A stretch of 64,000 nucleotides of DNA, taken from positions 3,095 to 67,094 of the forward strand of contig JAHKAP010000024.1 of NCBI GenBank assembly GCA_018825985.1. The letters are read 5' to 3'. Position 1 is the first letter of the stretch; every line of letters starts with the position of its first letter. Source of the DNA: Candidatus Omnitrophota bacterium (GTDB lineage: Bacteria; Omnitrophota; Gorgyraeia; Gygaellales; Profunditerraquicolaceae). The position numbers and the translations under genes were made by a program. The notes beneath the pieces are model-generated. The model saw nothing but the letters and a program-made list of their open reading frames with translations. It was not told where the DNA came from and ran no database searches. Below are positions 1 through 64,000 of this stretch, in pieces.

Positions 1-575
1 TTTACGGAGTTTTAGGGGGATTTCTTTTGGGTGTCGGAAGAATGCCTGTCCCCTGGCAGGCGTTATTATTATCAATTGTTATTTATGTAGCATTGCCTCT
101 TGTAGCAGGATATTTTACACGGAAGTGGGTTGTGTCATATAAAGGTATTGAGTGGTTTAATGAGAAGTTCCTTCATGTATTGAACCCTGTTTCAATTATC
201 GCTCTTTTATTTACCCTTGTGCTTTTATTCTCATTCAAGGGTAGGATTATCCTTGCTCAGCCATTAACGATTCTATGGATTGCAATTCCACTTTTTATCC
301 AAACTTGTTTTATTTTTACAATCACATACTGGATGGCAAAGAAAATGAAATTAAGATATGAGGATGCTGCTCCTTCGGCAATGGTTGGTGCAAGTAATCA
401 CTTTGAAGTTGCTATTGCCACAGCGACTATGCTTTTCGGGATTTCATCGGGAGCTGCTCTGGCGACAGTTGTGGGCGTTTTGATTGAGGTGCCGGTTATG
501 TTGATGTTAGTGAAATTCTGCTTACGGACACAGAATTGGTTTAGGTGCGAAAACCGATCGGTGCAGAAAATATAA
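1..575 (+). CDS. acr3: arsenite efflux transporter, ACR3 family, C-terminal fragment (5' end lies outside the window)
   Basis: ORF 27..575 translation ends with the [13 protein letters not shown]...LFG motif block and multiple TM helices typical of the Acr3 C-terminus; the reading frame is open back to base 1. Confidence 0.6.
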
Positions 576-742
576 GTAGTTTATAAGGTTAAGAAGTGAT
601 AAGGAACCTTATGTCCACCTAAAAGAGGAGGACATTTTACATCTATTCACTCGTCAAATAGTTACGCAATTTCCCGTCAAGAATTACCTGACATTTCGGA
701 CATGCTTAGCGAGGAAATAGCCTCTCTAAAGGCAAAATATTC

Positions 743-771
743 TTGATATATCAAGGTATTCAGTCTATAAT
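743..771 (+). promoter_or_regulatory. sigma70-like promoter (TTGATA, 17 nt spacer, TATAAT) ahead of the yqaA-like gene
   Basis: ttgata at 743-748, 17 nt spacer, tataat at 766-771; followed by a ~90 nt leader containing a hairpin plus T-run (about 800-845). Confidence 0.4.
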
Positions 772-866
772 TGCCCTAGTGAATTCAGAGAGGTTTCCCC
801 TCGGTTCATGCGAGAGGGACCCCATTTTTTTGCTTCGTAAGCATAAACTTTCTAGGAAAGAATCAA

Positions 867-1499
867 ATGCTTTTTATTGCCGCAGCCAGGGCTGTTTTAG
901 GATTCCCTTCAAAGTTATTGCGTAAATTGTACGATTGGACTCTTCATTGGGCTAAAACCCCCCAAGCCCAGGTTGCCCTATTTATCATAGCATTCATCGA
1001 GAGTTCATTTTTCCCCATTCCTCCGGACGTTTTGTTGATTGCGATGGTGATTGTCCAGCGCGCGAAGTGGTTCCACTATGCGCTTATTTCTACCATTGGA
1101 TCAGTTCTAGGGGCGCTGTTCGGTTATTTTATAGGCTGGAGCTTGTTTGAAACTTTTGGTAAAATGATCCTATCATTCTATCATTTAGAAAAACAATTTG
1201 AAATTGTCGGCAGGATGTATGCAGATAACGCGCTTATAGCTGTTTTTTCAGCCGCTTTTACACCGATACCATATAAAGTTTTTACGATTGCTGCCGGCCT
1301 TTTTAAAATTTCTATTCCTACCTTGATTGTTGCGTCGATTCTTGGTAGGGCAGGAAGGTTTTTTTTAGTATCAGGGTTATTGCGTCTTTTTGGCGATAAA
1401 ATCAGCAGTCTTATAGAGAAGTATTTTGATCTGATATCAATCCTTTTTGTTGCTGGGATCATTGGCGGTTATGTAACCATTAAATACCTGGCGCATTAA
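867..1499 (+). CDS. yqaA: DedA/YqaA family membrane protein (SNARE-associated domain)
   Basis: FIESSFFPIPPDVLL motif and a polytopic membrane profile. Confidence 0.65.
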   Translation: MLFIAAARAVLGFPSKLLRKLYDWTLHWAKTPQAQVALFIIAFIESSFFPIPPDVLLIAMVIVQRAKWFHYALISTIGSVLGALFGYFIGWSLFETFGKMILSFYHLEKQFEIVGRMYADNALIAVFSAAFTPIPYKVFTIAAGLFKISIPTLIVASILGRAGRFFLVSGLLRLFGDKISSLIEKYFDLISILFVAGIIGGYVTIKYLAH

Positions 1500-1574
1500 A
1501 ATAATTTCCATATTCAATTATGTTTATGCGGCTTTTAAATTGGACTGGTAATAAGCGGGGCACCTGGGCCTGCA

Positions 1575-2702
1575 ATGAAGAATATGAAAATAATAATCCA
1601 ATTCGAGAAAAAACCGATCTTATTCCAGGACCCGCATTTCATTATCCGCTGTAATCAACCCGCGCAACTTGACAGCTGCTTTACGGATATGGAGGCCGCG
1701 CTTAAAAAAAACTATTACCTGGCAGGTTTTTTATCTTACGAGGCAGGCTATTGTTTTGAAGAAAAACTAAGAGAGAATAAAAACTACGAATTTCCGCTTA
1801 TTTATCTGGGTGCTTACGCTAAGCCGTCTATTTTTAAGCCTTATTTTGATAAATCCCGTCGAAAAGAAAGAATCAGTAACCCCTGCCTTAATATCTCTCG
1901 GGAAAAATATTTTTCCAATATTCATGCTATACGCAGCAGCATAGCAAAAGGCGATGTTTATCAGATAACTTACTGCCTAAAATTATTATTTGAGTTCTCC
2001 GGAGATACTTTCCATCTCTACAATACTCTTTTAAATGAACAACCAGTGCCTTATCCAGCCTACTTAGAAACAAATGAATTCAAGATACTATCCCTTTCTC
2101 CCGAAATGTTTATCAAAAAAACCGGCAGGCGCGTCATTACCAAACCGATGAAAGGAACATGGCAGCGCGGGATAAACCCGGCAAGCGATTTTTGCCGTAG
2201 GATACGCTTCAAGTTTGACAGGAAAAACCGGGCCGAAAATCTGATGATCGCCGACCTTTTAAGAAATGACCTGGGTAGAATAGGAACTGACATACGGGCT
2301 CCCAAACTTTTTGATGTAACCGGATATAAAACTCTTTTTCAGATGACTTCGACTGTTACAGGTAAAATGGATAATAATATTTCTTTGTATGGGCTTTTTA
2401 AGTCCATCTTTCCATCTGGCTCAGTAACAGGAACGCCAAAGATCCGAGCCATGGAGATCATTAAAGAAATCGAGCCTGAAGAACGCAGGATATATACCGG
2501 CGCGATCGGATATATCACTCCTGAAAAAGACCTCTTCTTTAATGTGCCGATCCGGACTCTTTTAATAAAAGATGGGCGCGGAGAAATGGGTATTGGCGGC
2601 GGGATTGTCTGGGATTCTACGCCACTTGGCGAATGGAACGAAGGCCTGCTTAAAGCCAGCTTCCTTACAAAACAAAATCGGGGACAGGTCCCTTTATTCT
2701 AA
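1575..2702 (+). CDS. pabB: chorismate-binding enzyme, aminodeoxychorismate synthase component I-like (short PabB type)
   Basis: chorismate-binding signature region LSPEMFIKK...ITKPMKGT; C-terminal GIGGGIVWDS. Confidence 0.65.
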   Translation: MKNMKIIIQFEKKPILFQDPHFIIRCNQPAQLDSCFTDMEAALKKNYYLAGFLSYEAGYCFEEKLRENKNYEFPLIYLGAYAKPSIFKPYFDKSRRKERISNPCLNISREKYFSNIHAIRSSIAKGDVYQITYCLKLLFEFSGDTFHLYNTLLNEQPVPYPAYLETNEFKILSLSPEMFIKKTGRRVITKPMKGTWQRGINPASDFCRRIRFKFDRKNRAENLMIADLLRNDLGRIGTDIRAPKLFDVTGYKTLFQMTSTVTGKMDNNISLYGLFKSIFPSGSVTGTPKIRAMEIIKEIEPEERRIYTGAIGYITPEKDLFFNVPIRTLLIKDGRGEMGIGGGIVWDSTPLGEWNEGLLKASFLTKQNRGQVPLF

Positions 2703-2977
2703 CTCGTTGTTGGATATAATAGTTAAATTAATGCGCTTTGCACTTTTTACTATTTATCCTATTCTTTAAAAATGCAAACTGATTTTCCAAAACATATTGT
2801 ATTATATGGTATTACAATAAGGGGGCCTGTCCCTCTATGTGCCCCCCCTATGTTGTCAAGTTAACCTTGACCCATTGTCCCGAACAAGTCGGAAACAGTT
2901 TCCCTTGCTAATTGTTGTTGCTTAATTCCTATAATGTGTTATAATGTAAAAGATTATTAAAAGATTAGAAAATCTTA

Positions 2978-3017
2978 AACCGTAAAGGAAGACTACTAAC
3001 TTTTACGGTTTTTTTAT
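2978..3017 (+). terminator. hairpin plus T-run (aaccgtaaa...tttacggtt then ttttttta); intrinsic terminator or attenuator ahead of the DEAD-box helicase unit
   Basis: 9 bp stem 2978-2986/3002-3010, 15 nt loop, T-run 3009-3016. Confidence 0.35.
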
Positions 3018-3027
3018 TGGAGGTAAA

Positions 3028-3189
3028 ATGGGAATCAAAGTTAAAACTTCTTATAAAGGCAGGAGATGTAAGTTCCCTCACTGCAAGCATATCTTAAGTA
3101 TCTACAACCACGAACTTTTTTGCCATATTCACTTAGGCGAGGTTAACTGCAAACAATATCTAAAAAAGGCCAAGAATAATGCCACATAG
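3028..3189 (+). CDS. 53 aa Cys/His-rich small protein (putative zinc-ribbon); overlaps the helicase start
   Basis: ATG 3028 preceded by GGAGGT; translation MGIKVKTSYKGRRCKFPHCKHILSIYNHELFCHIHLGEVNCKQYLKKAKNNAT; stop TAG 3187-3189 overlaps the helicase ATG 3179 out of frame; absent from the ORF track because it is under 60 aa. Confidence 0.35.
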   Translation: MGIKVKTSYKGRRCKFPHCKHILSIYNHELFCHIHLGEVNCKQYLKKAKNNAT

Positions 3190-4426
3190 ATCAATCAACC
3201 CGGATAATCTTGCTCAAGCGCCTAAACAGCCTGTACCGAGCTTTTACGGCATGGGCACAGCGCCTAAGATCCTGGAGATTCTTGAGCGGATTAAATTTAA
3301 AGTACCCACCCCGATCCAGTTAAAAGCCATTCCGATTGCGATCCAGGCTAAAGATATTATTGGGATCGCCCAGACCGGGACCGGGAAAACACACTCTTTC
3401 GCAATTCCTATGGTCCAATTATTAGCCCAGAAAAGCGGCACCGGATTAATTCTGGCTCCAACCCGAGAATTAGCCTTGCAGATCGAACAGGCGTTTCAGG
3501 GCCTGGCCCATCCATTCGGAATGAAAACCGCCTGCCTTATCGGAGGCGCTCCAATGGAAGGACAAACCCAGGCTTTGCATAAAAACCCCAGAATAATAAT
3601 CGCCACTCCCGGAAGGCTGCTTGACCATATGAGCAGGTGGAACGTGATCCCTGATGAAGTAGTAATGCTGGTGCTGGATGAGGCTGACCGGATGCTGGAT
3701 ATGGGATTTGCTCCCGACGTTGAAAAAATCCTTAAATTTATGCCCAAAGATAGACAAACTATGCTTTTTTCCGCCACCATTCCGAAAGAAATCATGGAAA
3801 TGGCTGCTAAACATATGAAACTTCCTATATGTGTGGAGATCGCTCCTTCAGGAACTATGGCCAAAGATATCACCCAGGAATTATTCATCGTAAAAAAAGA
3901 CGCTAAATTAAAAACTCTGGGCAAGCTGCTTACCCAATATCACGGCCCGGTACTTTTATTTTCTAGAACCAAATATAATGCGAAAAAAATAACCCGTTCG
4001 ATCAAAGACATGGGCTATAGCGCGGCTGAGATCCATTCTAACCGCACATTGATCCAGCGCAGAGAAGCCCTGGAAGGATTTAAACGCGGTAAATATAAAG
4101 TGCTGGTAGCTACGGATATCGCTTCCCGAGGTATTGACGTTACAGGGATCGAGTTGGTTATCAACTATGACCTTCCTGAAGACGCCCAGAATTATGTTCA
4201 TCGTATCGGCCGCACCGGAAGAGCCGGGAACAAAGGCCATGCTATCTCTTTTGCTACTCCTGACCAGAGCCGGGATGTCCGGGATATTGAAAAACTGATC
4301 AAAACTACCCTCCCCCTGTCAAAACGCCCCGAGATATCACACGAGAAATATTCTGATTTTTCCCAACAACCCGCAAATAAAAAATCCAGGCCTTTTTTCA
4401 GGTCCAGGCGTCCGCGCCAACATTAA
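3179..4426 (+). CDS. DEAD-box ATP-dependent RNA helicase (RhlE/CshA-like)
   Basis: Q-motif, GTGKTHSF Walker A, DEAD box VLDEADRMLDMGF, SAT, HRIGRTGRAG motif VI; basic C-terminal tail. Confidence 0.9.
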   Translation: MPHRSINPDNLAQAPKQPVPSFYGMGTAPKILEILERIKFKVPTPIQLKAIPIAIQAKDIIGIAQTGTGKTHSFAIPMVQLLAQKSGTGLILAPTRELALQIEQAFQGLAHPFGMKTACLIGGAPMEGQTQALHKNPRIIIATPGRLLDHMSRWNVIPDEVVMLVLDEADRMLDMGFAPDVEKILKFMPKDRQTMLFSATIPKEIMEMAAKHMKLPICVEIAPSGTMAKDITQELFIVKKDAKLKTLGKLLTQYHGPVLLFSRTKYNAKKITRSIKDMGYSAAEIHSNRTLIQRREALEGFKRGKYKVLVATDIASRGIDVTGIELVINYDLPEDAQNYVHRIGRTGRAGNKGHAISFATPDQSRDVRDIEKLIKTTLPLSKRPEISHEKYSDFSQQPANKKSRPFFRSRRPRQH

Positions 4427-4544
4427 ACCGACCATCCGAACCTTTGCCCACTTCGTCGCCGGGATTAGGGAGATGAATTACGCTTATTTTATTACTTACA
4501 ATGTGGTTAGCGGATTATTGTGGGTGGCGATATCGGGACACCGC

Positions 4545-5543
4545 CTATATTTTTAATCCGCAGCCTTCAATACCTTTTTTTTCGTAATATTGCTGATGAT
4601 ACTCTTCAGCCGGACAAAATTCATAAGCCGGCGCGATCTCTGTAACTATCTTATCCTTATAAACCTTTGCCTTATCCAGGTTAGCTTTGGAAACCATTGC
4701 AGAGCGCTCCTGCTCAGGGTTAAGATAAAATATGGCTGAGCGGTATTGCGAACCGATATCCGGCCCCTGCCTGTTCGTAGAAGTTGGATCGTGCATCTTC
4801 CAAAAAACATCCAGTAGTTTTTCATATGAAATCTTAGTAGGGTCAAACCTGATTTTGACTGATTCGGCATGCCCGGTTTTACCTGAACAAACATCCTCAT
4901 AAGCGGGGTCTTTAAAATTACCTCCGCTGTAACCAACCTGGGTAAATATCACTCCTTTAAGTTTACGGAACTGCGCCTCCACACCCCAGAAACAACCCGC
5001 GGCAAATATAGCTTCCTCTAAATTTAAAGGAGCAAAAACAAGGGCCGCGGAATTTAGGCAATAACGTTTGCCGGTTGGCATTGGCCCATCATCAAAAACA
5101 TGCCCTAAATGGGCATCGCAGCGGCTGCAGGTTATCTCTAATCTTTGGATACCAAGGCTATTATCGGGCTTAAGCCGGATATTCAACTCTGATACCGGAT
5201 TCCAAAAACTCGGCCAGCCGGTCCCGGATTCAAACTTAGTTTCTACGTTAAACAAATCAGTGCCGCAGCCAACGCATTTATAGATCCCTTTTTCTTTAGG
5301 TAACTCACATTTCCCCGAAACCGGGTTCTCTGTCCCCTTGAGCCTAGTGACCCGGTATTGCTCAGGAGTAAGTATTTTCTTCCATTCCTGTTCGGTCTTG
5401 TATATTTTTTCCACCTCTTCAATCTGATTACTGGCACTGTTAAAAATTTTAATTTTTTCCGGATTAGCTTTTAAATTATCCATGCCCCCTCCGCTTAAAA
5501 ACAAAAAAATACCGATAAACAAAATCTTCATAAATATTGTCAC
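4545..5543 (-). CDS. msrAB: bifunctional peptide methionine sulfoxide reductase MsrB-MsrA fusion, secreted
   Basis: N-terminal signal peptide; MsrB CxxC...RYCLNSAAL; MsrA GCFWGVEAQF active site. Confidence 0.85.
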   Translation of the reverse strand: MTIFMKILFIGIFLFLSGGGMDNLKANPEKIKIFNSASNQIEEVEKIYKTEQEWKKILTPEQYRVTRLKGTENPVSGKCELPKEKGIYKCVGCGTDLFNVETKFESGTGWPSFWNPVSELNIRLKPDNSLGIQRLEITCSRCDAHLGHVFDDGPMPTGKRYCLNSAALVFAPLNLEEAIFAAGCFWGVEAQFRKLKGVIFTQVGYSGGNFKDPAYEDVCSGKTGHAESVKIRFDPTKISYEKLLDVFWKMHDPTSTNRQGPDIGSQYRSAIFYLNPEQERSAMVSKANLDKAKVYKDKIVTEIAPAYEFCPAEEYHQQYYEKKGIEGCGLKI

Positions 5544-5552
5544 CCCATCCTC

Positions 5553-8417
5553 CTATCTGCATAAATAAAAAAACTGGCAATATTCGCAATGGCGCGGGTC
5601 AGAATCATCGGCTTTAAAAGGCACTGCCGGGTCCAATAGATCCTTAAATAAACCTTCCATTGCCTTTTGATAGATACCCGTTATCCTCGCTTTATCGGAA
5701 AAATGTTCTTCTTTTTTAAACAACATATGCAGACCAAAGTTGTCCTTAAATTCCCTTAAATTGTACAAACAGGCATTAAGTCTTTTCCCTGGATATAATT
5801 TTTCAATCAAAGAAAGATAAAGCGGCAATTGAAAAGATTTAAGCCTCTCCTGCAGGCTCTTACGGCTAAAACCAGCGGCCTCGATCTTGCCTGCCTCATC
5901 CGGCAGAAGATCGGTTGAGCCGGTTTTATAATCAACTACCAATATGGTGTTGTCGCTTAAGTTATCGATCCGGTCGATCCTGGCTTTGAATTTAAATTCC
6001 TGTCCCAAGAACTCAAATTTGTCTTCCAGGGTTTTTTCCAAAGATAAAACCTGCTTAACTCCTCTCTTAGACTCATTTTCCAGGAAACGCTTTAGCCTGA
6101 ATTCCAGGACCTCTTTGATCAAAAATGAATCAGATCGCATTTTTTTCTGGAATTCCCGCTGAAATTTATCTTCAAAAAGAATAAAAAAATCTTTTTTGAA
6201 TTTATCGTTTAGTACAGGTTTTTTATTGATGAATTTAATAAATGCCTCTTCCAGTAATTCGTGCAGGAAATTACCCACATCCTTGGCTTCGGGCTCCTGG
6301 AGTGAGTCTTCTTTTTCTTCCAGGCCCAATACATAACGATAATAAAACTGCAGAGGGCAATTTAAATAAGTATCCATGCTGGAGGCGGAATAACGCATTT
6401 TTTTTAAAAAATTTATGATCCGGACATCTTTTGCTATCTCGGAGTGTTTAGGCAGGACTCTGACCTGAAAGCTGGCTTTAGGAATTGAGATTACTTCGAG
6501 CCTATTTTCTTTCTTTTGTTTCTCCCAGATAAGCTCTTCAATGAACCGGCTCTTCTCATTTTTATTGCTCTGGCAATAGACCAGGTAAACATTTTTAGCG
6601 GACGAGATCAGGCGTTGAAACTGGTAACGCTGGATCTCCTCTTCCTTTTCCAGGCGGTTCAACCCCAGGCTGATCATTATTTCTCTGGGGATCAATGGCT
6701 CATAGATTTTCAACTTCGGCAGGACTGATTCATTGGCATCCAGAACTATCACATTCTCGAAATTAAGCGAACGGGTCTCAAATAACCCCAGGACCTGCAA
6801 ACCCTTAAGCGGAGAACCGGAAAAAGAGACCATTTCGTTTTCCAGCTTGTTATTGAATATCTTAAATATCTCCTCAGGGGCAAAGGCTTCTTTGCCAAAA
6901 GAGGCATTCTGAAACTCTTCAATAATTTCCTGAACCTTCTGAGCCATTTTCAGGTTTAAAGGATAATTACTTAAAAGGCTTTTCTGGATCAGGATCTTCA
7001 GAAAGTTATTCAGGTTATCGGCAAAACTACCGAGATCTTTCAAACCTTCCCAATTTAGAAATAGTAATTGATGCAGCTGTTTTAACGCTTGTTTAATCTC
7101 ATCCCGGGTAACTTCTATATCCATTTTTTTCATTGTCGCCAAACACAGATCAAACAGCTCCCGGCAGGTTTCTACATCCGAAATCTTGATAAACAGGCTC
7201 CCGGCCAACTCAGTCTTTTCAATACCGGTAAGCGCTTCTTCAACTTTATGGACCATTACCCGTGTAACCGCCGGATTATTCCCTATCAGCATTAAATTTT
7301 TTACCAAAGGATGGGCCAAGGCCAAAAGATAATCCTTGGCGTAATAAGAGCTGTTCTTTTTAGTCTCCTGGGCCTTAAAGATATCGTTAAAAAGCGCATA
7401 CAGGGAGCTTCTTTTTAAAGGATAACCGATCGAAACATTAAAATCCCGGACGCAGGAGGATATCTCAGATAGCAATGGAATAACGCTCTCCGGCTGAGGC
7501 AAAAGGATCACAGTTTTATCCGGATCTTTGATCTTCTTAACGATCTCCCGGACTAAGCCGACCTGGGAATGCTGATTAAAACCGGCGAATATCTGCAGGT
7601 TGTATTCGCTCGGACTTTCCTTTTCCGGATCAATCTTAATTGACAACTCTTGGCTTAAATTATCCAATACGCTGTACTCCCGGGCCGAGCCTTGGAAAAA
7701 AAACAATGCTTTATTCTGCTGGTAAACCGCTTTTAAAATGGCGGACTCAGTTTTATGCAGATAAAAGAATCCGGCGAAAATAATTTCTTCGAATTCAGGG
7801 AATTCGATTTTAGAAATAAGCTGGCTGACAGTCAAATAAACTAAACCCCGGGAATAAATATTATTCTGCCTCAAATGCCCATGAAATGCCTGCCTTAAAT
7901 GAATTATATCTTTTAATAAAGAATTGATGTTCTCCGGAACATCATATCCGATTCCAGCTTTCAGTTCGACATTCTTCAGGGAAACATCCCCTATCCCCTC
8001 CAGATCCAACTGCTCAATAAACGAGAGGATCTCCCTGGACCAGGGGATAAACTGAGAAAAGCCCGGCCAAGATTTTAAAATATCCGGGGATATCTCTTTG
8101 GCCAGTTTATAGATCAGATAGCTGGCGTCCAGGTCGCCGATCCGGGAAAAAGGGGCTTTTTTATTTAAAACAAATTCGATGAATTCATCAATATTGAAAA
8201 AAGAGGGCGGGAAAAAACCTTTCTTTATCCTGCGGGAGAGTTCTTTTTTAAGGAATAGGCTGGGCCTTTTACCTCCGAATACTATAGCCAGCTTACTGAT
8301 ATCCTTGGCCCTGTCGATATAGTTTTTTTCAATGAACCCGGCTAAATTAACGATAAAGTTATCGCTTAAGTTATAAGTAATGACTTTATCCATTAACTTC
8401 CTCCAGGCTTGGTTCAT
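5553..8417 (-). CDS. addB: AddB/RexB-type helicase-nuclease subunit (PD-(D/E)XK nuclease with Fe-S cluster)
   Basis: C-terminal LVVDYKTGS nuclease motif and CEYCQFFYLC cysteine cluster; 954 aa; 32 bp overlap with upstream addA. Confidence 0.7.
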   Translation of the reverse strand: MNQAWRKLMDKVITYNLSDNFIVNLAGFIEKNYIDRAKDISKLAIVFGGKRPSLFLKKELSRRIKKGFFPPSFFNIDEFIEFVLNKKAPFSRIGDLDASYLIYKLAKEISPDILKSWPGFSQFIPWSREILSFIEQLDLEGIGDVSLKNVELKAGIGYDVPENINSLLKDIIHLRQAFHGHLRQNNIYSRGLVYLTVSQLISKIEFPEFEEIIFAGFFYLHKTESAILKAVYQQNKALFFFQGSAREYSVLDNLSQELSIKIDPEKESPSEYNLQIFAGFNQHSQVGLVREIVKKIKDPDKTVILLPQPESVIPLLSEISSCVRDFNVSIGYPLKRSSLYALFNDIFKAQETKKNSSYYAKDYLLALAHPLVKNLMLIGNNPAVTRVMVHKVEEALTGIEKTELAGSLFIKISDVETCRELFDLCLATMKKMDIEVTRDEIKQALKQLHQLLFLNWEGLKDLGSFADNLNNFLKILIQKSLLSNYPLNLKMAQKVQEIIEEFQNASFGKEAFAPEEIFKIFNNKLENEMVSFSGSPLKGLQVLGLFETRSLNFENVIVLDANESVLPKLKIYEPLIPREIMISLGLNRLEKEEEIQRYQFQRLISSAKNVYLVYCQSNKNEKSRFIEELIWEKQKKENRLEVISIPKASFQVRVLPKHSEIAKDVRIINFLKKMRYSASSMDTYLNCPLQFYYRYVLGLEEKEDSLQEPEAKDVGNFLHELLEEAFIKFINKKPVLNDKFKKDFFILFEDKFQREFQKKMRSDSFLIKEVLEFRLKRFLENESKRGVKQVLSLEKTLEDKFEFLGQEFKFKARIDRIDNLSDNTILVVDYKTGSTDLLPDEAGKIEAAGFSRKSLQERLKSFQLPLYLSLIEKLYPGKRLNACLYNLREFKDNFGLHMLFKKEEHFSDKARITGIYQKAMEGLFKDLLDPAVPFKADDSDPRHCEYCQFFYLCR

Positions 8418-11400
8418 CCAAATAGATCAAATATCCCTCTACTTTTAACTCGGGATAAATATCTTTAATGATTTTCATATATTCTTTAACCTGGCCTTGA
8501 TAATCCGCGGCTGCGGGCTCCTCCCTGGAACTCTTATAATCAATGATAACCGCCTTATTTTTATTCAGCAGGAGACGGTCGATACGCTTAGTATTTCCGA
8601 AACGATCAACCAGTTCTTTTTCCGGATATACCCGGCATCCGTAAGATTCAAAAAAATCCCGGAATTTTTTATCTTCTAATAACCGCAGGACCGACTCTTT
8701 GTAATAAGCAGAGTCCGATATAAACGGATACTTAAACCCGGCCTTTTCTATCGCCGAATCAACTATTTTTTTATTGTCCTCGCCGGTTAGATCGCCGATA
8801 AAAGATAAGATATGATGCAAGGCTTCTCCAATAAGCGCTTTATCTCTTGAGCGCAGCAAACCAATATCAATGAATTCCTCTTTCATTAGGTCGATCCAGT
8901 CGCGGTATTCGCTAACCGGAATAGGAATAGATGGCCCTAAAGCCTTGGGCGCGGGCACAACCCTGGCTATGCCTTCTGATCTTAGCCCTTTCTCTAAACC
9001 AACATCCGGAAAGAGTAGTATTGCCGGATTAACTTGGGCACGGGATCTCCCGGGGATAAAAACATATAGTTCTTCAATAGCCCGGGTAAAAGCCACATAA
9101 ATATTGTTCAATTCATCAAGCAAGGCCAATTTATATTCTTTGCGATAGGCCATTTCCAAAGTGGGGGAAAAAGAAGCATAACGCCTTTTAAGCCGGATAA
9201 GTTTAAGCAAATCATTGTCCGGATAAACTACGTCATTATCCGCCTGGACATTTATTTCCAGGAACGGAATAATAACTACCGCAAACTCCAATCCTTTAGC
9301 CTTATGAATAGTCAGGATCTTCACCGACTCAACCCCGGAGATATTTACATAAAGGTCCTCTTCCGGTAATCTTTCAAAATACCCCAGGAAACCAGCGATT
9401 CCGGGAACTTCAGCCTCCTGTTTTTTAATCAATTCCAGAAAATGCATAAAAAATCCCTGATATTCCGGAAAACTACCCAGGACTTTGAATTTATCGATTA
9501 TTTTAATCATTAGTTCATATAAAGGCGTAAAACCGGCATTCTTGAAAAATTCATCAAATAGCTCTTCCCAGGCCCCGGGAAATTCCCGGCGAAACTCCCG
9601 GTAAAGATAACCCTTCTCTTCAGTTTTTTTATCCCTTAAGTTAAAAAGAAAATTCTGGATCTTTTCAGCCGGTATTTTTCCGGCTGTGGAAAAAATATCT
9701 CCCAGAATAAACGAGGCAAAAGAAAGATTATCGATCGGTGAGTTTAAAAACTTAAGCAGAGAAACTAACTCCTTGATATAACGGTTTTCCCGGATATTCA
9801 GGGTCTTTTCAGATTCAACCGGTATACCTAAAGCCAGAACCCATTCCGACAAAAGCTTAACCTCTTCATTTTCCCGGGCCAGGATAGCGATATCCTGATA
9901 GTGGAATTCTAAAGTCAAATCTTTAAGCAACCCGCATAATTTTTCCTTAATCCTTTCTTCCCGGTCGATTTTATTTTCAACATCAATCAGCTCAACCTTG
10001 ACATAACCGCCGGATTTCTCTTCCTGGTAAGACTGGCCGGAACCCTTAAATACCGCAATAATATCGTTTTTATCCTGGGGTGATAATTTTAGGCTAGATT
10101 TACCGGACTCTTCTCTTTGGGTTAAAAACCTGGTCAGGTTATCCGCGGAGAAGATATGATTATTAAATTCAACGATAGTCTTAGCGCTGCGGAAATTTTT
10201 AAGCAGGGAGTTTTCAAAAACCTTAAACTGCCCCAGCTCTTTTTTGACCGAATCCATTAGAGTTACCTCGCCTCCCCGGAAACGGTATATCGCCTGTTTT
10301 TTATCGCCCACGTAAAAAAGCGAGCCTCCGGTAGAAAGCGCTTCTTCGATCATCGGATAAAGATTTTTCCATTGGAGGACAGAGGTATCCTGGAATTCAT
10401 CGATCAAAAAATGGCGTAGGCGGGTAGCCAGTCGGTAATAAAGCTCCGGCGGGCTTAAGGCCTTTTCGCTAAACAACATGCCGGCTTCTTTATTCATTGA
10501 CTCCAGGAAAAGGATATCTTCCTTACAAGAAATAACCTTAAGGTCTTCCAGGGCCAGGTTAAAAATAACTATGTAAGAATTAAAAACGTAAAGCGACTCT
10601 ATTTCGCAGAGCTGGCGGATATTAGTAGTTATACCTTCCCAGATCAAAGCAACCTCATCCGGGACTTCTTCGCCCTTTCTTATTGGGAATTCCGGACGCG
10701 CAAAAAATACCGAAAGATCATCTACATCAAAACTCTCAAGGTTTTCTTCCAGAAACGACCTTAGACTATGTGTAAAATTAGCATTGGTCTCTGGAGGCAA
10801 AATATTCTCAAGCTTGTTAAGTAATTTCAGGATATGTTTTTTCTTGATAATCAGATCTTCGGGTCTAATCCGGGAGGCGGAAAACTTGATCCCGTATTTA
10901 TTGCTCTGTGAGAAAAAGCCCTGGATGACGCCTAAGACCTCTTTTTTAGGAAACCATCCCAGGCGGTTATCAATATAAAGATACTGCTTAAGAAAACTAC
11001 GGAAGGCCTCCTTGACCTCTTTACTTGAAACAGAACGATCGATCAATTCATCCAGGCTGTAAGCCAGATAATCCCGGTAATCAGTGCGGACCTTAAAATT
11101 CGAAGAGAGCCCTAATTTAAATGCGCAGCCCGAGAGTATAGCGTTGATAAAACTATCAATGGTCTGGACCTGAAAATAATTATAATTCCGGATCAGATAT
11201 TCCATTGCCAGGAAGGCCTTCTTCCGGGAAAACTCATCGCTGGATACATCCAGGGCTGTTTTTTTTAGAAACTCCAGGATGCGTTCCTTCATCTCCAGCG
11301 CCGCCTTATTGGTAAAGGTAATAGCCAAGATATTATTCAGGGGGATATTTTTTAAATCAAGGGCGGGATTGATAATTAACCGGAGGTAGCGCTGAGCTAA

Positions 11401-11502
11401 AGCGTATGTCTTGCCTGATCCGGCAGATGCCTCAACTGTAAGGATATGGGGAAAGGTTAATAAATCATCCGGTTTTGAAGGGGTATGATCGCGGTTATCC
11501 AA
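8386..11502 (-). CDS. addA: AddA-type UvrD-family helicase with C-terminal nuclease domain
   Basis: GSGKTYAL Walker A, DEFQDTS, UvrD-like motifs; C-terminal IIDYKSS nuclease motif; 1038 aa. Confidence 0.8.
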   Translation of the reverse strand: MDNRDHTPSKPDDLLTFPHILTVEASAGSGKTYALAQRYLRLIINPALDLKNIPLNNILAITFTNKAALEMKERILEFLKKTALDVSSDEFSRKKAFLAMEYLIRNYNYFQVQTIDSFINAILSGCAFKLGLSSNFKVRTDYRDYLAYSLDELIDRSVSSKEVKEAFRSFLKQYLYIDNRLGWFPKKEVLGVIQGFFSQSNKYGIKFSASRIRPEDLIIKKKHILKLLNKLENILPPETNANFTHSLRSFLEENLESFDVDDLSVFFARPEFPIRKGEEVPDEVALIWEGITTNIRQLCEIESLYVFNSYIVIFNLALEDLKVISCKEDILFLESMNKEAGMLFSEKALSPPELYYRLATRLRHFLIDEFQDTSVLQWKNLYPMIEEALSTGGSLFYVGDKKQAIYRFRGGEVTLMDSVKKELGQFKVFENSLLKNFRSAKTIVEFNNHIFSADNLTRFLTQREESGKSSLKLSPQDKNDIIAVFKGSGQSYQEEKSGGYVKVELIDVENKIDREERIKEKLCGLLKDLTLEFHYQDIAILARENEEVKLLSEWVLALGIPVESEKTLNIRENRYIKELVSLLKFLNSPIDNLSFASFILGDIFSTAGKIPAEKIQNFLFNLRDKKTEEKGYLYREFRREFPGAWEELFDEFFKNAGFTPLYELMIKIIDKFKVLGSFPEYQGFFMHFLELIKKQEAEVPGIAGFLGYFERLPEEDLYVNISGVESVKILTIHKAKGLEFAVVIIPFLEINVQADNDVVYPDNDLLKLIRLKRRYASFSPTLEMAYRKEYKLALLDELNNIYVAFTRAIEELYVFIPGRSRAQVNPAILLFPDVGLEKGLRSEGIARVVPAPKALGPSIPIPVSEYRDWIDLMKEEFIDIGLLRSRDKALIGEALHHILSFIGDLTGEDNKKIVDSAIEKAGFKYPFISDSAYYKESVLRLLEDKKFRDFFESYGCRVYPEKELVDRFGNTKRIDRLLLNKNKAVIIDYKSSREEPAAADYQGQVKEYMKIIKDIYPELKVEGYLIYLDEPSLEEVNG

Positions 11503-11508
11503 TTATCG

Positions 11509-12912
11509 CTATTTAAGCTCTGTGGTATTGGCAGTGCTATTATCGGAGGAAACTTCAGCTGTTTTAGAAGCTTTTTCCTTAAACATTCCCTCGACTGATT
11601 GTTTAAATTCCTGGCCAACCTCAAAAGTTCCGTTTATCACCGCTTTGGTCAGGTCAGTGGCGCTTTTAAACACACCCTGGATGATCTTAGTCGGAGCCAT
11701 GATTATAGTTTCCGGCTGTAAACCATCGCCTTTCCTGGCCTGAGTCAGCTTCTCCTCAAAAGCAAGGCGGATATTGCTAAAATCAAACTGCGGGCTGTCC
11801 ATCTTAGTCTTAACCGTGAAATTTATAGCCACATTCCCCTGATTCGATGCCCTGAATATATTCAATACCGCGTGGGCGATCTTCTCCGCCTTTAACTCCT
11901 CTTCCTCAGCAGAGCGGGGCTTAAAGACAATATCGCTTAAGACCAATTGGCACTGGGCAGTCAAATCATTATTTAAACTCTGGATATTACTGTTAAAATT
12001 AAGCTTGGCTTTTTCGATTCTGGCTTTCTCCAGGTCAACCCAATTGGAATAATACGGATAAAATACGATCCCATTGAGGCCTTCGATCTTTAAAGTAGCC
12101 TGCATATCTTTCTTAAGTATATTGATCCAGCCTTCAAGATTGATGCTGCCATTATCCTTTTCTGCCTGCCAGGGGATCTTTCCTCTTAATTCAAAGTTTA
12201 TCAAGCTGGACTTACGGACAGGAAATTCCAGGTTCTCAATGACTATATTAAGTTTATCCACGGCCAACATTACTTCTTTTCCCTCAATACTCCTGTCAAT
12301 AAAATTCAATGTACCATCCTCCAGAGACATCCTTTTGACAAAAAAGCGCGAGATTGGTATAAATCTTATTTTTTTTGCGGGAGCCAAAGAAGTTACGTTC
12401 TGGATTAAAGAAATATTCGCGTTTGCCTGGGGCAGGTTCGCGGTTAAAGAAATATTGATCGTTTCATTAACAGTTGAGGCAGGATTAGTAACAGCCGCTT
12501 GGTCAAATACAATTGTCTGATTGATCGGAGTAGCCTGATTATTAACCGTAGGTACAAATTTCGGAGCCGGCGGATTCGGGGCTTTTTTCTTTAAAGGATT
12601 CTCGATATTAATCGCCAGCCGCTTAAATTTAAGTTCGGAAAAAGTAAAATCTTTACGAAAAATATCAAAGGCCCCGCTTTTGACGTTAACCTTATCTATC
12701 CTGAATAATCCCTTTACTTCAACATTCTTAATAAGCAGGTTATAAGGTAAATAGGCCTTAAGGCTGCCAATCGTGACTTCCCTGCCGAATAAATCCCGAA
12801 GTTTATTGATTAAAATTGGTTTACCTTTGATATTAACAAAGGTATGTAAAACAGTGGTCCCTAAAATCAAAATTATCAGGAGGACCAAAAGTAACTTTAC
12901 CTGCAGCCTCAT
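11509..12912 (-). CDS. hypothetical membrane-anchored protein (possibly AsmA/DUF748-like)
   Basis: N-terminal TM anchor MRLQVKLLLVLLIILILG; long low-complexity N/T/P-rich linker; no catalytic motifs recognised. Confidence 0.45.
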   Translation of the reverse strand: MRLQVKLLLVLLIILILGTTVLHTFVNIKGKPILINKLRDLFGREVTIGSLKAYLPYNLLIKNVEVKGLFRIDKVNVKSGAFDIFRKDFTFSELKFKRLAINIENPLKKKAPNPPAPKFVPTVNNQATPINQTIVFDQAAVTNPASTVNETINISLTANLPQANANISLIQNVTSLAPAKKIRFIPISRFFVKRMSLEDGTLNFIDRSIEGKEVMLAVDKLNIVIENLEFPVRKSSLINFELRGKIPWQAEKDNGSINLEGWINILKKDMQATLKIEGLNGIVFYPYYSNWVDLEKARIEKAKLNFNSNIQSLNNDLTAQCQLVLSDIVFKPRSAEEEELKAEKIAHAVLNIFRASNQGNVAINFTVKTKMDSPQFDFSNIRLAFEEKLTQARKGDGLQPETIIMAPTKIIQGVFKSATDLTKAVINGTFEVGQEFKQSVEGMFKEKASKTAEVSSDNSTANTTELK

Positions 12913-12941
12913 AAAACCCTTTCTCTTCTTTAGAAATTTAA

Positions 12942-13015
12942 CGCGCCTGGCGTGATTCGAACACGCGACCCTCGGCTTAGAAGGCAGATGCTCTATCCAC
13001 CTGAGCTACAGGCGC
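12942..13015 (-). tRNA. tRNA-Arg (anticodon TCT)
   Basis: Reverse complement gives a cloverleaf GCGCCTG/CAGGCGC acceptor, D-arm GCTC...GAGC, anticodon loop CTTCTAA, T-arm GCGTG-TTCGAAT-CACGC; one T-C mismatch in the anticodon stem; CCA not encoded. Confidence 0.8.
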
Positions 13016-13097
13016 ATTATTCTATTTGTTTCCGCCGTGTGGTGAGCGCAGCCAAACCACAGGCTATCCATCTTATTTCGGGAACATCCCAAAGAAA

Positions 13098-13829
13098 CTA
13101 TGGGCAACCAGCTTCCATCTTAGCACACAAGGAAATTTGACCCTGAGCCGCAAGAGTAACCCATCCTGCAGGACAAGTAGGGGCAGTGTACCCACTTAAA
13201 GTAATCTTGCCTGTTGAACCTAAAGCATTGCCACAAAATTGGATACTTCCATTAACACTTAGCTTCTCATGCGGACTCAGTGTCCCGATGCCGACTTTGC
13301 CTCCGGTTGTTATATTCATTCTATTAACCCCGGCTGTAAAAAAATTCAAATTGGTATTAGAGGCAAGCATCATATCATTTCCATCGCCGCTTACTGCATT
13401 CCCGCCCACAAAACCGATATAGGAGGCGCTAGCAGAATTTTTGAAACTGATACGTGGCGTATTAGCAAGACCAGCTGAAGGGCTCTCCAGTAAAAGATTT
13501 GCACCGTTATAGCTTAAAATGTGAAGGTTTGCTATCGGACTCGGTGTCCCGATGCCGACGTTGCCCTCCACCACCAAATCCGCATTAGCATTGATTGTAT
13601 TTGTGCACGTCCCCTCCCAGCAATATGCGCTCCCATCAAAATAATTATCTCCGATTGCTATGCGCTTTGCCCGCAGTTCTTTATAACTTCCATACGGCGA
13701 AGGGTAATAAGAAGTAATGGTAATGGTCTCTTCAGCCAAAGCTAAGGGATAATATAGAAGGATTAAAAGAAGTATAATAAAAAAACTTAATAAACCTTCC
13801 AAGACTATCCTGTTTATAAGCCTGGCCAT
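13098..13829 (-). CDS. hypothetical secreted Gly/Asn-rich repeat protein (tail-fibre-like VGIGTxSP repeats)
   Basis: Start taken at the internal Met (MARLINRIVLEG..., TM/signal segment then ALAEE) because the upstream ORF-track extension to 13910 overlaps tRNA-Pro; repeats GNVGIGTPSP...GKVGIGTLSP; Cys-rich C-terminus. Confidence 0.5.
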   Translation of the reverse strand: MARLINRIVLEGLLSFFIILLLILLYYPLALAEETITITSYYPSPYGSYKELRAKRIAIGDNYFDGSAYCWEGTCTNTINANADLVVEGNVGIGTPSPIANLHILSYNGANLLLESPSAGLANTPRISFKNSASASYIGFVGGNAVSGDGNDMMLASNTNLNFFTAGVNRMNITTGGKVGIGTLSPHEKLSVNGSIQFCGNALGSTGKITLSGYTAPTCPAGWVTLAAQGQISLCAKMEAGCP

Positions 13830-13851
13830 ATTACTCCCCCTTGTCTGATTA

Positions 13852-13926
13852 TCGGGGCGGACAGATTTGAACTGTCGACCTCTTGCTCCCAAAGCAAGCG
13901 CTCTAGCCAAACTGAGCCACGCCCCG
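13852..13926 (-). tRNA. tRNA-Pro (anticodon TGG)
   Basis: Reverse complement CGGGGCGTGGCTCAGTTTGGCTAGAGCGCTTGCTTTGGGAGCAAGAGGTCGACAGTTCAAATCTGTCCGCCCCGA; C1:G72 pair typical of bacterial tRNA-Pro. Confidence 0.85.
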
Positions 13927-13973
13927 CCCTTTTGGTAACGGTATTATCTAAGTTCATACCAAAAGGGCGGGGC
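13921..13973. repeat. 17 bp perfect inverted repeat gccccgcccttttggta / taccaaaagggcggggc spanning the 5' end and leader of tRNA-Pro (repeat family D)
   Basis: Arms 13921-13937 and 13957-13973, 19 nt loop; a related copy lies at 57402-57447. Confidence 0.6.
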
Positions 13974-14004
13974 ACGCCCCACAAACCCTCTTGGTAAAAT
14001 TATC

Positions 14005-14262
14005 CTAGATAGATAAACTATACTTCAACCTTTTTTTTAGATGGCCTATTACACTACCATGATGCTTAAGTTTATGCTCACGGACCAAAGCATCTTCCTT
14101 ATTCCTGTAAGCTTCGTAATAAACAAACTCCAATGGTACATAAAACTTAGTAGATTCAACTACTCCTCTATTATGCTCTAATATTCTCCTGTTTAAATCC
14201 GGAGTACTCCCGGTATAAATAAAATTGTGATTTTCACTTTTTAATATGTAAACAAAGTACAT
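14005..14262 (-). CDS. GIY-YIG nuclease family small protein
   Basis: YFVYILKS...IYTGSTPDLNRRILEHN matches the GIY-YIG core; 85 aa. Confidence 0.8.
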   Translation of the reverse strand: MYFVYILKSENHNFIYTGSTPDLNRRILEHNRGVVESTKFYVPLEFVYYEAYRNKEDALVREHKLKHHGSVIGHLKKRLKYSLSI

Positions 14263-14289
14263 GCTGGCAATAATAGTGTTATACTTTTA

Positions 14290-15351
14290 CTACTTACTAT
14301 ACGCACAAACGCAATTCTTGCCTTTTTGTTTGGCTTCCTTTAAAACTAAAAGCAGGCGCTGGATCAACTCTTCGCTGGTAATGCCGATCTTATGTTCAAC
14401 CACGCCTATGCTTACAGTAAGCCGTTCCAAACCTAAGGGGGACTTTCTCTGGGAGTCATCAGTAAAAACCGAAGCAGCCACTTTTTCTCGTATCCTCTCA
14501 GCGGTAAAAACAGCCTCTTTACGCTTGGTCTCAGGCAGAATTATAGCAAATTCCTCAGGGCCGTAGCGGCTTACAAAATCAACGAGCCTTCGGCTATCCT
14601 TGATTATCATGCCTACCTGCTGTAAGACACTGTCTCCTCCCGCATAACCGTGTATCTGATTATAATTAGAAAAATTATCTATATCAATCATTAAAATTGC
14701 CAAGGGCCTGGAATAACGCTCAGCCCGGTAGATCTCCTCCTGTAATTGCTCATGAAAATAACGGTGGTTAGCCAAGTTAGTCAGCGGGTCGGTCCGGGAA
14801 AGGCTCTTATTCCGGTCGGATAAACGGATGTTCTCGATATAAAGCGCCAGGTGCTGGCTGATAAAATTAATAGTCTTTAAATCATTCTCGCTGAACGAAT
14901 ATTTATTTTTTTTATCAGTTAGGCTAAGCACCCCTACGACCTTATTCCTGGTCTTGAGGGGGACGATAAGAAAAGAGCTGGTTAGATACCTGGAGAGCCT
15001 TTGTTCGCCTAATTCCGGAAATTCTTCCCGCACGTTCTTGACTAGGAACGGAACGCCTTCTTTAGCTACTCTTCCGGCAAAAGATTCACCAAGTTTTATA
15101 GATGCTTTTGCCAATGAAGGATCCAGTCCGAGGGCTGCTTTAAGATATAATTCTCCTCTGGTTTCGTCGATCAGCATACAGGAGACCCGGTTGATGTTAA
15201 ATAACTCGCCTATCTTTTTAACAAAAGCAGCGATTATCCCGTCGATATCAGTAACCGAATTAATAGATTCAATGTAATTGCAGATTTCCAGGACCAAATC
15301 AAAAATATGTTCATTGGAGATTAAGCTATTGTTTATTTTTTCTTTAGCCAT
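14290..15351 (-). CDS. GAF domain-GGDEF domain protein with degenerate active-site motif GPEEF
   Basis: N-terminal GAF-like region; GGDEF-domain blocks RTDPLTNLANHRYF, MIDIDNFSNYN, YGPEEFAIILPET; I-site-like RLVD present. Confidence 0.75.
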   Translation of the reverse strand: MAKEKINNSLISNEHIFDLVLEICNYIESINSVTDIDGIIAAFVKKIGELFNINRVSCMLIDETRGELYLKAALGLDPSLAKASIKLGESFAGRVAKEGVPFLVKNVREEFPELGEQRLSRYLTSSFLIVPLKTRNKVVGVLSLTDKKNKYSFSENDLKTINFISQHLALYIENIRLSDRNKSLSRTDPLTNLANHRYFHEQLQEEIYRAERYSRPLAILMIDIDNFSNYNQIHGYAGGDSVLQQVGMIIKDSRRLVDFVSRYGPEEFAIILPETKRKEAVFTAERIREKVAASVFTDDSQRKSPLGLERLTVSIGVVEHKIGITSEELIQRLLLVLKEAKQKGKNCVCAYSK

Positions 15352-15994
15352 AGCCGCCTCCTTTCGCTGCCTTTTTTAAAATATAACATTGCCCCTTATT
15401 CTTTAAATACCCGGCAATGATTTTTTCCGCTTTTTTTAAGGCTAAATACCGGTGGCTCATCTTATGTTTAATTTTTGGCCCTAATTGGGCAAAGGTCTTT
15501 TTATATTTAGGAATAATGAATACCGGATCATACCCGAAACCATAATCTCCGCGCGGTTTAAAACCGATCCGGCCGAAACACCTGCATTCTACTGAACCGA
15601 TAAGCTTTCCGGCGTCCGCAATAGCCACAGCGCAGGAATAATGAGCCCTTCTTTTACTAAGCGGTAAATTTCCCAATAATTTAAGGACCTTCTGATTATT
15701 TAGTGCATCACTTTTATTTTTGCCGGAGAAGCGCGCGGAATACACCCCCGGCTTCCCGCCTAAAGCATTGATACACAGCCCTGAGTCCTCGCCCAGGGTC
15801 AACTTTCCATTAAACCGGGAGATCTTGAGCGCTTTTTTAATAGCATTATCCCGGAAAGTCACGCCGTTTTCAACAATCTTAGGCGCAAATGAATAATCAA
15901 CCAGAGAAGTTATCTTTAAATCCAACCCTTTTAAAATCTCCCTGATCTCCTCCAGCTTTTTTTTATTTTGCGTCGCGATTACTAACTCTTTCAT
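15344..15994 (-). CDS. rdgB: dITP/XTP pyrophosphatase (RdgB/Ham1 family)
   Basis: [15 protein letters not shown]-terminus, [27 protein letters not shown] motifs. Confidence 0.8.
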
Positions 15995-16704
15995 ATGGCG
16001 TCTTTAAGCAGGTCTTTTTGAATTCCGATCAGGTCCATTATGCCCTTTTTTGCCAAATCCAGAAGTTTATCCATCTGCTCACGGTTAAAAGGCCTTCTTT
16101 CAGCAGTCCCCTGGATCTCGATAAATTCTCCGCTGGAAGTCATTACCACGTTCATATCCACTTCAGCCTTTGAATCTTCCTCATAGTTCAAATCAAGAAG
16201 CGCGGTCTTCTGAATGATCCCCACGCTGGTAGCGGCAACGAAATCTCTTATCGGGATATCACCGATCGAGCCGGCTTTCTTTAATTTATTTAAAGCATCT
16301 ACTAAAGCGATAAAGCTTCCGGTGATCGAAGCAGTGCGCGTGCCGCCGTCACCCTGGATCACGTCGCAATCGATCCAGATCGTTCTTTCGCCCATCTTGT
16401 TAGTATCGGTTACTGTACGTAAAGAACGGCCGATCAAGCGCTGGATTTCATAGGTCCGGCCGGAATCCTTGCCCCGGGGTATCCTGGACTGGCAGGAACG
16501 GGGAAGCATGCCATATTCCGAAGTAACCCAGCCTTTGCCGGAGTTTTTTAAAAAAGGCGGTACGCTATCTTCAACCGAAGCTGTACAGATCACCTTGGTA
16601 TTTCCCAGCTCGATCAAACAGGAACCTTCGGCGTATTTTAAATAATTCCTGGTTATCCTGACCTTTCTTAAAGAATCTGCTTCCCTGCCGTCTAAACGAA
16701 CCAT
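15991..16704 (-). CDS. rph: ribonuclease PH
   Basis: [45 protein letters not shown] plus phosphorolytic exoribonuclease domain blocks. Confidence 0.9.
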
Positions 16705-16725
16705 GCAATTCCTCGCTTTCTTTAT

Positions 16726-17262
16726 TTAGTAAACGCTGTTTCCTTTTGAATCTATGCCCACGATCAAGGGAAAATCCTCTACTTCCAATTTATAAACCGC
16801 CTCCGGGCCCAGATCAGCATAAGCGGCGATCCCGGCTTTCTTAATATACTTATTCAATAAAGCTCCGCATCCGGCAAAGGTTAAAAAATATACTCCTTTA
16901 TATTTTCTTATCGCCTGCCTTACTTCCAAAGAGCGCTTGCCCTTACCGATCATACCGGATAATCCGCACTTAAGTAAAATAGGAGTAAATGCATCCATAC
17001 GCGAACTAGTGGTTGGCCCGCAGGAGCCTATAATTTTACCTTTAGGAGTTTTTGCCGGGCCGCAATAATAAATTACTGCTCCCCTGATATCAAAAGGCAT
17101 TTCTTTGCCTCTATCTCCACCTATACCTTTACCTAGGGCACTTACCAATCTCTTATGCGCCTGATCCCTGGCAGTATAAATAATACCGTTAAGAAAAACT
17201 TCTTCTCCGGCTTTTAATTTATTAATCTCTTTTTTTTCTAACGGTAAATTTATCTTTTTCAT
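16726..17262 (-). CDS. class I fumarate hydratase / Fe-S hydro-lyase, beta subunit
   Basis: Start placed at the internal ATG 17262, which overlaps the alpha-subunit stop (ATGA); GEEVFLNGIIYTARDQAHKRL; the ORF-track N-terminal extension was rejected. Confidence 0.7.
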   Translation of the reverse strand: MKKINLPLEKKEINKLKAGEEVFLNGIIYTARDQAHKRLVSALGKGIGGDRGKEMPFDIRGAVIYYCGPAKTPKGKIIGSCGPTTSSRMDAFTPILLKCGLSGMIGKGKRSLEVRQAIRKYKGVYFLTFAGCGALLNKYIKKAGIAAYADLGPEAVYKLEVEDFPLIVGIDSKGNSVY

Positions 17263-18104
17263 AGAATCACGCTGGAGCTCCTTAAGGCATGGCAACTGAT
17301 ATTTACCGCCACCGGTAATCCGGCGATATGAGTAGGATAAGTTTCGATGTTGACTGCCAAACAAGTAGTTTTACCCCCTAAACCCATTGGGCCGATGTTC
17401 AATCTGTTAATCTCCTTGAATAAGTCCCTTTCTAATTTAACCACATTAGCCTGGAGCCTGCCTGCCGGCGAAGCCCGAAGGCTTCTTAGCAGGGCTTTCT
17501 TAGCCAGAAGACAAGCGTAATCAGCTGAACCGCCGATGCCCACCCCCACTACATACGGCGGACAAGCATCCGGCCCGGCAGTTTTTACCGCGTCTAAAAT
17601 AAATTTCCTGATATCCGTTATTTCAGTTGTAGGCAAAAACATTTTTAACTGGGTTTTATTCTCACAGCCAAAACCTTTAGGCAAAACCGTTAATTTTAAT
17701 TTATTCCCAGGTGCCAAATCTACATATATTAAAGCCGGAAGATAACCGGATTTTCCCCTGATTAACGGATCTTTAATAATAGAATTCCTGAAAGACCCTT
17801 TTTTATAGCCTAGCTCCACTCCCTTATTGATGGCTTTATTTAGATCGCCCTTTATCTTTACATCCTGGCCAAGTTCCAAAAATACACAAGGCAGGCCCGT
17901 ATCCTGGCATATCGCTAATTTCTCCTTTTCAGCTGCCGCGGCATTCTTAATAATCGCATCCAGGATTTTCCCGGCCCTTTTATCCGTTTCATTTTTATAA
18001 GCCAATTTTAAAGCCGCCAAAACATCTTTTCTTAAGACTAAATTTGCCCTAAGGCACAGATCTGCCACTGTATTCTTAATTTTTTCAGCGGATATTATCT
18101 TCAT
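17259..18104 (-). CDS. class I fumarate hydratase / Fe-S hydro-lyase, alpha subunit
   Basis: QDTGLPCVFLELGQDV and C-terminal Cys ligands; two-gene alpha/beta arrangement. Confidence 0.75.
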   Translation of the reverse strand: MKIISAEKIKNTVADLCLRANLVLRKDVLAALKLAYKNETDKRAGKILDAIIKNAAAAEKEKLAICQDTGLPCVFLELGQDVKIKGDLNKAINKGVELGYKKGSFRNSIIKDPLIRGKSGYLPALIYVDLAPGNKLKLTVLPKGFGCENKTQLKMFLPTTEITDIRKFILDAVKTAGPDACPPYVVGVGIGGSADYACLLAKKALLRSLRASPAGRLQANVVKLERDLFKEINRLNIGPMGLGGKTTCLAVNIETYPTHIAGLPVAVNISCHALRSSSVIL

Positions 18105-18142
18105 CTTGGTTTTCCTTTAACCTGAATACTTCCTACTATATA

Positions 18143-18583
18143 CTATCTACTTTTTCTATACTCCCGTAAAACCCGGGTTATTATCCCGCCCCGGGGATTG
18201 AATTCAGTAATAATCTTTGCCCAACGCGGCTTACAGGCCCGGATAAAATCATCCATAATCAGATTAGTCAGATGTTCATGAAATATCCCGACATTGCGGA
18301 AAAAAATCGTATACATCTTTAATGATTTTAATTCAACGCAATGCTTATCCGGAGAATACTCAATTTTTATATTAGCAAAATCCGGCAAACCTGTTTTTGG
18401 ACAGATGCAGGTGAATTCCGGGATATCCAGGCTTATCGTGTAAATCCGATCCGGATATTGGTTCTTCCAAACTTCGATCTCCGGAGTTTTTAATTTCCGG
18501 ACCTTTCCCTGCAATCCCTCATAACTAGACGCATGTCCTTGCGTCCTTAAGTACTTACGACTTCTCATATTATTTGACTCCAA
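18143..18583 (-). CDS. queF: NADPH-dependent 7-cyano-7-deazaguanine reductase QueF (type I)
   Basis: CPKTGLPDF thioimide-forming Cys motif; 146 aa. Confidence 0.85.
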   Translation of the reverse strand: MESNNMRSRKYLRTQGHASSYEGLQGKVRKLKTPEIEVWKNQYPDRIYTISLDIPEFTCICPKTGLPDFANIKIEYSPDKHCVELKSLKMYTIFFRNVGIFHEHLTNLIMDDFIRACKPRWAKIITEFNPRGGIITRVLREYRKSR

Positions 18584-19265
18584 TTATCTTATGCATCTGT
18601 GGTATCAGGCATACACCGATACCCTGTCTAAGGCAGATGGTTTTCAGGTCATCAATTTTTTCATCAAGTGAGCCGCTATCCTCAAAACAATTCGGCTGCA
18701 ATACCAGCCGGATATCAGGCTTAATCTCCTTAATGACCTCCAGGCTTTTTTTAAAATCATCTTCCCCGGTAGAATTACAAATCACCGCCTTTAAGAAAAC
18801 GTCTTTTGCCGAGGCTATCTTCAGGAACTCCCGATGGCTCACCAAGAAATCGCCTGAATTCGTGGAAGACGAAAGTTTAAAATCCATGGCTATAATGTCT
18901 ACATAATCGATCACTTCTTTTAAAGCTTCCGGAAGAGTGCCGTTAGTCTCAAGATAATTTCGAAACCCTTCCTGCTTAGCCAAAATCAATACCTCTTTTA
19001 AAAAATCTTTTTGTAAAAGGGGTTCGCCTCCGGTAAAAGAAATAGAATGATAATTTCCTAAATATGACTTCAACTCGTTTAATAATTCCTGAGATTCATA
19101 TTCACTGAAGTTTTTTAAAGGGGTATCGCAGAATTTACAGGAAAGGTTACAACCAAAGAAACGCACAAATATCTGCCTCTGGCCGGCGTATATCCCTTCA
19201 CCCTGGATGCTTTCGAATATTTCGCTAATCTTACCCTTCATAATCAGGGACACCCTTGCAATCAA
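18570..19265 (-). CDS. queE: 7-carboxy-7-deazaguanine synthase QueE (radical SAM)
   Basis: GEGIYAGQRQIFVRFFGCNLSCKFCDT radical-SAM Cx3Cx2C variant typical of QueE. Confidence 0.85.
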   Translation of the reverse strand: MIARVSLIMKGKISEIFESIQGEGIYAGQRQIFVRFFGCNLSCKFCDTPLKNFSEYESQELLNELKSYLGNYHSISFTGGEPLLQKDFLKEVLILAKQEGFRNYLETNGTLPEALKEVIDYVDIIAMDFKLSSSTNSGDFLVSHREFLKIASAKDVFLKAVICNSTGEDDFKKSLEVIKEIKPDIRLVLQPNCFEDSGSLDEKIDDLKTICLRQGIGVCLIPQMHKIIGVK

Positions 19266-19267
19266 TC

Positions 19268-19332
19268 GGGAGGGTGTCCCCCTCCCATTCTTTAGGGGAC
19301 ACCCTTAGCTTTATCTGCAAGGGTGTCCCTAA
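19268..19332. repeat. cluster of three GC-rich palindromic repeat units (family A: GGGGACASYCCC) forming an 11 bp hairpin; two units encode the queC C-terminal tail
   Basis: agggtgtcccc 19271-19281, ggggacaccct 19295-19305, gggtgtccct 19321-19330. Confidence 0.7.
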
Positions 19333-20005
19333 GGTTACGCGCTTCTTTAAAACCCTTGGCCCGGTAATAGCAGCTGTCGCATTTACCGCACGGATATTTT
19401 CCGCCGGAATAACAAGACCAGGTTAATTCAAAAGGCACTCCTAAATAACTGCCCAGGCGGATAATTTCAGCCTTAGACTTATTCAATAAAGGAGCGATGA
19501 TCCGGATGCCTTGACCCTGAATTCCCGTTTTAGTCCCAACCTTGGCCGCCCGGTCAAATGCCTTAAAAAACTCCGGACGGCAATCAGGATAACCCGAATA
19601 ATCCTGGGAGTGGGCTCCGATAAAAACCGCTTCGGAACCAATCGCTTCAGCGTAGGACAAAGCAAAACTCAAAAAAATTATATTCCTGGCCGGAACATAG
19701 GTTGAGGGAATAACTTTTTTTTGCTTACCAGTTATAACGTTTTTACGCTTGGGCAGGCTGACCCGTTTGCCCAAAAGAGACGAACCATTCCAAGGCAAGC
19801 TGATCTTCACTATTTTATATCCGCATCCGGCCTTAAGAGCGAGCCTGCGGGCGAAAGATATCTCTTTTATATGCCGCTGGCCATAGTCGAATATAAGGCA
19901 AAACGGTTTAAACCCGCTCTTCCCGGCATAATACAAAGTTACAGCTGAATCCAGCCCGCCGGATAAAAGAACAACAGCCTTAGGAATAAATTTTCTACTC
20001 TTCAT
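19292..20005 (-). CDS. queC: 7-cyano-7-deazaguanine synthase QueC
   Basis: PP-loop AVVLLSGGLDSAV and C-terminal Zn-site CGKCDSCYYR; the last 12 aa (RDTLADKAKGVP) are encoded by family A repeat units. Confidence 0.9.
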   Translation of the reverse strand: MKSRKFIPKAVVLLSGGLDSAVTLYYAGKSGFKPFCLIFDYGQRHIKEISFARRLALKAGCGYKIVKISLPWNGSSLLGKRVSLPKRKNVITGKQKKVIPSTYVPARNIIFLSFALSYAEAIGSEAVFIGAHSQDYSGYPDCRPEFFKAFDRAAKVGTKTGIQGQGIRIIAPLLNKSKAEIIRLGSYLGVPFELTWSCYSGGKYPCGKCDSCYYRAKGFKEARNLRDTLADKAKGVP

Positions 20006-20354
20006 ATATGGCGCAGCTCGCCGGATTCTCCCAGACCGTCACCGAAATCAAACCCGGGATACCTCTCTTCAAGCGATCATAAATATACTTGGCGATATTC
20101 TCCGAGGTAGGATTGACTTTTTTAAAATAAGGGAGTTCATTTAAATACTTATGATCCAATTTTTCCAGGGTATCTCCCAAGACCTTTTTCATATATTTAA
20201 AATCCAGGACAAAACCTATTCTATCTAGCTTAGTTTTCCCGGCAACCGCTTCCACTCTCCAATTATGCCCATGGAGCTCTTCGCATTTTCCCTTATAGCC
20301 CCTTAGATTATGCGCGGAACTAAAACTCGCTTCTACTTTTACTTTATACACCAT
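19995..20354 (-). CDS. queD: 6-carboxy-5,6,7,8-tetrahydropterin synthase QueD
   Basis: SFSSAHNLRGYKGKCEELHGHNWRVE motif; 119 aa. Confidence 0.85.
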   Translation of the reverse strand: MVYKVKVEASFSSAHNLRGYKGKCEELHGHNWRVEAVAGKTKLDRIGFVLDFKYMKKVLGDTLEKLDHKYLNELPYFKKVNPTSENIAKYIYDRLKRGIPGLISVTVWENPASCAIYEE

Positions 20355-21138
20355 TCACCTTCTTTGCGTCAGGAACTGATTTGCCCAGAAAACTCTTAGC
20401 CATACCGTTAAACCATTCGGGATTATCGCTAACATAAAATTGATGCCTGCCCCGATGGCTCTTTTTGTTCAACATATTCTCGCCGGATAAAATCTTCTTT
20501 ACTTCAATAGCTACCTGTTTGGCTGAATCAATCAAGGCCACTTTTTCTCCCATCACCTCTTCAATCACCGGCTTAAGCAAGGGATAATGGGTGCAACCTA
20601 AAATAACCGTGTCCACCCGGGCAAGTTTTAAAGGTTCCAGGTATTTTTTAACCACATCGATAACCACCTCACCTTTAGTCCACCCCTCCTCAACCAATGG
20701 GACAAATAAAGGACAAGCAACCGCGGTAACTTTAACTTCCGGATCAAGCTGCCGGATCTCGTTCTCATAGGTCCGGCTATTAACCGTACCCTTAGTTCCA
20801 ATCACGCCCACCCTCTTATTCTGAGTAGCGTAAACCGCCTCCCTTACCGCCGGAGTAATCACCCCAACCAGCGGCACCCGAAAATGATTTTTAATTTCCG
20901 GTAGGGCAACGCTGGAAACGGTATTACAGGCCACACAGATAAGTTTCACATTCTGCTTTAAAAGAAAAAGTATATTTTCGATCGAGAAACGTATAACGGT
21001 CTCCCTGGATTTAATTCCGTAAGGGACCCGGGCAGTATCGCCAAAATAAATTATATCTTCATTAGGGAGTTGACGGAACAACTCCTTGGCCACAGTTAAT
21101 CCGCCTACGCCAGAATCAAACACCCCTATCGGCTGCAT
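20344..21138 (-). CDS. murI: glutamate racemase
   Basis: IGVFDSGVGGLTV and CNTVS / GCTHYP active-site blocks. Confidence 0.9.
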   Translation of the reverse strand: MQPIGVFDSGVGGLTVAKELFRQLPNEDIIYFGDTARVPYGIKSRETVIRFSIENILFLLKQNVKLICVACNTVSSVALPEIKNHFRVPLVGVITPAVREAVYATQNKRVGVIGTKGTVNSRTYENEIRQLDPEVKVTAVACPLFVPLVEEGWTKGEVVIDVVKKYLEPLKLARVDTVILGCTHYPLLKPVIEEVMGEKVALIDSAKQVAIEVKKILSGENMLNKKSHRGRHQFYVSDNPEWFNGMAKSFLGKSVPDAKKVNGV

Positions 21139-21155
21139 GTGTTCTTCGCCTTTCT

Positions 21156-22217
21156 TTAATAATCCCGGGCGTAGTCTAAGATCGCATCCTTAATGCCCTG
21201 GGCTATTTTTTGCCGGTAATAACTATTCTTTAAAAAATTCTCTTCCCCGGAATTAGATAAAAAACCAACCTCAACCAATACCGCCGGAACTCGGGCTCCT
21301 TTTAAAACCTGAAAACGCGCGCCCTTTACCCCTAAAATTTTGCAATTTAAATCCCGCTGAACAACATTACAGATCAAACGGCCTAACCTTATAGATTCAG
21401 CCCGGTCATAGTTATAAATAATATCCCATAAGGTTGCCTTTAGGTTTAGCGTGGGCGTTGAATAAAAAGAATCGCCCAGGTTAAGCTTGGCATGCTCAGC
21501 CGCGTATAACGCCCGTCGGCTATCATCAATATCAAAAGCAGGATAATATACCTCAAATCCGGTAAGGCTCTTTACCCGGCTGGCATTGGAATGTACGCTG
21601 ACAAAAAGATCAGCCTGGGCATCATTAGCTATATTCACCCTGCGTTCAAGCGGGATAAAACTGTCGGTGGAACGGGTCATAATAACTTGAATGCCTTCTT
21701 GTTTTAAAAGCGTTCCCAATCGCTTGGCAATATCCAGATTTACATGCTTCTCCCGTGAACCTGTCCTACCTATGGCTCCGGGGTCATTACCGCCATGGCC
21801 GGCGTCAATGACAACTTTTTTTATCAACACAGTAGGCATAGTAATTTTCTTGAGCGGAATATATTCTTTAAACAAAGAGTCGAGTATCTGTCCTTTAAAA
21901 TTTAAAGGCACAACAACTGTCCCCTCGTAAATATCAACCGGATGTTTAAGATACTGCGCAACGCCATCCACCAAAACCATTTTTTCACCCAAACGCAAAT
22001 TTATTCTATGCTTATCCTTGCTCATCAGAATATTGCGGGTGATCAGATCATATTCCCAATTAATTCCTTTGGCGTCGCATAACGAAACTAAAGATAAATA
22101 GTCCACACCGTTAATGCTATAACCCGGCAACCCGCCTCTAGTAGCCACAGTAGCGCATCCGCAAAGATATAAAGTCAACAAAATAAAATATAAAGTATAT
22201 ATTTTTCTGGTAAACAT
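21156..22217 (-). CDS. N-acetylmuramoyl-L-alanine amidase (Amidase_3, AmiC-like) with N-terminal AMIN-like domain; lipoprotein or secreted
   Basis: VIDAGHGGNDPGAIG, FVSVHSNA, Amidase_3 Zn-ligand blocks; signal peptide with LYLCGC. Confidence 0.8.
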   Translation of the reverse strand: MFTRKIYTLYFILLTLYLCGCATVATRGGLPGYSINGVDYLSLVSLCDAKGINWEYDLITRNILMSKDKHRINLRLGEKMVLVDGVAQYLKHPVDIYEGTVVVPLNFKGQILDSLFKEYIPLKKITMPTVLIKKVVIDAGHGGNDPGAIGRTGSREKHVNLDIAKRLGTLLKQEGIQVIMTRSTDSFIPLERRVNIANDAQADLFVSVHSNASRVKSLTGFEVYYPAFDIDDSRRALYAAEHAKLNLGDSFYSTPTLNLKATLWDIIYNYDRAESIRLGRLICNVVQRDLNCKILGVKGARFQVLKGARVPAVLVEVGFLSNSGEENFLKNSYYRQKIAQGIKDAILDYARDY

Positions 22218-22290
22218 AAATAATTATATTAACTCACCAATATATAGATTAAACTTCCTGCTTTTTACTCCATTTAAATACATTCTTAAG

Positions 22291-22316
22291 GGGAAATCCC
22301 GCGAGCGGTATTTCCC
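22291..22316 (-). terminator. stem-loop immediately 3' of ssrA (putative transcript end or processing structure)
   Basis: gggaaatccc gcgagcgg tatttccc hairpin directly downstream of the tmRNA CCA; no clean U-run. Confidence 0.3.
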
Positions 22317-22341
22317 GTAGATTTTGGTGGAGGTGGCGGGA

Positions 22342-22977
22342 CACTTATCTACCTGTTTTCCAAGTAGCGTGGACTATCTCTTCGCCCGATAATATACCGG
22401 GAGCCTGGCGTATTATAAGAAGCATAATTTTACCGTTGGTTTAACTCTCTAATCTTAGCCACCAGCTTCATCTTATCACTAAGCATCTTTGGAGTATATT
22501 TACCTGCTCGATGAGTCACAGATTTATACTTTTCTAATATCAAAGTTGCTTGTGGCTTCTTTACGATTAGATATTTAACTATTTCCCCGAGAAAGCATAA
22601 TGCCCTGTCTTGACGAACAGACCATGCAAAAGAATCATTATGTTGAGGTTTGTATTTTTTCTTTGAACAAACTAATCCTCCGCACCTATATTTAATCCAC
22701 TGCAAGAGTTTTAGATTATTATTTGCAATAGAAACATAGGGTATAGGAGTTTCATTCTTATGATGTTTCATAAGCGTTACTGTGCCCTCGCCATCAACAA
22801 TTCCTGCTAAATTAGCTTTCTCAGATTCTTCCAACGGTATCACCTCCTATCTCCTCAATTGAGGAAGTCTCTGCAGGGCTTTCACCCCTCAGGATTACCC
22901 TCGCATTTGCGTTTGGGTTTCCCTGATGTAAGCCAGGTTTTTCATTCCGGATTACTCCGGAAGTCGACCTTAATACT
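22342..22977 (-). mobile_element. group I intron (636 nt) inserted after the U of the tmRNA T-loop, carrying a homing endonuclease ORF
   Basis: Exon 1 ends in U paired to the G of an internal guide GUCGA (P1: UCGAU/GUCGA, 4 WC pairs plus the terminal U-G); intron ends with omega-G (AGAUAAGUG) just before the 3' exon; ~220 nt of core RNA plus a 414 nt ORF. Confidence 0.7.
22430..22843 (-). CDS. LAGLIDADG homing endonuclease (single-motif, 137 aa) encoded within the tmRNA group I intron
   Basis: N-terminal LAGIVDGEG motif (LAGLIDADG family); basic C-terminal half. Confidence 0.8.
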   Translation of the reverse strand: MIPLEESEKANLAGIVDGEGTVTLMKHHKNETPIPYVSIANNNLKLLQWIKYRCGGLVCSKKKYKPQHNDSFAWSVRQDRALCFLGEIVKYLIVKKPQATLILEKYKSVTHRAGKYTPKMLSDKMKLVAKIRELNQR

Positions 22978-23369
22978 GATCGAACCCGCGTCCCTAGATA
23001 ACTGAATAAAAGCCGCTACATGCTTAGCCCCGTATTTTTTGCTTACTACTGCAGCTCCTGCGGGGCAGGATTTGCAGTCCGCGGCCTTTTTGAATCTCGC
23101 TTCGGCCCCAAAGGCTAATTTACCAAAGCCAGCCTGCTTGGGCATCCTTTTACCTCGCAGGCTAAGATAAAAGGATGGCTTCGCTAAATTAGTTAGCGAA
23201 GGCTGGGACCAAACCCATACCCATGGGCATAGCCATAGGCGCTGGTTTAGTAAACGCTATTCTGTTATTTGCGTTTATATTGTGCAAGGATTATTAACGC
23301 GGCCAACCTTGCGTCCGCGGCATGCTGCCGTTACCCTAATCACCTAAGTCGAACCCTTTCACCCCCCTT

Positions 23370-23822
23370 TTATTTTCTTCTGTTCCTGATCGCCCGACGG
23401 ACAGCCAAATCCGTCTCCCGGCGTTTTATATCTTCTCTTTTATCGTAATGTTTCTTGCCCTTAGCCAAAGCCAGTTCAACTTTAACCAAGCCTTTATCAT
23501 TGAAATAAATCTTTAAAGGAACCAGGGTACATCCCCGCTGGATGACCTGGCCCATTAATTTACTAATCTGCTTACGATGAAGCAAGAGCCTGCGCACCCG
23601 GGTTGGCTCAACATTTAAATAACTGGCCTGGGCATAAGGGCTGATATGAAGATTGTATAAAATTACTTCGTTCTTATCGATTCGGGCAAAACTATCTTTG
23701 AGGTTTACCCGGCCATCCCGGGCTGATTTTACTTCGCTCCCCTTTAATTCTATTCCGCACTCCAGGGCCTCCAGAATATCATAATCCCTGAATCCCTCGC
23801 GGTTAGTAGCTATCATTTTCAT
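23370..23822 (-). CDS. smpB: SsrA-binding protein SmpB
   Basis: GIELKGSEVKS, VRRLLLHRKQI, C-terminal basic tail; 150 aa; tmRNA immediately downstream. Confidence 0.9.
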   Translation of the reverse strand: MKMIATNREGFRDYDILEALECGIELKGSEVKSARDGRVNLKDSFARIDKNEVILYNLHISPYAQASYLNVEPTRVRRLLLHRKQISKLMGQVIQRGCTLVPLKIYFNDKGLVKVELALAKGKKHYDKREDIKRRETDLAVRRAIRNRRK

Positions 23823-24775
23823 TTTAACATGAATTTCATAAAATATAAACTCAGGAATACCGGCACAGTCACAAGGCTTGCGATATGCCCAAAGAATATG
23901 CCCTGGCTTACAATCAAATCCTCTTTCTTATAATGATTCAAGATCACTGACAAGTTGGTAGCCGGAGGCATAGCTGACTGCAATACTATTAATAATCCTA
24001 AAGGCGAAGGCAGGTTAAACTGCCAGACCAGCCATAAACCCAGAGCAGGTAAAATCACCAATTTAGCCATAACCATGGCTGAAATTAATTTTTTTTCTAC
24101 TTTCCTTAAATGAATAGCCGCGATATTGCCTCCAACCACAAAAGTAGCCAAAGGCAAAGTGCAATCTCCGGTGATCCCCAAAGGCTTTATGATAACCTCC
24201 GGGATGAACCGGGATAAATTTAAAGCTACAACCGCCAGCCCTAAAAAAGTAGCGATTACCGGAGGGCTGAATAAACTCTGCCATTCAAATTTCTTGTCTT
24301 TGTGAAAAGTCAAGATGTAAACCCCGAAAGAAAAAAGCAAAAGATTAAATCCCAAAAGGAACAAGAATAAATAAATGAACATCGTGCTTAAGCGCTCGCC
24401 CTGGAGCAACGAAGCAACCAGGACCAACGGAAGGTATCCGGAATTTTGAAAAGCTACCAGGCTTAAAAACTGCAGTTTATGCTGCAGGCCCTTTACAAAC
24501 CCGCTAAAGATCAAGCCAACCAATAAACCGGCAATAGTTATGCCTACGCTTATTAAGGGAAAAACCCACCAATCAGGATAAAGGTGAAAACTAAAATCTT
24601 TGATCAACCGGTAAAAAATAAAAACTGGCATGGTTACCTCAATAACCAAACGGCTTAAAGCGTACAATCCCTCTTCTCCTAAGATATTACGTTTGATCAG
24701 AAAATAACCGATCAGACCAAGTATAAAACTCTGTCCGACACCCGAGACAATAATTTTAAATGACTCCTGGAACAC
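23819..24775 (-). CDS. AEC family (auxin efflux carrier / malate permease-like) transporter
   Basis: 10-TM profile; N-terminal block IIVSGVGQSFILGLIGYFLIK typical of the AEC family. Confidence 0.7.
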   Translation of the reverse strand: MFQESFKIIVSGVGQSFILGLIGYFLIKRNILGEEGLYALSRLVIEVTMPVFIFYRLIKDFSFHLYPDWWVFPLISVGITIAGLLVGLIFSGFVKGLQHKLQFLSLVAFQNSGYLPLVLVASLLQGERLSTMFIYLFLFLLGFNLLLFSFGVYILTFHKDKKFEWQSLFSPPVIATFLGLAVVALNLSRFIPEVIIKPLGITGDCTLPLATFVVGGNIAAIHLRKVEKKLISAMVMAKLVILPALGLWLVWQFNLPSPLGLLIVLQSAMPPATNLSVILNHYKKEDLIVSQGIFFGHIASLVTVPVFLSLYFMKFMLK

Positions 24776-24848
24776 AATATCCCCCTATTTTGTAAACTTA
24801 TATTATAACAACAAAAAAATAGCGCCGCAATGCTTTTATACGAATGCA

Positions 24849-24877
24849 TTGACAGGGCAATAAGTCTAATATATACT
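24849..24877 (+). promoter_or_regulatory. near-consensus sigma70 promoter (TTGACA, 17 nt spacer, TATACT) driving tRNA-Leu
   Basis: ttgaca 24849-24854, 17 nt spacer, tatact 24872-24877; predicted TSS ~9 nt before the tRNA 5' end. Confidence 0.55.
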
Positions 24878-24892
24878 TGATGTTGGAATTTT

Positions 24893-24973
24893 GCGGAAGT
24901 GGCGGAATGGCATACGCGCACGTCTCAGAAGCGTGTGGGGTAACCCTTGAGGGTTCAACTCCCTCCTTCCGCA
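24893..24973 (+). tRNA. tRNA-Leu (anticodon CAG), long variable arm
   Basis: GCGGAAG acceptor, anticodon loop CTCAGAA, variable arm TGGGGTAACCCTTGA, T-arm GGGTTCAACTCCC, 3' CTTCCGC-A. Confidence 0.85.
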
Positions 24974-25036
24974 CTAAATTGTAAGATTAATCTTAACTAA
25001 TTACGTTTATGTGTTAAGAAAATAAAAAACTGTTTT

Positions 25037-25738
25037 TTAATTAACCCGCAGGAATAAAATCAATGCCATGGCCTCCCAGATCATACCCAATGAGAATTTA
25101 GATTTTCCCTTGTTCCTTTTTAAAAAAACAATAGGAATTTCTTTAAACCTACACCCCCTGCGGCCGAGAAGATAATTCATCTCCGCCTGGAAGAAAAATC
25201 CCCTACTCCTAATCTTATTAAAATTAATATTTTTTAACACTGCAGCCTTAAAGCATTTATAACCGCTTAAAACATCTCTTATCTTGACGCCAAGCATAAA
25301 CCTGGTTAAACCAGCCCCGATTATGCTGATACACGGCCTAAATAAACCACGCAAACATGAACTGCCGCCGGAAATATACCGCGAGCCGATAACTACATCA
25401 AATGACTCCGCCTGCTTAAGCATCTCCGGAATATGCGCCGGGTTGTGGGAAAGATCAGCATCCATCTGGATTATATGCTCCGGGTCCATCTCCAGGGCTT
25501 TTTCAAATCCCCGGACATAGGCCAGGGCAATGCCTTCTTTCTCCTTCTTAATTAAGTAGATTCTCTTGTCATATTTGGCGATATTTTCGATTAGCCCGGA
25601 TGTGCCATCCGGAGAATTATCATCGACAAACAAAACTATCAAATCATTATCAACCTCAAATATCCTATTTATGAGATCCGAAATATTTTCTCTTTCATTA
25701 TAGGTAGGAATAACTACAATGGTCTTCCCAGGTATCAT
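25037..25738 (-). CDS. family 2 glycosyltransferase (polyprenol-phosphate / dolichol-phosphate mannosyltransferase-like)
   Basis: IVVIPTYNERENI...LFVDDNSPDGT...QMDADLSH (DxD and GT2 blocks). Confidence 0.8.
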   Translation of the reverse strand: MIPGKTIVVIPTYNERENISDLINRIFEVDNDLIVLFVDDNSPDGTSGLIENIAKYDKRIYLIKKEKEGIALAYVRGFEKALEMDPEHIIQMDADLSHNPAHIPEMLKQAESFDVVIGSRYISGGSSCLRGLFRPCISIIGAGLTRFMLGVKIRDVLSGYKCFKAAVLKNINFNKIRSRGFFFQAEMNYLLGRRGCRFKEIPIVFLKRNKGKSKFSLGMIWEAMALILFLRVN

Positions 25739-25749
25739 TATCCGGGTTC

Positions 25750-26718
25750 CTAAATGGCTTCCATGGTTGAAGGCGGCTTAGAAGTAATATTATAGGTGAC
25801 ACTGACCACGCCGGGGACAACGTTAGTTATCCTCTGAGCCAATTTAGTCAGCGTAGAATAAGGCAAATTAGTAGGAATAGCCCTACGGGCATCAATACTA
25901 TCCCAGCAGCGGATCTCGATCTGTAAACCAAAATTCCTTTTGCCGCTACGCATGCCGGTTACCCTGTCATTATGTAAAATCGCCATATATTGGAAAGCCT
26001 TAATCGGCCGCAATTCCTCCTCCGTAATGGCGGTTGCCAGCCTTACTATTTTTATTTTCTCCGGATTTACTTCACCGATAACCCTGGCTGCTAAAGCCGG
26101 TCCGGGAAAAGGCATACGATTATATACCGACTCCGGCAAACCGCAGGCCTTAGCTATCATCCTCACTCCATCTTTGCGTAATTGAACCAAAGGCTCAATA
26201 ATCTTATAACCAAAGGCTTTCTGGGGATCAATGCCAAGTTGTTCAAAAACATTGTGCTGCCGTTTTATCCCGGCAACTGTTTCATCCACGTCAGTAAGAA
26301 TTGTCCCCTGCAAAAGATATTTCGCCTTGCTCTGCCTGACCAGCTTGCCAAATACGTCTTTATAAAAAGTCTGGGTAATAGCCTCCCGTTTTTTTTCAGG
26401 ATCAGTTATCCCCCGTAAGCTAAAAAAGAATTTATCCCGGGCATCCAATATTTTAACAGTTACCCCCAGCTTTTTAAATATAGCTACGATCTTCGCGGGT
26501 TCGCCTTCGCGCATTATTCCGTTATTAATAAAGTAGGTCTTTAAGTTATTTCCTAGAGCCTTATGGCCCAACATAGTAACCGCGGAAGAATCAACGCCTC
26601 CGGACAAAGCGTTAATAACTAAACCATCTCCTACAATATCCTTAATCCCTCCGGCCTTCTGACAGATAAATTTCTTAGCATCTAAATCTTTAAGTTTAAT
26701 CTCTTTAATTTTCTCCAC
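25750..26718 (-). CDS. guaA: GMP synthase ATP-pyrophosphatase subunit (GuaA subunit B / C-terminal domain, stand-alone)
   Basis: PP-loop SGGVDSS; C-terminal dimerisation domain ending NITSKPPSTMEAI; no adjacent GATase subunit in the window. Confidence 0.8.
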   Translation of the reverse strand: MEKIKEIKLKDLDAKKFICQKAGGIKDIVGDGLVINALSGGVDSSAVTMLGHKALGNNLKTYFINNGIMREGEPAKIVAIFKKLGVTVKILDARDKFFFSLRGITDPEKKREAITQTFYKDVFGKLVRQSKAKYLLQGTILTDVDETVAGIKRQHNVFEQLGIDPQKAFGYKIIEPLVQLRKDGVRMIAKACGLPESVYNRMPFPGPALAARVIGEVNPEKIKIVRLATAITEEELRPIKAFQYMAILHNDRVTGMRSGKRNFGLQIEIRCWDSIDARRAIPTNLPYSTLTKLAQRITNVVPGVVSVTYNITSKPPSTMEAI

Positions 26719-26734
26719 TTCATCCTCCTTTTTT

Positions 26735-27067
26735 TTAAGACCTGATCATGGTTAAGATCATTTTAAACCGTTGTAAGGCCTTCACAGAGTGCGGTTTATT
26801 CGCCGGCATAATAATCATCGCGCCTTTTTTTAGGTTAAACGGCTTACCCGCAATATATATCCGGGCGGTTCCTTCAATAACATAAATCAGGGCGTCAAAC
26901 GGCGCGGTATGCTCACTTAAGCCCTGACCCTTATCAAAAGCGAAAAACGTGACTGTGCCGATTTTTTTATCGATTATGGTCCGGCTGACAATAGATTTTT
27001 TTTCATATCCAGCCAGATCAACAAATTGGATAACCCTGGATCTTATATCTTTCAATATTTTAACCAT
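26735..27067 (-). CDS. cupin domain protein
   Basis: 110 aa; conserved cupin-2 His/Glu pattern GLSEHTAPFDALIYVIEGTARI...HSVKAL. Confidence 0.55.
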   Translation of the reverse strand: MVKILKDIRSRVIQFVDLAGYEKKSIVSRTIIDKKIGTVTFFAFDKGQGLSEHTAPFDALIYVIEGTARIYIAGKPFNLKKGAMIIMPANKPHSVKALQRFKMILTMIRS

Positions 27068-28165
27068 TTATTCACCTTTCCTATCAGTCAATTCCATCTT
27101 ACTAACAATCCCCCGGTAGGCTGAGAAAGCCGGTTTTCTGGAAAAATCCCAACGGACCAGGCCTAAATAATCGGTTCCGTTTTTCCAGTGTTCTTTGCAA
27201 TCCCGGAAAAATGCCCAAAAGACCTTTTCTACATAACCCAGCCTTAATAATTCAGTATATACATCCTTGACCCACTGAGCCTGCTGACGCAGGCTAGGAT
27301 TACTGCCCATCCACCAGGAAGCTACTCTTGAGCCTCTATTTACTCCGGGGGAACCTATTTCAGTAACCCAGATCTTTTTATTTCCATCTCCATTCCTCTT
27401 CATAATCTTATAAACCAGCTTAGGGTAAGCGGATATCCTTTTTACTGCGCCCGGATTTAAGGGTGATTCAAATATATGTAAATTCAGAATATCAAAATAA
27501 TCTTTGGCTTTATTATCATACAGATTATTTACGCTGGAGGCGCCTTTAGCAAATCCTCCATTTAAAATCTTGCATTCCGGATCTACCTTCTTCAAAGCCA
27601 GGTAAACATCTTTAAGCAATAGACAATAACTTTTTAAGCCATCCTGGGGCTGCCAATATATATGGGAATCCGGCTCATTCCAGATCTCCCAATATTTTAT
27701 CTGATCTTTATAACGTTTGACAACCAAGCAGGCGTATTTAACAAATAATTCATTATGCTCTGGAGGCGAATTCCATTTTCCGCAGATAGATGCCCAGCTT
27801 GCGCAATAATTCAAAAGTCCGAGTATCTTTATATTATTTTTAATCAGTAGATCGACTATTTTATCGTATTTTTCAAAATCGAACTTATCCGGCTGAGGCT
27901 CAATATCCTCCCACAAAAAATCCATCCTTACCCAGCCAATACCAGCCTCTTTCATTAAGCTTACGGCTTTGAACAAGTCTGCATCAGAGGCGTATTTATA
28001 ATTGTTCCAATCGTGGTTCCAGTGCAAAAATTCCAGTACGCCGAAAGGATTATCTTGATTATCTTTTATTATGCCCGCATTTGCCATTTTATTATCATTT
28101 TTAAACCCCGTATTAGAACATATTAACATCAACATAATCACCCATGAGATCCACCTATTGTCCAT
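27068..28165 (-). CDS. secreted glycoside hydrolase (TIM-barrel, GH5/GH39-like)
   Basis: Signal peptide; WEIWNEPD catalytic acid/base block. Confidence 0.55.
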   Translation of the reverse strand: MDNRWISWVIMLMLICSNTGFKNDNKMANAGIIKDNQDNPFGVLEFLHWNHDWNNYKYASDADLFKAVSLMKEAGIGWVRMDFLWEDIEPQPDKFDFEKYDKIVDLLIKNNIKILGLLNYCASWASICGKWNSPPEHNELFVKYACLVVKRYKDQIKYWEIWNEPDSHIYWQPQDGLKSYCLLLKDVYLALKKVDPECKILNGGFAKGASSVNNLYDNKAKDYFDILNLHIFESPLNPGAVKRISAYPKLVYKIMKRNGDGNKKIWVTEIGSPGVNRGSRVASWWMGSNPSLRQQAQWVKDVYTELLRLGYVEKVFWAFFRDCKEHWKNGTDYLGLVRWDFSRKPAFSAYRGIVSKMELTDRKGE

Positions 28166-29537
28166 GCGGCTTTTGCTGGATATTAATATAATCGGAGAAC
28201 CCGATCTTCTCGCCCATTTCCTCCTTCACCACCCTGATCCTATCCGGAACATAAGGGTGGGTCTTAAGATAATTTTTCGGACGCAGGGGTTTTCTACGGT
28301 TAATATCTTCCAACTTCTCTAAAAAATTAATCATTGCCTTTGGCGAATATCCGGCTAATTTAACGTAACGGGCAGCCAACTGATCAGCTAGCAATTCATC
28401 CTCCCGGCTAAAACCCAAAAGAAGTTCAGTAACAGCCATATCAGCCGCTGTTCCGACCTTGCCTGCGTCATTTAAAGGTACAGTCAATAACCTTAAAAAA
28501 CTATAGCTAATCACTCCCTGAAGTTTTTTTATGCTGTGGCGGGCCACGATATGGCCGACTTCATGAGCTAAAACCGCAGCCAGCTCATCATCACTGCTAA
28601 CCTTATCCACCAGGCCTTTATTTACATAAACAAAACCCCCGGGTAAAGAAAGAGCATTTACTTCTTCATCATCCAAAACTTTAAAATGATAATCAATATC
28701 CTTACGATCAGAAACGGCAACAACCTTCTTACCGATATCCTCTACCCGTTTCTGCAACAATGGATCATCGGCAAGTTTAAGTTCTTCTTCTAAAGACCTG
28801 GATATGGATTGGCCCATCTGCACCTCTTTATCGGTGCTATAATAGAACGACTCTTGCTTACCGGTAGCTATATTATATTCGGTAGAACAGCCAGATAGAA
28901 GAATAGTAGATAGCAGGCAGTAGATAGCAGGCAGGAAAAATAAAAACAGCTTAATATTTAGCTGTTTAAAAATAATATAAAGTTTTCTTAAAGGCAAACC
29001 CACGACATTATAGAAACACCCCTCTATTCTGCGAATAAATAAAGCCCCTCTACCCTGGATATCAAAACTCCCGGCTTTATCTAAAGGAGAAACCCGGGAA
29101 AAATAAGCATTAATTTCTTCATCGGTTAATTTATCCAGAAAAACCTTAGTTTTCTCATAAGAAACATTTTTGATATTCCTATCCTTATCGATCACAGCCA
29201 GGCCGGTATAAACCCACTGTGGCTTATCAGCCAGCCTCTTCAGCATCCTACGGGCATCATCTAAATCCCTGGGCTTACCGCAGACCCGGTTATTCTCAAC
29301 TACAATAGTATCGGCCCCAATAATAACCCCGCTTTTTACTCTGCGGGATGCCTCCAATGCTTTATTCAGGGCGTTAGCCTGGACTAATTCAGGATATGTT
29401 TTAACCGGGCTCTTTCTTATTTCTTTGACATTAGTCCGGATAACCTTAAACTTAAGCCCGATAGATTCCAATAATTTTTTCCGGGCCTTTGAGCCCGACG
29501 CCAAATATATAGTTCTCATATTAAATAATCTAGGCAC
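28155..29537 (-). CDS. maf: fusion ORF: N-terminal Maf nucleotide pyrophosphatase domain - TM/lipobox segment - C-terminal M48 zinc metallopeptidase domain
   Basis: Maf: IYLASGSKARKKLL...; junction LFLFFLPAIYCLLSTILLSGCS; M48: HEVGHIVARH (HEXXH); single 460 aa frame; junction contains a 14 bp tandem duplication. Confidence 0.6.
   Translation of the reverse strand: MPRLFNMRTIYLASGSKARKKLLESIGLKFKVIRTNVKEIRKSPVKTYPELVQANALNKALEASRRVKSGVIIGADTIVVENNRVCGKPRDLDDARRMLKRLADKPQWVYTGLAVIDKDRNIKNVSYEKTKVFLDKLTDEEINAYFSRVSPLDKAGSFDIQGRGALFIRRIEGCFYNVVGLPLRKLYIIFKQLNIKLFLFFLPAIYCLLSTILLSGCSTEYNIATGKQESFYYSTDKEVQMGQSISRSLEEELKLADDPLLQKRVEDIGKKVVAVSDRKDIDYHFKVLDDEEVNALSLPGGFVYVNKGLVDKVSSDDELAAVLAHEVGHIVARHSIKKLQGVISYSFLRLLTVPLNDAGKVGTAADMAVTELLLGFSREDELLADQLAARYVKLAGYSPKAMINFLEKLEDINRRKPLRPKNYLKTHPYVPDRIRVVKEEMGEKIGFSDYINIQQKPHGQ
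28907..28934. repeat. perfect 14 bp tandem duplication (tagatagcaggcag x2) inside the maf-M48 junction
   Basis: Copy 1 28907-28920, copy 2 28921-28934; 14 is not a multiple of 3, so copy number decides whether the two domains are in frame. Confidence 0.85.
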
Positions 29538-29600
29538 AGGTAAAGGAAAAGGTAAAGAAAAACTCTTTCCCTTCTCTACCTCTACCTATACCTTTACCTT
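29538..29600. repeat. GGTAWAGG / CCTWTACC imperfect long hairpin element (repeat family C)
   Basis: G-rich arm aggtaaaggaaaaggtaaag; C-rich arm ctacctctacctatacctttacct; intergenic between maf-M48 and the HI0933 gene. Confidence 0.6.
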
Positions 29601-29613
29601 CTAGTTTTTTAAG

Positions 29614-30855
29614 CTAGCTGCTTGCGGCGTTTTCGCCGGCAAGATACCCGGTTGAAAACGCAGCCTGCAGATTAAATCCTCCGGTATCCGCGTCAATATC
29701 TATTATTTCGCCGGCAAAATACAAACCCCTTATCAGGCGAGATTCCATAGTCTTAGGGTTAATATCCTTTAAGGAAACTCCTCCCCGGGTAACCATAGCC
29801 TCTTCAATCGGCCGGGTAGATTTAATATCCAAACGCAAGTTTTTAAACAAATGGGCCATTCTCTGGCGTTCGGATTGGGTAACCTGATTAGCTTTTTTTT
29901 CTGCGTTGATCCCTGTCAGCTTAATAAACAGGGCAATCAATTTTAAAGGCAAAAGCTCCTTCAGGGTATTTTTAAGGTTTTTTCTAGGGTAAATTTTAAA
30001 CTCTCTTATCAATCGGCTTTCCAGCTTCTCAGGGGTTAAACCCGGCTTTAAATCTATCTCTGCATAAACCTCATCAGCTGCGGACAATAGATCCGCTACT
30101 TTACCGCTTAAAGATAAAACCAAAGGCCCGGAAATCCCGAAACCGGTAAACAACAGTTCTCCTACTTCGGAGACAATTTCTTTTTTACCGGATCGGAATT
30201 TCAGGCGGATATTCTTAAGGGTCAAACCTTCCAGGTCTTTCGGATATTCCTGTTTAACTTCCAGCCCAACAAGCCCAGGTTTTAAATCCACTATTCTATG
30301 CCCAAATAGTTTAGCCATCGCCAGGCCTTCCCCGCTAGAACCGGTGAAACCATAGGATACTCCTCCGGTAGTCAGGATCACGCTATCCGCAGATATCGAA
30401 ACCTGATCAGATAAAATTACCGCCTTGACTAACTTATCTTTTACTAAGATCTCTTTTACCGGGTTACGGGTAATAACCCTGACCTTATTTTTCTGCAATT
30501 CCGCTTTTAACACTTCCAGGATGCTGGATGAATTATCGGTTACCGGGAAAACCCTCTCCTGCCGTTCGACTTTCAGGCGCAGGCCCCTATTCTCAAAAAA
30601 ATCCATTAAATCCCGATTAAAGAATTTATTAAAAGCGTCGCGCAGAAATTGGCCGTTATTGAACCTTTCCAGAAACAAATCCAATTCACAGGCATTGGTA
30701 AGATTACAGCGGCCTTTGCCGCTTAAGAGAAGTTTATTTCCTAAGGAAGGTTTTTTCTCAATAAGAATCACATCACTGGAGATTTGCGCGGCCCGGATAG
30801 CCGCCATCATACCGGCAGGACCGGCTCCCACAACCACTACAGTAATTTTACGCAC
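29614..30855 (-). CDS. NAD(P)/FAD-dependent oxidoreductase, HI0933/BaiN family
   Basis: VVVVGAGPAGMMAAIRAA dinucleotide-binding fold; TGGVSYGFTGSSGEG and C-terminal GE(I)IDIDADTGGFNLQ blocks. Confidence 0.7.
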   Translation of the reverse strand: MRKITVVVVGAGPAGMMAAIRAAQISSDVILIEKKPSLGNKLLLSGKGRCNLTNACELDLFLERFNNGQFLRDAFNKFFNRDLMDFFENRGLRLKVERQERVFPVTDNSSSILEVLKAELQKNKVRVITRNPVKEILVKDKLVKAVILSDQVSISADSVILTTGGVSYGFTGSSGEGLAMAKLFGHRIVDLKPGLVGLEVKQEYPKDLEGLTLKNIRLKFRSGKKEIVSEVGELLFTGFGISGPLVLSLSGKVADLLSAADEVYAEIDLKPGLTPEKLESRLIREFKIYPRKNLKNTLKELLPLKLIALFIKLTGINAEKKANQVTQSERQRMAHLFKNLRLDIKSTRPIEEAMVTRGGVSLKDINPKTMESRLIRGLYFAGEIIDIDADTGGFNLQAAFSTGYLAGENAASS

Positions 30856-30861
30856 AGGATA

Positions 30862-31422
30862 TTAGGTATTTAATTCTTCTATTCTATAGATAGAGTTTAA
30901 TCTCAGGCCCACTTTACCCAGATTAAGAGCCGCGCCTTCACCCCTATCAACTATGACAATAGCTTCCTCGGCAATTACCCCTATCTTATCCAGGGCTTCT
31001 TTGGCTTCGACGATAGATTTTCCGGTAGTAGCCACATCATCAACAATAATCACCCGGCAACCCTTCTTTAAGGCCGGGCCCTCGATTTGCCTGTGCATAC
31101 CGTGTTCCTTAACGGCCTTTCTCACTATAAACGTCTTTATGGGTATTTTATTGATATGGCTCAAGGCCCCAATCGCGCCAACTATAGGATCAGCCCCTAA
31201 AGTAGGCCCTCCGATAGCCTGGACATCCTTTTCCTTTATCAGATTCAGGATTATGCTAGCAACCAGATACGCGCCTTCCGGGGTTAGAGTAATTACTCTG
31301 CCATCCAGGTAATAACTGCTGGTTTTACCGGATGAAAGGATAAAATTCCCTTTTTTAAAAGCCTCTTTCTTTAAAAGGACCAACAACTTTTGCTTCAATT
31401 CTTTAAGCTCAATATTCTCCAT
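30862..31422 (-). CDS. pyrE: orotate phosphoribosyltransferase (short type)
   Basis: PRPP-binding VIIVDDVATTGKS; N-terminal orotate-binding GKTSSYYLD block. Confidence 0.65.
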   Translation of the reverse strand: MENIELKELKQKLLVLLKKEAFKKGNFILSSGKTSSYYLDGRVITLTPEGAYLVASIILNLIKEKDVQAIGGPTLGADPIVGAIGALSHINKIPIKTFIVRKAVKEHGMHRQIEGPALKKGCRVIIVDDVATTGKSIVEAKEALDKIGVIAEEAIVIVDRGEGAALNLGKVGLRLNSIYRIEELNT

Positions 31423-31490
31423 AATTTTATTATTTTACTATCCCTAAGAATGACTGTCAATATAAGCTTTATCCTACCTAAGAAATGGAA

Positions 31491-31554
31491 ATGGGGTCAG
31501 AAATGGGGTCAGAATTATTTTTTCTTATTCTACTTGCTGGTAAAAAATAATTCT
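31491..31554. repeat. perfect 23 bp inverted repeat (aaatggggtcagaattatttttt ... aaaaaataattctgaccccattt) plus 12 bp tandem direct repeat in the pyrE/comF divergent region
   Basis: Arms 31491-31513 and 31532-31554; aaatggggtcag repeated in tandem at 31479-31502. Confidence 0.7.
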
Positions 31555-31570
31555 GACCCCATTTCTTCTT

Positions 31571-32323
31571 TTGACAATTTTGGATTTCATTGATATTATA
31601 AAGGGTATGCTCAAAGAGTTCTTCCGTGGTTTAACGGATATGTTGTTCCCTAAAACCTGTTTGAGCTGCAAAACCAGGCTCATAACAGAGGCGCTCATCT
31701 GCCCTGATTGCAAAAACAAGATCAAAATAAATATACCGCCGTTTTGCATCCGTTGCGGAAAGCACCTGGAAAATAAAAATCTGAATAAAAACGTATGCCC
31801 GGCCTGCCGGAAAACACCTTTATATTTTGACCGGGCTTTTTCCCCTTGTATTTACGAAGGGGTAATCCAAAAGTTGATCCACCAATTTAAATATGGGAAT
31901 AAACGTTCCTTAAGCCCGGTTTTAGCCGGATTAATGAACGAGTTTATCCGGGAATACGGCATCTATCTGGATTTTATCGACTGGATAATACCTATACCGC
32001 TAAGCTCAGCAAGAATGCGGGAGAGAGAATATAACCAGTCCGAGCTTTTAAGCCGGCATATTGCGCAGGAGATTCAAAAAAAAGTTTCGCAAGATATACT
32101 TATCCGCAGCCGCAATACCTTGACCCAGACCGGGCTTAAGCACAGCCAGCGCCGGGAAAATGTGAAAGGGAGTTTTAAGGTAAGAGATTGCAAGCCTATA
32201 AAAGGCAGGAACCTTCTCTTAATTGACGACGTTCTGACCACCGGAGCTACTGCTTCTGAAGCTGCCTATACTTTGAAAAACGCGGGAGCAAATGTAGTAT
32301 TTGTCTTAACCCTGGCAAATTAA
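31571..32323 (+). CDS. comFC: ComF family protein (phosphoribosyltransferase-like, ComFC)
   Basis: N-terminal Cys4 zinc finger CLSC...CPDC...CIRCG; C-terminal PRTase motif LLIDDVLTTGAT. Confidence 0.75.
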   Translation: MTILDFIDIIKGMLKEFFRGLTDMLFPKTCLSCKTRLITEALICPDCKNKIKINIPPFCIRCGKHLENKNLNKNVCPACRKTPLYFDRAFSPCIYEGVIQKLIHQFKYGNKRSLSPVLAGLMNEFIREYGIYLDFIDWIIPIPLSSARMREREYNQSELLSRHIAQEIQKKVSQDILIRSRNTLTQTGLKHSQRRENVKGSFKVRDCKPIKGRNLLLIDDVLTTGATASEAAYTLKNAGANVVFVLTLAN

Positions 32324-32327
32324 ACCT

Positions 32328-33425
32328 ATGAAAATACTAAGAGAATATTTTCTTAAAGAATATTTAGGGCCATTAGTAGCCGCGCTGCTGGTCCTGACCT
32401 TTGTGATGATCCTGGGCAATCTAGTCAAGATCGCTGAATTGGTCATTAATAAAGGCGTGGACATCTATACCGTGATGAAACTATTCTTATTTATGGTGCC
32501 GGCATTGCTTACTTATACTCTGCCGATTGCCACACTGGTAGCGGTATTATTATCCTTGGGAAGATTGTCCAGCGATAATGAAATAGTAACCATTAAGGCC
32601 AGCGGCATAAATCTTTTAACCCTGATAATCCCGCTTTTGATCATCAGCCTTATCCTGAGCTTGATCCTGGTGGTATTCAATGACCGGGTCATACCCTATG
32701 CCCATTTTGCCACCCGTAAGACTTTAGTAGAGGTGGGAATCAAAAATCCCACTGCTGCCCTGGAGCCGGGGGTATTTATTAATTCTTTCGAAAAATACAT
32801 CCTGTTTATTTATTCCATTGAACAGAATAAGCTCCATAACGTGCGGATCTATGAACCGCAGGGAGAAGACAAGCCTACCCGGATCATCGTGGCCAAAAAA
32901 GGGGAATTTATCGCCATGCCGGAAAAAAACATCCTAAAACTAAAACTGATGGATGGGACGTCCGATGAACCCGACCCGAATAATCCCAGTAATTTCTACA
33001 AACTTAATTTTAAGACCTATTTTATGTCCTTAAATTTGTCCCAAATGCAGGATAAAAATAAAGTAGCGAAAAAGGCCAAAGATATGACCATAAATGAATT
33101 AGAGATTGAAACTGCCAGGCTTAAAAAAGATGGCATCGATCCCACCCCTCTTACGGTAGAGATCCATAAAAAATTATCCCTGGCTTTCTCCTGCTTTGTG
33201 TTTATTTTAGTCGGAATACCGCTGGCCATTATCACCCGCCGGAGGGAGAAATCGCTTAATTTCGGAATAGCCTTTCTTATTGTAGGTATATATTATTTAC
33301 TCTTAATCAGCGCTGAAGCCTTAAGCCTCAGGGGCGTGCTTAACCCGGGCCTGGCCATGTGGCTGCCTGACATAATATTCGGCTTAATCGGATCAATACT
33401 GACATTTAGAATATGCGCATTTTAG
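32328..33425 (+). CDS. lptF: LptF/LptG family LPS export permease
   Basis: YjgP/YjgQ family N-terminal block and TM topology; paired with an adjacent paralogue. Confidence 0.75.
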   Translation: MKILREYFLKEYLGPLVAALLVLTFVMILGNLVKIAELVINKGVDIYTVMKLFLFMVPALLTYTLPIATLVAVLLSLGRLSSDNEIVTIKASGINLLTLIIPLLIISLILSLILVVFNDRVIPYAHFATRKTLVEVGIKNPTAALEPGVFINSFEKYILFIYSIEQNKLHNVRIYEPQGEDKPTRIIVAKKGEFIAMPEKNILKLKLMDGTSDEPDPNNPSNFYKLNFKTYFMSLNLSQMQDKNKVAKKAKDMTINELEIETARLKKDGIDPTPLTVEIHKKLSLAFSCFVFILVGIPLAIITRRREKSLNFGIAFLIVGIYYLLLISAEALSLRGVLNPGLAMWLPDIIFGLIGSILTFRICAF

Positions 33426-34507
33426 ACCGCTATATCCTAAAATCGACCTTAGGCTTATTTTTAGGCTGCCTTTTTACTTTTTTCTCGCTTTACATAGTCA
33501 TCGATATATTATCTCATCTTGAACCAATCTTAGAAAACCATATTAAGCCTGGCATCCTCATCCAATATTACAGCTCTTACCTGCCGATCATATTCGTTCA
33601 GGTAGCCCCAATCGCCTGCCTTCTGGCAACCTTATATACCTTTGCCAAGCTGAATAAGGATAATGAAATCATCGCGATGAGAGCTTCGGGTTTAAGCATC
33701 TTCCAGATCACTAAAACCGTTATCATACTGGGAATGATCGTCAGCCTTGCAATATTTTGGGCCAATGATAAGTTTGTCCCTTCCGCTTTAGTCCTGACCC
33801 AAAAGATAAAAAGCCAAATCGAAGAAGGAATCAAGACCAAACATAAACCTAATACCATTATCAATGTTTCGATGTACGGCACTGGTAACCGGCTCTTTTT
33901 TGTAAACAAATTCTTAACTGATAAAAATATCATGGAAGGGATAATAATCCTAGAGCACGACGAAAAACAGAATATCAGGAAAAAAATCGTATCCAGTAAA
34001 GCGGCATATGCCGACGGAATATGGACGTTTTATAACGCCATCACCTATAATTTTGATGAAAACGGCCAGATCATAGACGAGCCTCAATATATGGAAGATG
34101 AAATAATACCCATAACCGAATCGCCCAGGGATTTCCTGAACCAAAGGCAGAGTCCGGAATATATGAACATTTCTCAATTAGAACAATATATCTGGAGGCT
34201 GACAAAAAGCGGAGCCAGCACAGTGATCAGGAACTTAAAAGTCGACTTATATAGAAGGTTTACCGACCCATTAAGCGGAGTAATTATAATATTCTTAGGG
34301 ATCCCATTCGCTTTAAAAATGCGCAAGCGGGCCACTGGATTATCTTCTTTGGGAGTTTCACTTATGGTAGGATTTTTATATCACGTCGCAAGCGCGATAA
34401 GCCTGGCCCTAGGAAAAGCCGGGATACTGCCTCCGATCTTAGCGGCATCCTTAAGCCACATCATTACTTTTTCCCTCAGCCTCTATTTAATAATGTCGCT
34501 TCCTTAA
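33413..34507 (+). CDS. lptG: LptF/LptG family LPS export permease (second paralogue)
   Basis: Same family architecture; 13 bp overlap with the upstream paralogue. Confidence 0.75.
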   Translation: MRILDRYILKSTLGLFLGCLFTFFSLYIVIDILSHLEPILENHIKPGILIQYYSSYLPIIFVQVAPIACLLATLYTFAKLNKDNEIIAMRASGLSIFQITKTVIILGMIVSLAIFWANDKFVPSALVLTQKIKSQIEEGIKTKHKPNTIINVSMYGTGNRLFFVNKFLTDKNIMEGIIILEHDEKQNIRKKIVSSKAAYADGIWTFYNAITYNFDENGQIIDEPQYMEDEIIPITESPRDFLNQRQSPEYMNISQLEQYIWRLTKSGASTVIRNLKVDLYRRFTDPLSGVIIIFLGIPFALKMRKRATGLSSLGVSLMVGFLYHVASAISLALGKAGILPPILAASLSHIITFSLSLYLIMSLP

Positions 34508-35667
34508 TCAAGATAAACCCGGGGTATCCTGCTGCCTAATCCGCAGGCGATTTCATAAGATATGGTTTCGGAAAGCCTGGCTAATTCTTCGGCTGTAATC
34601 TTAAATTTAGCCTGAGAACCGATAAGCACTGCCTCATCTCCCACTTTTATCTTATGATCTCCGACATCAACCATCATCTGGTCCATACAGACCCGGCCGC
34701 TGACCTTAAAACGCTCACCCTTGATCAATACCGGAGCTTTGTTGGATAGATTACGGGGATAGCCGTCGCCATAACCTATAGGCAAAGTTACGATAGTTGA
34801 TTCTTTTTTAGTAACATAGGTATGGCCGTAACTTATGCCATAACCTTTAGGCACTCTCTTAACATAGATTACCCTGGTTTTCAAACTTAATACCGGCTTT
34901 AACTTGATCTCTTCCCGCATATTGCGGGATCCCGCTTTGGCGGGAAAATTATACTCGGGATAAAGCCCGTAAAGCACCAGTCCCGGCCGAACCATATTAA
35001 AATGGCTATCCTGATAACCCACGACTCCCATGCTATTGGCAATATGAACTATCGCTATATTGGTCCCTTCCTTTTCTAGATCTGAAAGAAAAAGATCCAG
35101 CATCCGGATCTGCTTACGGGTAAAATCATCATCCACGTCAGCTAAAGGGAAATGGGTGAATATCCCCTGGATCCGGATATATTTAAGTCTCTGAACCCTG
35201 CGGATAAAATTGAACGCCTGGTCATATAATACGCCAACCCTGCCCATGCCGGTATCAAGTTTAATATGCACAGGGATAGAGATTTTTTTAGAACAAGCTC
35301 TCTTATTCAAAACCCTGGCTAGTTCATCAACGCAAACAGTAGGAGTTATCCGGTATTTAAACAAAGGTTCGATATCTTCTTTGAGTATTAAACCTAATAT
35401 CAATATTTGCGATTTTAAACCGGCTTTTCTTAAAGCTATCCCTTCATCAATAGAAGCTACTCCCAGACAATCCACGCCCAAAGATTCCAGTTTTTTAGAT
35501 ACAGGGATAATCCCATGGCCATAGGCATCCGCTTTCACACAAGCCATAACTTTAGTATCAGAAGATAAGAGGCTTTTTATCTTCTTAAAATTATAGCTGA
35601 GATTACTCAAGTTGACTTCGGCCCAGGTTGGCCGGTATCCTATTTTACTCATTTTCTCACCTGGCAA
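34504..35667 (-). CDS. alr: alanine racemase
   Basis: PLP-lysine block VKADAYGHG; C-terminal domain; the start may instead be the MSKIGYRP Met at 35652. Confidence 0.85.
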   Translation of the reverse strand: MPGEKMSKIGYRPTWAEVNLSNLSYNFKKIKSLLSSDTKVMACVKADAYGHGIIPVSKKLESLGVDCLGVASIDEGIALRKAGLKSQILILGLILKEDIEPLFKYRITPTVCVDELARVLNKRACSKKISIPVHIKLDTGMGRVGVLYDQAFNFIRRVQRLKYIRIQGIFTHFPLADVDDDFTRKQIRMLDLFLSDLEKEGTNIAIVHIANSMGVVGYQDSHFNMVRPGLVLYGLYPEYNFPAKAGSRNMREEIKLKPVLSLKTRVIYVKRVPKGYGISYGHTYVTKKESTIVTLPIGYGDGYPRNLSNKAPVLIKGERFKVSGRVCMDQMMVDVGDHKIKVGDEAVLIGSQAKFKITAEELARLSETISYEIACGLGSRIPRVYLD

Positions 35668-36344
35668 TCCTTAGGGTAAAGGTAGATCGGCTCAATCCTA
35701 AAAACATTATCAAATTTTTTATCTTTAATCCTATCCAGGGCCAGGCTCAAAATGTTTCCCGGCCTGGGGTACCAACGATCCTTATCCAGGATCATAACTT
35801 TCTTCAGGCCTGGATAGGTTTTATCTTTGATCAAATCTAAACCATCGCCAAATATCTGTATATTATTATATTTCTTGCTGGAAATAATTTTTTTTGCTTT
35901 GCTCAAAAAAGCTCCGGGAGTCAAAAGCGAATCAGGCATTAATTTCTTAAGCTCCCCCATTTGAAATCGATACAACGCCCCATACACCAATCCCCGTTTA
36001 GCGTCAACAATAGGCATAACTATATCGCCAGGCGTATTCGCGCCCTGGGCTAAAATATCCAGTGTAGGTATACCGATAATTGATTTGCGAGATGACCAGG
36101 CCAAACCCTTCATGGTAGCTAAACCTATGCGCAACCCGGTAAACGATCCCGGGCCTAAACCGCAGGCAAAATAATTGATATCCTTAACCTTCCATCCCAA
36201 AGTATTTAAAACCCTCTGGATAGTCGAGGCCAGAATTGCCGATAATCTTATTCCTAATTCAAGCTTATATTCATAAAATTTACCGTTATCATAAAGGCCT
36301 AAGCCTAAGTATTTAGTTGAAGTGTCAATGCCTAATATTTTCAT
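35649..36344 (-). CDS. tsaB: tRNA threonylcarbamoyladenosine biosynthesis protein TsaB
   Basis: MKILGIDTSTKYLGLGLY N-terminus; start placed at the internal ATG 36344, which has a GGAG SD, rather than the track start 36380. Confidence 0.8.
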   Translation of the reverse strand: MKILGIDTSTKYLGLGLYDNGKFYEYKLELGIRLSAILASTIQRVLNTLGWKVKDINYFACGLGPGSFTGLRIGLATMKGLAWSSRKSIIGIPTLDILAQGANTPGDIVMPIVDAKRGLVYGALYRFQMGELKKLMPDSLLTPGAFLSKAKKIISSKKYNNIQIFGDGLDLIKDKTYPGLKKVMILDKDRWYPRPGNILSLALDRIKDKKFDNVFRIEPIYLYPKDCQVRK

Positions 36345-36798
36345 CGATTTTCTCCAGTATTTCCTTATAATGTCTGCCAACGGGTTTAAATTTAAATACC
36401 CTCGCGCCGTCTTTTCGAATTTGTATATCTACCTTTAGATATTCTAAAGGCATAAGCTGTTTTAATTTGTCCGCCCATTCCACTATACTTACACCCTGGT
36501 CATAAAAATATTCCTCATAGCCCAGCCTGATTATATCATCAACTTCATTTAAACGATAGAGGTCAAAATGATAAATTGGAAATTTAGCTTCATACTCGCG
36601 GATCAAGACAAAGGTCGGACTGATAACTTCTTCTTTCTTAGCTCCCAAGCCTATAGCGATTCCCTTGGTTAAAACGGTCTTTCCTGAACCCAATTCACCG
36701 ACCAGACAGATAATATCGCCTTTATTTACTTGTCTGGCAAGGGCCATACCGATCGCTAATGTATCTTTTACTGAAAAAGATGTAATTTTTATCATCAA
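36325..36798 (-). CDS. tsaE: tRNA threonylcarbamoyladenosine biosynthesis ATPase TsaE
   Basis: Walker A GELGSGKT; 157 aa. Confidence 0.8.
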   Translation of the reverse strand: MMIKITSFSVKDTLAIGMALARQVNKGDIICLVGELGSGKTVLTKGIAIGLGAKKEEVISPTFVLIREYEAKFPIYHFDLYRLNEVDDIIRLGYEEYFYDQGVSIVEWADKLKQLMPLEYLKVDIQIRKDGARVFKFKPVGRHYKEILEKIDENIRH

Positions 36799-37694
36799 AA
36801 GTGTGTATAACCCTTAACTTTAATTTTCCTTGGATTTCCCAACCTATCTATAAGGACTAGTCCTTCTTTTTTACCTGTAATATGGCCTATAGGAAAGAAG
36901 CTATCGTTTACTGACAAAAGCCTCCGGGCTTCTTTTATAGACAAGGTAAAAAGCAGCTCAAAATCCTCACCGCTGGTAAGCGCGTCTTCTAATCCTGAGC
37001 AATCCCTGGATAAAGGGATCAGGTCCTGATAAATAACTGCCCCTTTATCGCTTTCTTCCAGGACATGACTTAGGTCCAGGGTTAAACCATCGGAGATATC
37101 AATCATAGAATTAAGCTTAAAACTATTTACCAAAAACCTGGCTTCTTTTATCCTGGGAGAGAATCTAAGATGCCTGCCCTTGATTGAACCGCCTAAGGCA
37201 GCGCTGACCATAATAATATCTTTTAACTTTGCCCCGCTCCTCAGGACCAAATTATTCTTTTCAACCAAACCGATCAAGCTTACATCGATAACCAGTTTTT
37301 CAGACCGGCTGATATCGCCTCCAATTATATTTAAGGAATAAACCTTAGCTAAATCTCTTATCCCTTTATATAATCCGTCTATGAATTTGATTTTTTTATT
37401 TTTGGGTATACCCAAAGAGATCAAGGCATACCGAGGCATTCCTCCGCAAGAGGCGATATCGCTCATGGACACGGCCAAGGATTTTCTGCCGATTAAATAA
37501 GGGTCTTCCTGAGATCTAAAATCTACTCCTTCAACCAGCATATCACAGGTCAAAAGCAGGTACTCGCGCTGGTTGAATTTAATCACCGCGCAATCATCCC
37601 CTATACCCTGGACCACTGAGTTATCGGTCCGGATTAACCTTTTGATCCTATGGATCAAACCAAACTCTCCAATCTTACTTAAAGATAGATTCAT
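36795..37694 (-). CDS. thiL: thiamine-monophosphate kinase
   Basis: GEFGLIHRIK...GIGDDCAV AIR-synthase-like fold. Confidence 0.8.
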   Translation of the reverse strand: MNLSLSKIGEFGLIHRIKRLIRTDNSVVQGIGDDCAVIKFNQREYLLLTCDMLVEGVDFRSQEDPYLIGRKSLAVSMSDIASCGGMPRYALISLGIPKNKKIKFIDGLYKGIRDLAKVYSLNIIGGDISRSEKLVIDVSLIGLVEKNNLVLRSGAKLKDIIMVSAALGGSIKGRHLRFSPRIKEARFLVNSFKLNSMIDISDGLTLDLSHVLEESDKGAVIYQDLIPLSRDCSGLEDALTSGEDFELLFTLSIKEARRLLSVNDSFFPIGHITGKKEGLVLIDRLGNPRKIKVKGYTHF

Positions 37695-38734
37695 TTCCCG
37701 ATAATCCTGCGGATATTCTTTTTATAATTGTGACGGATAACCCCTTTTTCGGTGATAATGGCACTGATCAGGTCATGCGGAGTAACATCAAATGCCGGAT
37801 GAAAAACCTTTACATTATTAAGCGCTATCGGTTTCTTAAAAAATAAACTGGTCATCTCCGGGCTGCCGCGTTCCTCAATCGTTATCTCTTCACCGCTTTT
37901 TATTTTCAGGTCAAAAGTTGAAACCGGCGCAGCAATATAAAAAGGTATCTTATGAAAATTACATAAAACCGCCAGGTTATAAGTTCCGATCTTATTGGCG
38001 GTATCGCCGTTAGAGGCGATCCGGTCGGCTCCGGCAATAACCCGGTCTATTTTACCTTGTTTCATTAAAGTAGCGGCCATATTATCACAGATCAAGGTAA
38101 CATCAATTCCATTGCGGCTTAATTCCCAGGTAGTCAGGCGCGCTCCCTGCAGCATCGGACGGGTTTCGCAGGCATAAACTTTATTGCTTTTACCTTCTTC
38201 TTTGCAGCGATAGATCACCCCTAATGCTGTGCCATAATCAATAGTAGCCAGGATCCCGGCATTGCAAATTGTCAGAATAGTATCATTCTTTTTAATCAAT
38301 TTAGCGCCGTAATGACCGATCCTCCGGCAAGCCGACATATCTTCTTCAATTATTTCTTTTGCCTCGGTTAAAATTATTTTTTTCAGGTCCCGGATAGGTT
38401 TTCCTTTATTTTTTAAAACGACCTTACGCGCTCTTTCCAATCCCCAAAACAGATTTCTGGCAGTAGGCCGGGCAGCAGCTAAATATTTAATTACCTTATC
38501 TAATTCTTCTTTAAACTGCCGAAAATTTTTCGCCTTAGAATCCTTAATTCCAAGATAAACTCCCAGGCCGGCCGCAGCCCCTAAAGCCGGAGCCCCCCTG
38601 GTCTTCATCATCCTTATAGCCTGGCGCAGGAGAACGATATTTTTAATGTAAATATACTTTAATGTTCCGGGGAGCTTAGTCTGATCGATCAATTTGATCG
38701 CGCCTTTTGACCACTCAATAGTTTTAATACCCAT
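37691..38734 (-). CDS. mtnA: S-methyl-5-thioribose-1-phosphate isomerase / eIF-2B family isomerase
   Basis: eIF-2B alpha/beta/delta-like family blocks RGAPALGAAAG... Confidence 0.7.
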   Translation of the reverse strand: MGIKTIEWSKGAIKLIDQTKLPGTLKYIYIKNIVLLRQAIRMMKTRGAPALGAAAGLGVYLGIKDSKAKNFRQFKEELDKVIKYLAAARPTARNLFWGLERARKVVLKNKGKPIRDLKKIILTEAKEIIEEDMSACRRIGHYGAKLIKKNDTILTICNAGILATIDYGTALGVIYRCKEEGKSNKVYACETRPMLQGARLTTWELSRNGIDVTLICDNMAATLMKQGKIDRVIAGADRIASNGDTANKIGTYNLAVLCNFHKIPFYIAAPVSTFDLKIKSGEEITIEERGSPEMTSLFFKKPIALNNVKVFHPAFDVTPHDLISAIITEKGVIRHNYKKNIRRIIGK

Positions 38735-38746
38735 TAATATATCTCC

Positions 38747-39346
38747 TTATAGTTCATCTTCTATCTCTTTAATTTTTTGTAATATTTCTTCCTTTATCAC
38801 CCGGCATTCACCCGGTTTCAATAACTCCAGGACTTTTCTATAAGCCACAAGCGCGCCCTTATAGTCAGAAAGATTGAATAAAGCATCTGCTAGATTATCA
38901 TAGGTTACCGCCCTGCCAGGCTCAAGTTCCAAAGCTTTTTTAAAACAAACTATCGCTTCGGTATGCCGGCCCAGATTATTTAAAAGCCACCCTTTATTAT
39001 GATAGATCGTGGCATAATCCGGCTCAACTTCAATACCTTTGTCAAAATAAAAAATTGACTCATCGATAATACCTAATTCCACCATACATAGCGCCCGGTC
39101 GTTATAAGAGGCCCCGTCGCTCGGGTTATATTTTATCGCCCTGTCAAAATGTCCGATCGCCTTTGTAAAATTTTCGTTTAATATCTCTAATTGCCCCTGA
39201 AAATATTCTATTTCTGAGGCCAGTTGCTTTTCCCGGGCAATTTTTAATCCCTGGATGGCGATCTCCAAAGCATCATCATGGCTGCCATAGGTTATCGCCT
39301 GGTCTAATTTAATCCTTAAGTCCAACAACTGAACAATATTATCCAT
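38747..39346 (-). CDS. tetratricopeptide repeat protein
   Basis: Repeated A..Y/F..A TPR pattern; 199 aa. Confidence 0.55.
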   Translation of the reverse strand: MDNIVQLLDLRIKLDQAITYGSHDDALEIAIQGLKIAREKQLASEIEYFQGQLEILNENFTKAIGHFDRAIKYNPSDGASYNDRALCMVELGIIDESIFYFDKGIEVEPDYATIYHNKGWLLNNLGRHTEAIVCFKKALELEPGRAVTYDNLADALFNLSDYKGALVAYRKVLELLKPGECRVIKEEILQKIKEIEDEL

Positions 39347-39347
39347 A

Positions 39348-40463
39348 TTAACCTAACAACCTGGCCAATAAACTTTTTTTAACCCTTATAGCGTTAAAAG
39401 GACAGGTCTCCTGGCAGCAAAAACACGATATGCAACCTTTATAATTATAATGGATACGATTATTTTTTAGGCTTATTACTTTCTCCGGGCACACCTGAAT
39501 ACACGCTAAACACCTGGTACAATTTTCATTGATTGTATAGGGATAATATTTGATAAACTTGATCGCCATTTTCACTAAAGGATATTTTACCTTCTCTTTA
39601 AATGAACTGGCAGGCAATATAAATGGTTTTTTTATAACTTCATTCAATTTCTCGCCAGCAATGGCAATATCCTTTAGTTCTATTGAGCCCAAGAGCCTTT
39701 TAGCTGCTTCTTTATTAGTCAACACCAGGTGCGGCGCTACGCCCATAATTTTAGCCAGCACGGAATCTACGGCCACGGCATCATTTGAGGCAAGGATCAA
39801 ATTCAAGTTACGCAGTTTACCGCTGGTTCCCGGCCCATCGCCCTCCATGGCAGTAACAGCGTCAATTATATTCAGAGCTGGTTTAGCTTCCTGAAAAATA
39901 TCTACCAGCATGGAGGAAAAAATCTGAGGATCAAAGTTCTTCTTATGCAATTCAATCTTATAAATTCCGGGAATCAATCCAAAAAGGTTTTTTATGGCTC
40001 CGGTTAAAATAGTCAACTGATGGGTTTTAAACTTAGGAATATTAACCAAATAATCGCATTTATCCAGCCAACTGGTTAGGGGGAATTTATTTCTCCAGCG
40101 CTGAGTATCAAATCTAACCAATTCAACGCCTTCCTGGCTACAGACCTGCTTAATACCTGTTTTCTCATAAACGTTATCGATCTTCTCAAGGCTATTTTCC
40201 ATAGCACTTGGGCTATCACCCACGAATACCTGACAGCTGATCTCCTTTAATACACGCAAAACTGCCCGGACCACTTCAGGATGAGTAGTAATCCCAGTTT
40301 CCGGGATTTTGGCGGATAAAAGATTAGGTTTAACCAAAACCCTGCTGCCCGGTTTGATAAAATCACTAATCCCGCCGAGTAAGTCTATGGATTTACGCAC
40401 AGCATCACAGACTAAAGAAGACTCATAACTATCACATCTGACGATCGCGACTTTGGACTGCAT
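39348..40463 (-). CDS. DUF362 domain protein with C-terminal 2x[4Fe-4S] ferredoxin domain
   Basis: C-terminal CTRCLACIQVCP and CISCFCCQETCP clusters; start placed at the internal ATG 40463 (AGGGA SD), because the ORF-track N-terminal extension runs through the repeat cluster. Confidence 0.65.
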   Translation of the reverse strand: MQSKVAIVRCDSYESSLVCDAVRKSIDLLGGISDFIKPGSRVLVKPNLLSAKIPETGITTHPEVVRAVLRVLKEISCQVFVGDSPSAMENSLEKIDNVYEKTGIKQVCSQEGVELVRFDTQRWRNKFPLTSWLDKCDYLVNIPKFKTHQLTILTGAIKNLFGLIPGIYKIELHKKNFDPQIFSSMLVDIFQEAKPALNIIDAVTAMEGDGPGTSGKLRNLNLILASNDAVAVDSVLAKIMGVAPHLVLTNKEAAKRLLGSIELKDIAIAGEKLNEVIKKPFILPASSFKEKVKYPLVKMAIKFIKYYPYTINENCTRCLACIQVCPEKVISLKNNRIHYNYKGCISCFCCQETCPFNAIRVKKSLLARLLG

Positions 40464-40502
40464 TTTTTGTTTATTCCCTATTAAATACTTATCTTGTCGT
40501 GG

Positions 40503-40583
40503 AACAGTCCCCTGGCCAGCTTCAGCAGGGGACACCCTGCGAAGCAGAGTGTCCCCTGTAAACTTCTACGGGGACAGTCCCTA
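40503..40583. repeat. cluster of four family A palindromic repeat units (alternating orientation, nested hairpins) upstream of the DUF362 gene
   Basis: Units at 40505-40516, 40527-40538, 40548-40558 and 40570-40582. Confidence 0.7.
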
Positions 40584-40654
40584 CTGGCTATACTTGAGTT
40601 CACTCGGCGAGAATTCTCAGCGCGCGAGCAATACCCTTCGGCAAAATATCTATA

Positions 40655-41416
40655 CTACTTTATATTGAAAAACAGTTTAGCGTTGGCGGTAGTAGCCTTG
40701 GCTACTTCATCAACACTGATCCCTTTAATCCTGGCAATCTCTTCAGCCACAAATCTCACATTTACCGGTTCGTTTCTTTTGCCCCGCAAGCCTTCCGGGG
40801 ACAAATAAGGCCCGTCGGTCTCCAGGCAAATCCTATCCATAGGAGTGATCTTAACAATCTTCCGCAGTTTATCCGATTTTTTATAAGTAATATTACAGGT
40901 AAAAGAAACATAATAACCGAGCCTTAGACAATCATTTAAGAATTGTTCATCCCCGGAAAAACAATGCACGATTGCCTTAGAGACCATTTGAGTTTTCAGA
41001 ATAGCCAATGTATCTTCCTGGGCCTGGCGGCTATGCACAACCAGGGGAAGATTGCTTCCTTTAGCCAAATTAATTAATGATAAAAAGGCTTTTTTTTGGT
41101 TTTCTTTGGTAGATAAATTGCGGAAGTAGTCTAAGCCAACCTCTCCTATCGCTTTGACTTTTTTATTGGAAACTAAATCTTTAAGCCTATTCAGCATATC
41201 GGGCGAGAAATCATCAGCATCATGAGGGTGGCAGCCCACACAGGCAAAAATTGATTCATATTTAACGGCTAGTTCTTTTGCCCGGATTGAATTTTCCAGG
41301 CTTGAACCGACATTAATTATATAACCGATGCCTTGCTCCAAAGATCTACGGATGACTTCATCCCGGTCAATATCGTATTCGGGAAAGTCTAAATGGCAAT
41401 GAGTATCAATTAACAT
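40655..41416 (-). CDS. tatD: TatD family metal-dependent hydrolase / DNase
   Basis: MLIDTHCHLD N-terminus plus conserved His/Glu/Asp metal-ligand blocks. Confidence 0.85.
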   Translation of the reverse strand: MLIDTHCHLDFPEYDIDRDEVIRRSLEQGIGYIINVGSSLENSIRAKELAVKYESIFACVGCHPHDADDFSPDMLNRLKDLVSNKKVKAIGEVGLDYFRNLSTKENQKKAFLSLINLAKGSNLPLVVHSRQAQEDTLAILKTQMVSKAIVHCFSGDEQFLNDCLRLGYYVSFTCNITYKKSDKLRKIVKITPMDRICLETDGPYLSPEGLRGKRNEPVNVRFVAEEIARIKGISVDEVAKATTANAKLFFNIK

Positions 41417-41445
41417 AGCTATTAATCGCTTGGAGCTTGCCTGCC

Positions 41446-42990
41446 TCAGCGGCCAGCAGGGAGCCTGGAGTTTGGTTTAGATTTAGTGTCTATACGGGGA
41501 AACAAAGGATTGCCTTTCTTGATCTCTTTTTTGCCAAACTGCTCCTTTATAGATACAGCAGTCTGAGGCATGAAAGGATCAATTTCGTCTCCGGACGCCC
41601 TGATCACTTCAACCAGTAAACGGATAAAAGACTTTAACTCGTCTATTTTATTTTCTTTTGCTAAATTCCAAGGTTTAGTTTCTTCAACATACTTATTTGC
41701 CATGGCTATTGAATTCCAGATCCTCTCCAGGCTTAAGCTAAAAGAAAAATTAAGGCTTAACAAATCTCCTGATTCCTTAGGCAACGCCTTTATACTAGCG
41801 AGTATATTTTTTCCCTGCTCATCCAACGCGACTAAACCGGGGATTTGGCCTTGAAAATATTTTTCAATCATAGTCAGGGTACGATAAACCAGATTGCCCA
41901 GGTCATTAGCCAGATCGCTATTAAATCTTTTTATTATTGATTCTTCGGAAAAATTACCATCCAGGCCGAAAGGCACGTCCCTGAGCAGGAAATACCTGTA
42001 GGTATCAATGCCGTATTTATCCGCCATATCCAAAGGAGCAACTACATTACCGCGGGACTTGGACATTTTATCCTGGCCCATCATCCACCAGCCATGGGCG
42101 AATACAACCATTTCTTTAGGCAATTCTATGCCTAAAGCATGCAGCATGATCGGCCAGTAAACTGCATGGTGCCTTAAAATATCTTTGCCGATCAAATGCA
42201 CGACTTGCGTATCTTTATCCCACCACTTCGAAACATATCTTCCGCTATTGTCAAAGCTGCCTACCGCGCTGATATAATTGATCAGGGCGTCGAACCAAAC
42301 ATAGGTAACATGCTCCGGGCTAAACGGCAAAGGAATGCCCCAATTCAAGCGTTCTTTAGGGCGGGAAATACACAGATCTGTTAGCTTATTGAGTTTCAAG
42401 AAACTCAATACCTCGTTTTCTCTTATCTGCGGCCGGATAAATCCCGGATTAGACTCAATATGCTTGATCAGCCAATCCTGATAATTTGATAATTTAAAAA
42501 AATAATTGGTTTCGCTGATTTTATCTATAGGTCTGTTACAGTCAGGGCAGGTTTTATCTTCTACCTGGACCTGGGTTTCGGTACAAAAGTTTTCACAAGG
42601 AACACAATACCAACCCTCATACTGAGCCTGATAAATATCACCTTTCGCATAAGCAATCTCAAGCGCCCGGGTGACTGTCTGGATATGCCTTTTTTCGGTA
42701 GTCCTGATAAAATCATCATTGGATATATTTAATTTTTGCCAGAGGTCTTTAAATTGAGTAACCACCTTATCTACGAATTGCTGAGGAGATAACCCGGATT
42801 CATCAGCCGCCTTTTGGATCTTCTGTCCATGCTCATCTGTCCCAGTCAAAAACCAGACATTGTCCTTGCCTAAAGACTTGCGCATATGCCTGGCTAAAGT
42901 ATCAGCGGCAATATTGGTATAAGAATGTCCAATATGTGGCGAGGCATTAACGTAATATATTGGAGTAGTAATATAGAATTTATTGGCCAT
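41446..42990 (-). CDS. metG: methionyl-tRNA synthetase (short form)
   Basis: HIGH (PHIGHSYT) and KMSKS motifs; zinc knuckle CxxC. Confidence 0.9.
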   Translation of the reverse strand: MANKFYITTPIYYVNASPHIGHSYTNIAADTLARHMRKSLGKDNVWFLTGTDEHGQKIQKAADESGLSPQQFVDKVVTQFKDLWQKLNISNDDFIRTTEKRHIQTVTRALEIAYAKGDIYQAQYEGWYCVPCENFCTETQVQVEDKTCPDCNRPIDKISETNYFFKLSNYQDWLIKHIESNPGFIRPQIRENEVLSFLKLNKLTDLCISRPKERLNWGIPLPFSPEHVTYVWFDALINYISAVGSFDNSGRYVSKWWDKDTQVVHLIGKDILRHHAVYWPIMLHALGIELPKEMVVFAHGWWMMGQDKMSKSRGNVVAPLDMADKYGIDTYRYFLLRDVPFGLDGNFSEESIIKRFNSDLANDLGNLVYRTLTMIEKYFQGQIPGLVALDEQGKNILASIKALPKESGDLLSLNFSFSLSLERIWNSIAMANKYVEETKPWNLAKENKIDELKSFIRLLVEVIRASGDEIDPFMPQTAVSIKEQFGKKEIKKGNPLFPRIDTKSKPNSRLPAGR

Positions 42991-42994
42991 ACCC

Positions 42995-43795
42995 TTATTC
43001 TTTTTCTTTTTCTTTTTCTTTATAACTTATTTCAATCTGGGCCCCGCTTTCGATCTCCAGGGTTATGCTACGGTTAAAAACATTAACCGCAACCACCTTG
43101 CCCTTACCCTGGGGCGTAGTGATACGCTCCCCCTCCTTAGGTAGCCCCTTAGATAAAGCCTTATAGGTATCATATTCATAACTTAAACAACACATCAATC
43201 TGCCGCAAATCCCGGATATCTTAGGAGGATTTAAAGGAAGCCCTTCTTCTTTCGCCATCTTTATGGTTACCGGCTCAAAATCACGCAGGAATTTTACACA
43301 ACACAATTCCCTTCCACAGGGCCCGAAACCGCCGTAGAGCCTGGCCTCATCCCTGACTCCGATTTGTTTAAGCTCAATCCGAGCCTTAAATATCTTGGCC
43401 AGATCCTTAACCAGATCCCGGAAATCAACCCTGCCGGTAGCGGTAAAATAAAATATTATCTTTGTCTGGTCAAAGGAATACTCGGCCTGAATCAATTTCA
43501 TATCTAACTTATGCTCGGTAATTTTTTTTGAACAGGTATTGAAGGCTTCTTTACATTTAACCCGGTTATCTTCAATCTGTTTTAGATCCGCCGCAGTTGC
43601 CGCCCGTAAAACCTTCTTTAAGGGTTGTTTTATTTTGCATTCCAGGATCCCTTTTAAAGAAATGACCTGGCCAGAATCTAAACCCCGGTCGTGTTCAACG
43701 ATCACATATTCGCCTTCTTTTATCTCTATCTCTCCGAGATTGTAAAAGAAATTCTGGCCTGAATCCCTGAGCCTGATTAACACTAATTTTTCCAT
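42995..43795 (-). CDS. ricT: PSP1 domain protein (YaaT/RicT-like)
   Basis: PSP1 C-terminal domain with Cys cluster GPCGRELCC...GICGRLMCC; start set to the ATG at 43795 (good GAGGT SD); the ORF-track start 43837 is a TTG. Confidence 0.75.
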   Translation of the reverse strand: MEKLVLIRLRDSGQNFFYNLGEIEIKEGEYVIVEHDRGLDSGQVISLKGILECKIKQPLKKVLRAATAADLKQIEDNRVKCKEAFNTCSKKITEHKLDMKLIQAEYSFDQTKIIFYFTATGRVDFRDLVKDLAKIFKARIELKQIGVRDEARLYGGFGPCGRELCCVKFLRDFEPVTIKMAKEEGLPLNPPKISGICGRLMCCLSYEYDTYKALSKGLPKEGERITTPQGKGKVVAVNVFNRSITLEIESGAQIEISYKEKEKEKE

Positions 43796-43849
43796 TATAA
43801 CCTCAAGATTTTTTTTAACACAAATTTCTGTAGACAAATCTGCGTTAAG

Positions 43850-44806
43850 TTAACTTTTTAAACTAAATTGTAAATTAGCCAAAAGTAATTTGGTGTTTAC
43901 ATTCTGTCCCAGGTACAATAATGAATCCGAGACCGCCTTCAGGATTACATCCAGGTCAAAAAATGAATAATGATTGGCCAGCCTTAAGATATCGCTCTTA
44001 CGGTCCAGGTGGATCATTTCTTCCTGGGGCTGACCGGATTTTACCAGGTATATATCCCTAATCCAACCTGCTAAAATATCCAGAGATCTGCGGATATCTT
44101 CTCTTTTATTTTCTGAATGATTTCCTGCGCTCCCCGCTTCCGCCGAGAACAAATCGTCTATAACCTGGTTTTTCTCTCTCAATATATCCCTATCCTTTAA
44201 ATACAAAGCCTTGCCAATGCTACCTTCGGAATAATAAGCCAGGAAGTGACCGGTCTGGGCATCAAGCCCGTAATCATTTATTAATGCCTCTTTTAATTCC
44301 TGCCTTTTTAAAGGATAGAACCTGATGATTTTACTGCGCGAGAGTATAGTTTTAAATAATAAACTTGGTTTAGCGCTGACCAGAATTATTAGGCTGTTTT
44401 TTGGCGGCTCTTCAAGGGTTTTTAGAAAAGCGTTGGAAGATTCTGGATTAAGGTCATGGGCATTATTTATTATAAATACCTTTTTCCTGGCTTCGTAAGG
44501 CCTTAAACTGATATCTCTTTGCAGCTGCCGGATGTAATCAATTTTTATCTCCGAGCCTAGAGCGTCAATTATTGAAATATCCGGGTGAACCCCTTTATCG
44601 ATCCTTGAGCACGATGGACAAATCCCGCAGGCATCGCTATTATTCTCCTGGCAATTCAGGGCCTTAGCCAATGTTTTCGCCGCCAGCATCTTGCCTATGC
44701 CATCTGGACCGCTGAAAATATAGGCCCCAAAAAGCGTATCCTGAATTATTCCCGACTTTAATAATTCTATTGTCCGGGAGTTACCTTTAATATCCTTAAA
44801 AGACAT
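43850..44806 (-). CDS. holB: DNA polymerase III subunit delta'
   Basis: AAA+ box FSGPDGIGK; zinc module CGICPSC. Confidence 0.8.
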   Translation of the reverse strand: MSFKDIKGNSRTIELLKSGIIQDTLFGAYIFSGPDGIGKMLAAKTLAKALNCQENNSDACGICPSCSRIDKGVHPDISIIDALGSEIKIDYIRQLQRDISLRPYEARKKVFIINNAHDLNPESSNAFLKTLEEPPKNSLIILVSAKPSLLFKTILSRSKIIRFYPLKRQELKEALINDYGLDAQTGHFLAYYSEGSIGKALYLKDRDILREKNQVIDDLFSAEAGSAGNHSENKREDIRRSLDILAGWIRDIYLVKSGQPQEEMIHLDRKSDILRLANHYSFFDLDVILKAVSDSLLYLGQNVNTKLLLANLQFSLKS

Positions 44807-45410
44807 ATTTATCGATCAATCCTCTAATATTGCTCTGGGTCTCGGATTTTTCTAAAGCGACTTTAACTATTTTGATCCTATTGGGCTCTTGTGCGGCTAA
44901 TTTTAAATATCCCTGTCTGACCCGGAAATGATAATTCAAAGTTCTTCTTTCAATCCGGTCTTTAACCCGGGAACGCACATTCAAACCTTTTTTAACCGGA
45001 AGATCCAGGAATACGGTTAAATCAGGCCTTATTCCGGAGGTAACCAAATCTCCGACATACCTAATAGTTTTGATATCCATGCCTAACCCATAGCCTTGAT
45101 AGGCAATAGTTGAATCCAGGAATCTGTCACAAATAACAATTTTTCCTTGTTTTAATGCTGGTTTAATGACCTGTTCAACGATTTGAGCCCGGGCAGACAT
45201 ATAAAGAAGCATTTCGCAAACCGAGGACATAGAATTATTCCTATGGTCCAGAAGGATCCGGCGGATCTTTTCACTGATTTTTGTTCCGCCAGGCTCGCGC
45301 AGGTAAACTATTTTTAAACCTTTGGCTCTCAAATATTGACAAAGCATCATAGACTGCGTACTCTTTCCGCACCCCTCAGAACCTTCAAATGTAATAAATT
45401 TGCCTTTCAT
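44796..45410 (-). CDS. tmk: thymidylate kinase
   Basis: P-loop FEGSEGCGKST; DRF/DRY motif DRFLDS. Confidence 0.9.
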   Translation of the reverse strand: MKGKFITFEGSEGCGKSTQSMMLCQYLRAKGLKIVYLREPGGTKISEKIRRILLDHRNNSMSSVCEMLLYMSARAQIVEQVIKPALKQGKIVICDRFLDSTIAYQGYGLGMDIKTIRYVGDLVTSGIRPDLTVFLDLPVKKGLNVRSRVKDRIERRTLNYHFRVRQGYLKLAAQEPNRIKIVKVALEKSETQSNIRGLIDKYVF

Positions 45411-45454
45411 ATCTTATCTCTTATGCATAATTTTAGGGTTTTGCACTCCGCGCG

Positions 45455-45676
45455 CTAACAATGATATGAATTTGTTAGATTTTCTCGCTCGGGTCGATTT
45501 CTTCACGCCAATGATCTTTCGCTTCTCGGCTCCTGCGCAACTCGTCCGTCGGCTCACCGCCAGGACGGACTCAAACATGCTCGTCGTCCGAATGTTTCCA
45601 CGTTCGGATACCCTCGTCGCTCAAGCTCCATTGGCTAAAATCGACACTCGCTGCGAAAACTAACAAATTCATATCA
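45455..45676. repeat. ~220 bp GC-rich element bounded by 17 bp terminal inverted repeats (tgatatgaatttgttag / ctaacaaattcatatca); MITE-like element or structured ncRNA
   Basis: TIRs at 45462-45478 and 45660-45676; interior is GC-rich in an AT-rich context with internal hairpins (gtccgtc...gacggac; tccgaa...ttcgga). Confidence 0.45.
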
Positions 45677-45713
45677 AAGAACCACCAAAATTACAACCAA
45701 CCTTCAACCTTTA

Positions 45714-46277
45714 CTATATTCCACCTTTTTTGTATGCGAATTTTAGTGCCTTTTCATTCCGAGCATGATAATCATCTATCCATTCCCATAAATCCTGTAA
45801 TCCTTTGTTAATTCCCCAAGAATCAAGGAAGAATACCGCTAAACCCTCTGGCTCACTAAAAATAGCATAACCTTTATACTTTATTTTATTTTTATTTTTA
45901 AGATGCGCACACTGCCTTCTAATATCATTTATAATCTTTATCTCTGATACTTCCGGCCTTGCCTGTTTCCATTTTTTTAGAATCGGCTTAAGTAATCGAA
46001 ATTTTTGCTCAAAATTTATACTCCCAATTGCTTCCCAAATTTCTTTCTCTACTTCATCAACATCCTTACTTGTTGTCCCTTTAGGTGTACCATAGGTCAA
46101 CAACTTATAAAGTATTTTATCTAATATTACTTCAGAATTATGATGAATTTCTAAAATTACAGATTTTATTACATGTTCTTTTTCAGATAATTCTGAACTC
46201 CAACTTCTAACATAATGAAGCACAGCGTTAGGATCATCTATATTTAGTATTTCACTTGCTTTAGGTCTTTTATCCAT
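45714..46277 (-). CDS. hypothetical protein (187 aa), AT-rich orphan ORF; possible HEPN-like Rx4H motif
   Basis: Clean ATG-to-stop ORF with lower GC than its neighbours; contains DIRRQCAHL (R-x4-H); no other recognisable motifs. Confidence 0.45.
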   Translation of the reverse strand: MDKRPKASEILNIDDPNAVLHYVRSWSSELSEKEHVIKSVILEIHHNSEVILDKILYKLLTYGTPKGTTSKDVDEVEKEIWEAIGSINFEQKFRLLKPILKKWKQARPEVSEIKIINDIRRQCAHLKNKNKIKYKGYAIFSEPEGLAVFFLDSWGINKGLQDLWEWIDDYHARNEKALKFAYKKGGI

Positions 46278-46294
46278 TTATAGATTAAATTTTA

Positions 46295-46450
46295 ATGAGC
46301 CTTGGCGGTTTCCGAACTAATGTCCTTAGCGGGTGACCAAAGGATGGCGGCGACTGGGAGGATCCACACCGGGCGGAGGGGCCCAGGAACTGCCTCCTTT
46401 GGGCAGGACCCGCTAATCATAGCGAGAAAATCCGACAAGGATCATTTAAA
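46295..46450. other. ~155 nt GC-rich structured island (candidate ncRNA or MITE) immediately 5' of the orphan ORF
   Basis: Extensive self-complementarity: UUAGCGGGU/ACCCGCUAA, CCAAAGGA/UCCUUUGG, closing stem CCUUGGCGG/CCGACAAGG; flanked by aatgagc direct repeats. Confidence 0.3.
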
Positions 46451-46474
46451 ATATCAATGAGCTTATTTTAAAAT

Positions 46475-46531
46475 CAGGGACAGTCCCCTGACCAGCCTTT
46501 GCATATAGCCATCTACGGGGACAGTCCCCTG
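46475..46531. repeat. two family A palindromic repeat units; the second encodes the C-terminus of CysS
   Basis: cagggacagtcccctg 46475-46490; cggggacagtcccctg 46516-46531. Confidence 0.7.
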
Positions 46532-47931
46532 CGTCTCCAGACTGTGCCATCCTTAGTGTCTTCTAAAATAATGCCCTTAGCTTCGAGGTCTTTACGGATC
46601 TTATCAGCCTCGGCAAAATTGCGTTCTTTCTTAGCTGTATTACGTTTATCAATCAAGGCTTTTTCTTCTGCCGATAAAGATTTATCCTCGCTGGTTTTCT
46701 TCCATTCTAAACCCAATATCCCGCTTAATTCAAATAGCAAATCTTTACCCTGACAGACAAAATCATAATCCTCAATATTCTTATTTAAGGTATTTACCAA
46801 TTCAAATATACAAGCTAAAGCCTGGGGCATATTAAAATCATCATCCATTGCTTCAATGAATTTATTTTCTAAACCACTTAATTCTCTGTTTAAACCCCAG
46901 GCTTTGCACCCTACGCCACATTTATCTATCTTGCCTAATAAAATCGATATTCTTTCCACCGCCTGCTCAGCTTCTTTTATCTTTTCTTCAGTATAATCAA
47001 CCGGATGGGAATAGTGGGTTGATAAGAATAAAAGTTTTAATAAGTTGGTGTTTTTGTGTTTATCCAGAAAATCCTGGACGGTGATGAAATTCCCTAAGGA
47101 TTTGGCCATTTTCTGGCTGTTGATGGTCAATAAGCCATGATGGATCCAATAACGGGCAAATTTCTTGCCCAGACCTTCGGACTGGGCTATCTCATTCTCA
47201 TGGTGAGGGAATATCAGGTCTACGCCTCCGCCGTGGATATCAAATTCATCGCCTAAAATATCCAAACTCATAACCGAACATTCGATATGCCAACCAGGCC
47301 TACCCTTTCCAAATGGGCTATCCCAGGACGGCTCATTCTCTTTAGCGGATTTCCACAACGCAAAATCCAGGGGATTACGTTTATTTTCAGCCGCGGAAAC
47401 TCTGACCCCTGATTCCATTTTATCCGGCGCCTGGTTGGATAATTTACCATAATTTTTAGCCTTGGTAATATCAAAATAAACATCTCCTGCGCAGACATAA
47501 GCAACCTGTTTGTCAACAAGGCCCTGGATAAAAACAATCATTTTGGATATATAGTCGCTGGCCTTGGGCTCAAAAATCTTATCCTGAGCCCTACCTATCC
47601 CTAAACTCTCCAAAGCCCGATGATAAAAAATAAGGTACTTATCCGCTACTTTTTTAAAAGCTGTATTTAAATCTTCACCGGGAAATTCTTTTCTGGCTTT
47701 ATCAATAATCTTATCATCGACATCCGTGACGTTGCGGACAAATATTACTTTATATCCCCTAAAGGCAAGATACCTGCGGATAACATCAAAAATATAAGCG
47801 CTGCGGGCATGTCCGATATGCGGTTGGTCATAAACCGTCGGGCCGCAAACATACATCTTTACTTCCTGCGGCCTTAAAGACTTAAACTCTTCTTTTCTGC
47901 GGGTAAGCGAATTGTATATATGTATAGGCAT
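46513..47931 (-). CDS. cysS: cysteinyl-tRNA synthetase
   Basis: HIGH (PHIGHARS) and KMSKS motifs, Zn-binding Cys; C-terminal RRGLSP tail comes from a family A repeat. Confidence 0.9.
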   Translation of the reverse strand: MPIHIYNSLTRRKEEFKSLRPQEVKMYVCGPTVYDQPHIGHARSAYIFDVIRRYLAFRGYKVIFVRNVTDVDDKIIDKARKEFPGEDLNTAFKKVADKYLIFYHRALESLGIGRAQDKIFEPKASDYISKMIVFIQGLVDKQVAYVCAGDVYFDITKAKNYGKLSNQAPDKMESGVRVSAAENKRNPLDFALWKSAKENEPSWDSPFGKGRPGWHIECSVMSLDILGDEFDIHGGGVDLIFPHHENEIAQSEGLGKKFARYWIHHGLLTINSQKMAKSLGNFITVQDFLDKHKNTNLLKLLFLSTHYSHPVDYTEEKIKEAEQAVERISILLGKIDKCGVGCKAWGLNRELSGLENKFIEAMDDDFNMPQALACIFELVNTLNKNIEDYDFVCQGKDLLFELSGILGLEWKKTSEDKSLSAEEKALIDKRNTAKKERNFAEADKIRKDLEAKGIILEDTKDGTVWRRRGLSP

Positions 47932-47939
47932 TTGATGCG

Positions 47940-48623
47940 TTATTTTTTCTCAAGGGATTCGATTCTTTTTTGGAGTTCTTCGATATCCTCGCGCAAAGGA
48001 TCGAGCACGTTGATATGGTCTAAACTGATATCGATCTTCTTACCGTCCTGCTTGGTAATCCTTCCCGGGATACCAACTACCGTGGAGTTCGCCGGCACAT
48101 CTTTAATAACTACCGCATTAGCTCCGATATAAGAATTATCACCTACGGTAATATTGCCTAAAACCTTGGCTCCGGCACCGACAACTACATTATTACCGAT
48201 AGTAGGATGGCGTTTTCCTTTTTCTATACCTGTTCCGCCTAATGTTACTCCCTGGTATAAAAGCACATCGTCACCGATAATAGCGGTCTCTCCGATGACC
48301 ACTCCCATCCCATGGTCAATAAAAAACCTTTTTCCGATTGAAGCTCCGGGATGAATCTCTATTCCCGTCAGCCACCGGGATACCTGACTAATCAAACGGG
48401 CAACAAGAAAAAACTTATTAGCATAGAAATAATTAGCGATCCGGTAATGAATCAAGGCGTGCAGACCCTGATAGAGCAGAATAATCTCCCAGGAGCTCTT
48501 GGCTGCCGGATCCCTGCCTTTGGCTGCTTTTACTTCTTCATTAAAGAATAAATAAACAAACATCACTTTGAGAAAGAATAAAACAAGGAGAATAAATATT
48601 ATTTGCAAGATTATCCCGGTCAT
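47940..48623 (-). CDS. cysE: serine O-acetyltransferase
   Basis: Hexapeptide-repeat left-handed beta-helix; unusual hydrophobic N-terminal ~27 aa, so the true start may be further downstream. Confidence 0.75.
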
Positions 48624-49105
48624 TTTTTAATTCCTCCATTTACCAAAACTATCGCATAGGCAGCTATAGCTTTTTTACCGCCGATATCACCTAATCCTTC
48701 ATTGGTTTTGGCTTTTACGCTGATCATTTGCGGGTTAACCCCTAAAGCCCGGGCAATTATCTTTTGCATCATCTTCCTATAAGGAATTATCTTCGGCTCT
48801 TCGGCAATAATTATGGTATCGATATTATTGATCGAAAATTTATTCTTTTTAATTAAGGCATTTACTTTTTTTAATAAGTCCAGGCTTGAGGCATTACGGT
48901 ATTGGGGATCAGTGTCCGGGAAATGAGCTCCGATATCTCCCAATGAAACCGCGCCTAATAAAGCATCGCTTATGGCATGTAAAAGGACGTCCGCGTCAGA
49001 ATGTCCCATAAGCCCCTTAGAATGAGGAATCTCAAGGCCACCTAAAATTAATTTTCTACCCTTGACTAAACGATGGATATCGTATCCTAAACCAATTCTT
49101 ATCAT
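48620..49105 (-). CDS. ispF: 2-C-methyl-D-erythritol 2,4-cyclodiphosphate synthase
   Basis: [10 protein letters not shown]...[11 protein letters not shown]. Confidence 0.9.
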
Positions 49106-49116
49106 AATAATTAACT

Positions 49117-49193
49117 AGGTATAGGAAAAGGTATAGGTATAGAAAAGATTAACCAACCGGTTATTTACCTTTACCTCTACCTTTACCTTTACA
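49117..49193. repeat. family C GGTAWAGG / CCTTTACC hairpin element; its C-rich arm encodes the KGKGRGKGK tail of IspD
   Basis: G-rich arm ggtataggaaaaggtataggtatag; C-rich arm cctttacctctacctttacctttac; central aaccggtt palindrome. Confidence 0.6.
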
Positions 49194-49898
49194 TTTACTT
49201 AGTATTGCTTCTGCGATTACTAAATCTTCCGGGGTAGTTATCTTAATATTAAAATATGATCCTTTGACTATCCTTACCGGATGTTCAAGTCTTTCCACCA
49301 GCATCGCGTCATCAGTAACATCCTGGCAGTTAAAATTTTCATAAGCCCTTAAAATTAAATCCTTTTTAAATACCTGGGGTGTCTGGATCTCCCACAGGCC
49401 ACTCCGGTCTATAGTCTCAACTACGACTACCGAACCTGGTGTATTTGTGTCCTGGTGTCTTTGTATCCTGGCGCCCTTTTTAATAGTCGATTTCAGCGGC
49501 ACTCCAGCAATCGCAGCGCCATATTTATTAGCCGCTCTTACAACCGAATCCACTATCCTTTTATCAATAAACGGCCGCCCACAATCATGGATCAAAACCA
49601 GGTCCGTTTTGTCGTCTAATGCCTTAAGCCCCTTATAAACCGAATCCTGCCTGCGGGCCCCGCCTTCAACCATCCGGCTAATTTTAGGAATACGGTATTT
49701 ATTTACTGCCCCCGCTATCTTCCCGCGGTTTAAAGAATTCACCACCAGAATGATCTCTTTAATCAAGGGATGCCGGCTTAGAATATCCAGCGAATAGATT
49801 ATGACCGGACGGGAATTGAGCCGAACCACCGGCTTAGGTAGTCTGGACCTGAATCTCTCACCCTTGCCCGCGGCCAGAACTATAGCTGATAAATACAT
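49161..49898 (-). CDS. ispD: 2-C-methyl-D-erythritol 4-phosphate cytidylyltransferase
   Basis: AIVLAAGKGERF; 245 aa including a repeat-derived Lys/Gly tail. Confidence 0.85.
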   Translation of the reverse strand: MYLSAIVLAAGKGERFRSRLPKPVVRLNSRPVIIYSLDILSRHPLIKEIILVVNSLNRGKIAGAVNKYRIPKISRMVEGGARRQDSVYKGLKALDDKTDLVLIHDCGRPFIDKRIVDSVVRAANKYGAAIAGVPLKSTIKKGARIQRHQDTNTPGSVVVVETIDRSGLWEIQTPQVFKKDLILRAYENFNCQDVTDDAMLVERLEHPVRIVKGSYFNIKITTPEDLVIAEAILSKCKGKGRGKGK

Positions 49899-49908
49899 TA
49901 GATTTCTA

Positions 49909-50889
49909 TTACCTAGAGAATTTTGTAAATACCATCCTGCCAGCAGGGGTCTGCAGTACCGAAGTAACTGCCACCCTTACTTCCTGGCCGATAAGTTTAC
50001 GGCCCTCTTCCACCACCACCATTGTCCCGTCATCCAGATAACCGATAGCCTGATTAAATTCTTTTCCTTCTTTGATCAATCTGATCTGGATCTGTTCTCC
50101 GGGAAATACCACTGATTTCAAGGCATTGGATAATTCATTAATATTCAGCACCTTTACTCCCTGAATACTGGCTACCCGGTTAAGATTAAAATCTACTGTC
50201 AGTATCTTAGCTTCCAGTAGTTTAGCCAGCCTTACTAATTTTGCGTCAACTTCCCGAACCTCCGGAAAATCATCCTCATTAACGCTAACAATAAGCTTTT
50301 CTTCCTTTTGAATAGTATTGAGGATCTCCAGTCCGCGCCTGCCCCGCTGGCGCTTTATCGGATCAGTAGAATCAGCGATCTGCTGGAGCTCCTTTAAAAC
50401 AAACCTAGGGATAATGATCCTTGCTTCCAAAAATCCTGTTTTTAGAATATCGGTGATCCTGCCGTCAACAATCACACTAGTATCCAAAATCACCTTTTCC
50501 TCTGCCTGATCCTGCCGGCGCAACCTTATATAAGGAATAACCAAGCTGAATTCGTCCTGCCCCCGCAAGGCAATAATCATACATAGATAACACAAAACAA
50601 CAGTCAGGGCTACTTTCAAAAAAGATAACATAATATTGGGCATGGGAGTCAAGGATATTGCATCTCCGATAAGTTTAGACATGATCAACCCCAGGATCAG
50701 CCCGAAGACACCACTTGAGAGCCCGCGGGTAGAAACCCGACGCATACCCATCTCAAGAATAATTATCAGTAGACTCGCGGCAATGCCTAATAGCGCGCCC
50801 AAAAGCGCGTTACCCATAGGCTCCATTGCAACATAACCCACGAACAGACTAAAAAAAACAAAAATAATTCTTACAGATAAAACATTCAT
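49909..50889 (-). CDS. yacL: YacL-like membrane protein with PIN and TRAM domains
   Basis: Four N-terminal TM helices, PIN-domain acidic residues, C-terminal TRAM beta-barrel; conserved position next to ispD. Confidence 0.7.
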
Positions 50890-50973
50890 ATAATATTACC
50901 TCCTCCTGCAGAAAACACGACCCCCGACCATCCGATAGGCCGGAGTGTTATAATTAATAAGCGAGCCCATCCT

Positions 50974-52359
50974 CTACGTCCGGGCGCCCAATGCTATATC
51001 AAGAGCCTCTTTTAAAGTTGAAACTGGAACTGCTTCAATCGCGTCTTTTTTATATTCCAGATTCTTAAAATTACTCTTTGGAATGATACAATGCTTAAAG
51101 CCTAACTTTAACGCCTCATTGATCCTTAATGAAACCTGGGAAGCGCTCCTTACTTCTCCGGCTAAACCCACTTCTCCTAACACAATCGTATCGCTTGGAA
51201 TATTCTTCTCACTAAATGCTGACGCAACAGCCAGAGCCACTGCCAGGTCAGCTGCCGGGTCTTCGATCTTTATCCCTCCGGCAACATTAACAAAAATATC
51301 CTGAGATTCTAATCCAAAACCCATCCTTTTTTCCAAAACTGCGGCTAACAAGCCTAAGCGATTATAATCAAACCCCTGGGCCCGGCGCAAAGGATAGCCA
51401 AAATTGGTTTTACTTACCAGAGACTGGATCTCGACTAATAAAGGACGGCTCCCTTCCAGGACCGGAACCACAACCGTTCCGGAGGCCTCTTTTGCCCTTT
51501 CAGAAAGAAAGATCTCTGAAGGATTCTCTACTTCTTTTAACCCGGCAGAGCCCATTTCAAATACTCCGATCTCATTAGTTGAGCCAAACCTGTTCTTTAC
51601 CGCCCTTAGGATCCTATAGACCGCGAATCTGTCTCCCTCAAAATAAAGCACCGTATCAACTATATGTTCCAGTACTCTTGGGCCGGCAATCGTCCCTTCT
51701 TTAGTAACATGCCCGATTATAAAAATAGAAATCCCGGTGGTCTTGGCGATCTGGGTCAAAAGACTAGCGCATTCCCTGACTTGACTGACACTGCCGGCTG
51801 CCGAACTTATCCGGGGGTCAAAAACCACCTGTATAGAATCTATTATTACCAAATCCGGTTTTAGTTTCTGTATATACTCGATAATTAGAGAGAGATCGGT
51901 CTGATTAACAATATATAAAGCTTCTTCTTTAGGCCCGAGCCCTAAGCGTTTAGCCCTGAGCTTGGTCTGGGCTACTGATTCCTCACCGCTTATATAAAGA
52001 ACTTTTTTACCTTGCTGGGCGATATGATTAGAGATCTGCAATGAAATAGTGGATTTGCCTATCCCAGGGTCTCCGCCGATCAAAACCACAGAACCTAAAA
52101 CAATTCCCCCGCCTAATACCCGGTCCAATTCCTTGATCTCTGTCTTGATCCGGTTGGTATCCTTGATCACAACGTCTTTAAGCAGGACCGGTTCCTCTTT
52201 ATAAAGGCTGGATTTTTCTTTGGACTTCAGCGGGATGTCCGAAAAATCTTCCTCCACAAAAGTATTCCAGTTGCCGCAATCCGGGCATTTACCCAGCCAT
52301 TTTGGCGACTGATAACCACAACTCTGGCAGCTGAATATAGTCCTGATCCTGGTAACCAT
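50974..52359 (-). CDS. radA: DNA repair protein RadA/Sms
   Basis: N-terminal zinc finger CQSCGY...CPDCGNW; RecA-like Walker A GDPGIGKST; Lon-like C-terminal domain. Confidence 0.9.
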   Translation of the reverse strand: MVTRIRTIFSCQSCGYQSPKWLGKCPDCGNWNTFVEEDFSDIPLKSKEKSSLYKEEPVLLKDVVIKDTNRIKTEIKELDRVLGGGIVLGSVVLIGGDPGIGKSTISLQISNHIAQQGKKVLYISGEESVAQTKLRAKRLGLGPKEEALYIVNQTDLSLIIEYIQKLKPDLVIIDSIQVVFDPRISSAAGSVSQVRECASLLTQIAKTTGISIFIIGHVTKEGTIAGPRVLEHIVDTVLYFEGDRFAVYRILRAVKNRFGSTNEIGVFEMGSAGLKEVENPSEIFLSERAKEASGTVVVPVLEGSRPLLVEIQSLVSKTNFGYPLRRAQGFDYNRLGLLAAVLEKRMGFGLESQDIFVNVAGGIKIEDPAADLAVALAVASAFSEKNIPSDTIVLGEVGLAGEVRSASQVSLRINEALKLGFKHCIIPKSNFKNLEYKKDAIEAVPVSTLKEALDIALGART

Positions 52360-53024
52360 TATTTTTTTTGAGGTTTATCCTTGGTCTTCCAAAAGAGTTT
52401 CCAGGGATGAGCCTTGATATCGCTAACCAGGGATTCCAAGTCAGCATAAATCTTATCGCCGTAAATAAGTTTGCCTAAAGAACCCTCCTGGCGCTTTATC
52501 CTCTCTATCCCATCATCGATATTTTTGCTCAAATCCTTTACACCGACCAGGACACCATCTAATTTGACCGCGATCGACTTTGCTAATTCTCCCATCTCTT
52601 GAGTAGCCATCGGGTCATTCCCGGATAATTCTCCATTATAGGGAATAAAATTAACCGCATCCTTGCCCGGCATGATCTCAATATACTTCTCACCTAAAAG
52701 ACCCAGGGTGTTTACCCAGACTGATGAATCAACCGGTATTTTGATATCCTGCTTGATCCAACCTACCAACCTGACTTTGGGGTTATTTCCATTACTGGAA
52801 GGCATTATGCCGACTTCGCGGATATCTCCGATATCCACGCCGGCAAACCTTACCGGAGCCCCAACCCTGACCCCATTGACAAAACTAAAGGTGAAATTTA
52901 TCTTATAGGTTGAAAAAATATTTTTAAAATCGCCGATCAGCAAAACAAACACAACCAGAATCAATATTCCTATAAAAACAAAAATACCCACTTTTAACTC
53001 TAATTTGCTCTTGCCGAATGTCAT
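52359..53024 (-). CDS. mlaD: MlaD/MCE family lipid-transport protein
   Basis: N-terminal TM anchor plus MCE domain. Confidence 0.7.
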   Translation of the reverse strand: MTFGKSKLELKVGIFVFIGILILVVFVLLIGDFKNIFSTYKINFTFSFVNGVRVGAPVRFAGVDIGDIREVGIMPSSNGNNPKVRLVGWIKQDIKIPVDSSVWVNTLGLLGEKYIEIMPGKDAVNFIPYNGELSGNDPMATQEMGELAKSIAVKLDGVLVGVKDLSKNIDDGIERIKRQEGSLGKLIYGDKIYADLESLVSDIKAHPWKLFWKTKDKPQKK

Positions 53025-53201
53025 TATTTACCTCCATTATTAGCAAGGATTCATTATTTTTATCAACTCTGGAAATCTCTCATAGAAATACCTGATTACA
53101 CAGATTTATTAAACGGATTTCACGGATTATTCTAAGAAGTTTTTAATCTGCGTAATCTGCTTCTTAATCGGCGAAATCATAAATTTGTTTTTTTAAACCG
53201 C

Positions 53202-53954
53202 TCAATCTTCAGTAATCGGGCCCTTGGCTAAACCATTAATAAACTGATGCACAAAGGGATCCCGGGAATTCTGAATCTCTTCCGGACTACCTTCAACAAT
53301 GATCTTTCCTTTATACAACATCGCTATCCGGTCGCCGATCTTATAGGCGCTCTTCATATCATGGGTGACCACGATAGAAGTTACTTTCAATTTATCCTGA
53401 AGGCTCTTGATCAACTCATTGATACTATCCGCGGTGATCGGGTCAACTCCGGTAGTTGGTTCATCATAAAGAATAATCTCCGGGTGCATACAAATCGCCC
53501 TGGCTAGGGCAACGCGTTTACGCATCCCACCGCTGAGCTCAGAAGGCATAAGATGGGAGATGCCGAAGAGGTCCACTAACGATAACGCTTCTTTGATCTT
53601 TTTATCTAATCCAACGCCTTCGGCCAGGTTATGCTCAATCAACTCAAAACCAACATTTTCGCCTACGCTCAGAGAATCAAACAAGGCCCCGCCTTGAAAA
53701 ACCATATTCATCTTAAATATGATCTTATTAAAGTCTGCCCTGGACGTCTGCCAGATATCCTGGCCGTTGACCAGGACACTGCCGCTATCCGGATTCAATA
53801 TCCCGATAATATGTTTTAGTAAAACACTCTTACCGCAACCGGAACGGCCGATAACCACCAGGGTTGAGCCTTTTTCTATAATAAGGTTTAAATTGTTCAG
53901 GACCTGGTGGTCATTAAACGATTTATTCAGGTTTTTTAATTCTATGATCGCCAT
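53202..53954 (-). CDS. mlaF: ABC transporter ATP-binding protein MlaF-like
   Basis: Walker A GRSGCGKS, signature LSGGMRKR, Walker B ILYDEPT. Confidence 0.8.
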   Translation of the reverse strand: MAIIELKNLNKSFNDHQVLNNLNLIIEKGSTLVVIGRSGCGKSVLLKHIIGILNPDSGSVLVNGQDIWQTSRADFNKIIFKMNMVFQGGALFDSLSVGENVGFELIEHNLAEGVGLDKKIKEALSLVDLFGISHLMPSELSGGMRKRVALARAICMHPEIILYDEPTTGVDPITADSINELIKSLQDKLKVTSIVVTHDMKSAYKIGDRIAMLYKGKIIVEGSPEEIQNSRDPFVHQFINGLAKGPITED

Positions 53955-54089
53955 ATATTACTTTCAAAATACTAATGATATGATTCCAGAGATTCAAAAT
54001 CAGATTACTGAGATTATCTCTTTAGAGAATCGCTGGAATCTTTTTTATAATCGCTGTAATCAATATAATCGTATCTAAACTAAACTGCA

Positions 54090-54878
54090 TTATGGAAAGA
54101 TGAAATAAAATAAAGCTGTAAAGAAACAATCAAAGGCAATGATCAAGATAAAAGAAACTACTACTGACTTGGTGGTTGCCTTGCCAACGCCCTCTGCTCC
54201 GCCTTCTACGTTAAACCCCTGGTAACAGCTTACTAGAGCGATAAGCATACCGAAAACAATTGTTTTAGACAAACCCGTGATGAGGTCCTTGAATCTCAGG
54301 GCTTCGGTAGCGATATTCCAGTACATACTAGAGGTTATCCCTAATTTAAATACGCAGATCAACCAGCCTCCCAATATTCCGACAATATCGGCATACAAGG
54401 TTAAAATTGGAAGCATCAGGCCTAAAGCGATAAAGCGCGGTACTACCAGGTATTTTATCGGGTTGGTAGCCAGAGTAGAGAGGGCATCCACCTGTTCAGT
54501 AACCTGCATTGAGCCTATTTCAGCGGTAATCGCTGCCCCTACTCTTCCGGCAACTACCAGAGCGGTTATAACCGGGCCTAATTCCCTGACTATTGATAAA
54601 GCCACAATACTGGCTATATACATCTCAGACCCCAGGCGGGTCATTAGATAAGATATTTGAAAAGCAAAAATAACCCCGATAAAGAATGAGATCAACGAAA
54701 CTATCGGCAGGCTGTCGACGCCGGCTTTTTTAGCTTGTTCAAATATACGCCTGCGTTTTAACGGCGGCTTCAGAGCCTGATAAAAAGTCTGGAAAGTTAG
54801 GTAAGTCAGGCCTCCTAAAAAATAAATAAAAGAGATAAACTTAGCCCCTAAAATATGAAAGGTATATTTTAATTTCAT
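54090..54878 (-). CDS. mlaE: ABC transporter permease MlaE-like
   Basis: MlaE-family TM topology and conserved blocks. Confidence 0.75.
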   Translation of the reverse strand: MKLKYTFHILGAKFISFIYFLGGLTYLTFQTFYQALKPPLKRRRIFEQAKKAGVDSLPIVSLISFFIGVIFAFQISYLMTRLGSEMYIASIVALSIVRELGPVITALVVAGRVGAAITAEIGSMQVTEQVDALSTLATNPIKYLVVPRFIALGLMLPILTLYADIVGILGGWLICVFKLGITSSMYWNIATEALRFKDLITGLSKTIVFGMLIALVSCYQGFNVEGGAEGVGKATTKSVVVSFILIIAFDCFFTALFYFIFP

Positions 54879-54892
54879 CAGCTTACCCTGTT

Positions 54893-57316
54893 TTAGAGAA
54901 GACCTTCTTCAAAAACCAGTTCGGTATTACGCCTGGCTACTTTGATTATTGAACCTTCTTTAAATTTCTTGGAGATAATATCCGAGGATAAAGGATCTTC
55001 CAGAAATCTCTGGATGGTCCTTTTCAAAGGCCTGGCCCCGAATACCTGGTCAAAACCTTTTTCGATCAGAAAATCCTTAGCCTCCGGGCTGACCTCTAAA
55101 GAAAGTTTATGCTCTTTCAACCTCCCCACCAAAAACCCTATCTCAATATCAATGATCTTCTGCAGGTCTTCTTTAACCAAGGGCCTGAAGACAATGATAT
55201 CGTCGATACGGTTTAAAAACTCCGGTTTAAAAGTATGCTTTACTTCTTCCAGGAGTTTATCCTTCATTCCCTGATAGGTAACTTCATCTTTTTGGCTCTT
55301 AAAGCCGATCGATCCGGATTTACGGATCAACTCCGCTCCCACATTAGAGGTCATGATCATAATACAATTCTTAAAATCGACTTTACGGGCAAAACTATCG
55401 GTGAGCCGGCCTTCTTCAAAAACCTGAAGCAACAGGTTAAATACATCCGGATGGGCTTTTTCAATCTCATCCAAAAGTATTACTGAATACGGCCTGCGTC
55501 TTACTCTTTCGGTAAGCTGGCCGCCTTCTTCATAACCGACGTATCCCGGAGGAGCGCCGATCAACCGCGAGACATTGAATTTTTCCATATACTCGGACAT
55601 GTCCAATTGGATAAGTGAATCTTCATCGCCGAACATAAATTCCGCTAATGCCCGGGCTAAAAGAGTTTTACCTACGCCAGTCGGGCCCAGAAAAATAAAT
55701 GAACCGATCGGCCTTTTAGGGTCCTTGATACCGGCCCGAGACCTGCGCACCGCGTGGGCAATGGCGGATATCGCCTCTTCCTGCCCAACTACCCTGCGAT
55801 GCAATTCTTCTTCGATCTTTAATAATTTTTCGCCTTCTTTTTCTTCCAGCCTAAAAATAGGGATCCCGGTCCATTGCGCGACTATTTTAGCAATCTCCTC
55901 TTCGCCGACTTCCGGACGCATCTTATCCTTAGCCTGAGACCACTCCCGGTTAAAAGACTCCAATTCCTGGCGCACCTGCCTCTCCTGGTCCCTTAGGCCG
56001 GCTGCTTTCTCAAAATCCTGGGATTTAATATAAGTTTCTTTTTCTTTACGGATCGTCTCAACTTTTTCTTCCAGCTTTTTGATATCCGGAGGCACCACCA
56101 ATACATTCAACCTGGCTCTGGATCCGGCTTCATCCATCAGGTCAATGGCCTTATCCGGCATAAACCTTCCGGAGATATAGCGGTCAGACAATTTAGCCGC
56201 GGCCTCTAATCCCTGGTCGGTAAACACCACCCGGTGATGGGCCTCATACTTATCCCTTAATCCTTTGAGTATTTCAATGGTCTGATCTACAGACGGAGGC
56301 TCGACCATGATGATCTGAAATCTTCTTTCTAAAGCCGCGTCTTTTTCAATGTATTTACGGTATTCATCCAGGGTGGTGGCACCGATGCATTGCATCTCTC
56401 CCCGGGATAGCGCGGGCTTTAAAATATTTGAGGCATCAATCGCCCCTTCTGCGGCTCCGGCGCCAACCAAGGTATGGAGTTCATCGATAAAAATAATTAC
56501 GTCCTGCGAACGCTTGATCTCCTCCATTACCGCCTTGATTCTTTCTTCAAACTGGCCGCGGTATTTTGTCCCGGCAACCATTAAAGCCAGGTCCAAAACC
56601 ACTAAACGCTTATGCCTTAATATTTCCGGAACATTGCCCTGTATAATGTCCTGAGCCAGGCCTTCGACTATAGCTGTCTTTCCTACGCCAGCCTCGCCTA
56701 ATAGTACCGGATTATTTTTAGTCCTACGGCTTAAAATCTGGATAACTCTTTCGATCTCATTGCGCCGGTTGATTACCGGATCAAGTTTGTCATCTTTAGC
56801 CAAAGCAGTGAGGTCCCGGCCAAAAGCATCCAATGCCGGAGTCTTAGTTTTAGCCTGGTTCTGATTAACCCCGGGCAATACCGAACCCAAAACCTCCATT
56901 ACTTTATTCCTGACCGTATTTAGATCCACCCCTAAATTCAACATTACCTGCGAAGCTACGCCTTCTTCTTCTCTGATCAAACCTAATAGTAAATGCTCAG
57001 TGCCGATGTAATTATGTCCAAGTGCCCTGGCCTCTTCAGCTGCCAATTCCAGGGCTTTTTTGGCCCTGGGAGTAAAAGGAATATCCCCGATGATTTGAGT
57101 AGTCGGACCTGGCTGGACTAATTTTTCAACTTCCAGGCGGATATTCTCCAAAGATATCCCTAACTTTTCCAACACCGTAGCAGCTACCCCTTCCCCTTCC
57201 CTGATCAGGCCTAAAAGAATATGCTCGGTGCCTATGTAATCATGATTAAAGCGCCTGGCTTCTTCTTTAGCTAATATAATTACTTTTCTCGCTCTTTCAG
57301 TGAAACGATTGAACAT
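54893..57316 (-). CDS. clpC: ATP-dependent Clp protease ATP-binding subunit ClpC
   Basis: Two Clp_N repeats, UVR motif, two AAA+ modules (GEAGVGKT and GPTGVGKT). Confidence 0.9.
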
Positions 57317-57401
57317 TACTTCCTCCCTTTAATGAGCAGAAGATTTATGGAGTATTCCTTACGACATAAATCGTAGGCCGCAAGGCCGTCTGCGAATTAA
57401 T

Positions 57402-57447
57402 CCCGCTCTTTTGGAATAACTTCCATATATCACGCCAAAAGGGCGGG
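57402..57447. repeat. family D inverted repeat (cccgctcttttgg ... ccaaaagggcggg) in the 200 bp mcsB-clpC spacer
   Basis: Arms 57402-57414 and 57435-57447; further hairpins in the same spacer: ggccgcaaggcc 57376-57387 and an imperfect IR 57456..57514. Confidence 0.55.
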
Positions 57448-57518
57448 ATAAGTTCGGACATATAAGTTATGTAGCCTATGCTGCCATTAATATACTGCTT
57501 CATAACTTATGTCCTCAC

Positions 57519-58571
57519 TTATTGTTTGACTAATTTCTTACGGATTATCTCGGCCCTTTTAATATCCCTCTCCTGGGCCGTAAGCTTATTATTCTCTATT
57601 TTTTGTAAATGCGCCGGCTGGATCACGATAAATAGTTCATTCACCTGCCTGCGGTCAAGATCCTTAATGATACCCAAATCGCATCCCAGCCTGAGCATTG
57701 ATAATAATTCTATAGTCTCCTGGCTTGAGATAATATAAGCGCTTTTTAAAATACCGAAACTACGGTTTATCTTATCCTCTAACATCGCCCGGTTACGGGA
57801 AACAAGAGTCTCCCTGGCCTGATTCTCCTGCTCAATGATCTGACGAATCAAGCCGTTGATATTTTCAATTATATCGGTCTCGCTATGTCCAAGAGAAACC
57901 TGATTTGAAACCTGAAAAAGATTTCCGCTGGCCTGCGTCCCTTCACCGTAGAGCCCGCGGGTAGTGAACTGTAATTTGGAGATTGCAGCCAAAACCTGAT
58001 TAACCTGATTAACCATAACCAAAGCCGGTAGATGCAGCATTACCGAACCGCGCATTCCGGTACCGGTATTAGTCGGACAGGCGGTTAAATAACCCCAATC
58101 CGGCAAAAAAGCAAAAGGCAATTCCTTAGCCAAAAAATCATCTATCGCGCTGATAATATTCCAGGCTTCAAAAAGATTAAAACCTGACTGCATTACCTGC
58201 GTTCGCATGTGGTCCTCTTCATTTATCATTATCGAAACTATTTCTTCCTCATCAATTACAACTGCCTTGGAGTCGCTCTTCTGGGCATGTTCATAAGACA
58301 TCAGATGCCTTTCGATCAAAAACTGTTTATCCACATTATCCAGATCGGCGAGCCTAAAAACAGTGGTCTTCTTTAATAGATCGATCTTGGAAACTGCTTC
58401 TTCTACCGCGTCCAAGACATCTTTGTTTTGTTTTTTATTTGCCCAATGCGGAAAAGCAATTTTATCTAAATTCCGGGCTAACCGGATCCGGCTGGATAAT
58501 ACGATATCCGAATGAGGCCCGGTGCCTTTGAGCCATTCGCTGCCGTGATTAACCAGGTCATTTAAATGCAT
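57519..58571 (-). CDS. mcsB: protein arginine kinase McsB
   Basis: ATP:guanido phosphotransferase family blocks; LARNL, CPTNTGTGMR. Confidence 0.85.
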   Translation of the reverse strand: MHLNDLVNHGSEWLKGTGPHSDIVLSSRIRLARNLDKIAFPHWANKKQNKDVLDAVEEAVSKIDLLKKTTVFRLADLDNVDKQFLIERHLMSYEHAQKSDSKAVVIDEEEIVSIMINEEDHMRTQVMQSGFNLFEAWNIISAIDDFLAKELPFAFLPDWGYLTACPTNTGTGMRGSVMLHLPALVMVNQVNQVLAAISKLQFTTRGLYGEGTQASGNLFQVSNQVSLGHSETDIIENINGLIRQIIEQENQARETLVSRNRAMLEDKINRSFGILKSAYIISSQETIELLSMLRLGCDLGIIKDLDRRQVNELFIVIQPAHLQKIENNKLTAQERDIKRAEIIRKKLVKQ

Positions 58572-58573
58572 CG

Positions 58574-59104
58574 CTATTCCTTGCCCTCTTTATTGTCAAT
58601 GGGAGATACTTTAGCCTTAATCTCTAATTCTTTGATCTGATCCCTAAGCTTAGCCGCCTCTTCAAATTTCTCCGCTTCAACCGCATCCTGTAGTTTATTT
58701 CGCAGGTCCTCAATGTCTATCCTCTCCTTAAGGTCCCCGGTTATTTTAGCGGGAGATTTTCCGATATGTTTATTAGCGCCATGGATCCTTTTTAGTAAAG
58801 GGCCCAGGTAACGCCGAAACGATGTGTAACATTCACTGCAACCAAGCCTTCCGATCTTCTTAAAATCCTTGAAGGCCAGCCCGCAGTTAGGGCATTTCAT
58901 ATTCAAGGTATTTTTATCTTCACCCTGGGGCTTGCCGAATTCAGCTAAGCCAGCCAAGAGGTCAGCCAAACCAAACTGTTGGTCCATCTGAGCGCTTTTC
59001 TGCCTGGCGCATTCTTCGCAAAGATGCAACTCCTTCATTGAATCATCAATGATCTCAGTAAGGTGTACCGTAGCCTGATTTTTAGAGCAAACGTCACAGA
59101 CCAT
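58574..59104 (-). CDS. mcsA: McsA-like activator (zinc fingers plus UVR domain)
   Basis: CDVC...CEEC, CPNC...CSEC zinc knuckles; C-terminal UVR-like coiled coil. Confidence 0.7.
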   Translation of the reverse strand: MVCDVCSKNQATVHLTEIIDDSMKELHLCEECARQKSAQMDQQFGLADLLAGLAEFGKPQGEDKNTLNMKCPNCGLAFKDFKKIGRLGCSECYTSFRRYLGPLLKRIHGANKHIGKSPAKITGDLKERIDIEDLRNKLQDAVEAEKFEEAAKLRDQIKELEIKAKVSPIDNKEGKE

Positions 59105-59105
59105 A

Positions 59106-59975
59106 TTAATATTTCACTCCGTCGGTTTTAGTCAACTGGTGGAATTTCTTGATCAAATTCATGGTTATTGGGCCGGGTTTTCCCGTTCCAATGACCCTGC
59201 CGTCTACTTTGACCACAGAAATAACCTCAGCTCCGGTGCCGGTTAAAAAACACTCGTCGGCAACATACAACTCATGCAGGGTAAATGGATTTTCTCTGGC
59301 CGGAAGTTTGATCTTTTCAGCTATCTCTAAGATAGCGTCCCGGGTAATCCCCCTCAAGGCCCCCATAGTCTCCGGAGGAGTAAAAAGAACTCCTTTGCGG
59401 ACAATAAAAATATTATCTCCTGTGCATTCAGCCACATAACCCTGGTCATTTAACATCAGGGCTTCGGCATAACCAGAATTACCGGCCTCGATCTTACCCA
59501 GGATATTATTCAGGTAATTTAAAGATTTGATCTGAGGATTTAAAGCCTCATGGGAACTGCGGGTAGTGGAAACCGTAATAATCGCCATTCCTTCTTTATA
59601 TAATTTTTCAGGGTAGAGCGCGATCTTATCGGCTATAATAATAACCGTGCCCCCTTTAGGGCATTTTCGCGGATCTAACCCTAAATCTCCTTCGCCGCGG
59701 GTAACGATCAGACGGATATAACCGTCTTTTAGATTATTTTCTTTGAGGGTTCTGACTACAGCCTTGATCATCTCTGGTTTAGTTAAAGGAATATTCAACA
59801 TTATCGAATGAGCTGATTCATATAAACGTTCAATATGCTCCTCTAATCTGAAAACCAGGCTGTTATATGAACGGATGCCTTCAAACACCCCGTCACCATA
59901 AAGCAGTCCATGGTCAAAAACCGATATTTTAGCATCCTCTTTTTCATAAAACTTACCGTTTATATAGATCTTCAT
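59106..59975 (-). CDS. ilvE: class IV aminotransferase (branched-chain / D-amino-acid aminotransferase)
   Basis: FDHGLLYGDGVFEGIR; PLP-Lys region; 289 aa. Confidence 0.8.
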   Translation of the reverse strand: MKIYINGKFYEKEDAKISVFDHGLLYGDGVFEGIRSYNSLVFRLEEHIERLYESAHSIMLNIPLTKPEMIKAVVRTLKENNLKDGYIRLIVTRGEGDLGLDPRKCPKGGTVIIIADKIALYPEKLYKEGMAIITVSTTRSSHEALNPQIKSLNYLNNILGKIEAGNSGYAEALMLNDQGYVAECTGDNIFIVRKGVLFTPPETMGALRGITRDAILEIAEKIKLPARENPFTLHELYVADECFLTGTGAEVISVVKVDGRVIGTGKPGPITMNLIKKFHQLTKTDGVKY

Positions 59976-59987
59976 TTTACCCCCTTG

Positions 59988-60662
59988 TTAATTATATAAT
60001 ATGCCGTCTTTTAATTTATACACCTTATCCGAAAGATTAGCTAATTCTAAATTATGAGTTACCAAAACTACTGTCATCCCTGTTTCCTTATTGGTCCGGT
60101 TGATCAATGAAATTATCTCGCCCCCAGTTTTGGAATCCAGATTTCCAGTAGGCTCATCACAGAATAAAATCTTGGGCTGATTAATCAAGGCCCGGCAGAT
60201 CGCCGCTCTTTGTTGTTCGCCTCCTGAAAGTTCTGACGGAAAATGCCCGGTCCTTTCGCTCAAACCTGCCGTATCCAACAATTCTAAAGCCTTATTTTTT
60301 ATCTCTTGGCTTTTCTCCCTTAACTCTGACTTTATCAGCGCCGGCATCATTACATTTTCTAAAACTGTGAATTCCGGCAAAAGATGATAAAATTGAAAAA
60401 CAAAACCAATGTCCCGATTGCGTATCCGGCAGATAAGAGCATCGCTCATCTTATAGATATCTAGGGCCTGGAATACAACGCTGCCTTGCGAAGGTTCATC
60501 TAATCCCCCAAGGATATGCAAAAGGGTTGATTTACCCGCTCCCGAAGGCCCAACAATAGCCGTAAATTCGCCTTTTTTTATAGCCAGGTCCAAACCCCTT
60601 AAAACCTGGACCTCTTTATCAGACTTATTGTAAAATTTATGGATGTTTTTTGCTTCCAGCAT
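59988..60662 (-). CDS. lolD: ABC transporter ATP-binding protein, LolD-like
   Basis: Walker A GPSGAGKST, signature LSGGEQQR. Confidence 0.75.
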   Translation of the reverse strand: MLEAKNIHKFYNKSDKEVQVLRGLDLAIKKGEFTAIVGPSGAGKSTLLHILGGLDEPSQGSVVFQALDIYKMSDALICRIRNRDIGFVFQFYHLLPEFTVLENVMMPALIKSELREKSQEIKNKALELLDTAGLSERTGHFPSELSGGEQQRAAICRALINQPKILFCDEPTGNLDSKTGGEIISLINRTNKETGMTVVLVTHNLELANLSDKVYKLKDGILYN

Positions 60663-60734
60663 ATGAACGCGGATTATATTTGATCCTATCTGCGGATATC
60701 CGCGGATTTAATTTATCCGCGCAATCCGCGCATT

Positions 60735-61928
60735 TTATTCGTATCTTAATGCTTCAACCGGTTTTAATTTACTCGCCTTGATCGCCGGATAAATAGTTGA
60801 GGCCAGGCTAATGGCTAAAGCAGACAGGACAACCAGACACAGGTCAGGCCAGACTTCCAGGACCACCGGTATCCTATCCACATAATAAATATCCTGGGGT
60901 AACTTTATAAACTGGTACTTTTTAAACAGCAAGCATAAAGCCACGCCGCCTGAAACTCCCAAGAAAATTCCTAAGCCGCCTATGCTTAATCCTATAAAGG
61001 TAAAAATATTCCTAATACCCTTTGAGCTCACCCCGATAGCTTTTAATATCCCGATATCCTTGGTCTTCTCCACCACCATTACCATAAGGGTACTGATAAT
61101 ATTGAACGACGCCACCAGAATAATCAAAGTCAGAATAATAAACATAGTGATCTTTTCCAGCTTTAAAGCAGCAAAAAAATTCTGATTGGTCTCCATCCAG
61201 GTTTTGACAGAGTATTCATAACCTATCGCCTTATAAATTTCTTTTTGAACTTTTTTAGCCGCATAAAGATTAGTTAATTTTACCGCGATCGAGCTGACCT
61301 GATTATTTATACCCAATATCTCCTGGGCTGATTTTAAACTTACAAAGATCAGATTAAGATCATAGTCATACATCCCGGAATTAAAAATACCGGCTACTTT
61401 TAAAGAATATTTCTCCCCGGCTAGAGGCGAATAAATAGTAAGTTCGGAATTCAGGTCCAGGCCCAGATATGCAGCCAGTTCTCTGCCGACAACAACCGCG
61501 CCTTTATTTAAACCCTTAAGGTCTCCTTTTATCAGGTAATCACTGATCCTGGTAACCTTAACCTCTTTATCCGGCTCAATCCCTCTTATGCCTATGGCAA
61601 ATATCTTTTCCCCCTCCTTGACTATAACCTGGCCCTGGACATTAGGGCTTACCCCTTTGATCTCAGGAATACGGGAGACTTTCTCAAAGATACTAAGATA
61701 TTCGCTGTAATCAATGCCCTTATAGCTGGAGATAGTGACATGGGCATAATTACCAATAATCTTATCCCGGAGTTCTTTGTCAAACCCGGTCATTACAGCC
61801 AGAACCGCGATCAAAGCCATTACCCCGATAGCTACCCCCAAGATCGAGATAAGGCTGATCAAAGAGATAAATTTCTCTTTACGTTTGGTCATTAAATACC
61901 TTAGGCCGATAAAAAATTCTAATTTCAT
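60735..61928 (-). CDS. lolC: FtsX-like ABC transporter permease, LolC/E family
   Basis: N-terminal TM, large periplasmic loop, C-terminal FtsX 3-TM bundle. Confidence 0.7.
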   Translation of the reverse strand: MKLEFFIGLRYLMTKRKEKFISLISLISILGVAIGVMALIAVLAVMTGFDKELRDKIIGNYAHVTISSYKGIDYSEYLSIFEKVSRIPEIKGVSPNVQGQVIVKEGEKIFAIGIRGIEPDKEVKVTRISDYLIKGDLKGLNKGAVVVGRELAAYLGLDLNSELTIYSPLAGEKYSLKVAGIFNSGMYDYDLNLIFVSLKSAQEILGINNQVSSIAVKLTNLYAAKKVQKEIYKAIGYEYSVKTWMETNQNFFAALKLEKITMFIILTLIILVASFNIISTLMVMVVEKTKDIGILKAIGVSSKGIRNIFTFIGLSIGGLGIFLGVSGGVALCLLFKKYQFIKLPQDIYYVDRIPVVLEVWPDLCLVVLSALAISLASTIYPAIKASKLKPVEALRYE

Positions 61929-63373
61929 TTTTCTTCTTGGGGCCGCAAAAGCGGAAATAGGATCACATCTCTGATAGCCGGCTGGTCAGTCAAAAGCATG
62001 ACCAATCTGTCTATACCGATACCTAAACCTCCGGCAGGAGGCATTCCGTGTTCTAAGGCCAGGCAATAATCATCATCCACATTTTTCTTTTCGCTGCTTT
62101 CAGACTCGTTGATCTCTTCTTCAAAACGGGCTTTTTGCTCTATAGGGTCATTTAACTCTGAATAGGCGTTCCCGATCTCCATCCCGGAAATATAAACCTC
62201 AAACCTCTCTGAGATCAAAGGATTATCAGTCTTGGCCTTAGCTAAAGGGCAGAGCGAGGTAAAATAATCAGTCACAAATATCGGCGCAAAGCTTGCGTCA
62301 TGCTCCAGGGCACCCTCAATTACCTTATTGATCTGGGAGCGGGAAAGCTTGACATTGGACTCGGCAAAGCCTTTGTCCCTTAATTTCTTAAGCATCATTT
62401 CGGCGTCATCCAAAGGTTCGATACCGAATTTATCCTTAACTAAAGCGGCAAAAGAAACCCTCTTCCAGGGAGGAGCCAGATCGATTTCCTTACCCTGATA
62501 AGCGAACTTAGGCTTACCCCAGAGCTCAATACAGGCGCCAACCACAATATCCTGGCAAAGATCCATCATATCCTCATAATTGGCATAAGCGGCATAAACC
62601 TCCAACATTGTAAATTCCGGATTATGCCGGGTAGATACCCCTTCATTTCGGAAATTCCGGTTTATCTCGTATACCCTATCCAGGCCTCCAACTAATAACC
62701 TTTTTAAGTACAATTCCGGGGCAATCCTTAAAAAAAGCTCCATATTATACTCATTGTGCCTGGTTTTAAACGGCCGGCCGGCAGCCCCGCCGGGTATATA
62801 ATGCATCATTGGAGTTTCTACTTCCAAAAATCCCTTTTTGTCCAGGATACCCCGGATAGTCTTTACTATCTGCGAACGCTGTAAAAAAACCTTTTTTACT
62901 TCCTCATTAGAAATCAGATCCAAATAGCGCTGGCGATAACGGATATCAATGTCTTTCAAACCGTGCCATTTTTCCGGAAGAGGCCTAAGTGCTTTGGCTA
63001 AAATTGTATACTCGTCGACCTTAAGGGTAAATTCTCCGGTATGGGTCTTAAAAAGCTCACCCCTGACCGCCAAAATATCAGCAATATCCAGATTATCCAG
63101 CAAAGCAAATCTATCTTTACCGATAAAATCCGCCTTAATATAAAGCTGGATCTTGCCAGTAGTATCCCTTAGGTCCATAAATATAACCTTGCCGTGCAAG
63201 CGCTTAGCCATGATCCTGCCACAGAGGCTCATTTTCTTACCTTCAGCAAAATCCGTAAGCGCTTCTGAAATATGCGCGTGTTCGGACACATTGCTGGGAT
63301 ATAAAGGTATACCTTGGGCCTTAAGAGACTCAAGTTTGAGCTTTCGCTGGGCTATAATATCGTTAAGTTCCAT
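61925..63373 (-). CDS. lysS: lysyl-tRNA synthetase (class II)
   Basis: OB-fold anticodon-binding domain plus class II motifs 1-3. Confidence 0.9.
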   Translation of the reverse strand: MELNDIIAQRKLKLESLKAQGIPLYPSNVSEHAHISEALTDFAEGKKMSLCGRIMAKRLHGKVIFMDLRDTTGKIQLYIKADFIGKDRFALLDNLDIADILAVRGELFKTHTGEFTLKVDEYTILAKALRPLPEKWHGLKDIDIRYRQRYLDLISNEEVKKVFLQRSQIVKTIRGILDKKGFLEVETPMMHYIPGGAAGRPFKTRHNEYNMELFLRIAPELYLKRLLVGGLDRVYEINRNFRNEGVSTRHNPEFTMLEVYAAYANYEDMMDLCQDIVVGACIELWGKPKFAYQGKEIDLAPPWKRVSFAALVKDKFGIEPLDDAEMMLKKLRDKGFAESNVKLSRSQINKVIEGALEHDASFAPIFVTDYFTSLCPLAKAKTDNPLISERFEVYISGMEIGNAYSELNDPIEQKARFEEEINESESSEKKNVDDDYCLALEHGMPPAGGLGIGIDRLVMLLTDQPAIRDVILFPLLRPQEEK

Positions 63374-63382
63374 AGTTTTATA

Positions 63383-63411
63383 ATTATATATTATAAACAG
63401 CGGTGTGTCAA
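63383..63411 (-). promoter_or_regulatory. candidate sigma70 promoter for lysS (TTGACA, 17 nt spacer, TATAAT) implying a near-leaderless transcript
   Basis: TTGACA at 63411-63406, TATAAT at 63388-63383, ATG at 63373; no SD upstream of the ATG. Confidence 0.3.
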
Positions 63412-63482
63412 ACTAATTAGAATGGAACCTTAAGCCTAAATTAGGAGTTGATAGGCTAAATACATAGCCGCGTTTTTGAACT

Positions 63483-63511
63483 AAAAAAAGGCCGGACTAT
63501 TAAGTCCGGCC
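63483..63511 (-). terminator. rho-independent terminator of the upstream substrate-binding-protein gene
   Basis: GGCCGGACT-TAAT-AGTCCGGCC stem-loop followed by a U7 run on the minus-strand transcript. Confidence 0.65.
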
Positions 63512-63549
63512 CTGGATCTTTTATTAACTTATCCGTTTCTTTTTTAAGC

Positions 63550-64000
63550 CTAATCTTTAATAACTTTCGCAGCGGCTGATACCATTTCTTCTGGCACTTT
63601 AAGTCCTAGAGCTGCCGCGGTATTCAGATTAATAGAAATATCAAAGATAGTCCCTTTTTCAATGGGCATCTCCGAAGGCTTAGCCCCGCCTAATACCAAG
63701 GCTGCTTTTCTCCCTGCTATTTCTCCCAACTGAATAGAATTAGTGGAAACAGCCAGTAATGACCCCTGCTCAACCCTCTCTGCCAAATAAGAAACCATCG
63801 GTATTTTAGCGGGATTAGTAATTTCAATCAAAGCACTCATATTTTTAGTAATGGGAGTGCTTCCGGCAGCATAAATCGCATCAGCTTTGCCTACCAGCGC
63901 ATCTTGCACATTCTTAATATCTGAAATCTGAGAGAAATTAACCGGGATGATCGTAAAACCCATCTTCTCCTGAAGTTTGTTGCACTCTTCAAACTGTATG
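63550..64000 (-). CDS. ABC transporter substrate-binding protein (PF04392 / COG2984-like), C-terminal part; N-terminus lies beyond the window end
   Basis: Frame stays open to base 64000 upstream of the listed Met; C-terminal pattern ...DISINLNTAAALGLKVPEEMVSAAAKVIKD. Confidence 0.55.
   Translation of the reverse strand, partial: IQFEECNKLQEKMGFTIIPVNFSQISDIKNVQDALVGKADAIYAAGSTPITKNMSALIEITNPAKIPMVSYLAERVEQGSLLAVSTNSIQLGEIAGRKAALVLGGAKPSEMPIEKGTIFDISINLNTAAALGLKVPEEMVSAAAKVIKD

Follow-up and report, generated by a model that had tools for sequence, protein, structure and literature searches.

Evidence that the tmRNA gene of an Omnitrophota bacterium is split by a group I intron carrying a LAGLIDADG homing endonuclease gene

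The single ssrA (tmRNA) gene of Candidatus Omnitrophota bacterium very probably exists in an intron form, split within its T-loop by a group I intron that carries a homing endonuclease gene. We put the probability of this reading at about 0.88. The gene lies within the 64-kb stretch of DNA that was analysed (the window; Table 1), and it is a well-preserved member of a class already on record from hundreds of bacteria. The preliminary description had called intron-containing ssrA genes very rare, with only a few described. That statement is outdated: 883 unique intron-form tmRNA sequences are now catalogued in 21 phyla, most of them interrupted at T-loop position 7 (PMC11915505, 2025). The more novel result lies outside the window, in free-standing relatives of the endonuclease that adjoin tmRNA genes.

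The interrupted gene and its exons

The 5' end of the tmRNA gene is found 3 nt past the end of smpB, which is intact and encodes the protein partner of tmRNA. The two genes share the minus strand, so the tmRNA does sit directly downstream of smpB as had been described. The same smpB-tmRNA order, with the same flanking genes, recurs in four independent assemblies (L001-L004). Scanning for promoters and terminators yielded no decisive signal for the tmRNA, ARAGORN and Rfam found no second tmRNA in the 64-kb window, and the ORF map, tandem repeats and composition of the remainder of the window showed nothing unusual.

The reverse complement shows 5'-GGGGGTGAAAGGGTTCGAC..., and exon 1 contains the tRNA-like 5' domain, PK1 (GCATGCCGCGG...GGTTGGCCGCG), the tag reading frame and PK2-PK4. 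G3 of its acceptor 5' strand, GGGGGUG, belongs to the G3-U pair that marks alanine identity. The exon ends on the T-stem 5' strand GCGGG followed by the T-loop bases UUCGAU. The tag frame, 27 codons long, begins at the resume codon GCA (Ala) at 23272 and encodes ANNRIAFTKPAPMAMPMGMGLVPAFAN; its in-frame stop UAA is held in the loop of a 9-bp hairpin (CTTCGCTAA/TTAGCGAAG). This tag is unusually long and has Asn at its end, as is also the case in related Omnitrophota. All the canonical 5' features originally claimed (acceptor, PK1, tag and UAA hairpin) are thus present, and the Rfam tmRNA covariance model RF00023 bears them out: exon 1 alone scores 118.7 bits against a gathering score of 47 (E=9e-46, 23359..22977), in an alignment from which the T-arm 3' half and the acceptor are deleted.

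The T-arm breaks off and resumes as the preliminary description had it, but after 637 nt and not 636. Its 5' half, GCGGGTTCGAT, has its last base at 22979, and the gene resumes with TCCCGCCACCTCCACCA (22341 to 22325). Exon 2 supplies the base that completes the T-loop, CCCGC for the 3' side of the T-stem, CACCUCC for the 3' side of the acceptor, and then the discriminator A with CCA. At the predicted exon junction, GAU/UCCCGC, ...GGGUUCGAU would be joined to UCCCGCCACC... The spliced exons restore a 5-bp T-stem, a 7-nt UUCGAUU loop, the CCA end and a 7-bp acceptor stem (GGGGGUG with CACCUCC) in which a U stands opposite G3. In fact, ARAGORN calls no tmRNA on the unspliced sequence and, once 22978..22342 is removed in silico, calls a 405-nt tmRNA with both 5' and 3' tRNA domains, in agreement with the restoration of T-loop, acceptor stem and CCA proposed at the outset. 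A two-piece (permuted) tmRNA was considered and rejected (RF04321, 15.3 bits, E=1.3), and weak Rfam matches at the locus to flpD, BtsR1 and tmRNA_permuted (E<=10) were judged to reflect chance or overlap.

Table 1. Coordinates of the split tmRNA gene, its intron and the neighbouring smpB gene (window positions)
Feature	Position	Strand	Basis or detail
smpB	23370..23822	minus	Pfam PF01668 SmpB, E=8.6e-56, 188 bits
tmRNA gene split by group I intron	22325-23366	minus	
tmRNA exon 1	22979..23366	minus	RF00023; ARAGORN on spliced sequence
Tag reading frame	23189..23272	minus	ARAGORN, tmRNA positions 95-178
Group I intron, 637 nt	22342..22978	minus	Boundaries from T-arm restoration
5' ribozyme half	22844..22978	minus	Helix coordinates from alignment mapped to window
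P1	22983-22978 / 22969-22964		UCGAU/C (slash, intron start) pairs with guide GGUCGA, 22969-22964
P2	22962-22956 / 22951-22945		GUAA loop
P3	22937-22932 / 22409-22404		3' strand GCCAGG
P4	22926-22921 / 22894-22889		
P5	22918-22915 / 22900-22897		
P6	22888-22884 / 22879-22875		GAAA loop
P7	22869-22866 / 22375-22372		5' strand GACU; 3' strand AGUC
P7.1 hairpin	22865-22852		
P7.2	22850-22844 / 22421-22415		5' strand AUAGGAG; 3' strand UUCUUAU
LAGLIDADG ORF in P7.2-closed loop	22430..22843	minus	
3' ribozyme half	22342..22429	minus	Second RF00028 partial match within
P8	22401-22397 / 22389-22385		
J8/7 + P7 3' strand			GAAGAGAUAGUCC, conserved
P9	22367-22361 / 22355-22349		
tmRNA exon 2	22325..22341	minus	UCCCGCCACCUCCACCA; T-arm + acceptor restoration

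Fold and covariation of the intron

The intron separates U6 from U7 in the T-loop (position 7, UUCGAU/U). The base before it (22979) is a U, paired to a G in P1, and its last base (22342) is a G. These were the group I hallmarks named in the preliminary description, and they are kept across species: the U-1/G pair is found in 22/22 and the terminal G is invariant in all 22. When the ORF is deleted, an energy-only MFE fold of the intron recovers P2-P9, P8 and P9 included (z=-4.56), and this fold suggests an IA-like architecture with P7.1/P7.2 extensions. The Rfam group I model RF00028 matches partially on each side of the ORF, at 22.3 and 15.9 bits, both below the gathering score of 50; the 414-nt ORF breaks up the model, which has no bacterial sequences in its seed. 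These low scores weaken the formal Rfam call and leave the structural case as it is.

The structural case comes from an alignment of 22 species made with MAFFT after removal of the ORF. Exon and intron boundaries in the relatives were set by scripts anchored on Rfam hits, and one decayed copy (L033), with the P3 3' strand missing and the ORF truncated, was left out. Across the 70 pairs, paired cells make up 89.3% of the total, compared with 38-57% when partners are slid. Double changes occur in half of these pairs (35 of 70), and the covariation score was reached by 0/500 shuffles. The T-stem, whose strands lie on either side of the intron, is 100% paired in the 22 species with compensatory changes in 3/5 pairs; P3, which spans the ORF, is also 100% paired, with 3 compensatory pairs; and in P2 all pairs (7/7) show compensatory change. 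Pairing is 88-100% throughout P3, P4, P5, P6, P7.1 and P7.2 (94.5% for P4/P5, 100% for P6 and 94.7% for P7.2), and compensatory changes are found in P3, P4/P5, P7.1 and P7.2; P6 varies in just one of its strands. P7 (GACU/AGUC) does not vary and is therefore uninformative for covariation. The inner parts of P8 and P9 show low pairing (49-64%) because these variable segments are misaligned by MAFFT; both hairpins are seen by per-sequence inspection and in the MFE fold. The 22-species alignment supports the group I fold.

The endonuclease, its relatives and the weighing of alternatives

The ORF can be read as 137 aa from a GTG at 22843. Its start is probably the TTG at 22834, which would give 134 aa, since the GTG belongs to a Shine-Dalgarno stretch (GGAGGTG) and 134 aa is the length called for most relatives. 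The single LAGLIDADG motif named in the preliminary description stands, and it is the length of 137 aa that probably does not. The P7.2 5' strand overlaps this Shine-Dalgarno sequence, so that the ribosome-binding site lies within a ribozyme stem. The motif reads LAGIVDGEG and places Glu19 at its eighth position, which we take to be the catalytic one (D20 in I-CreI). None of A13, G14, D17, G18, E19 and G20 varies among 37 relatives.

The protein has 164 relatives and is 99% identical to an Omnitrophota MAG protein. As a single sequence it scores 15.8 bits with Pfam LAGLIDADG_3 (PF14528; cut-off 22.5, E=0.018); many relatives at 63-85% identity have precomputed PF14528 matches and some have PF00961 matches. 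Compared with the PDB, the family profile finds I-MsoI (E=3.2e-6) and I-Vdi141I (5.2e-5), together with I-AniI, I-CreI and 2ab5, an 'mRNA maturase'. The AF2 model (pLDDT 92.9) arranges its elements as H-E-E-H-E-E-H plus C-terminal helices, its core being the alpha-beta-beta-alpha-beta-beta-alpha of the LAGLIDADG fold. The top Foldseek matches are the homodimeric enzymes I-MsoI, I-CreI and I-CvuI (probability 1.0, TM 0.72-0.80), and the best 50 of the 99 PDB matches at E<=1e-3 are all LAGLIDADG enzymes. Profile (E=3e-6), AF2 and Foldseek therefore agree on the proposed homology to the LAGLIDADG fold. The ORF also looks intact, as had been suggested: its dN/dS is 0.10-0.15 (0.10 against the closest species, median 0.13; synonymous sites saturated), which speaks for purifying selection. 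The element may be mobile as well.

Relatives of the endonuclease nearly always adjoin tmRNA genes in public genomes: a tmRNA gene is found within about 1 kb in 74/79 species-level loci. In 45 species, mainly Bacillaceae and Steroidobacteraceae, a tmRNA gene with an ORF-less T-loop intron is followed, 30-600 nt downstream, by a free-standing relative on one strand or the other. Free-standing copies also lie beside intron-less tmRNA genes with atypical T-loops in 5 species and in Sphingobium phage Lacusarx. Inside the intron, in the P7.2-closed loop and on the sense strand, the gene is found in about 23 species including that of the window; one further species (L059) has it inside the intron on the antisense strand. 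A search of phages returned distant relatives only, of which the Lacusarx copy adjoins the phage ssrA and the Caulobacter phage copies are not beside ssrA.

How would such a gene work? The 3-nt gap suggests that transcription of ssrA accompanies that of smpB or follows it directly, yielding a precursor of about 1042 nt. The intron would then fold, and exogenous guanosine would attack at the P1 U-G pair, as the fold predicts. UUCGAU would be joined to UCCCGC... by means of the intron's terminal G. In the resulting 405-nt tmRNA the T-arm, the CCA end and the acceptor stem, G3-U pair for alanine identity included, would be whole again, and the molecule would act with SmpB in trans-translation. 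By analogy with I-CreI and I-MsoI, the ORF protein may form a homodimer whose cut would fall in the T-arm DNA of the tmRNA gene that lacks the intron (putative target ...GGGACGCGGGTTCGATTCCCGCCACCTCC...; longer form GGGACGCGGGTTCGATTCCCGCCACCTCCACCA). The T-arm DNA is an inverted repeat, which fits a symmetric enzyme. Repair from an intron-bearing copy would then spread the intron, a process known as homing.

Another explanation keeps the splicing and gives up the homing: the ORF would no longer encode a homing nuclease and would be kept as a maturase or for some other benefit to the host, in an element that is inherited vertically and immobile. We consider this unlikely. A dN/dS of about 0.1 with saturated synonymous sites does point to long-term selection on the protein, which would not be expected of an element that simply cycled through homing, fixation and decay, and which fits a maturase or host-beneficial role. 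LAGLIDADG maturases exist, and the family profile matches two proteins in point, the 'mRNA maturase' 2ab5 and I-AniI; moreover, a ribosome-binding site in the P7.2 stem means that translation and folding are coupled. However, the catalytic position of the motif holds an invariant acidic residue, Glu19, and the protein's KKxQA segment lines up with its counterpart in I-MsoI. The distribution also argues against purely vertical descent, because relatives beside tmRNA genes carry at least 6 phylum-level labels and occur in one phage, which suggests horizontal movement, and because the introns are patchy in Omnitrophota, with 18 intron-form against 416 standard tmRNA instances (PMC11915505). In fact, introns of the same family without an endonuclease gene exist (e.g. 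L030), so this ribozyme family needs no protein in cis.

Two explanations that deny a functional split gene are much less probable. The tmRNA could be a pseudogene broken by an intron-like insertion, ribosome rescue being left to another gene or system. Such a view would account for the failure of ARAGORN and standard annotation to call a tmRNA in the unspliced DNA and for the sub-threshold RF00028 scores, but we find it highly improbable: T-stem halves about 640 nt apart covary perfectly in 22 species, the tmRNA elements and tag frame are all intact beside an intact smpB, the intron core is conserved with compensatory changes, and the 64-kb window holds no other tmRNA. The remaining explanation, a chimeric contig that joins a tmRNA gene to unrelated mobile DNA, deserves hardly any credence. 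The source is evidently metagenome-assembled and its closest proteins come from MAGs, but the same succession of exon 1, intron, ORF and exon 2 appears in four independent assemblies, with homologous arrangements in about 23 species, and for this reason it is not an assembly artefact.

Significance and comparison with known systems

An intron-form ssrA with a homing endonuclease gene has, in the window itself, mostly the value of an annotation. Because standard tools miss the tmRNA, ARAGORN having called none, genomes of this kind are recorded as having no ssrA. In Omnitrophota, tmRNA is found in only 72% of genomes (PMC11915505); long ORF-bearing introns likely explain part of the gap. The element is also a clean, conserved example: its ribozyme core is intact, its endonuclease is under purifying selection, and its ribosome-binding site is buried in a ribozyme stem. 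It lends itself to tests of splicing and homing in an RNA gene that is essential and present in one copy.

The free-standing lineage would matter more than the window element. We tentatively envision, at somewhat less than even odds, that this endonuclease lineage is dedicated to the tmRNA gene and that public genomes hold it at every stage of a proposed route by which mobile introns are born. In that case a neighbouring endonuclease may mobilise in trans most of the 'ORF-less' tmRNA introns of Bacillota (collaborative homing), and the endonuclease-associated share of tmRNA introns would be much above the published 4.1%. In the searchable literature we found no description of a tmRNA-dedicated endonuclease lineage or of trans mobilisation of tmRNA introns. 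Many cultured Bacillaceae carry this lineage outside their ORF-less tmRNA introns, which would make the proposed path from free-standing endonuclease to mobile intron testable in tractable bacteria.

With the catalogued intron-form tmRNAs, the window element shares T-loop position 7, the U-1/G pair in P1 and the terminal G. At 637 nt its intron is inside the published range, where none exceeds 700 bp (PMC11915505), and the gene, with its 1042 nt, comes close to the longest tmRNA genes known, the second longest of which measures 1116 bp (PMC11915505). LAGLIDADG genes occur in 36 catalogued intron forms (4.1%), and 19 of the first 23 are in the P7.1 region (PMC11915505); the window thus represents the minority, ORF-bearing state. 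Like most of these endonuclease-bearing forms it has its LAGLIDADG gene in the P7.1 region, here in the loop closed by P7.2.

The closest structural parallels of the protein are I-CreI, I-MsoI and I-CvuI, from group I introns of algal chloroplast 23S rRNA. They share with it the single motif and the predicted fold, and they too are encoded inside a group I intron of a structural RNA gene; with I-MsoI the profile match runs from end to end, KKxQA segment included. In contrast, the window protein is only 17-25% identical to these enzymes, is shorter (134-137 aa against about 160-170), has Glu and not Asp at the catalytic motif position, and has as its putative target the tmRNA T-arm and not 23S rDNA. 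The anticodon-loop introns of bacterial chromosomes offer a parallel for the site: they interrupt a tRNA-like loop just after a U and are self-splicing, as is predicted for the window intron. A tmRNA has no anticodon loop, and the window intron is found in the T-loop instead.

In collaborative (trans) homing, a free-standing endonuclease acts with an ORF-less intron (Zeng et al. 2009; Bonocora & Shub 2009; both reviewed in PMC3984707). This layout is shared by relatives of the window element, in which a free-standing gene lies beside an ORF-less intron at the presumed target. Those published cases are from phages and involve other endonuclease families, whereas the relatives described here belong to bacterial chromosomes, tmRNA genes and the LAGLIDADG family. 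The window element itself differs from both in that its endonuclease is already inside the intron.

Splice boundaries of the tmRNA gene

The tmRNA gene lies, as the preliminary description had placed it, directly downstream of smpB: on the minus strand, its 5' end begins 3 nt past the smpB stop codon and reads GGGGGTGAAAGGGTTCGAC... From there, exon 1 keeps to the tmRNA order, with PK1, then the tag frame, then PK2-PK4, as far as GGGACGCGGGTTCGAT, which ends at 22979. The Rfam tmRNA model RF00023 matches 23359..22977 at 118.7 bits (E=9e-46), well above its gathering score of 47, with the T-arm 3' half and the acceptor deleted in the alignment. ARAGORN called no tmRNA in the whole window nor in the unspliced locus. 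Given the locus without 22978..22342, it called a complete 405-nt tmRNA that includes the two tRNA-like domains and has ANNRIAFTKPAPMAMPMGMGLVPAFAN as its tag. The gene had thus been correctly read as split, and the locus description holds once its strand (minus), the intron length and the likely ORF start codon are corrected. Removing the intervening sequence, which is 637 nt long rather than 636, restores the T-arm; the insertion point falls between T-loop bases six and seven.

Features of the window, and of one locus (L047) with a free-standing relative of the intron ORF
Feature	Position	Strand	Remark
smpB	23822..23370	-	Pfam SmpB E=8.6e-56
tmRNA exon 1	23366..22979	-	
tmRNA tag	23272..23189	-	ARAGORN label 'Tag not identified'
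Intron	22978..22342	-	
Endonuclease ORF	22843..22430	-	137-aa frame
tmRNA exon 2	22341..22325	-	17 bases, TCCCGCCACCTCCACCA
tRNA Arg-TCT	12941-13016		
tRNA Pro-TGG	13852-13926		
tRNA Leu-CAG	24893-24974		
L047 endonuclease gene	about 2500-2914	+	
L047 tmRNA exon 1	3582..3246	-	
L047 tmRNA exon 2	ends 2957	-	

Omnitrophota tags are unusually long, at 26-32 residues in the window and in six further spliced tmRNAs (L005, L012, L014, L017, L018, L028). Met, Pro and Ala abound in them, and the C-terminus is often ...AFAN, ...VFAN or ...LN in place of the common ...LAA. From 4.5 kb onward, long ORFs are nearly all encoded by the minus strand, and the GC skew stays negative across the window (cumulative -4.4), a pattern that fits a single replichore segment. 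We saw nothing else unusual in the remainder of the window (1-64000).

The intron fold and its endonuclease

The group I model RF00028 does match on either side of the ORF, but both matches are partial and sub-threshold (22.3 bits 5' and 15.9 bits 3' of it). Weak, split matches are expected because a 414-nt ORF interrupts the core; the RF00028 seed holds no bacterial members. In our genome collection, relatives of the ORF occur at 79 species-level loci, and in 23 of these, plus the window, the ORF sits between a broken T-arm and the T-arm 3' half. We removed the ORFs, left out the decayed copy L033 and aligned 22 sequences including the window with MAFFT, writing the structure (T-stem, P1, P2, P3, P4, P5, P5a, P6, P7, P7.1, P7.2, P8 and P9) on the window sequence. 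Standard pairs filled 89.3% of cells over 70 pairs, against 38-57% in a control with partners slid by 1-3 columns; 35 of the 70 pairs changed on both sides, and none of 500 shuffles reached the observed covariation score.

Most telling are the T-stem and P3, whose strands lie either side of the ORF. Both are 100% paired, with compensatory changes in three of five T-stem pairs (GCGGG/CCCGC, GCCGG/CCGGC, GGCGG/CCGCC, CCGGG/CCCGG, GAGGG/CCCUC and others) and in three P3 pairs. Likewise, all seven pairs of P2 show compensatory changes. The group I hallmarks noted earlier persist across the alignment: U pairs with G at the 5' splice site in 22/22 sequences, and the terminal intron G does not vary. 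Two further stretches without variation, P7 (GACU/AGUC) and J8/7-P7 (GAAGAGAUAGUCC), are therefore uninformative for covariation, and MAFFT misaligned the inner pairs of P8 and P9. Folding the window intron on energy alone, with its ORF deleted, recovered P2, P3, P4, P5, P5a, P6, P7.1, P7.2, P8 and P9 (-76 kcal/mol, z=-4.56). A 7-bp stem, here named P7.2 (AUAGGAG/UUCUUAU), closes the loop that the ORF occupies; the Shine-Dalgarno sequence lies in the 5' strand of this stem.

The 137-aa frame exists, but translation more likely starts at TTG 22834, giving 134 aa, because the GTG belongs to the run GGAGGTG and 134 aa is the length called for most relatives. Pfam LAGLIDADG_3 matches the single ORF, but below cut-off (E=0.018). 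The single-motif LAGLIDADG assignment is borne out by other means. A 37-sequence family profile matched the solved enzymes I-MsoI (E=3.2e-6), I-Vdi141I (5.2e-5) and I-AniI (2e-4), and the I-CreI family at E=0.06. The AlphaFold model is of high confidence (pLDDT 92.9, pTM 0.84) and has an alpha-beta-beta-alpha-beta-beta-alpha core, and its best Foldseek matches are I-MsoI, I-CreI and I-CvuI (probability 1.0, TM 0.72-0.80), single-motif homodimeric enzymes that the predicted fold resembles. In the motif LAGIVDGEG, Asp17 and Glu19 are invariant across the family; we take Glu19 to be the position of the I-CreI catalytic Asp. Selection on the gene is purifying: dN/dS is 0.10 in the comparison with the closest species (dS 0.60), with a median of 0.13 over unsaturated pairs, in keeping with the earlier view of an intact element. 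Its closest protein matches are from Omnitrophota MAGs (99% identity), and the same arrangement recurs in four independent assemblies.

Relatives beside tmRNA genes

The endonuclease lineage and tmRNA genes go together: an RF00023 match lies within about 1 kb at 74 of the 79 loci, and some of the other five are located where a contig ends. The window-like arrangement accounts for only about a third of these loci. In 45 species (L031, L035-L052, L054-L057, L060-L065, L067-L079, L082, L083), free-standing relatives, 35-49% identical to the window's ORF, lie 30-600 nt past the tmRNA gene 3' end, and the nearby tmRNA genes carry an ORF-less intron of 270-350 nt at the same T-loop position 7. Fifteen are on the tmRNA strand, mostly in Steroidobacteraceae and other Gammaproteobacteria, and 30 are convergent with it, mostly in Bacillaceae (e.g. 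Mesobacillus, Neobacillus, Halalkalibacter, Cytobacillus). These ORF-less introns have a core architecture in common with the window's intron, and the L030 intron also has its conserved sequence blocks. The free-standing genes are mostly intact (27/30 and 13/13) and under purifying selection (dN/dS about 0.17). Judging from gene order and homology, the arrangement would resemble collaborative homing, in which a free-standing endonuclease accompanies an ORF-less intron occupying its presumed target site. Our literature search found no paper linking free-standing LAGLIDADG genes to tmRNA genes; such an arrangement may be new for tmRNA.

At five loci, the adjacent tmRNA gene is intron-less, with a T-loop other than UUCGAUU; L024, L025, L080 and L081 read UGCAAAU, UGCAACU, AUCGUUC and UUCAAUU. 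These sequences would fit target-site variants escaping cleavage, or simply lineage-specific T-loops.

Other copies vary. In L028, L029, L033, L040, L048 and L070 the endonuclease gene is interrupted or truncated, and L033 also lacks the P3 3' strand; these are decaying copies alongside intact ones. In L016, L020 and L023 the frame extends into the 3' ribozyme core and stops only 40-51 nt short of the 3' splice site, so that coding sequence overlaps helices P3' and P8. L059 (about 2392-3035) has the gene on the antisense strand inside a 643-nt T-loop intron. In L006 (2350-3060; Omnitrophica CG11 MAG, PCWB01000003.1), the tmRNA 3' end is directly joined with a 6-nt T-loop (GGCGG-TTCGAT-CCGCC-CACCTCC-ACCA). 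About 85 nt of unrelated sequence separate this end from a Shine-Dalgarno and an endonuclease gene that shares 88% identity with that of the window; next come the intron 3' half (P3', P8, P7', P9 and the terminal G) and a degenerate copy of exon 2, TTCTGCCACCAAAAC. The intron 5' half is replaced in this MAG sequence, by either real rearrangement or MAG chimera. The best phage relative has 36% identity to the ORF and comes from Sphingobium phage Lacusarx (NC_041927.1; L085, 2441-3329). Annotated 'HNH endonuclease', it sits right against the annotated ssrA gene of that phage, with a slight overlap. The more distant Caulobacter phage relatives (27%) have no adjoining tmRNA in a 5.4-kb stretch (2.5 kb each side).

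Proposed homing, and the known intron-form tmRNAs

Boundaries, fold, protein family and their conservation come from the analysis itself; the later steps that we envision draw on knowledge of group I splicing and LAGLIDADG homing, reviewed in PMC3984707. Guanosine would attack at the P1 U-G pair, and exon ligation at the terminal G would restore UUCGAUU, the T-stem, the G3-U acceptor and CCA. The enzyme, acting as a homodimer, would cut intron-less T-arm DNA, which is an inverted repeat (GCGGG-TTCGATT-CCCGC), and repair would copy the intron into the cut tmRNA gene.

The earlier view, that of a very rare kind of gene with few described examples, has been superseded. The intron form, one of three recognised tmRNA gene forms, goes back to Williams 2002 (ref. 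11 of PMC11915505), and a 2025 database lists 883 unique intron-form sequences in 21 phyla, all with T-loop insertions, most at position 7 (PMC11915505). None of these introns exceeds 700 bp, and 36 of the 883 (4.1%) carry LAGLIDADG genes; among the first 23 such cases, 19 have the gene in the P7.1 region and four after P9. Omnitrophota account for 18 instances among 600 genomes (PMC11915505). Comparative evidence gives good support for a real and intact element in the window, yet the element is a member of this catalogued class, which it matches in every defining feature tested.

Follow-up and report, generated by a model that had tools for sequence, protein, structure and literature searches.

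A solo gene for a predicted HEPN-superfamily RNase in a lineage-specific insertion between cysS and tmk of a Candidatus Omnitrophota genome

The 64-kb stretch of DNA analyzed here (called the window) stems from a Candidatus Omnitrophota MAG. Open reading frames and Pfam matches place the genes for cysteinyl-tRNA synthetase (cysS, 46513-47931) and dTMP kinase (tmk, 44796-45410) on its minus strand, where they form the upstream and downstream flank, respectively, of a 1.1-kb gap. A preliminary description had divided this gap into four parts, namely a GC-rich element with terminal inverted repeats, an ORF of deviating composition, a second GC-rich island and a group of "family A" palindromes, and folding, repeat and ORF analysis recovered all four at their places. 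The ORF (ORF187, 45714-46277, minus strand, 187 aa) is the single ORF of at least 100 aa between cysS and tmk. As described, its GC content is markedly lower than that of the genes around it (31.6% versus 40% in cysS, tmk and holB), and the difference is larger at third codon positions (GC3 of 21.8% versus 40-44% in the same three genes). The GC-rich elements of the gap have a mean GC content of 50-52% with 100-nt peaks of 58-63%. They had been described as GC islands in an AT-rich genome; with 41.9% GC, the window is merely moderately AT-rich, and 80-nt windows of at least 56% GC are frequent in its coding DNA.

ORF187 is a genuine gene of a small family found in metagenomes only, which comprises 79 representatives (about 80 sequence clusters). 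H125 is present in all 46 aligned family members and R120, N121 and E49 in nearly all of them, with R120 and N121 conserved in at least 90% of the sequences; the sole invariant or near-invariant motif of the family is Rx4H. Family and Csm6 alignments assign this motif in ORF187 to the codons R120-R-Q-C-A-H125 (45903-45920, minus strand), i.e. ORF187 itself carries R-R instead of R-N (RRQCAH). In a profile comparison, RNxxAH of the family was aligned with the catalytic RNKVAH of Csm6 (6tug). The initial guess of a HEPN motif was thus borne out, both by conservation within the family and by the match to a catalytic HEPN motif. A Pfam search with ORF187 itself returned zero matches at E ≤ 10. Sub-threshold matches to PF18735 (HEPN_RiboL-PSP) were obtained for 21 of the 46 family members, the best scoring 27.0 bits, and the gathering cut-off of 28.4 bits was reached by none of the 46; other members gave sub-threshold Pfam matches to HEPN_Apea, Abi_2 and HEPN_Swt1. 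The PADLOC matches of the family were exclusively to HEPN-bearing models (Csm6, Csx1, CARF_HEPN, Cas13a, RTasHEPN and AbiD), and the AF2 model of ORF187 is all-alpha with a pLDDT of 95.7.

Judged by these sequence comparisons, the family is new and closest to the Ribo L-PSP-HEPN and AbiF/AbiD-like branch of the superfamily (PF18735; Anantharaman et al., 2013, PMC3710099). In common with this branch, ORF187 is a protein of about 190 aa, all-alpha as modelled, with a conserved R(N)xxxH motif, and has homologues in defence-island and mobile contexts. It differs from the branch in having neither an L-PSP fusion nor a ParB neighbour and in being a solo gene within a housekeeping operon. The family and its motif are directly observed in this analysis, and we predict that ORF187 is an RNase of the HEPN superfamily with a putative role in defence.

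Only four close homologues of ORF187 were found, every one of them in an unrelated context. At the homologue loci (L001-L005), similarity to the window is restricted to coding DNA, and neither the model of element (i) (R1) nor nhmmer detected elements (i) or (iii) nearby. Unrelated protein genes lie directly upstream of the homologues, and the encoded partners (a 270-aa protein, a 203-aa protein and a DitA-like protein) are also unrelated to one another. The homologue P0004, which is 56% identical to ORF187, overlaps the 3' end of a gene for a full-length homologue of DitA (E = 1.5e-78) and lies in a defence island, with a RES toxin gene, serine recombinases and a type I R-M system next to it. 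DitA and DitB form the Aditi defence system (Millman et al., 2022, via 10.1101/2024.10.26.620412, PMC12926258); in reviews, the mechanism of Aditi is given as unknown and its proteins are assigned to no domain family. Among the homologue loci, DitA was found at L003/L004 only; there the ORF187 homologue directly follows DitA, and the remaining homologues have unrelated upstream partners. ORF187 as a component of Aditi was considered and rejected: its neighbours are cysS and tmk, the window contains no DitA, and none of the 46 family members matched the DitB model of PADLOC. No CRISPR array was found adjoining the homologue locus L001, tblastn searches with ORF187 against plasmids and phages gave no match, and neither did tblastn searches with P0009 and P0012 against plasmids.

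The gap had been described as lying outside the conserved gene blocks, and the comparison with relatives agrees with this. The order cysE-cysS-tmk-holB-PSP1 is kept in about 20 relatives, in which the cysS-tmk spacer ranges from -4 to about 1400 bp, and ORF187 is present in none of these syntenic loci. In the closest relative (L214, tmk 91% identical), cysS and tmk overlap by 4 nt and there is no spacer. The 1.1 kb is thus a lineage-specific insertion with a horizontally acquired ORF187, its insertion status being read directly from these loci. Traces of the former junction can be recognized on both sides. Next to cysS, the segment 46448-46468 (minus strand, AAATAAGCTCATTGATATTTT) is identical at 21 of 21 positions to L212 3790-3810; since AAA TAA within it ends cysS in L212, it represents the displaced ancestral 3' end of cysS. 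The encoded C-terminus reads ...WRRRGLSP* here and ...WRRK(L)* in the relatives, and the final codons enter a palindromic repeat. Next to tmk, the region 45411-45457 (minus strand) is common with L212 (86.6% over 82 nt) and starts with AGCGCGCGGAG. In L212, a complete copy of element (iv) terminates at its 3' end with these bases, which here are therefore a remnant of this dispersed repeat. The same slot holds other cargo elsewhere, namely a DUF4145 (HEPN) gene together with ORF118 in L222, ORF231 in L212 and a pilin-like ORF in L137, and every cargo gene points in the direction of the operon. An hhalign comparison between the ORF187 family and the DUF4145 protein of L222 gave an uninformative probability of 0.6%.

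Between cysS and ORF187 lies element (iii), a GC-rich long hairpin of 174 nt delimited by folding (46283-46456; z-scores of -5.0 on the plus and -6.2 on the minus strand). It ends 5 nt before the start codon of ORF187 and must therefore belong to the 5' leader of this gene. The hairpin and the repeats said to flank it (AAATTTTAATGAGC and AAATATCAATGAGC) are indeed present; its extent is about 46283-46456 and not 46295-46450. Interpretation of the AATGAGC repeats beside it as a target-site duplication was dismissed, as the copy on the cysS side is within sequence common with L212. In L141, which lacks ORF187, cysS is followed by a hairpin with the same basal stem and internal loop (TTAGCGGGT GAC ... 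GCAGG ACCCGCTAA), in the opposite orientation relative to cysS from that seen here; a second copy of the entire hairpin (iii) was found neither in the window nor in the compared loci. The "family A" palindromes are real, their core being present at 3 sites in the window versus 0.03 expected. Their pair in the gap (palA, 46470-46535) consists of two GGGACAGTCCCCTG units 41 nt apart (46477-46490 and 46518-46531), the second of which is inside the present cysS reading frame. Further copies are located after the cysS stop codon in L217 (822-881) and at 40501-40581 in the window, and L212 and L214 have none. We regard palA as a small REP-like dispersed repeat which has inserted at the extreme 3' end of cysS. 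Like the REP/GTAG-tagged palindromes mobilized by RAYT transposases (Di Nocera et al., 2013, PMC3733652), it consists of short, paired G+C palindromes (GGGGACnGTCCCC) downstream of or just inside gene 3' ends, with GTAG beside one unit; unlike REP, it is represented by 3-4 units only.

Element (iv), a fourth element distinct from palA, was detected in L133, L212 (two full copies and a fragment), L217, L218, L221 and L222, and a partial copy lies at 40.5 kb of the window. Elements (iv), elL and palA have at least two copies per contig, and at least (iv), palA and part of elL are dispersed repeats present several times per genome. In about 220 kb of Omnitrophota DNA, (i) and (iii) were each seen once per genome fragment and always in the cysS-tmk spacer; with single copies, their status as dispersed or selfish elements is suggested by analogy with (iv) and palA. 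A search of 596 Gb of genome contigs with the 16-base pattern TTGTNNGATTTTCTCGCT yielded 120 loci, all of them chance matches in unrelated taxa, and a search of viral contigs with motifs of (i) and (iii) returned nothing relevant, the lone match (L216) being coding DNA in a high-GC contig.

We consider it probable that the cysS-tmk junction represents a hot spot for insertions, in this genome with a solo HEPN gene as cargo amid hairpin repeats, and that no dedicated RNA-protein module is involved, since hairpin repeats fill the same gap in relatives lacking ORF187. The ancestral state would be a cysS gene abutting or overlapping tmk, and the compact operon cysE-cysS-tmk-holB-PSP1-metG would host one hot spot at this junction. 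In several lineages, the gap would have been colonized by GC-rich, self-complementary, long-armed elements, i.e. (i), (iii), (iv), elL and palA, which would be selfish, structured intergenic elements of the ERIC, MITE or REP kind, probably co-transcribed with the operon. The gap elements resemble ERIC/IRU, Correia, RUP/BOX and further structured, MITE-like repeats between genes (reviewed in PMC3184786) in their length of 100-240 nt, their long inverted arms, their occurrence in either orientation directly behind stop codons within transcribed intergenic gaps, and the presence of several families per genome. They differ in being GC-richer than the genome and, for (i) and (iii), in having been seen at one locus only. 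A literature search found no description of such structured repeat families in Omnitrophota.

The strongest competing interpretation concerns element (i) alone and agrees with the one above on ORF187. Element (i) is a structured element of about 220 nt (45458-45680, minus strand; z-scores of -6.0 on the plus and -4.4 on the minus strand) with conserved counterparts in the cysS-tmk spacers of three genomes that lack ORF187, namely L136, L218 and L221. The 17-bp terminal inverted repeat noted previously is perfect (45462-45478/45660-45676) and represents the closing stem, which extends to 39 nt with 79% identity and begins at the cysS stop codon in three of the four instances. In addition to this long stem, the element has helices P2 and P3, in which a tandem G.A/A.G is invariant, as well as two or three internal hairpins, and folds of minimum free energy computed from single sequences show the same architecture with z-scores down to -10.5. 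Over the four sequences, 65 pairs are supported with 97.6% of the cells paired and 20 pairs showing double (compensatory) changes; none of 500 shuffles attained this pairing and slid controls were about 40% paired. Positions 12-20 of the outer stem vary between genomes with the partner arm changing to match. A protein-coding nature was rejected, because the reading frame differs between genomes through a 2-nt indel and the substitutions are compensatory for stems; none of the 10 spurious ORFs across the element was present in the protein collection. The resemblance of the string GAGGAAAUCCG to CR-I of RNase P was judged coincidental.

The conserved structure of element (i) is thus observed in four genomes, and the element may be an undescribed structured RNA. 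According to this interpretation, which we regard as possible though doubtful, (i) would be a genuine structured RNA, about 220-240 nt long, either an sRNA gene or a 3'-UTR or intercistronic regulatory RNA of the cysS-tmk operon; it would have been vertically inherited and lost in some lineages, and the HEPN gene would merely have landed adjacent to it. Besides the covariation, the consistent architecture, the tandem G.A/A.G and the constant location in the cysS-tmk spacer, it is favoured by a strand asymmetry which travels with the element (the sense strand folds 8-20 kcal/mol better and has more G than C in all four copies, including a flipped one) and by the specificity of the model, which found no match in 0.75 Mb of unrelated DNA. 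The flipped copy at the same time argues against it: tmk of L218 and L221 is 89% identical, yet both (i) and (iv) have opposite orientations at the same place in these two genomes, so that (i) in L221 is flipped relative to the operon, which is hard to square with a cis-acting operon RNA. Moreover, the nearest relatives (L212, L214 and L217) lack the element and have a dispersed repeat or nothing instead, no conserved promoter was seen in the four sequences, and unpaired positions are not more conserved than paired ones (53% versus 62% invariant). Covariation, finally, can be imitated by gene conversion between the arms of a palindrome or by template switching.

A second interpretation, which we consider unlikely, is that (iii), ORF187 and (i) form a composite cassette of 990 bp that moves as a unit and landed inside a resident copy of element (iv). 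Its ends would be imperfect terminal inverted repeats of about 26-30 nt (AATGAT N2-6 TTGTYRGATTTTCTCGCT) recognized by a transposase or recombinase acting in trans. The 990-bp block is the exact difference from L212 between the two common borders, the right one being the 3' end of (iv), and an arm of (iii) at its left end (46421-46438, minus strand) repeats, in inverted form, the 3' arm that element (i) has at the right end of the block (45472-45489, plus strand; 18 nt, 89%), a match of 16 out of 18 attained by none of 1000 shuffles. These significant terminal inverted repeats are left unexplained by a hot spot with solo cargo. The absence of (i) from L212, L214 and L217 and its presence in more distant relatives, as well as the co-orientation of all cargo genes of the slot, also fit a cassette. 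Against it speak the occurrence of (i) alone at the same locus in three genomes without ORF187, ORF187 homologues that are not flanked by such elements, the lack of a second copy of the block, of (i) or of (iii) in the 64 kb or the compared loci, and the lack of a transposase within the 1.1-kb gap. Terminal inverted repeats are present in element (i) and in the block as in MITEs, but target-site duplications are absent, with no direct repeat abutting the ends of either.

Somewhat less likely still, the spacer hairpins would be functional and Omnitrophota-specific, with element (i) as a new structured RNA class or a single-strand DNA recombination site, and/or (i), (iii), (iv) and elL as marks of a cassette-capture site. 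Such a site would be an integron-like slot without a recognizable integrase, in which promoterless accessory genes, twice for HEPN nucleases, would be inserted in a single orientation and owe their expression to a housekeeping operon; element flipping and the inverted-repeat boundary of the block would then be recombination footprints. The gap resembles integron cassettes in its promoterless, co-oriented, small and varied ORFs in one slot, each beside an imperfect palindrome whose base is conserved and whose centre varies. A comparison of the ends of (iii) and (i) with the R''/R' consensus of attC sites (RYYYAAC / GTTRRRY) came out against integron cassette identity: the consensus is missing at the ends of (iii), where GCTCATT / AATGAGC agrees at 5 of 7 positions, and in (i), the order of GTTAGAT / ATCTAAC is reversed and neither sequence is retained in L136, L218 or L221. 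The gap elements are also longer than attC sites.

The preliminary description had likened the layout of the gap to RNA-antitoxin/toxin or retron-like modules and proposed to scan the GC islands for 6S, SRP, RNase P and retron msr RNAs. In Rfam 15, no relevant match was found at E ≤ 10 for the window at 45300-46700, which holds both islands, or for the regions 9450-10050 of L218 and 4700-5100 of L136, the matches obtained being chance fragments of snoRNA, miRNA and xrRNA, and on these scans 6S, SRP or RNase P identity of (i) and (iii) was rejected; a scan of the whole window at gathering thresholds reported the tmRNA and three tRNAs only. No RT gene is present in the 1.1 kb, and a repeat search over 45400-46600 found no tandem RNA repeats upstream of ORF187. 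An abiF RNA motif upstream of AbiF (HEPN) genes was reportedly described by Weinberg et al. in 2017. It is highly improbable that the HEPN RNase is kept inactive, as in ToxIN or abiF-motif/AbiF, by a transcript of (iii) or (i) which binds to it or which it processes: a structured non-coding element immediately upstream of a small HEPN-type gene, the closeness of ORF187 to HEPN families near AbiF and the missing upstream protein partner are in line with it, whereas the ORF187 leader lacks the tandem repeats of type III toxin-antitoxin systems, Rfam matches are absent including those to abiF, ToxI and retron msr, and no association is kept across the family, as (i) and (iii)-like elements occur without ORF187 and its homologues without either of them. 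Relatives and homologue loci alike show the RNA-like elements to be independent of ORF187. Of the preliminary reading, the HEPN motif and the non-conserved insertion hence stand and the RNA-protein or retron-like module is not supported.

Under the favoured explanation of a hot spot with solo HEPN cargo, an AT-rich one-gene segment of 606 bp would have entered between (iii) and (i), co-oriented with the operon. By analogy with other HEPN proteins, an ORF187 dimer would form a metal-independent endoribonuclease site from two Rx4H motifs and, upon activation, would cleave cellular or invader RNA as a defence- or toxin-type RNase. Since ORF187 is without the upstream partner gene that its homologues have, it may be a solo, possibly orphaned effector, which would be expressed through read-through of the operon.

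Whether it is a functional RNA or an ERIC-like selfish element, element (i) is a well-supported motif missing from Rfam and merits inclusion in RNA-motif surveys. At the level of genome annotation, spurious ORFs and contig breaks arise at such repeats in the little-studied Omnitrophota. Should ORF187 prove to be an active RNase, the HEPN defence and toxin repertoire would gain a small uncharacterized family of about 80 clusters, and the family connects a predicted HEPN effector with DitA of Aditi. For the organism, the locus indicates that a compact Omnitrophota operon of essential genes tolerates repeated colonization of one junction by structured repeats and accessory genes.

The window derives from a Candidatus Omnitrophota MAG. 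The locus was 100% identical across five NCBI assemblies and one Logan contig, and contained every feature listed in the preliminary description. All genes are encoded on the minus strand and run cysE, cysS (46513-47931), ORF187 (a 187-aa ORF, 45714-46277), tmk (44796-45410), holB, PSP1 and metG. Related loci were gathered first by scanning metagenomes with CysRS and then by looking up close relatives of the dTMP kinase. The cysE-cysS-tmk-holB synteny was found at about 20 loci, many with cysS-tmk spacers of 3-12 bp, and ORF187 was absent from all of them; in the closest relative, L214, whose tmk is 91% identical, cysS overlaps tmk by 4 nt. The 1.1 kb between the two genes, said to lie outside the conserved block, is thus an insertion into a compact operon.

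The locus L212 (tmk 89% identical) has only two borders of this region in common with the window: AAATAAGCTCATTGATATTTT, which contains the cysS stop codon in L212, and an 82-nt stretch that runs from upstream of tmk into the gene. Between these borders the window holds 990 bp consisting of ORF187 and the flanking GC-rich elements (iii) and (i), and L212 holds 1145 bp of other content, namely the GC-rich repeat elL, a co-oriented 231-aa membrane-type ORF (ORF231, 4074-4769) with no Pfam match, and the repeat element (iv). Co-oriented cargo occupies the same slot in L222 (8885-9912; DUF4145, HEPN clan, 1.6e-17, and a 118-aa ORF, bordered by an elL-like element and (iv)) and in L137 (approximately 1260-1700; a small ORF whose N-terminus resembles that of type IV pilins). 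The L222 contig looks frameshift-rich. Two Logan contigs from close relatives (L215 and L213) end 30-65 nt upstream of tmk within repeat sequence, as would be expected if multi-copy elements had broken the assembly.

The family A palindromes noted previously were recovered as two occurrences of GGGACAGTCCCCTG (palA) within the 1.1 kb. The AAATAA shared with L212 is now located 45 nt past the cysS stop of the window; hence the palindrome pair entered the final codons of cysS, converting ...WRRK-stop into ...WRRRGLSP-stop. In L217, the same pair directly follows the cysS stop. A second repeat cluster (window 40500-40660) contains palA units at about 40504-40520 and 40565-40582 and a partial copy of (iv)/elL at 40542-40653. 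Element (iv) is represented in the window only by a terminal remnant and the partial copy near 40.5 kb; L212 carries two complete, oppositely oriented copies within 5 kb, and with further copies in L133, L217, L218, L221 and L222 it is clearly a dispersed repeat. The strong self-complementarity reported for (iii) was borne out, as it forms a long hairpin that folds far better than shuffled sequence, and the hairpin filling the L141 spacer has the same basal stem and the same asymmetric internal loop, in opposite orientation. GC-rich hairpin repeats seem to be typical of these genomes in general. Other such families have second copies within a few kb (L132 1495-1600 and 3308-3388; L220 2905-3013 and 191-294).

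ORF187 is a real HEPN-family gene of foreign origin. A word-index search retrieved only four relatives (52-67% identity), and an exhaustive profile search gave 79 cluster representatives, mostly of 180-210 aa; the members looked up were metagenome proteins, and the plasmid and phage collections contained no relative. The HEPN-like motif suspected earlier (RRQCAH) is present. In an alignment of 46 members H125 is the sole invariant residue, R120, N121 and E49 are conserved at 90% or more, and the consensus reads I-N-x-x-R-N-x-x-A-H. Pfam HEPN_RiboL-PSP was matched by 21 of the 46, and HEPN_Apea, Abi_2 and HEPN_Swt1 by others, all below the gathering score (best Pfam score in the family 27.0 versus 28.4 bits). 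PADLOC matches were confined to HEPN-bearing models (Csm6, Csx1, CARF_HEPN, Cas13a, RTasHEPN and AbiD), and the top PDB-sequence match was Csm6 (6tug), with the family RNxxAH aligned on its RNKVAH. We place ORF187 in a new family of the Ribo L-PSP-HEPN / AbiF-AbiD-like branch of the HEPN superfamily (Anantharaman et al.), a membership by which it would be a putative RNase with a role in defence. The gene is AT-rich as described (GC 31.6%, GC3 21.8%; cysS, tmk and holB about 40% and 40-44%), which argues for recent acquisition; the contrast with an "AT-rich genome" was overstated, since the window has 41.9% GC.

The homologues have only coding DNA in common with the window. A full-length homologue of DitA from the Aditi defence system, a 519-aa DUF5677 protein matching PADLOC DitA (E = 1.5e-78), is encoded directly before the homologue P0004, whose gene overlaps its 3' end (the pair at L003 4455-6567, also in L004). 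P0004 had no PADLOC match to DitB, so no protein of that type follows DitA there. The island further encodes a RES toxin, a pair of serine recombinases and a type I R-M system. The proteins encoded upstream of P0002 (270 aa) and P0003 (203 aa) are related neither to each other nor to the P0004 partner. These varied contexts therefore indicate a mobile effector of the defence-island type with variable partners; in the window ORF187 is solo, without a partner gene.

Three genomes that lack ORF187 carry homologues of element (i) in their cysS-tmk spacers: L136 4771-5003 (tmk 67% identical to the window), L218 9536-9777 (74%) and, on the opposite strand, L221 9497-9718 (tmk 89% identical to L218). 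The GC-rich elements are spacer residents, not partners of ORF187. The 17-bp terminal inverted repeat ascribed to (i) is present and perfect, extending to 39 nt at 79%, but its sequence is only partly conserved among genomes: outer-stem positions 12-20 vary, with matching changes in the partner arm. Elements (i) and (iii) fold with z = -4.4 to -6.2 relative to shuffled sequence and matched no Rfam 15 family even at E ≤ 10, including the suggested 6S, SRP, RNase P and retron msr. The tmRNA of the window (22977-23359, minus strand; Rfam, 118.7 bits) lacks both acceptor-stem ends in the alignment and is not called by ARAGORN, so that a permuted, two-piece or divergent form is a possibility.

Instead of a selfish palindrome, element (i) might represent a functional RNA not described before. 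Its four sequences show covariation, with 97.6% of positions paired over 65 pairs and changes on both sides in 20 pairs, values reached by 0 of 500 shuffles (slid controls, about 40% paired); the alignment was model-fitted, the model being built from two of the four sequences, with L218 and L221 independent. The model had no further match when run over 0.75 Mb of unrelated DNA and about 220 kb from Omnitrophota. Each sequence alone folds into the same architecture, a tandem G.A/A.G is invariant, and the sense strand folds 8-20 kcal/mol better, with G > C, in each of the four, the flipped copy included. Against a functional RNA, loop conservation is unremarkable, the distribution is patchy, and the element flips in place: between L218 (9536-9996) and L221 (9497-9987), (i) and (iv) are each inverted with order and flanking genes collinear, suggesting that each underwent flip-flop recombination between its own arms. 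In L136 (4775-4830), L218 (9540-9595) and L221 (9500-9560), the cysS stop codon is where the closing stem starts; the sequence there, TAAAATGAA, places an ATG after the stop, from which short ORFs beginning M-(K/N)-x-x-(L/I/V)-F start, as read from the sequences (corresponding stem region of the window, 45670-45570, minus strand). This may serve as a coupling signal, or may result from conservation of the arm.

A composite-cassette origin of the 990-bp block is also kept alive. The outer arms of (iii) and (i) are copies of one another in inverted orientation (16/18, reached by 0 of 1000 shuffles), so the block is bounded by genuine inverted repeats, and it sits where L212 has (iv); however, it has neither a target-site duplication nor a second copy. 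The RNA-antitoxin or retron-like module proposed in the preliminary description was not supported, as a conserved RNA-ORF association, tandem repeats, an RT gene within the 1.1 kb and an Rfam match were all lacking.

The best reading is that the cysS-tmk junction would be an insertion hot spot populated by structured repeats of the same kind as ERIC, MITE and REP elements (PMC3184786, PMC3733652), in which one horizontally acquired, solo gene for a predicted HEPN RNase probably landed.
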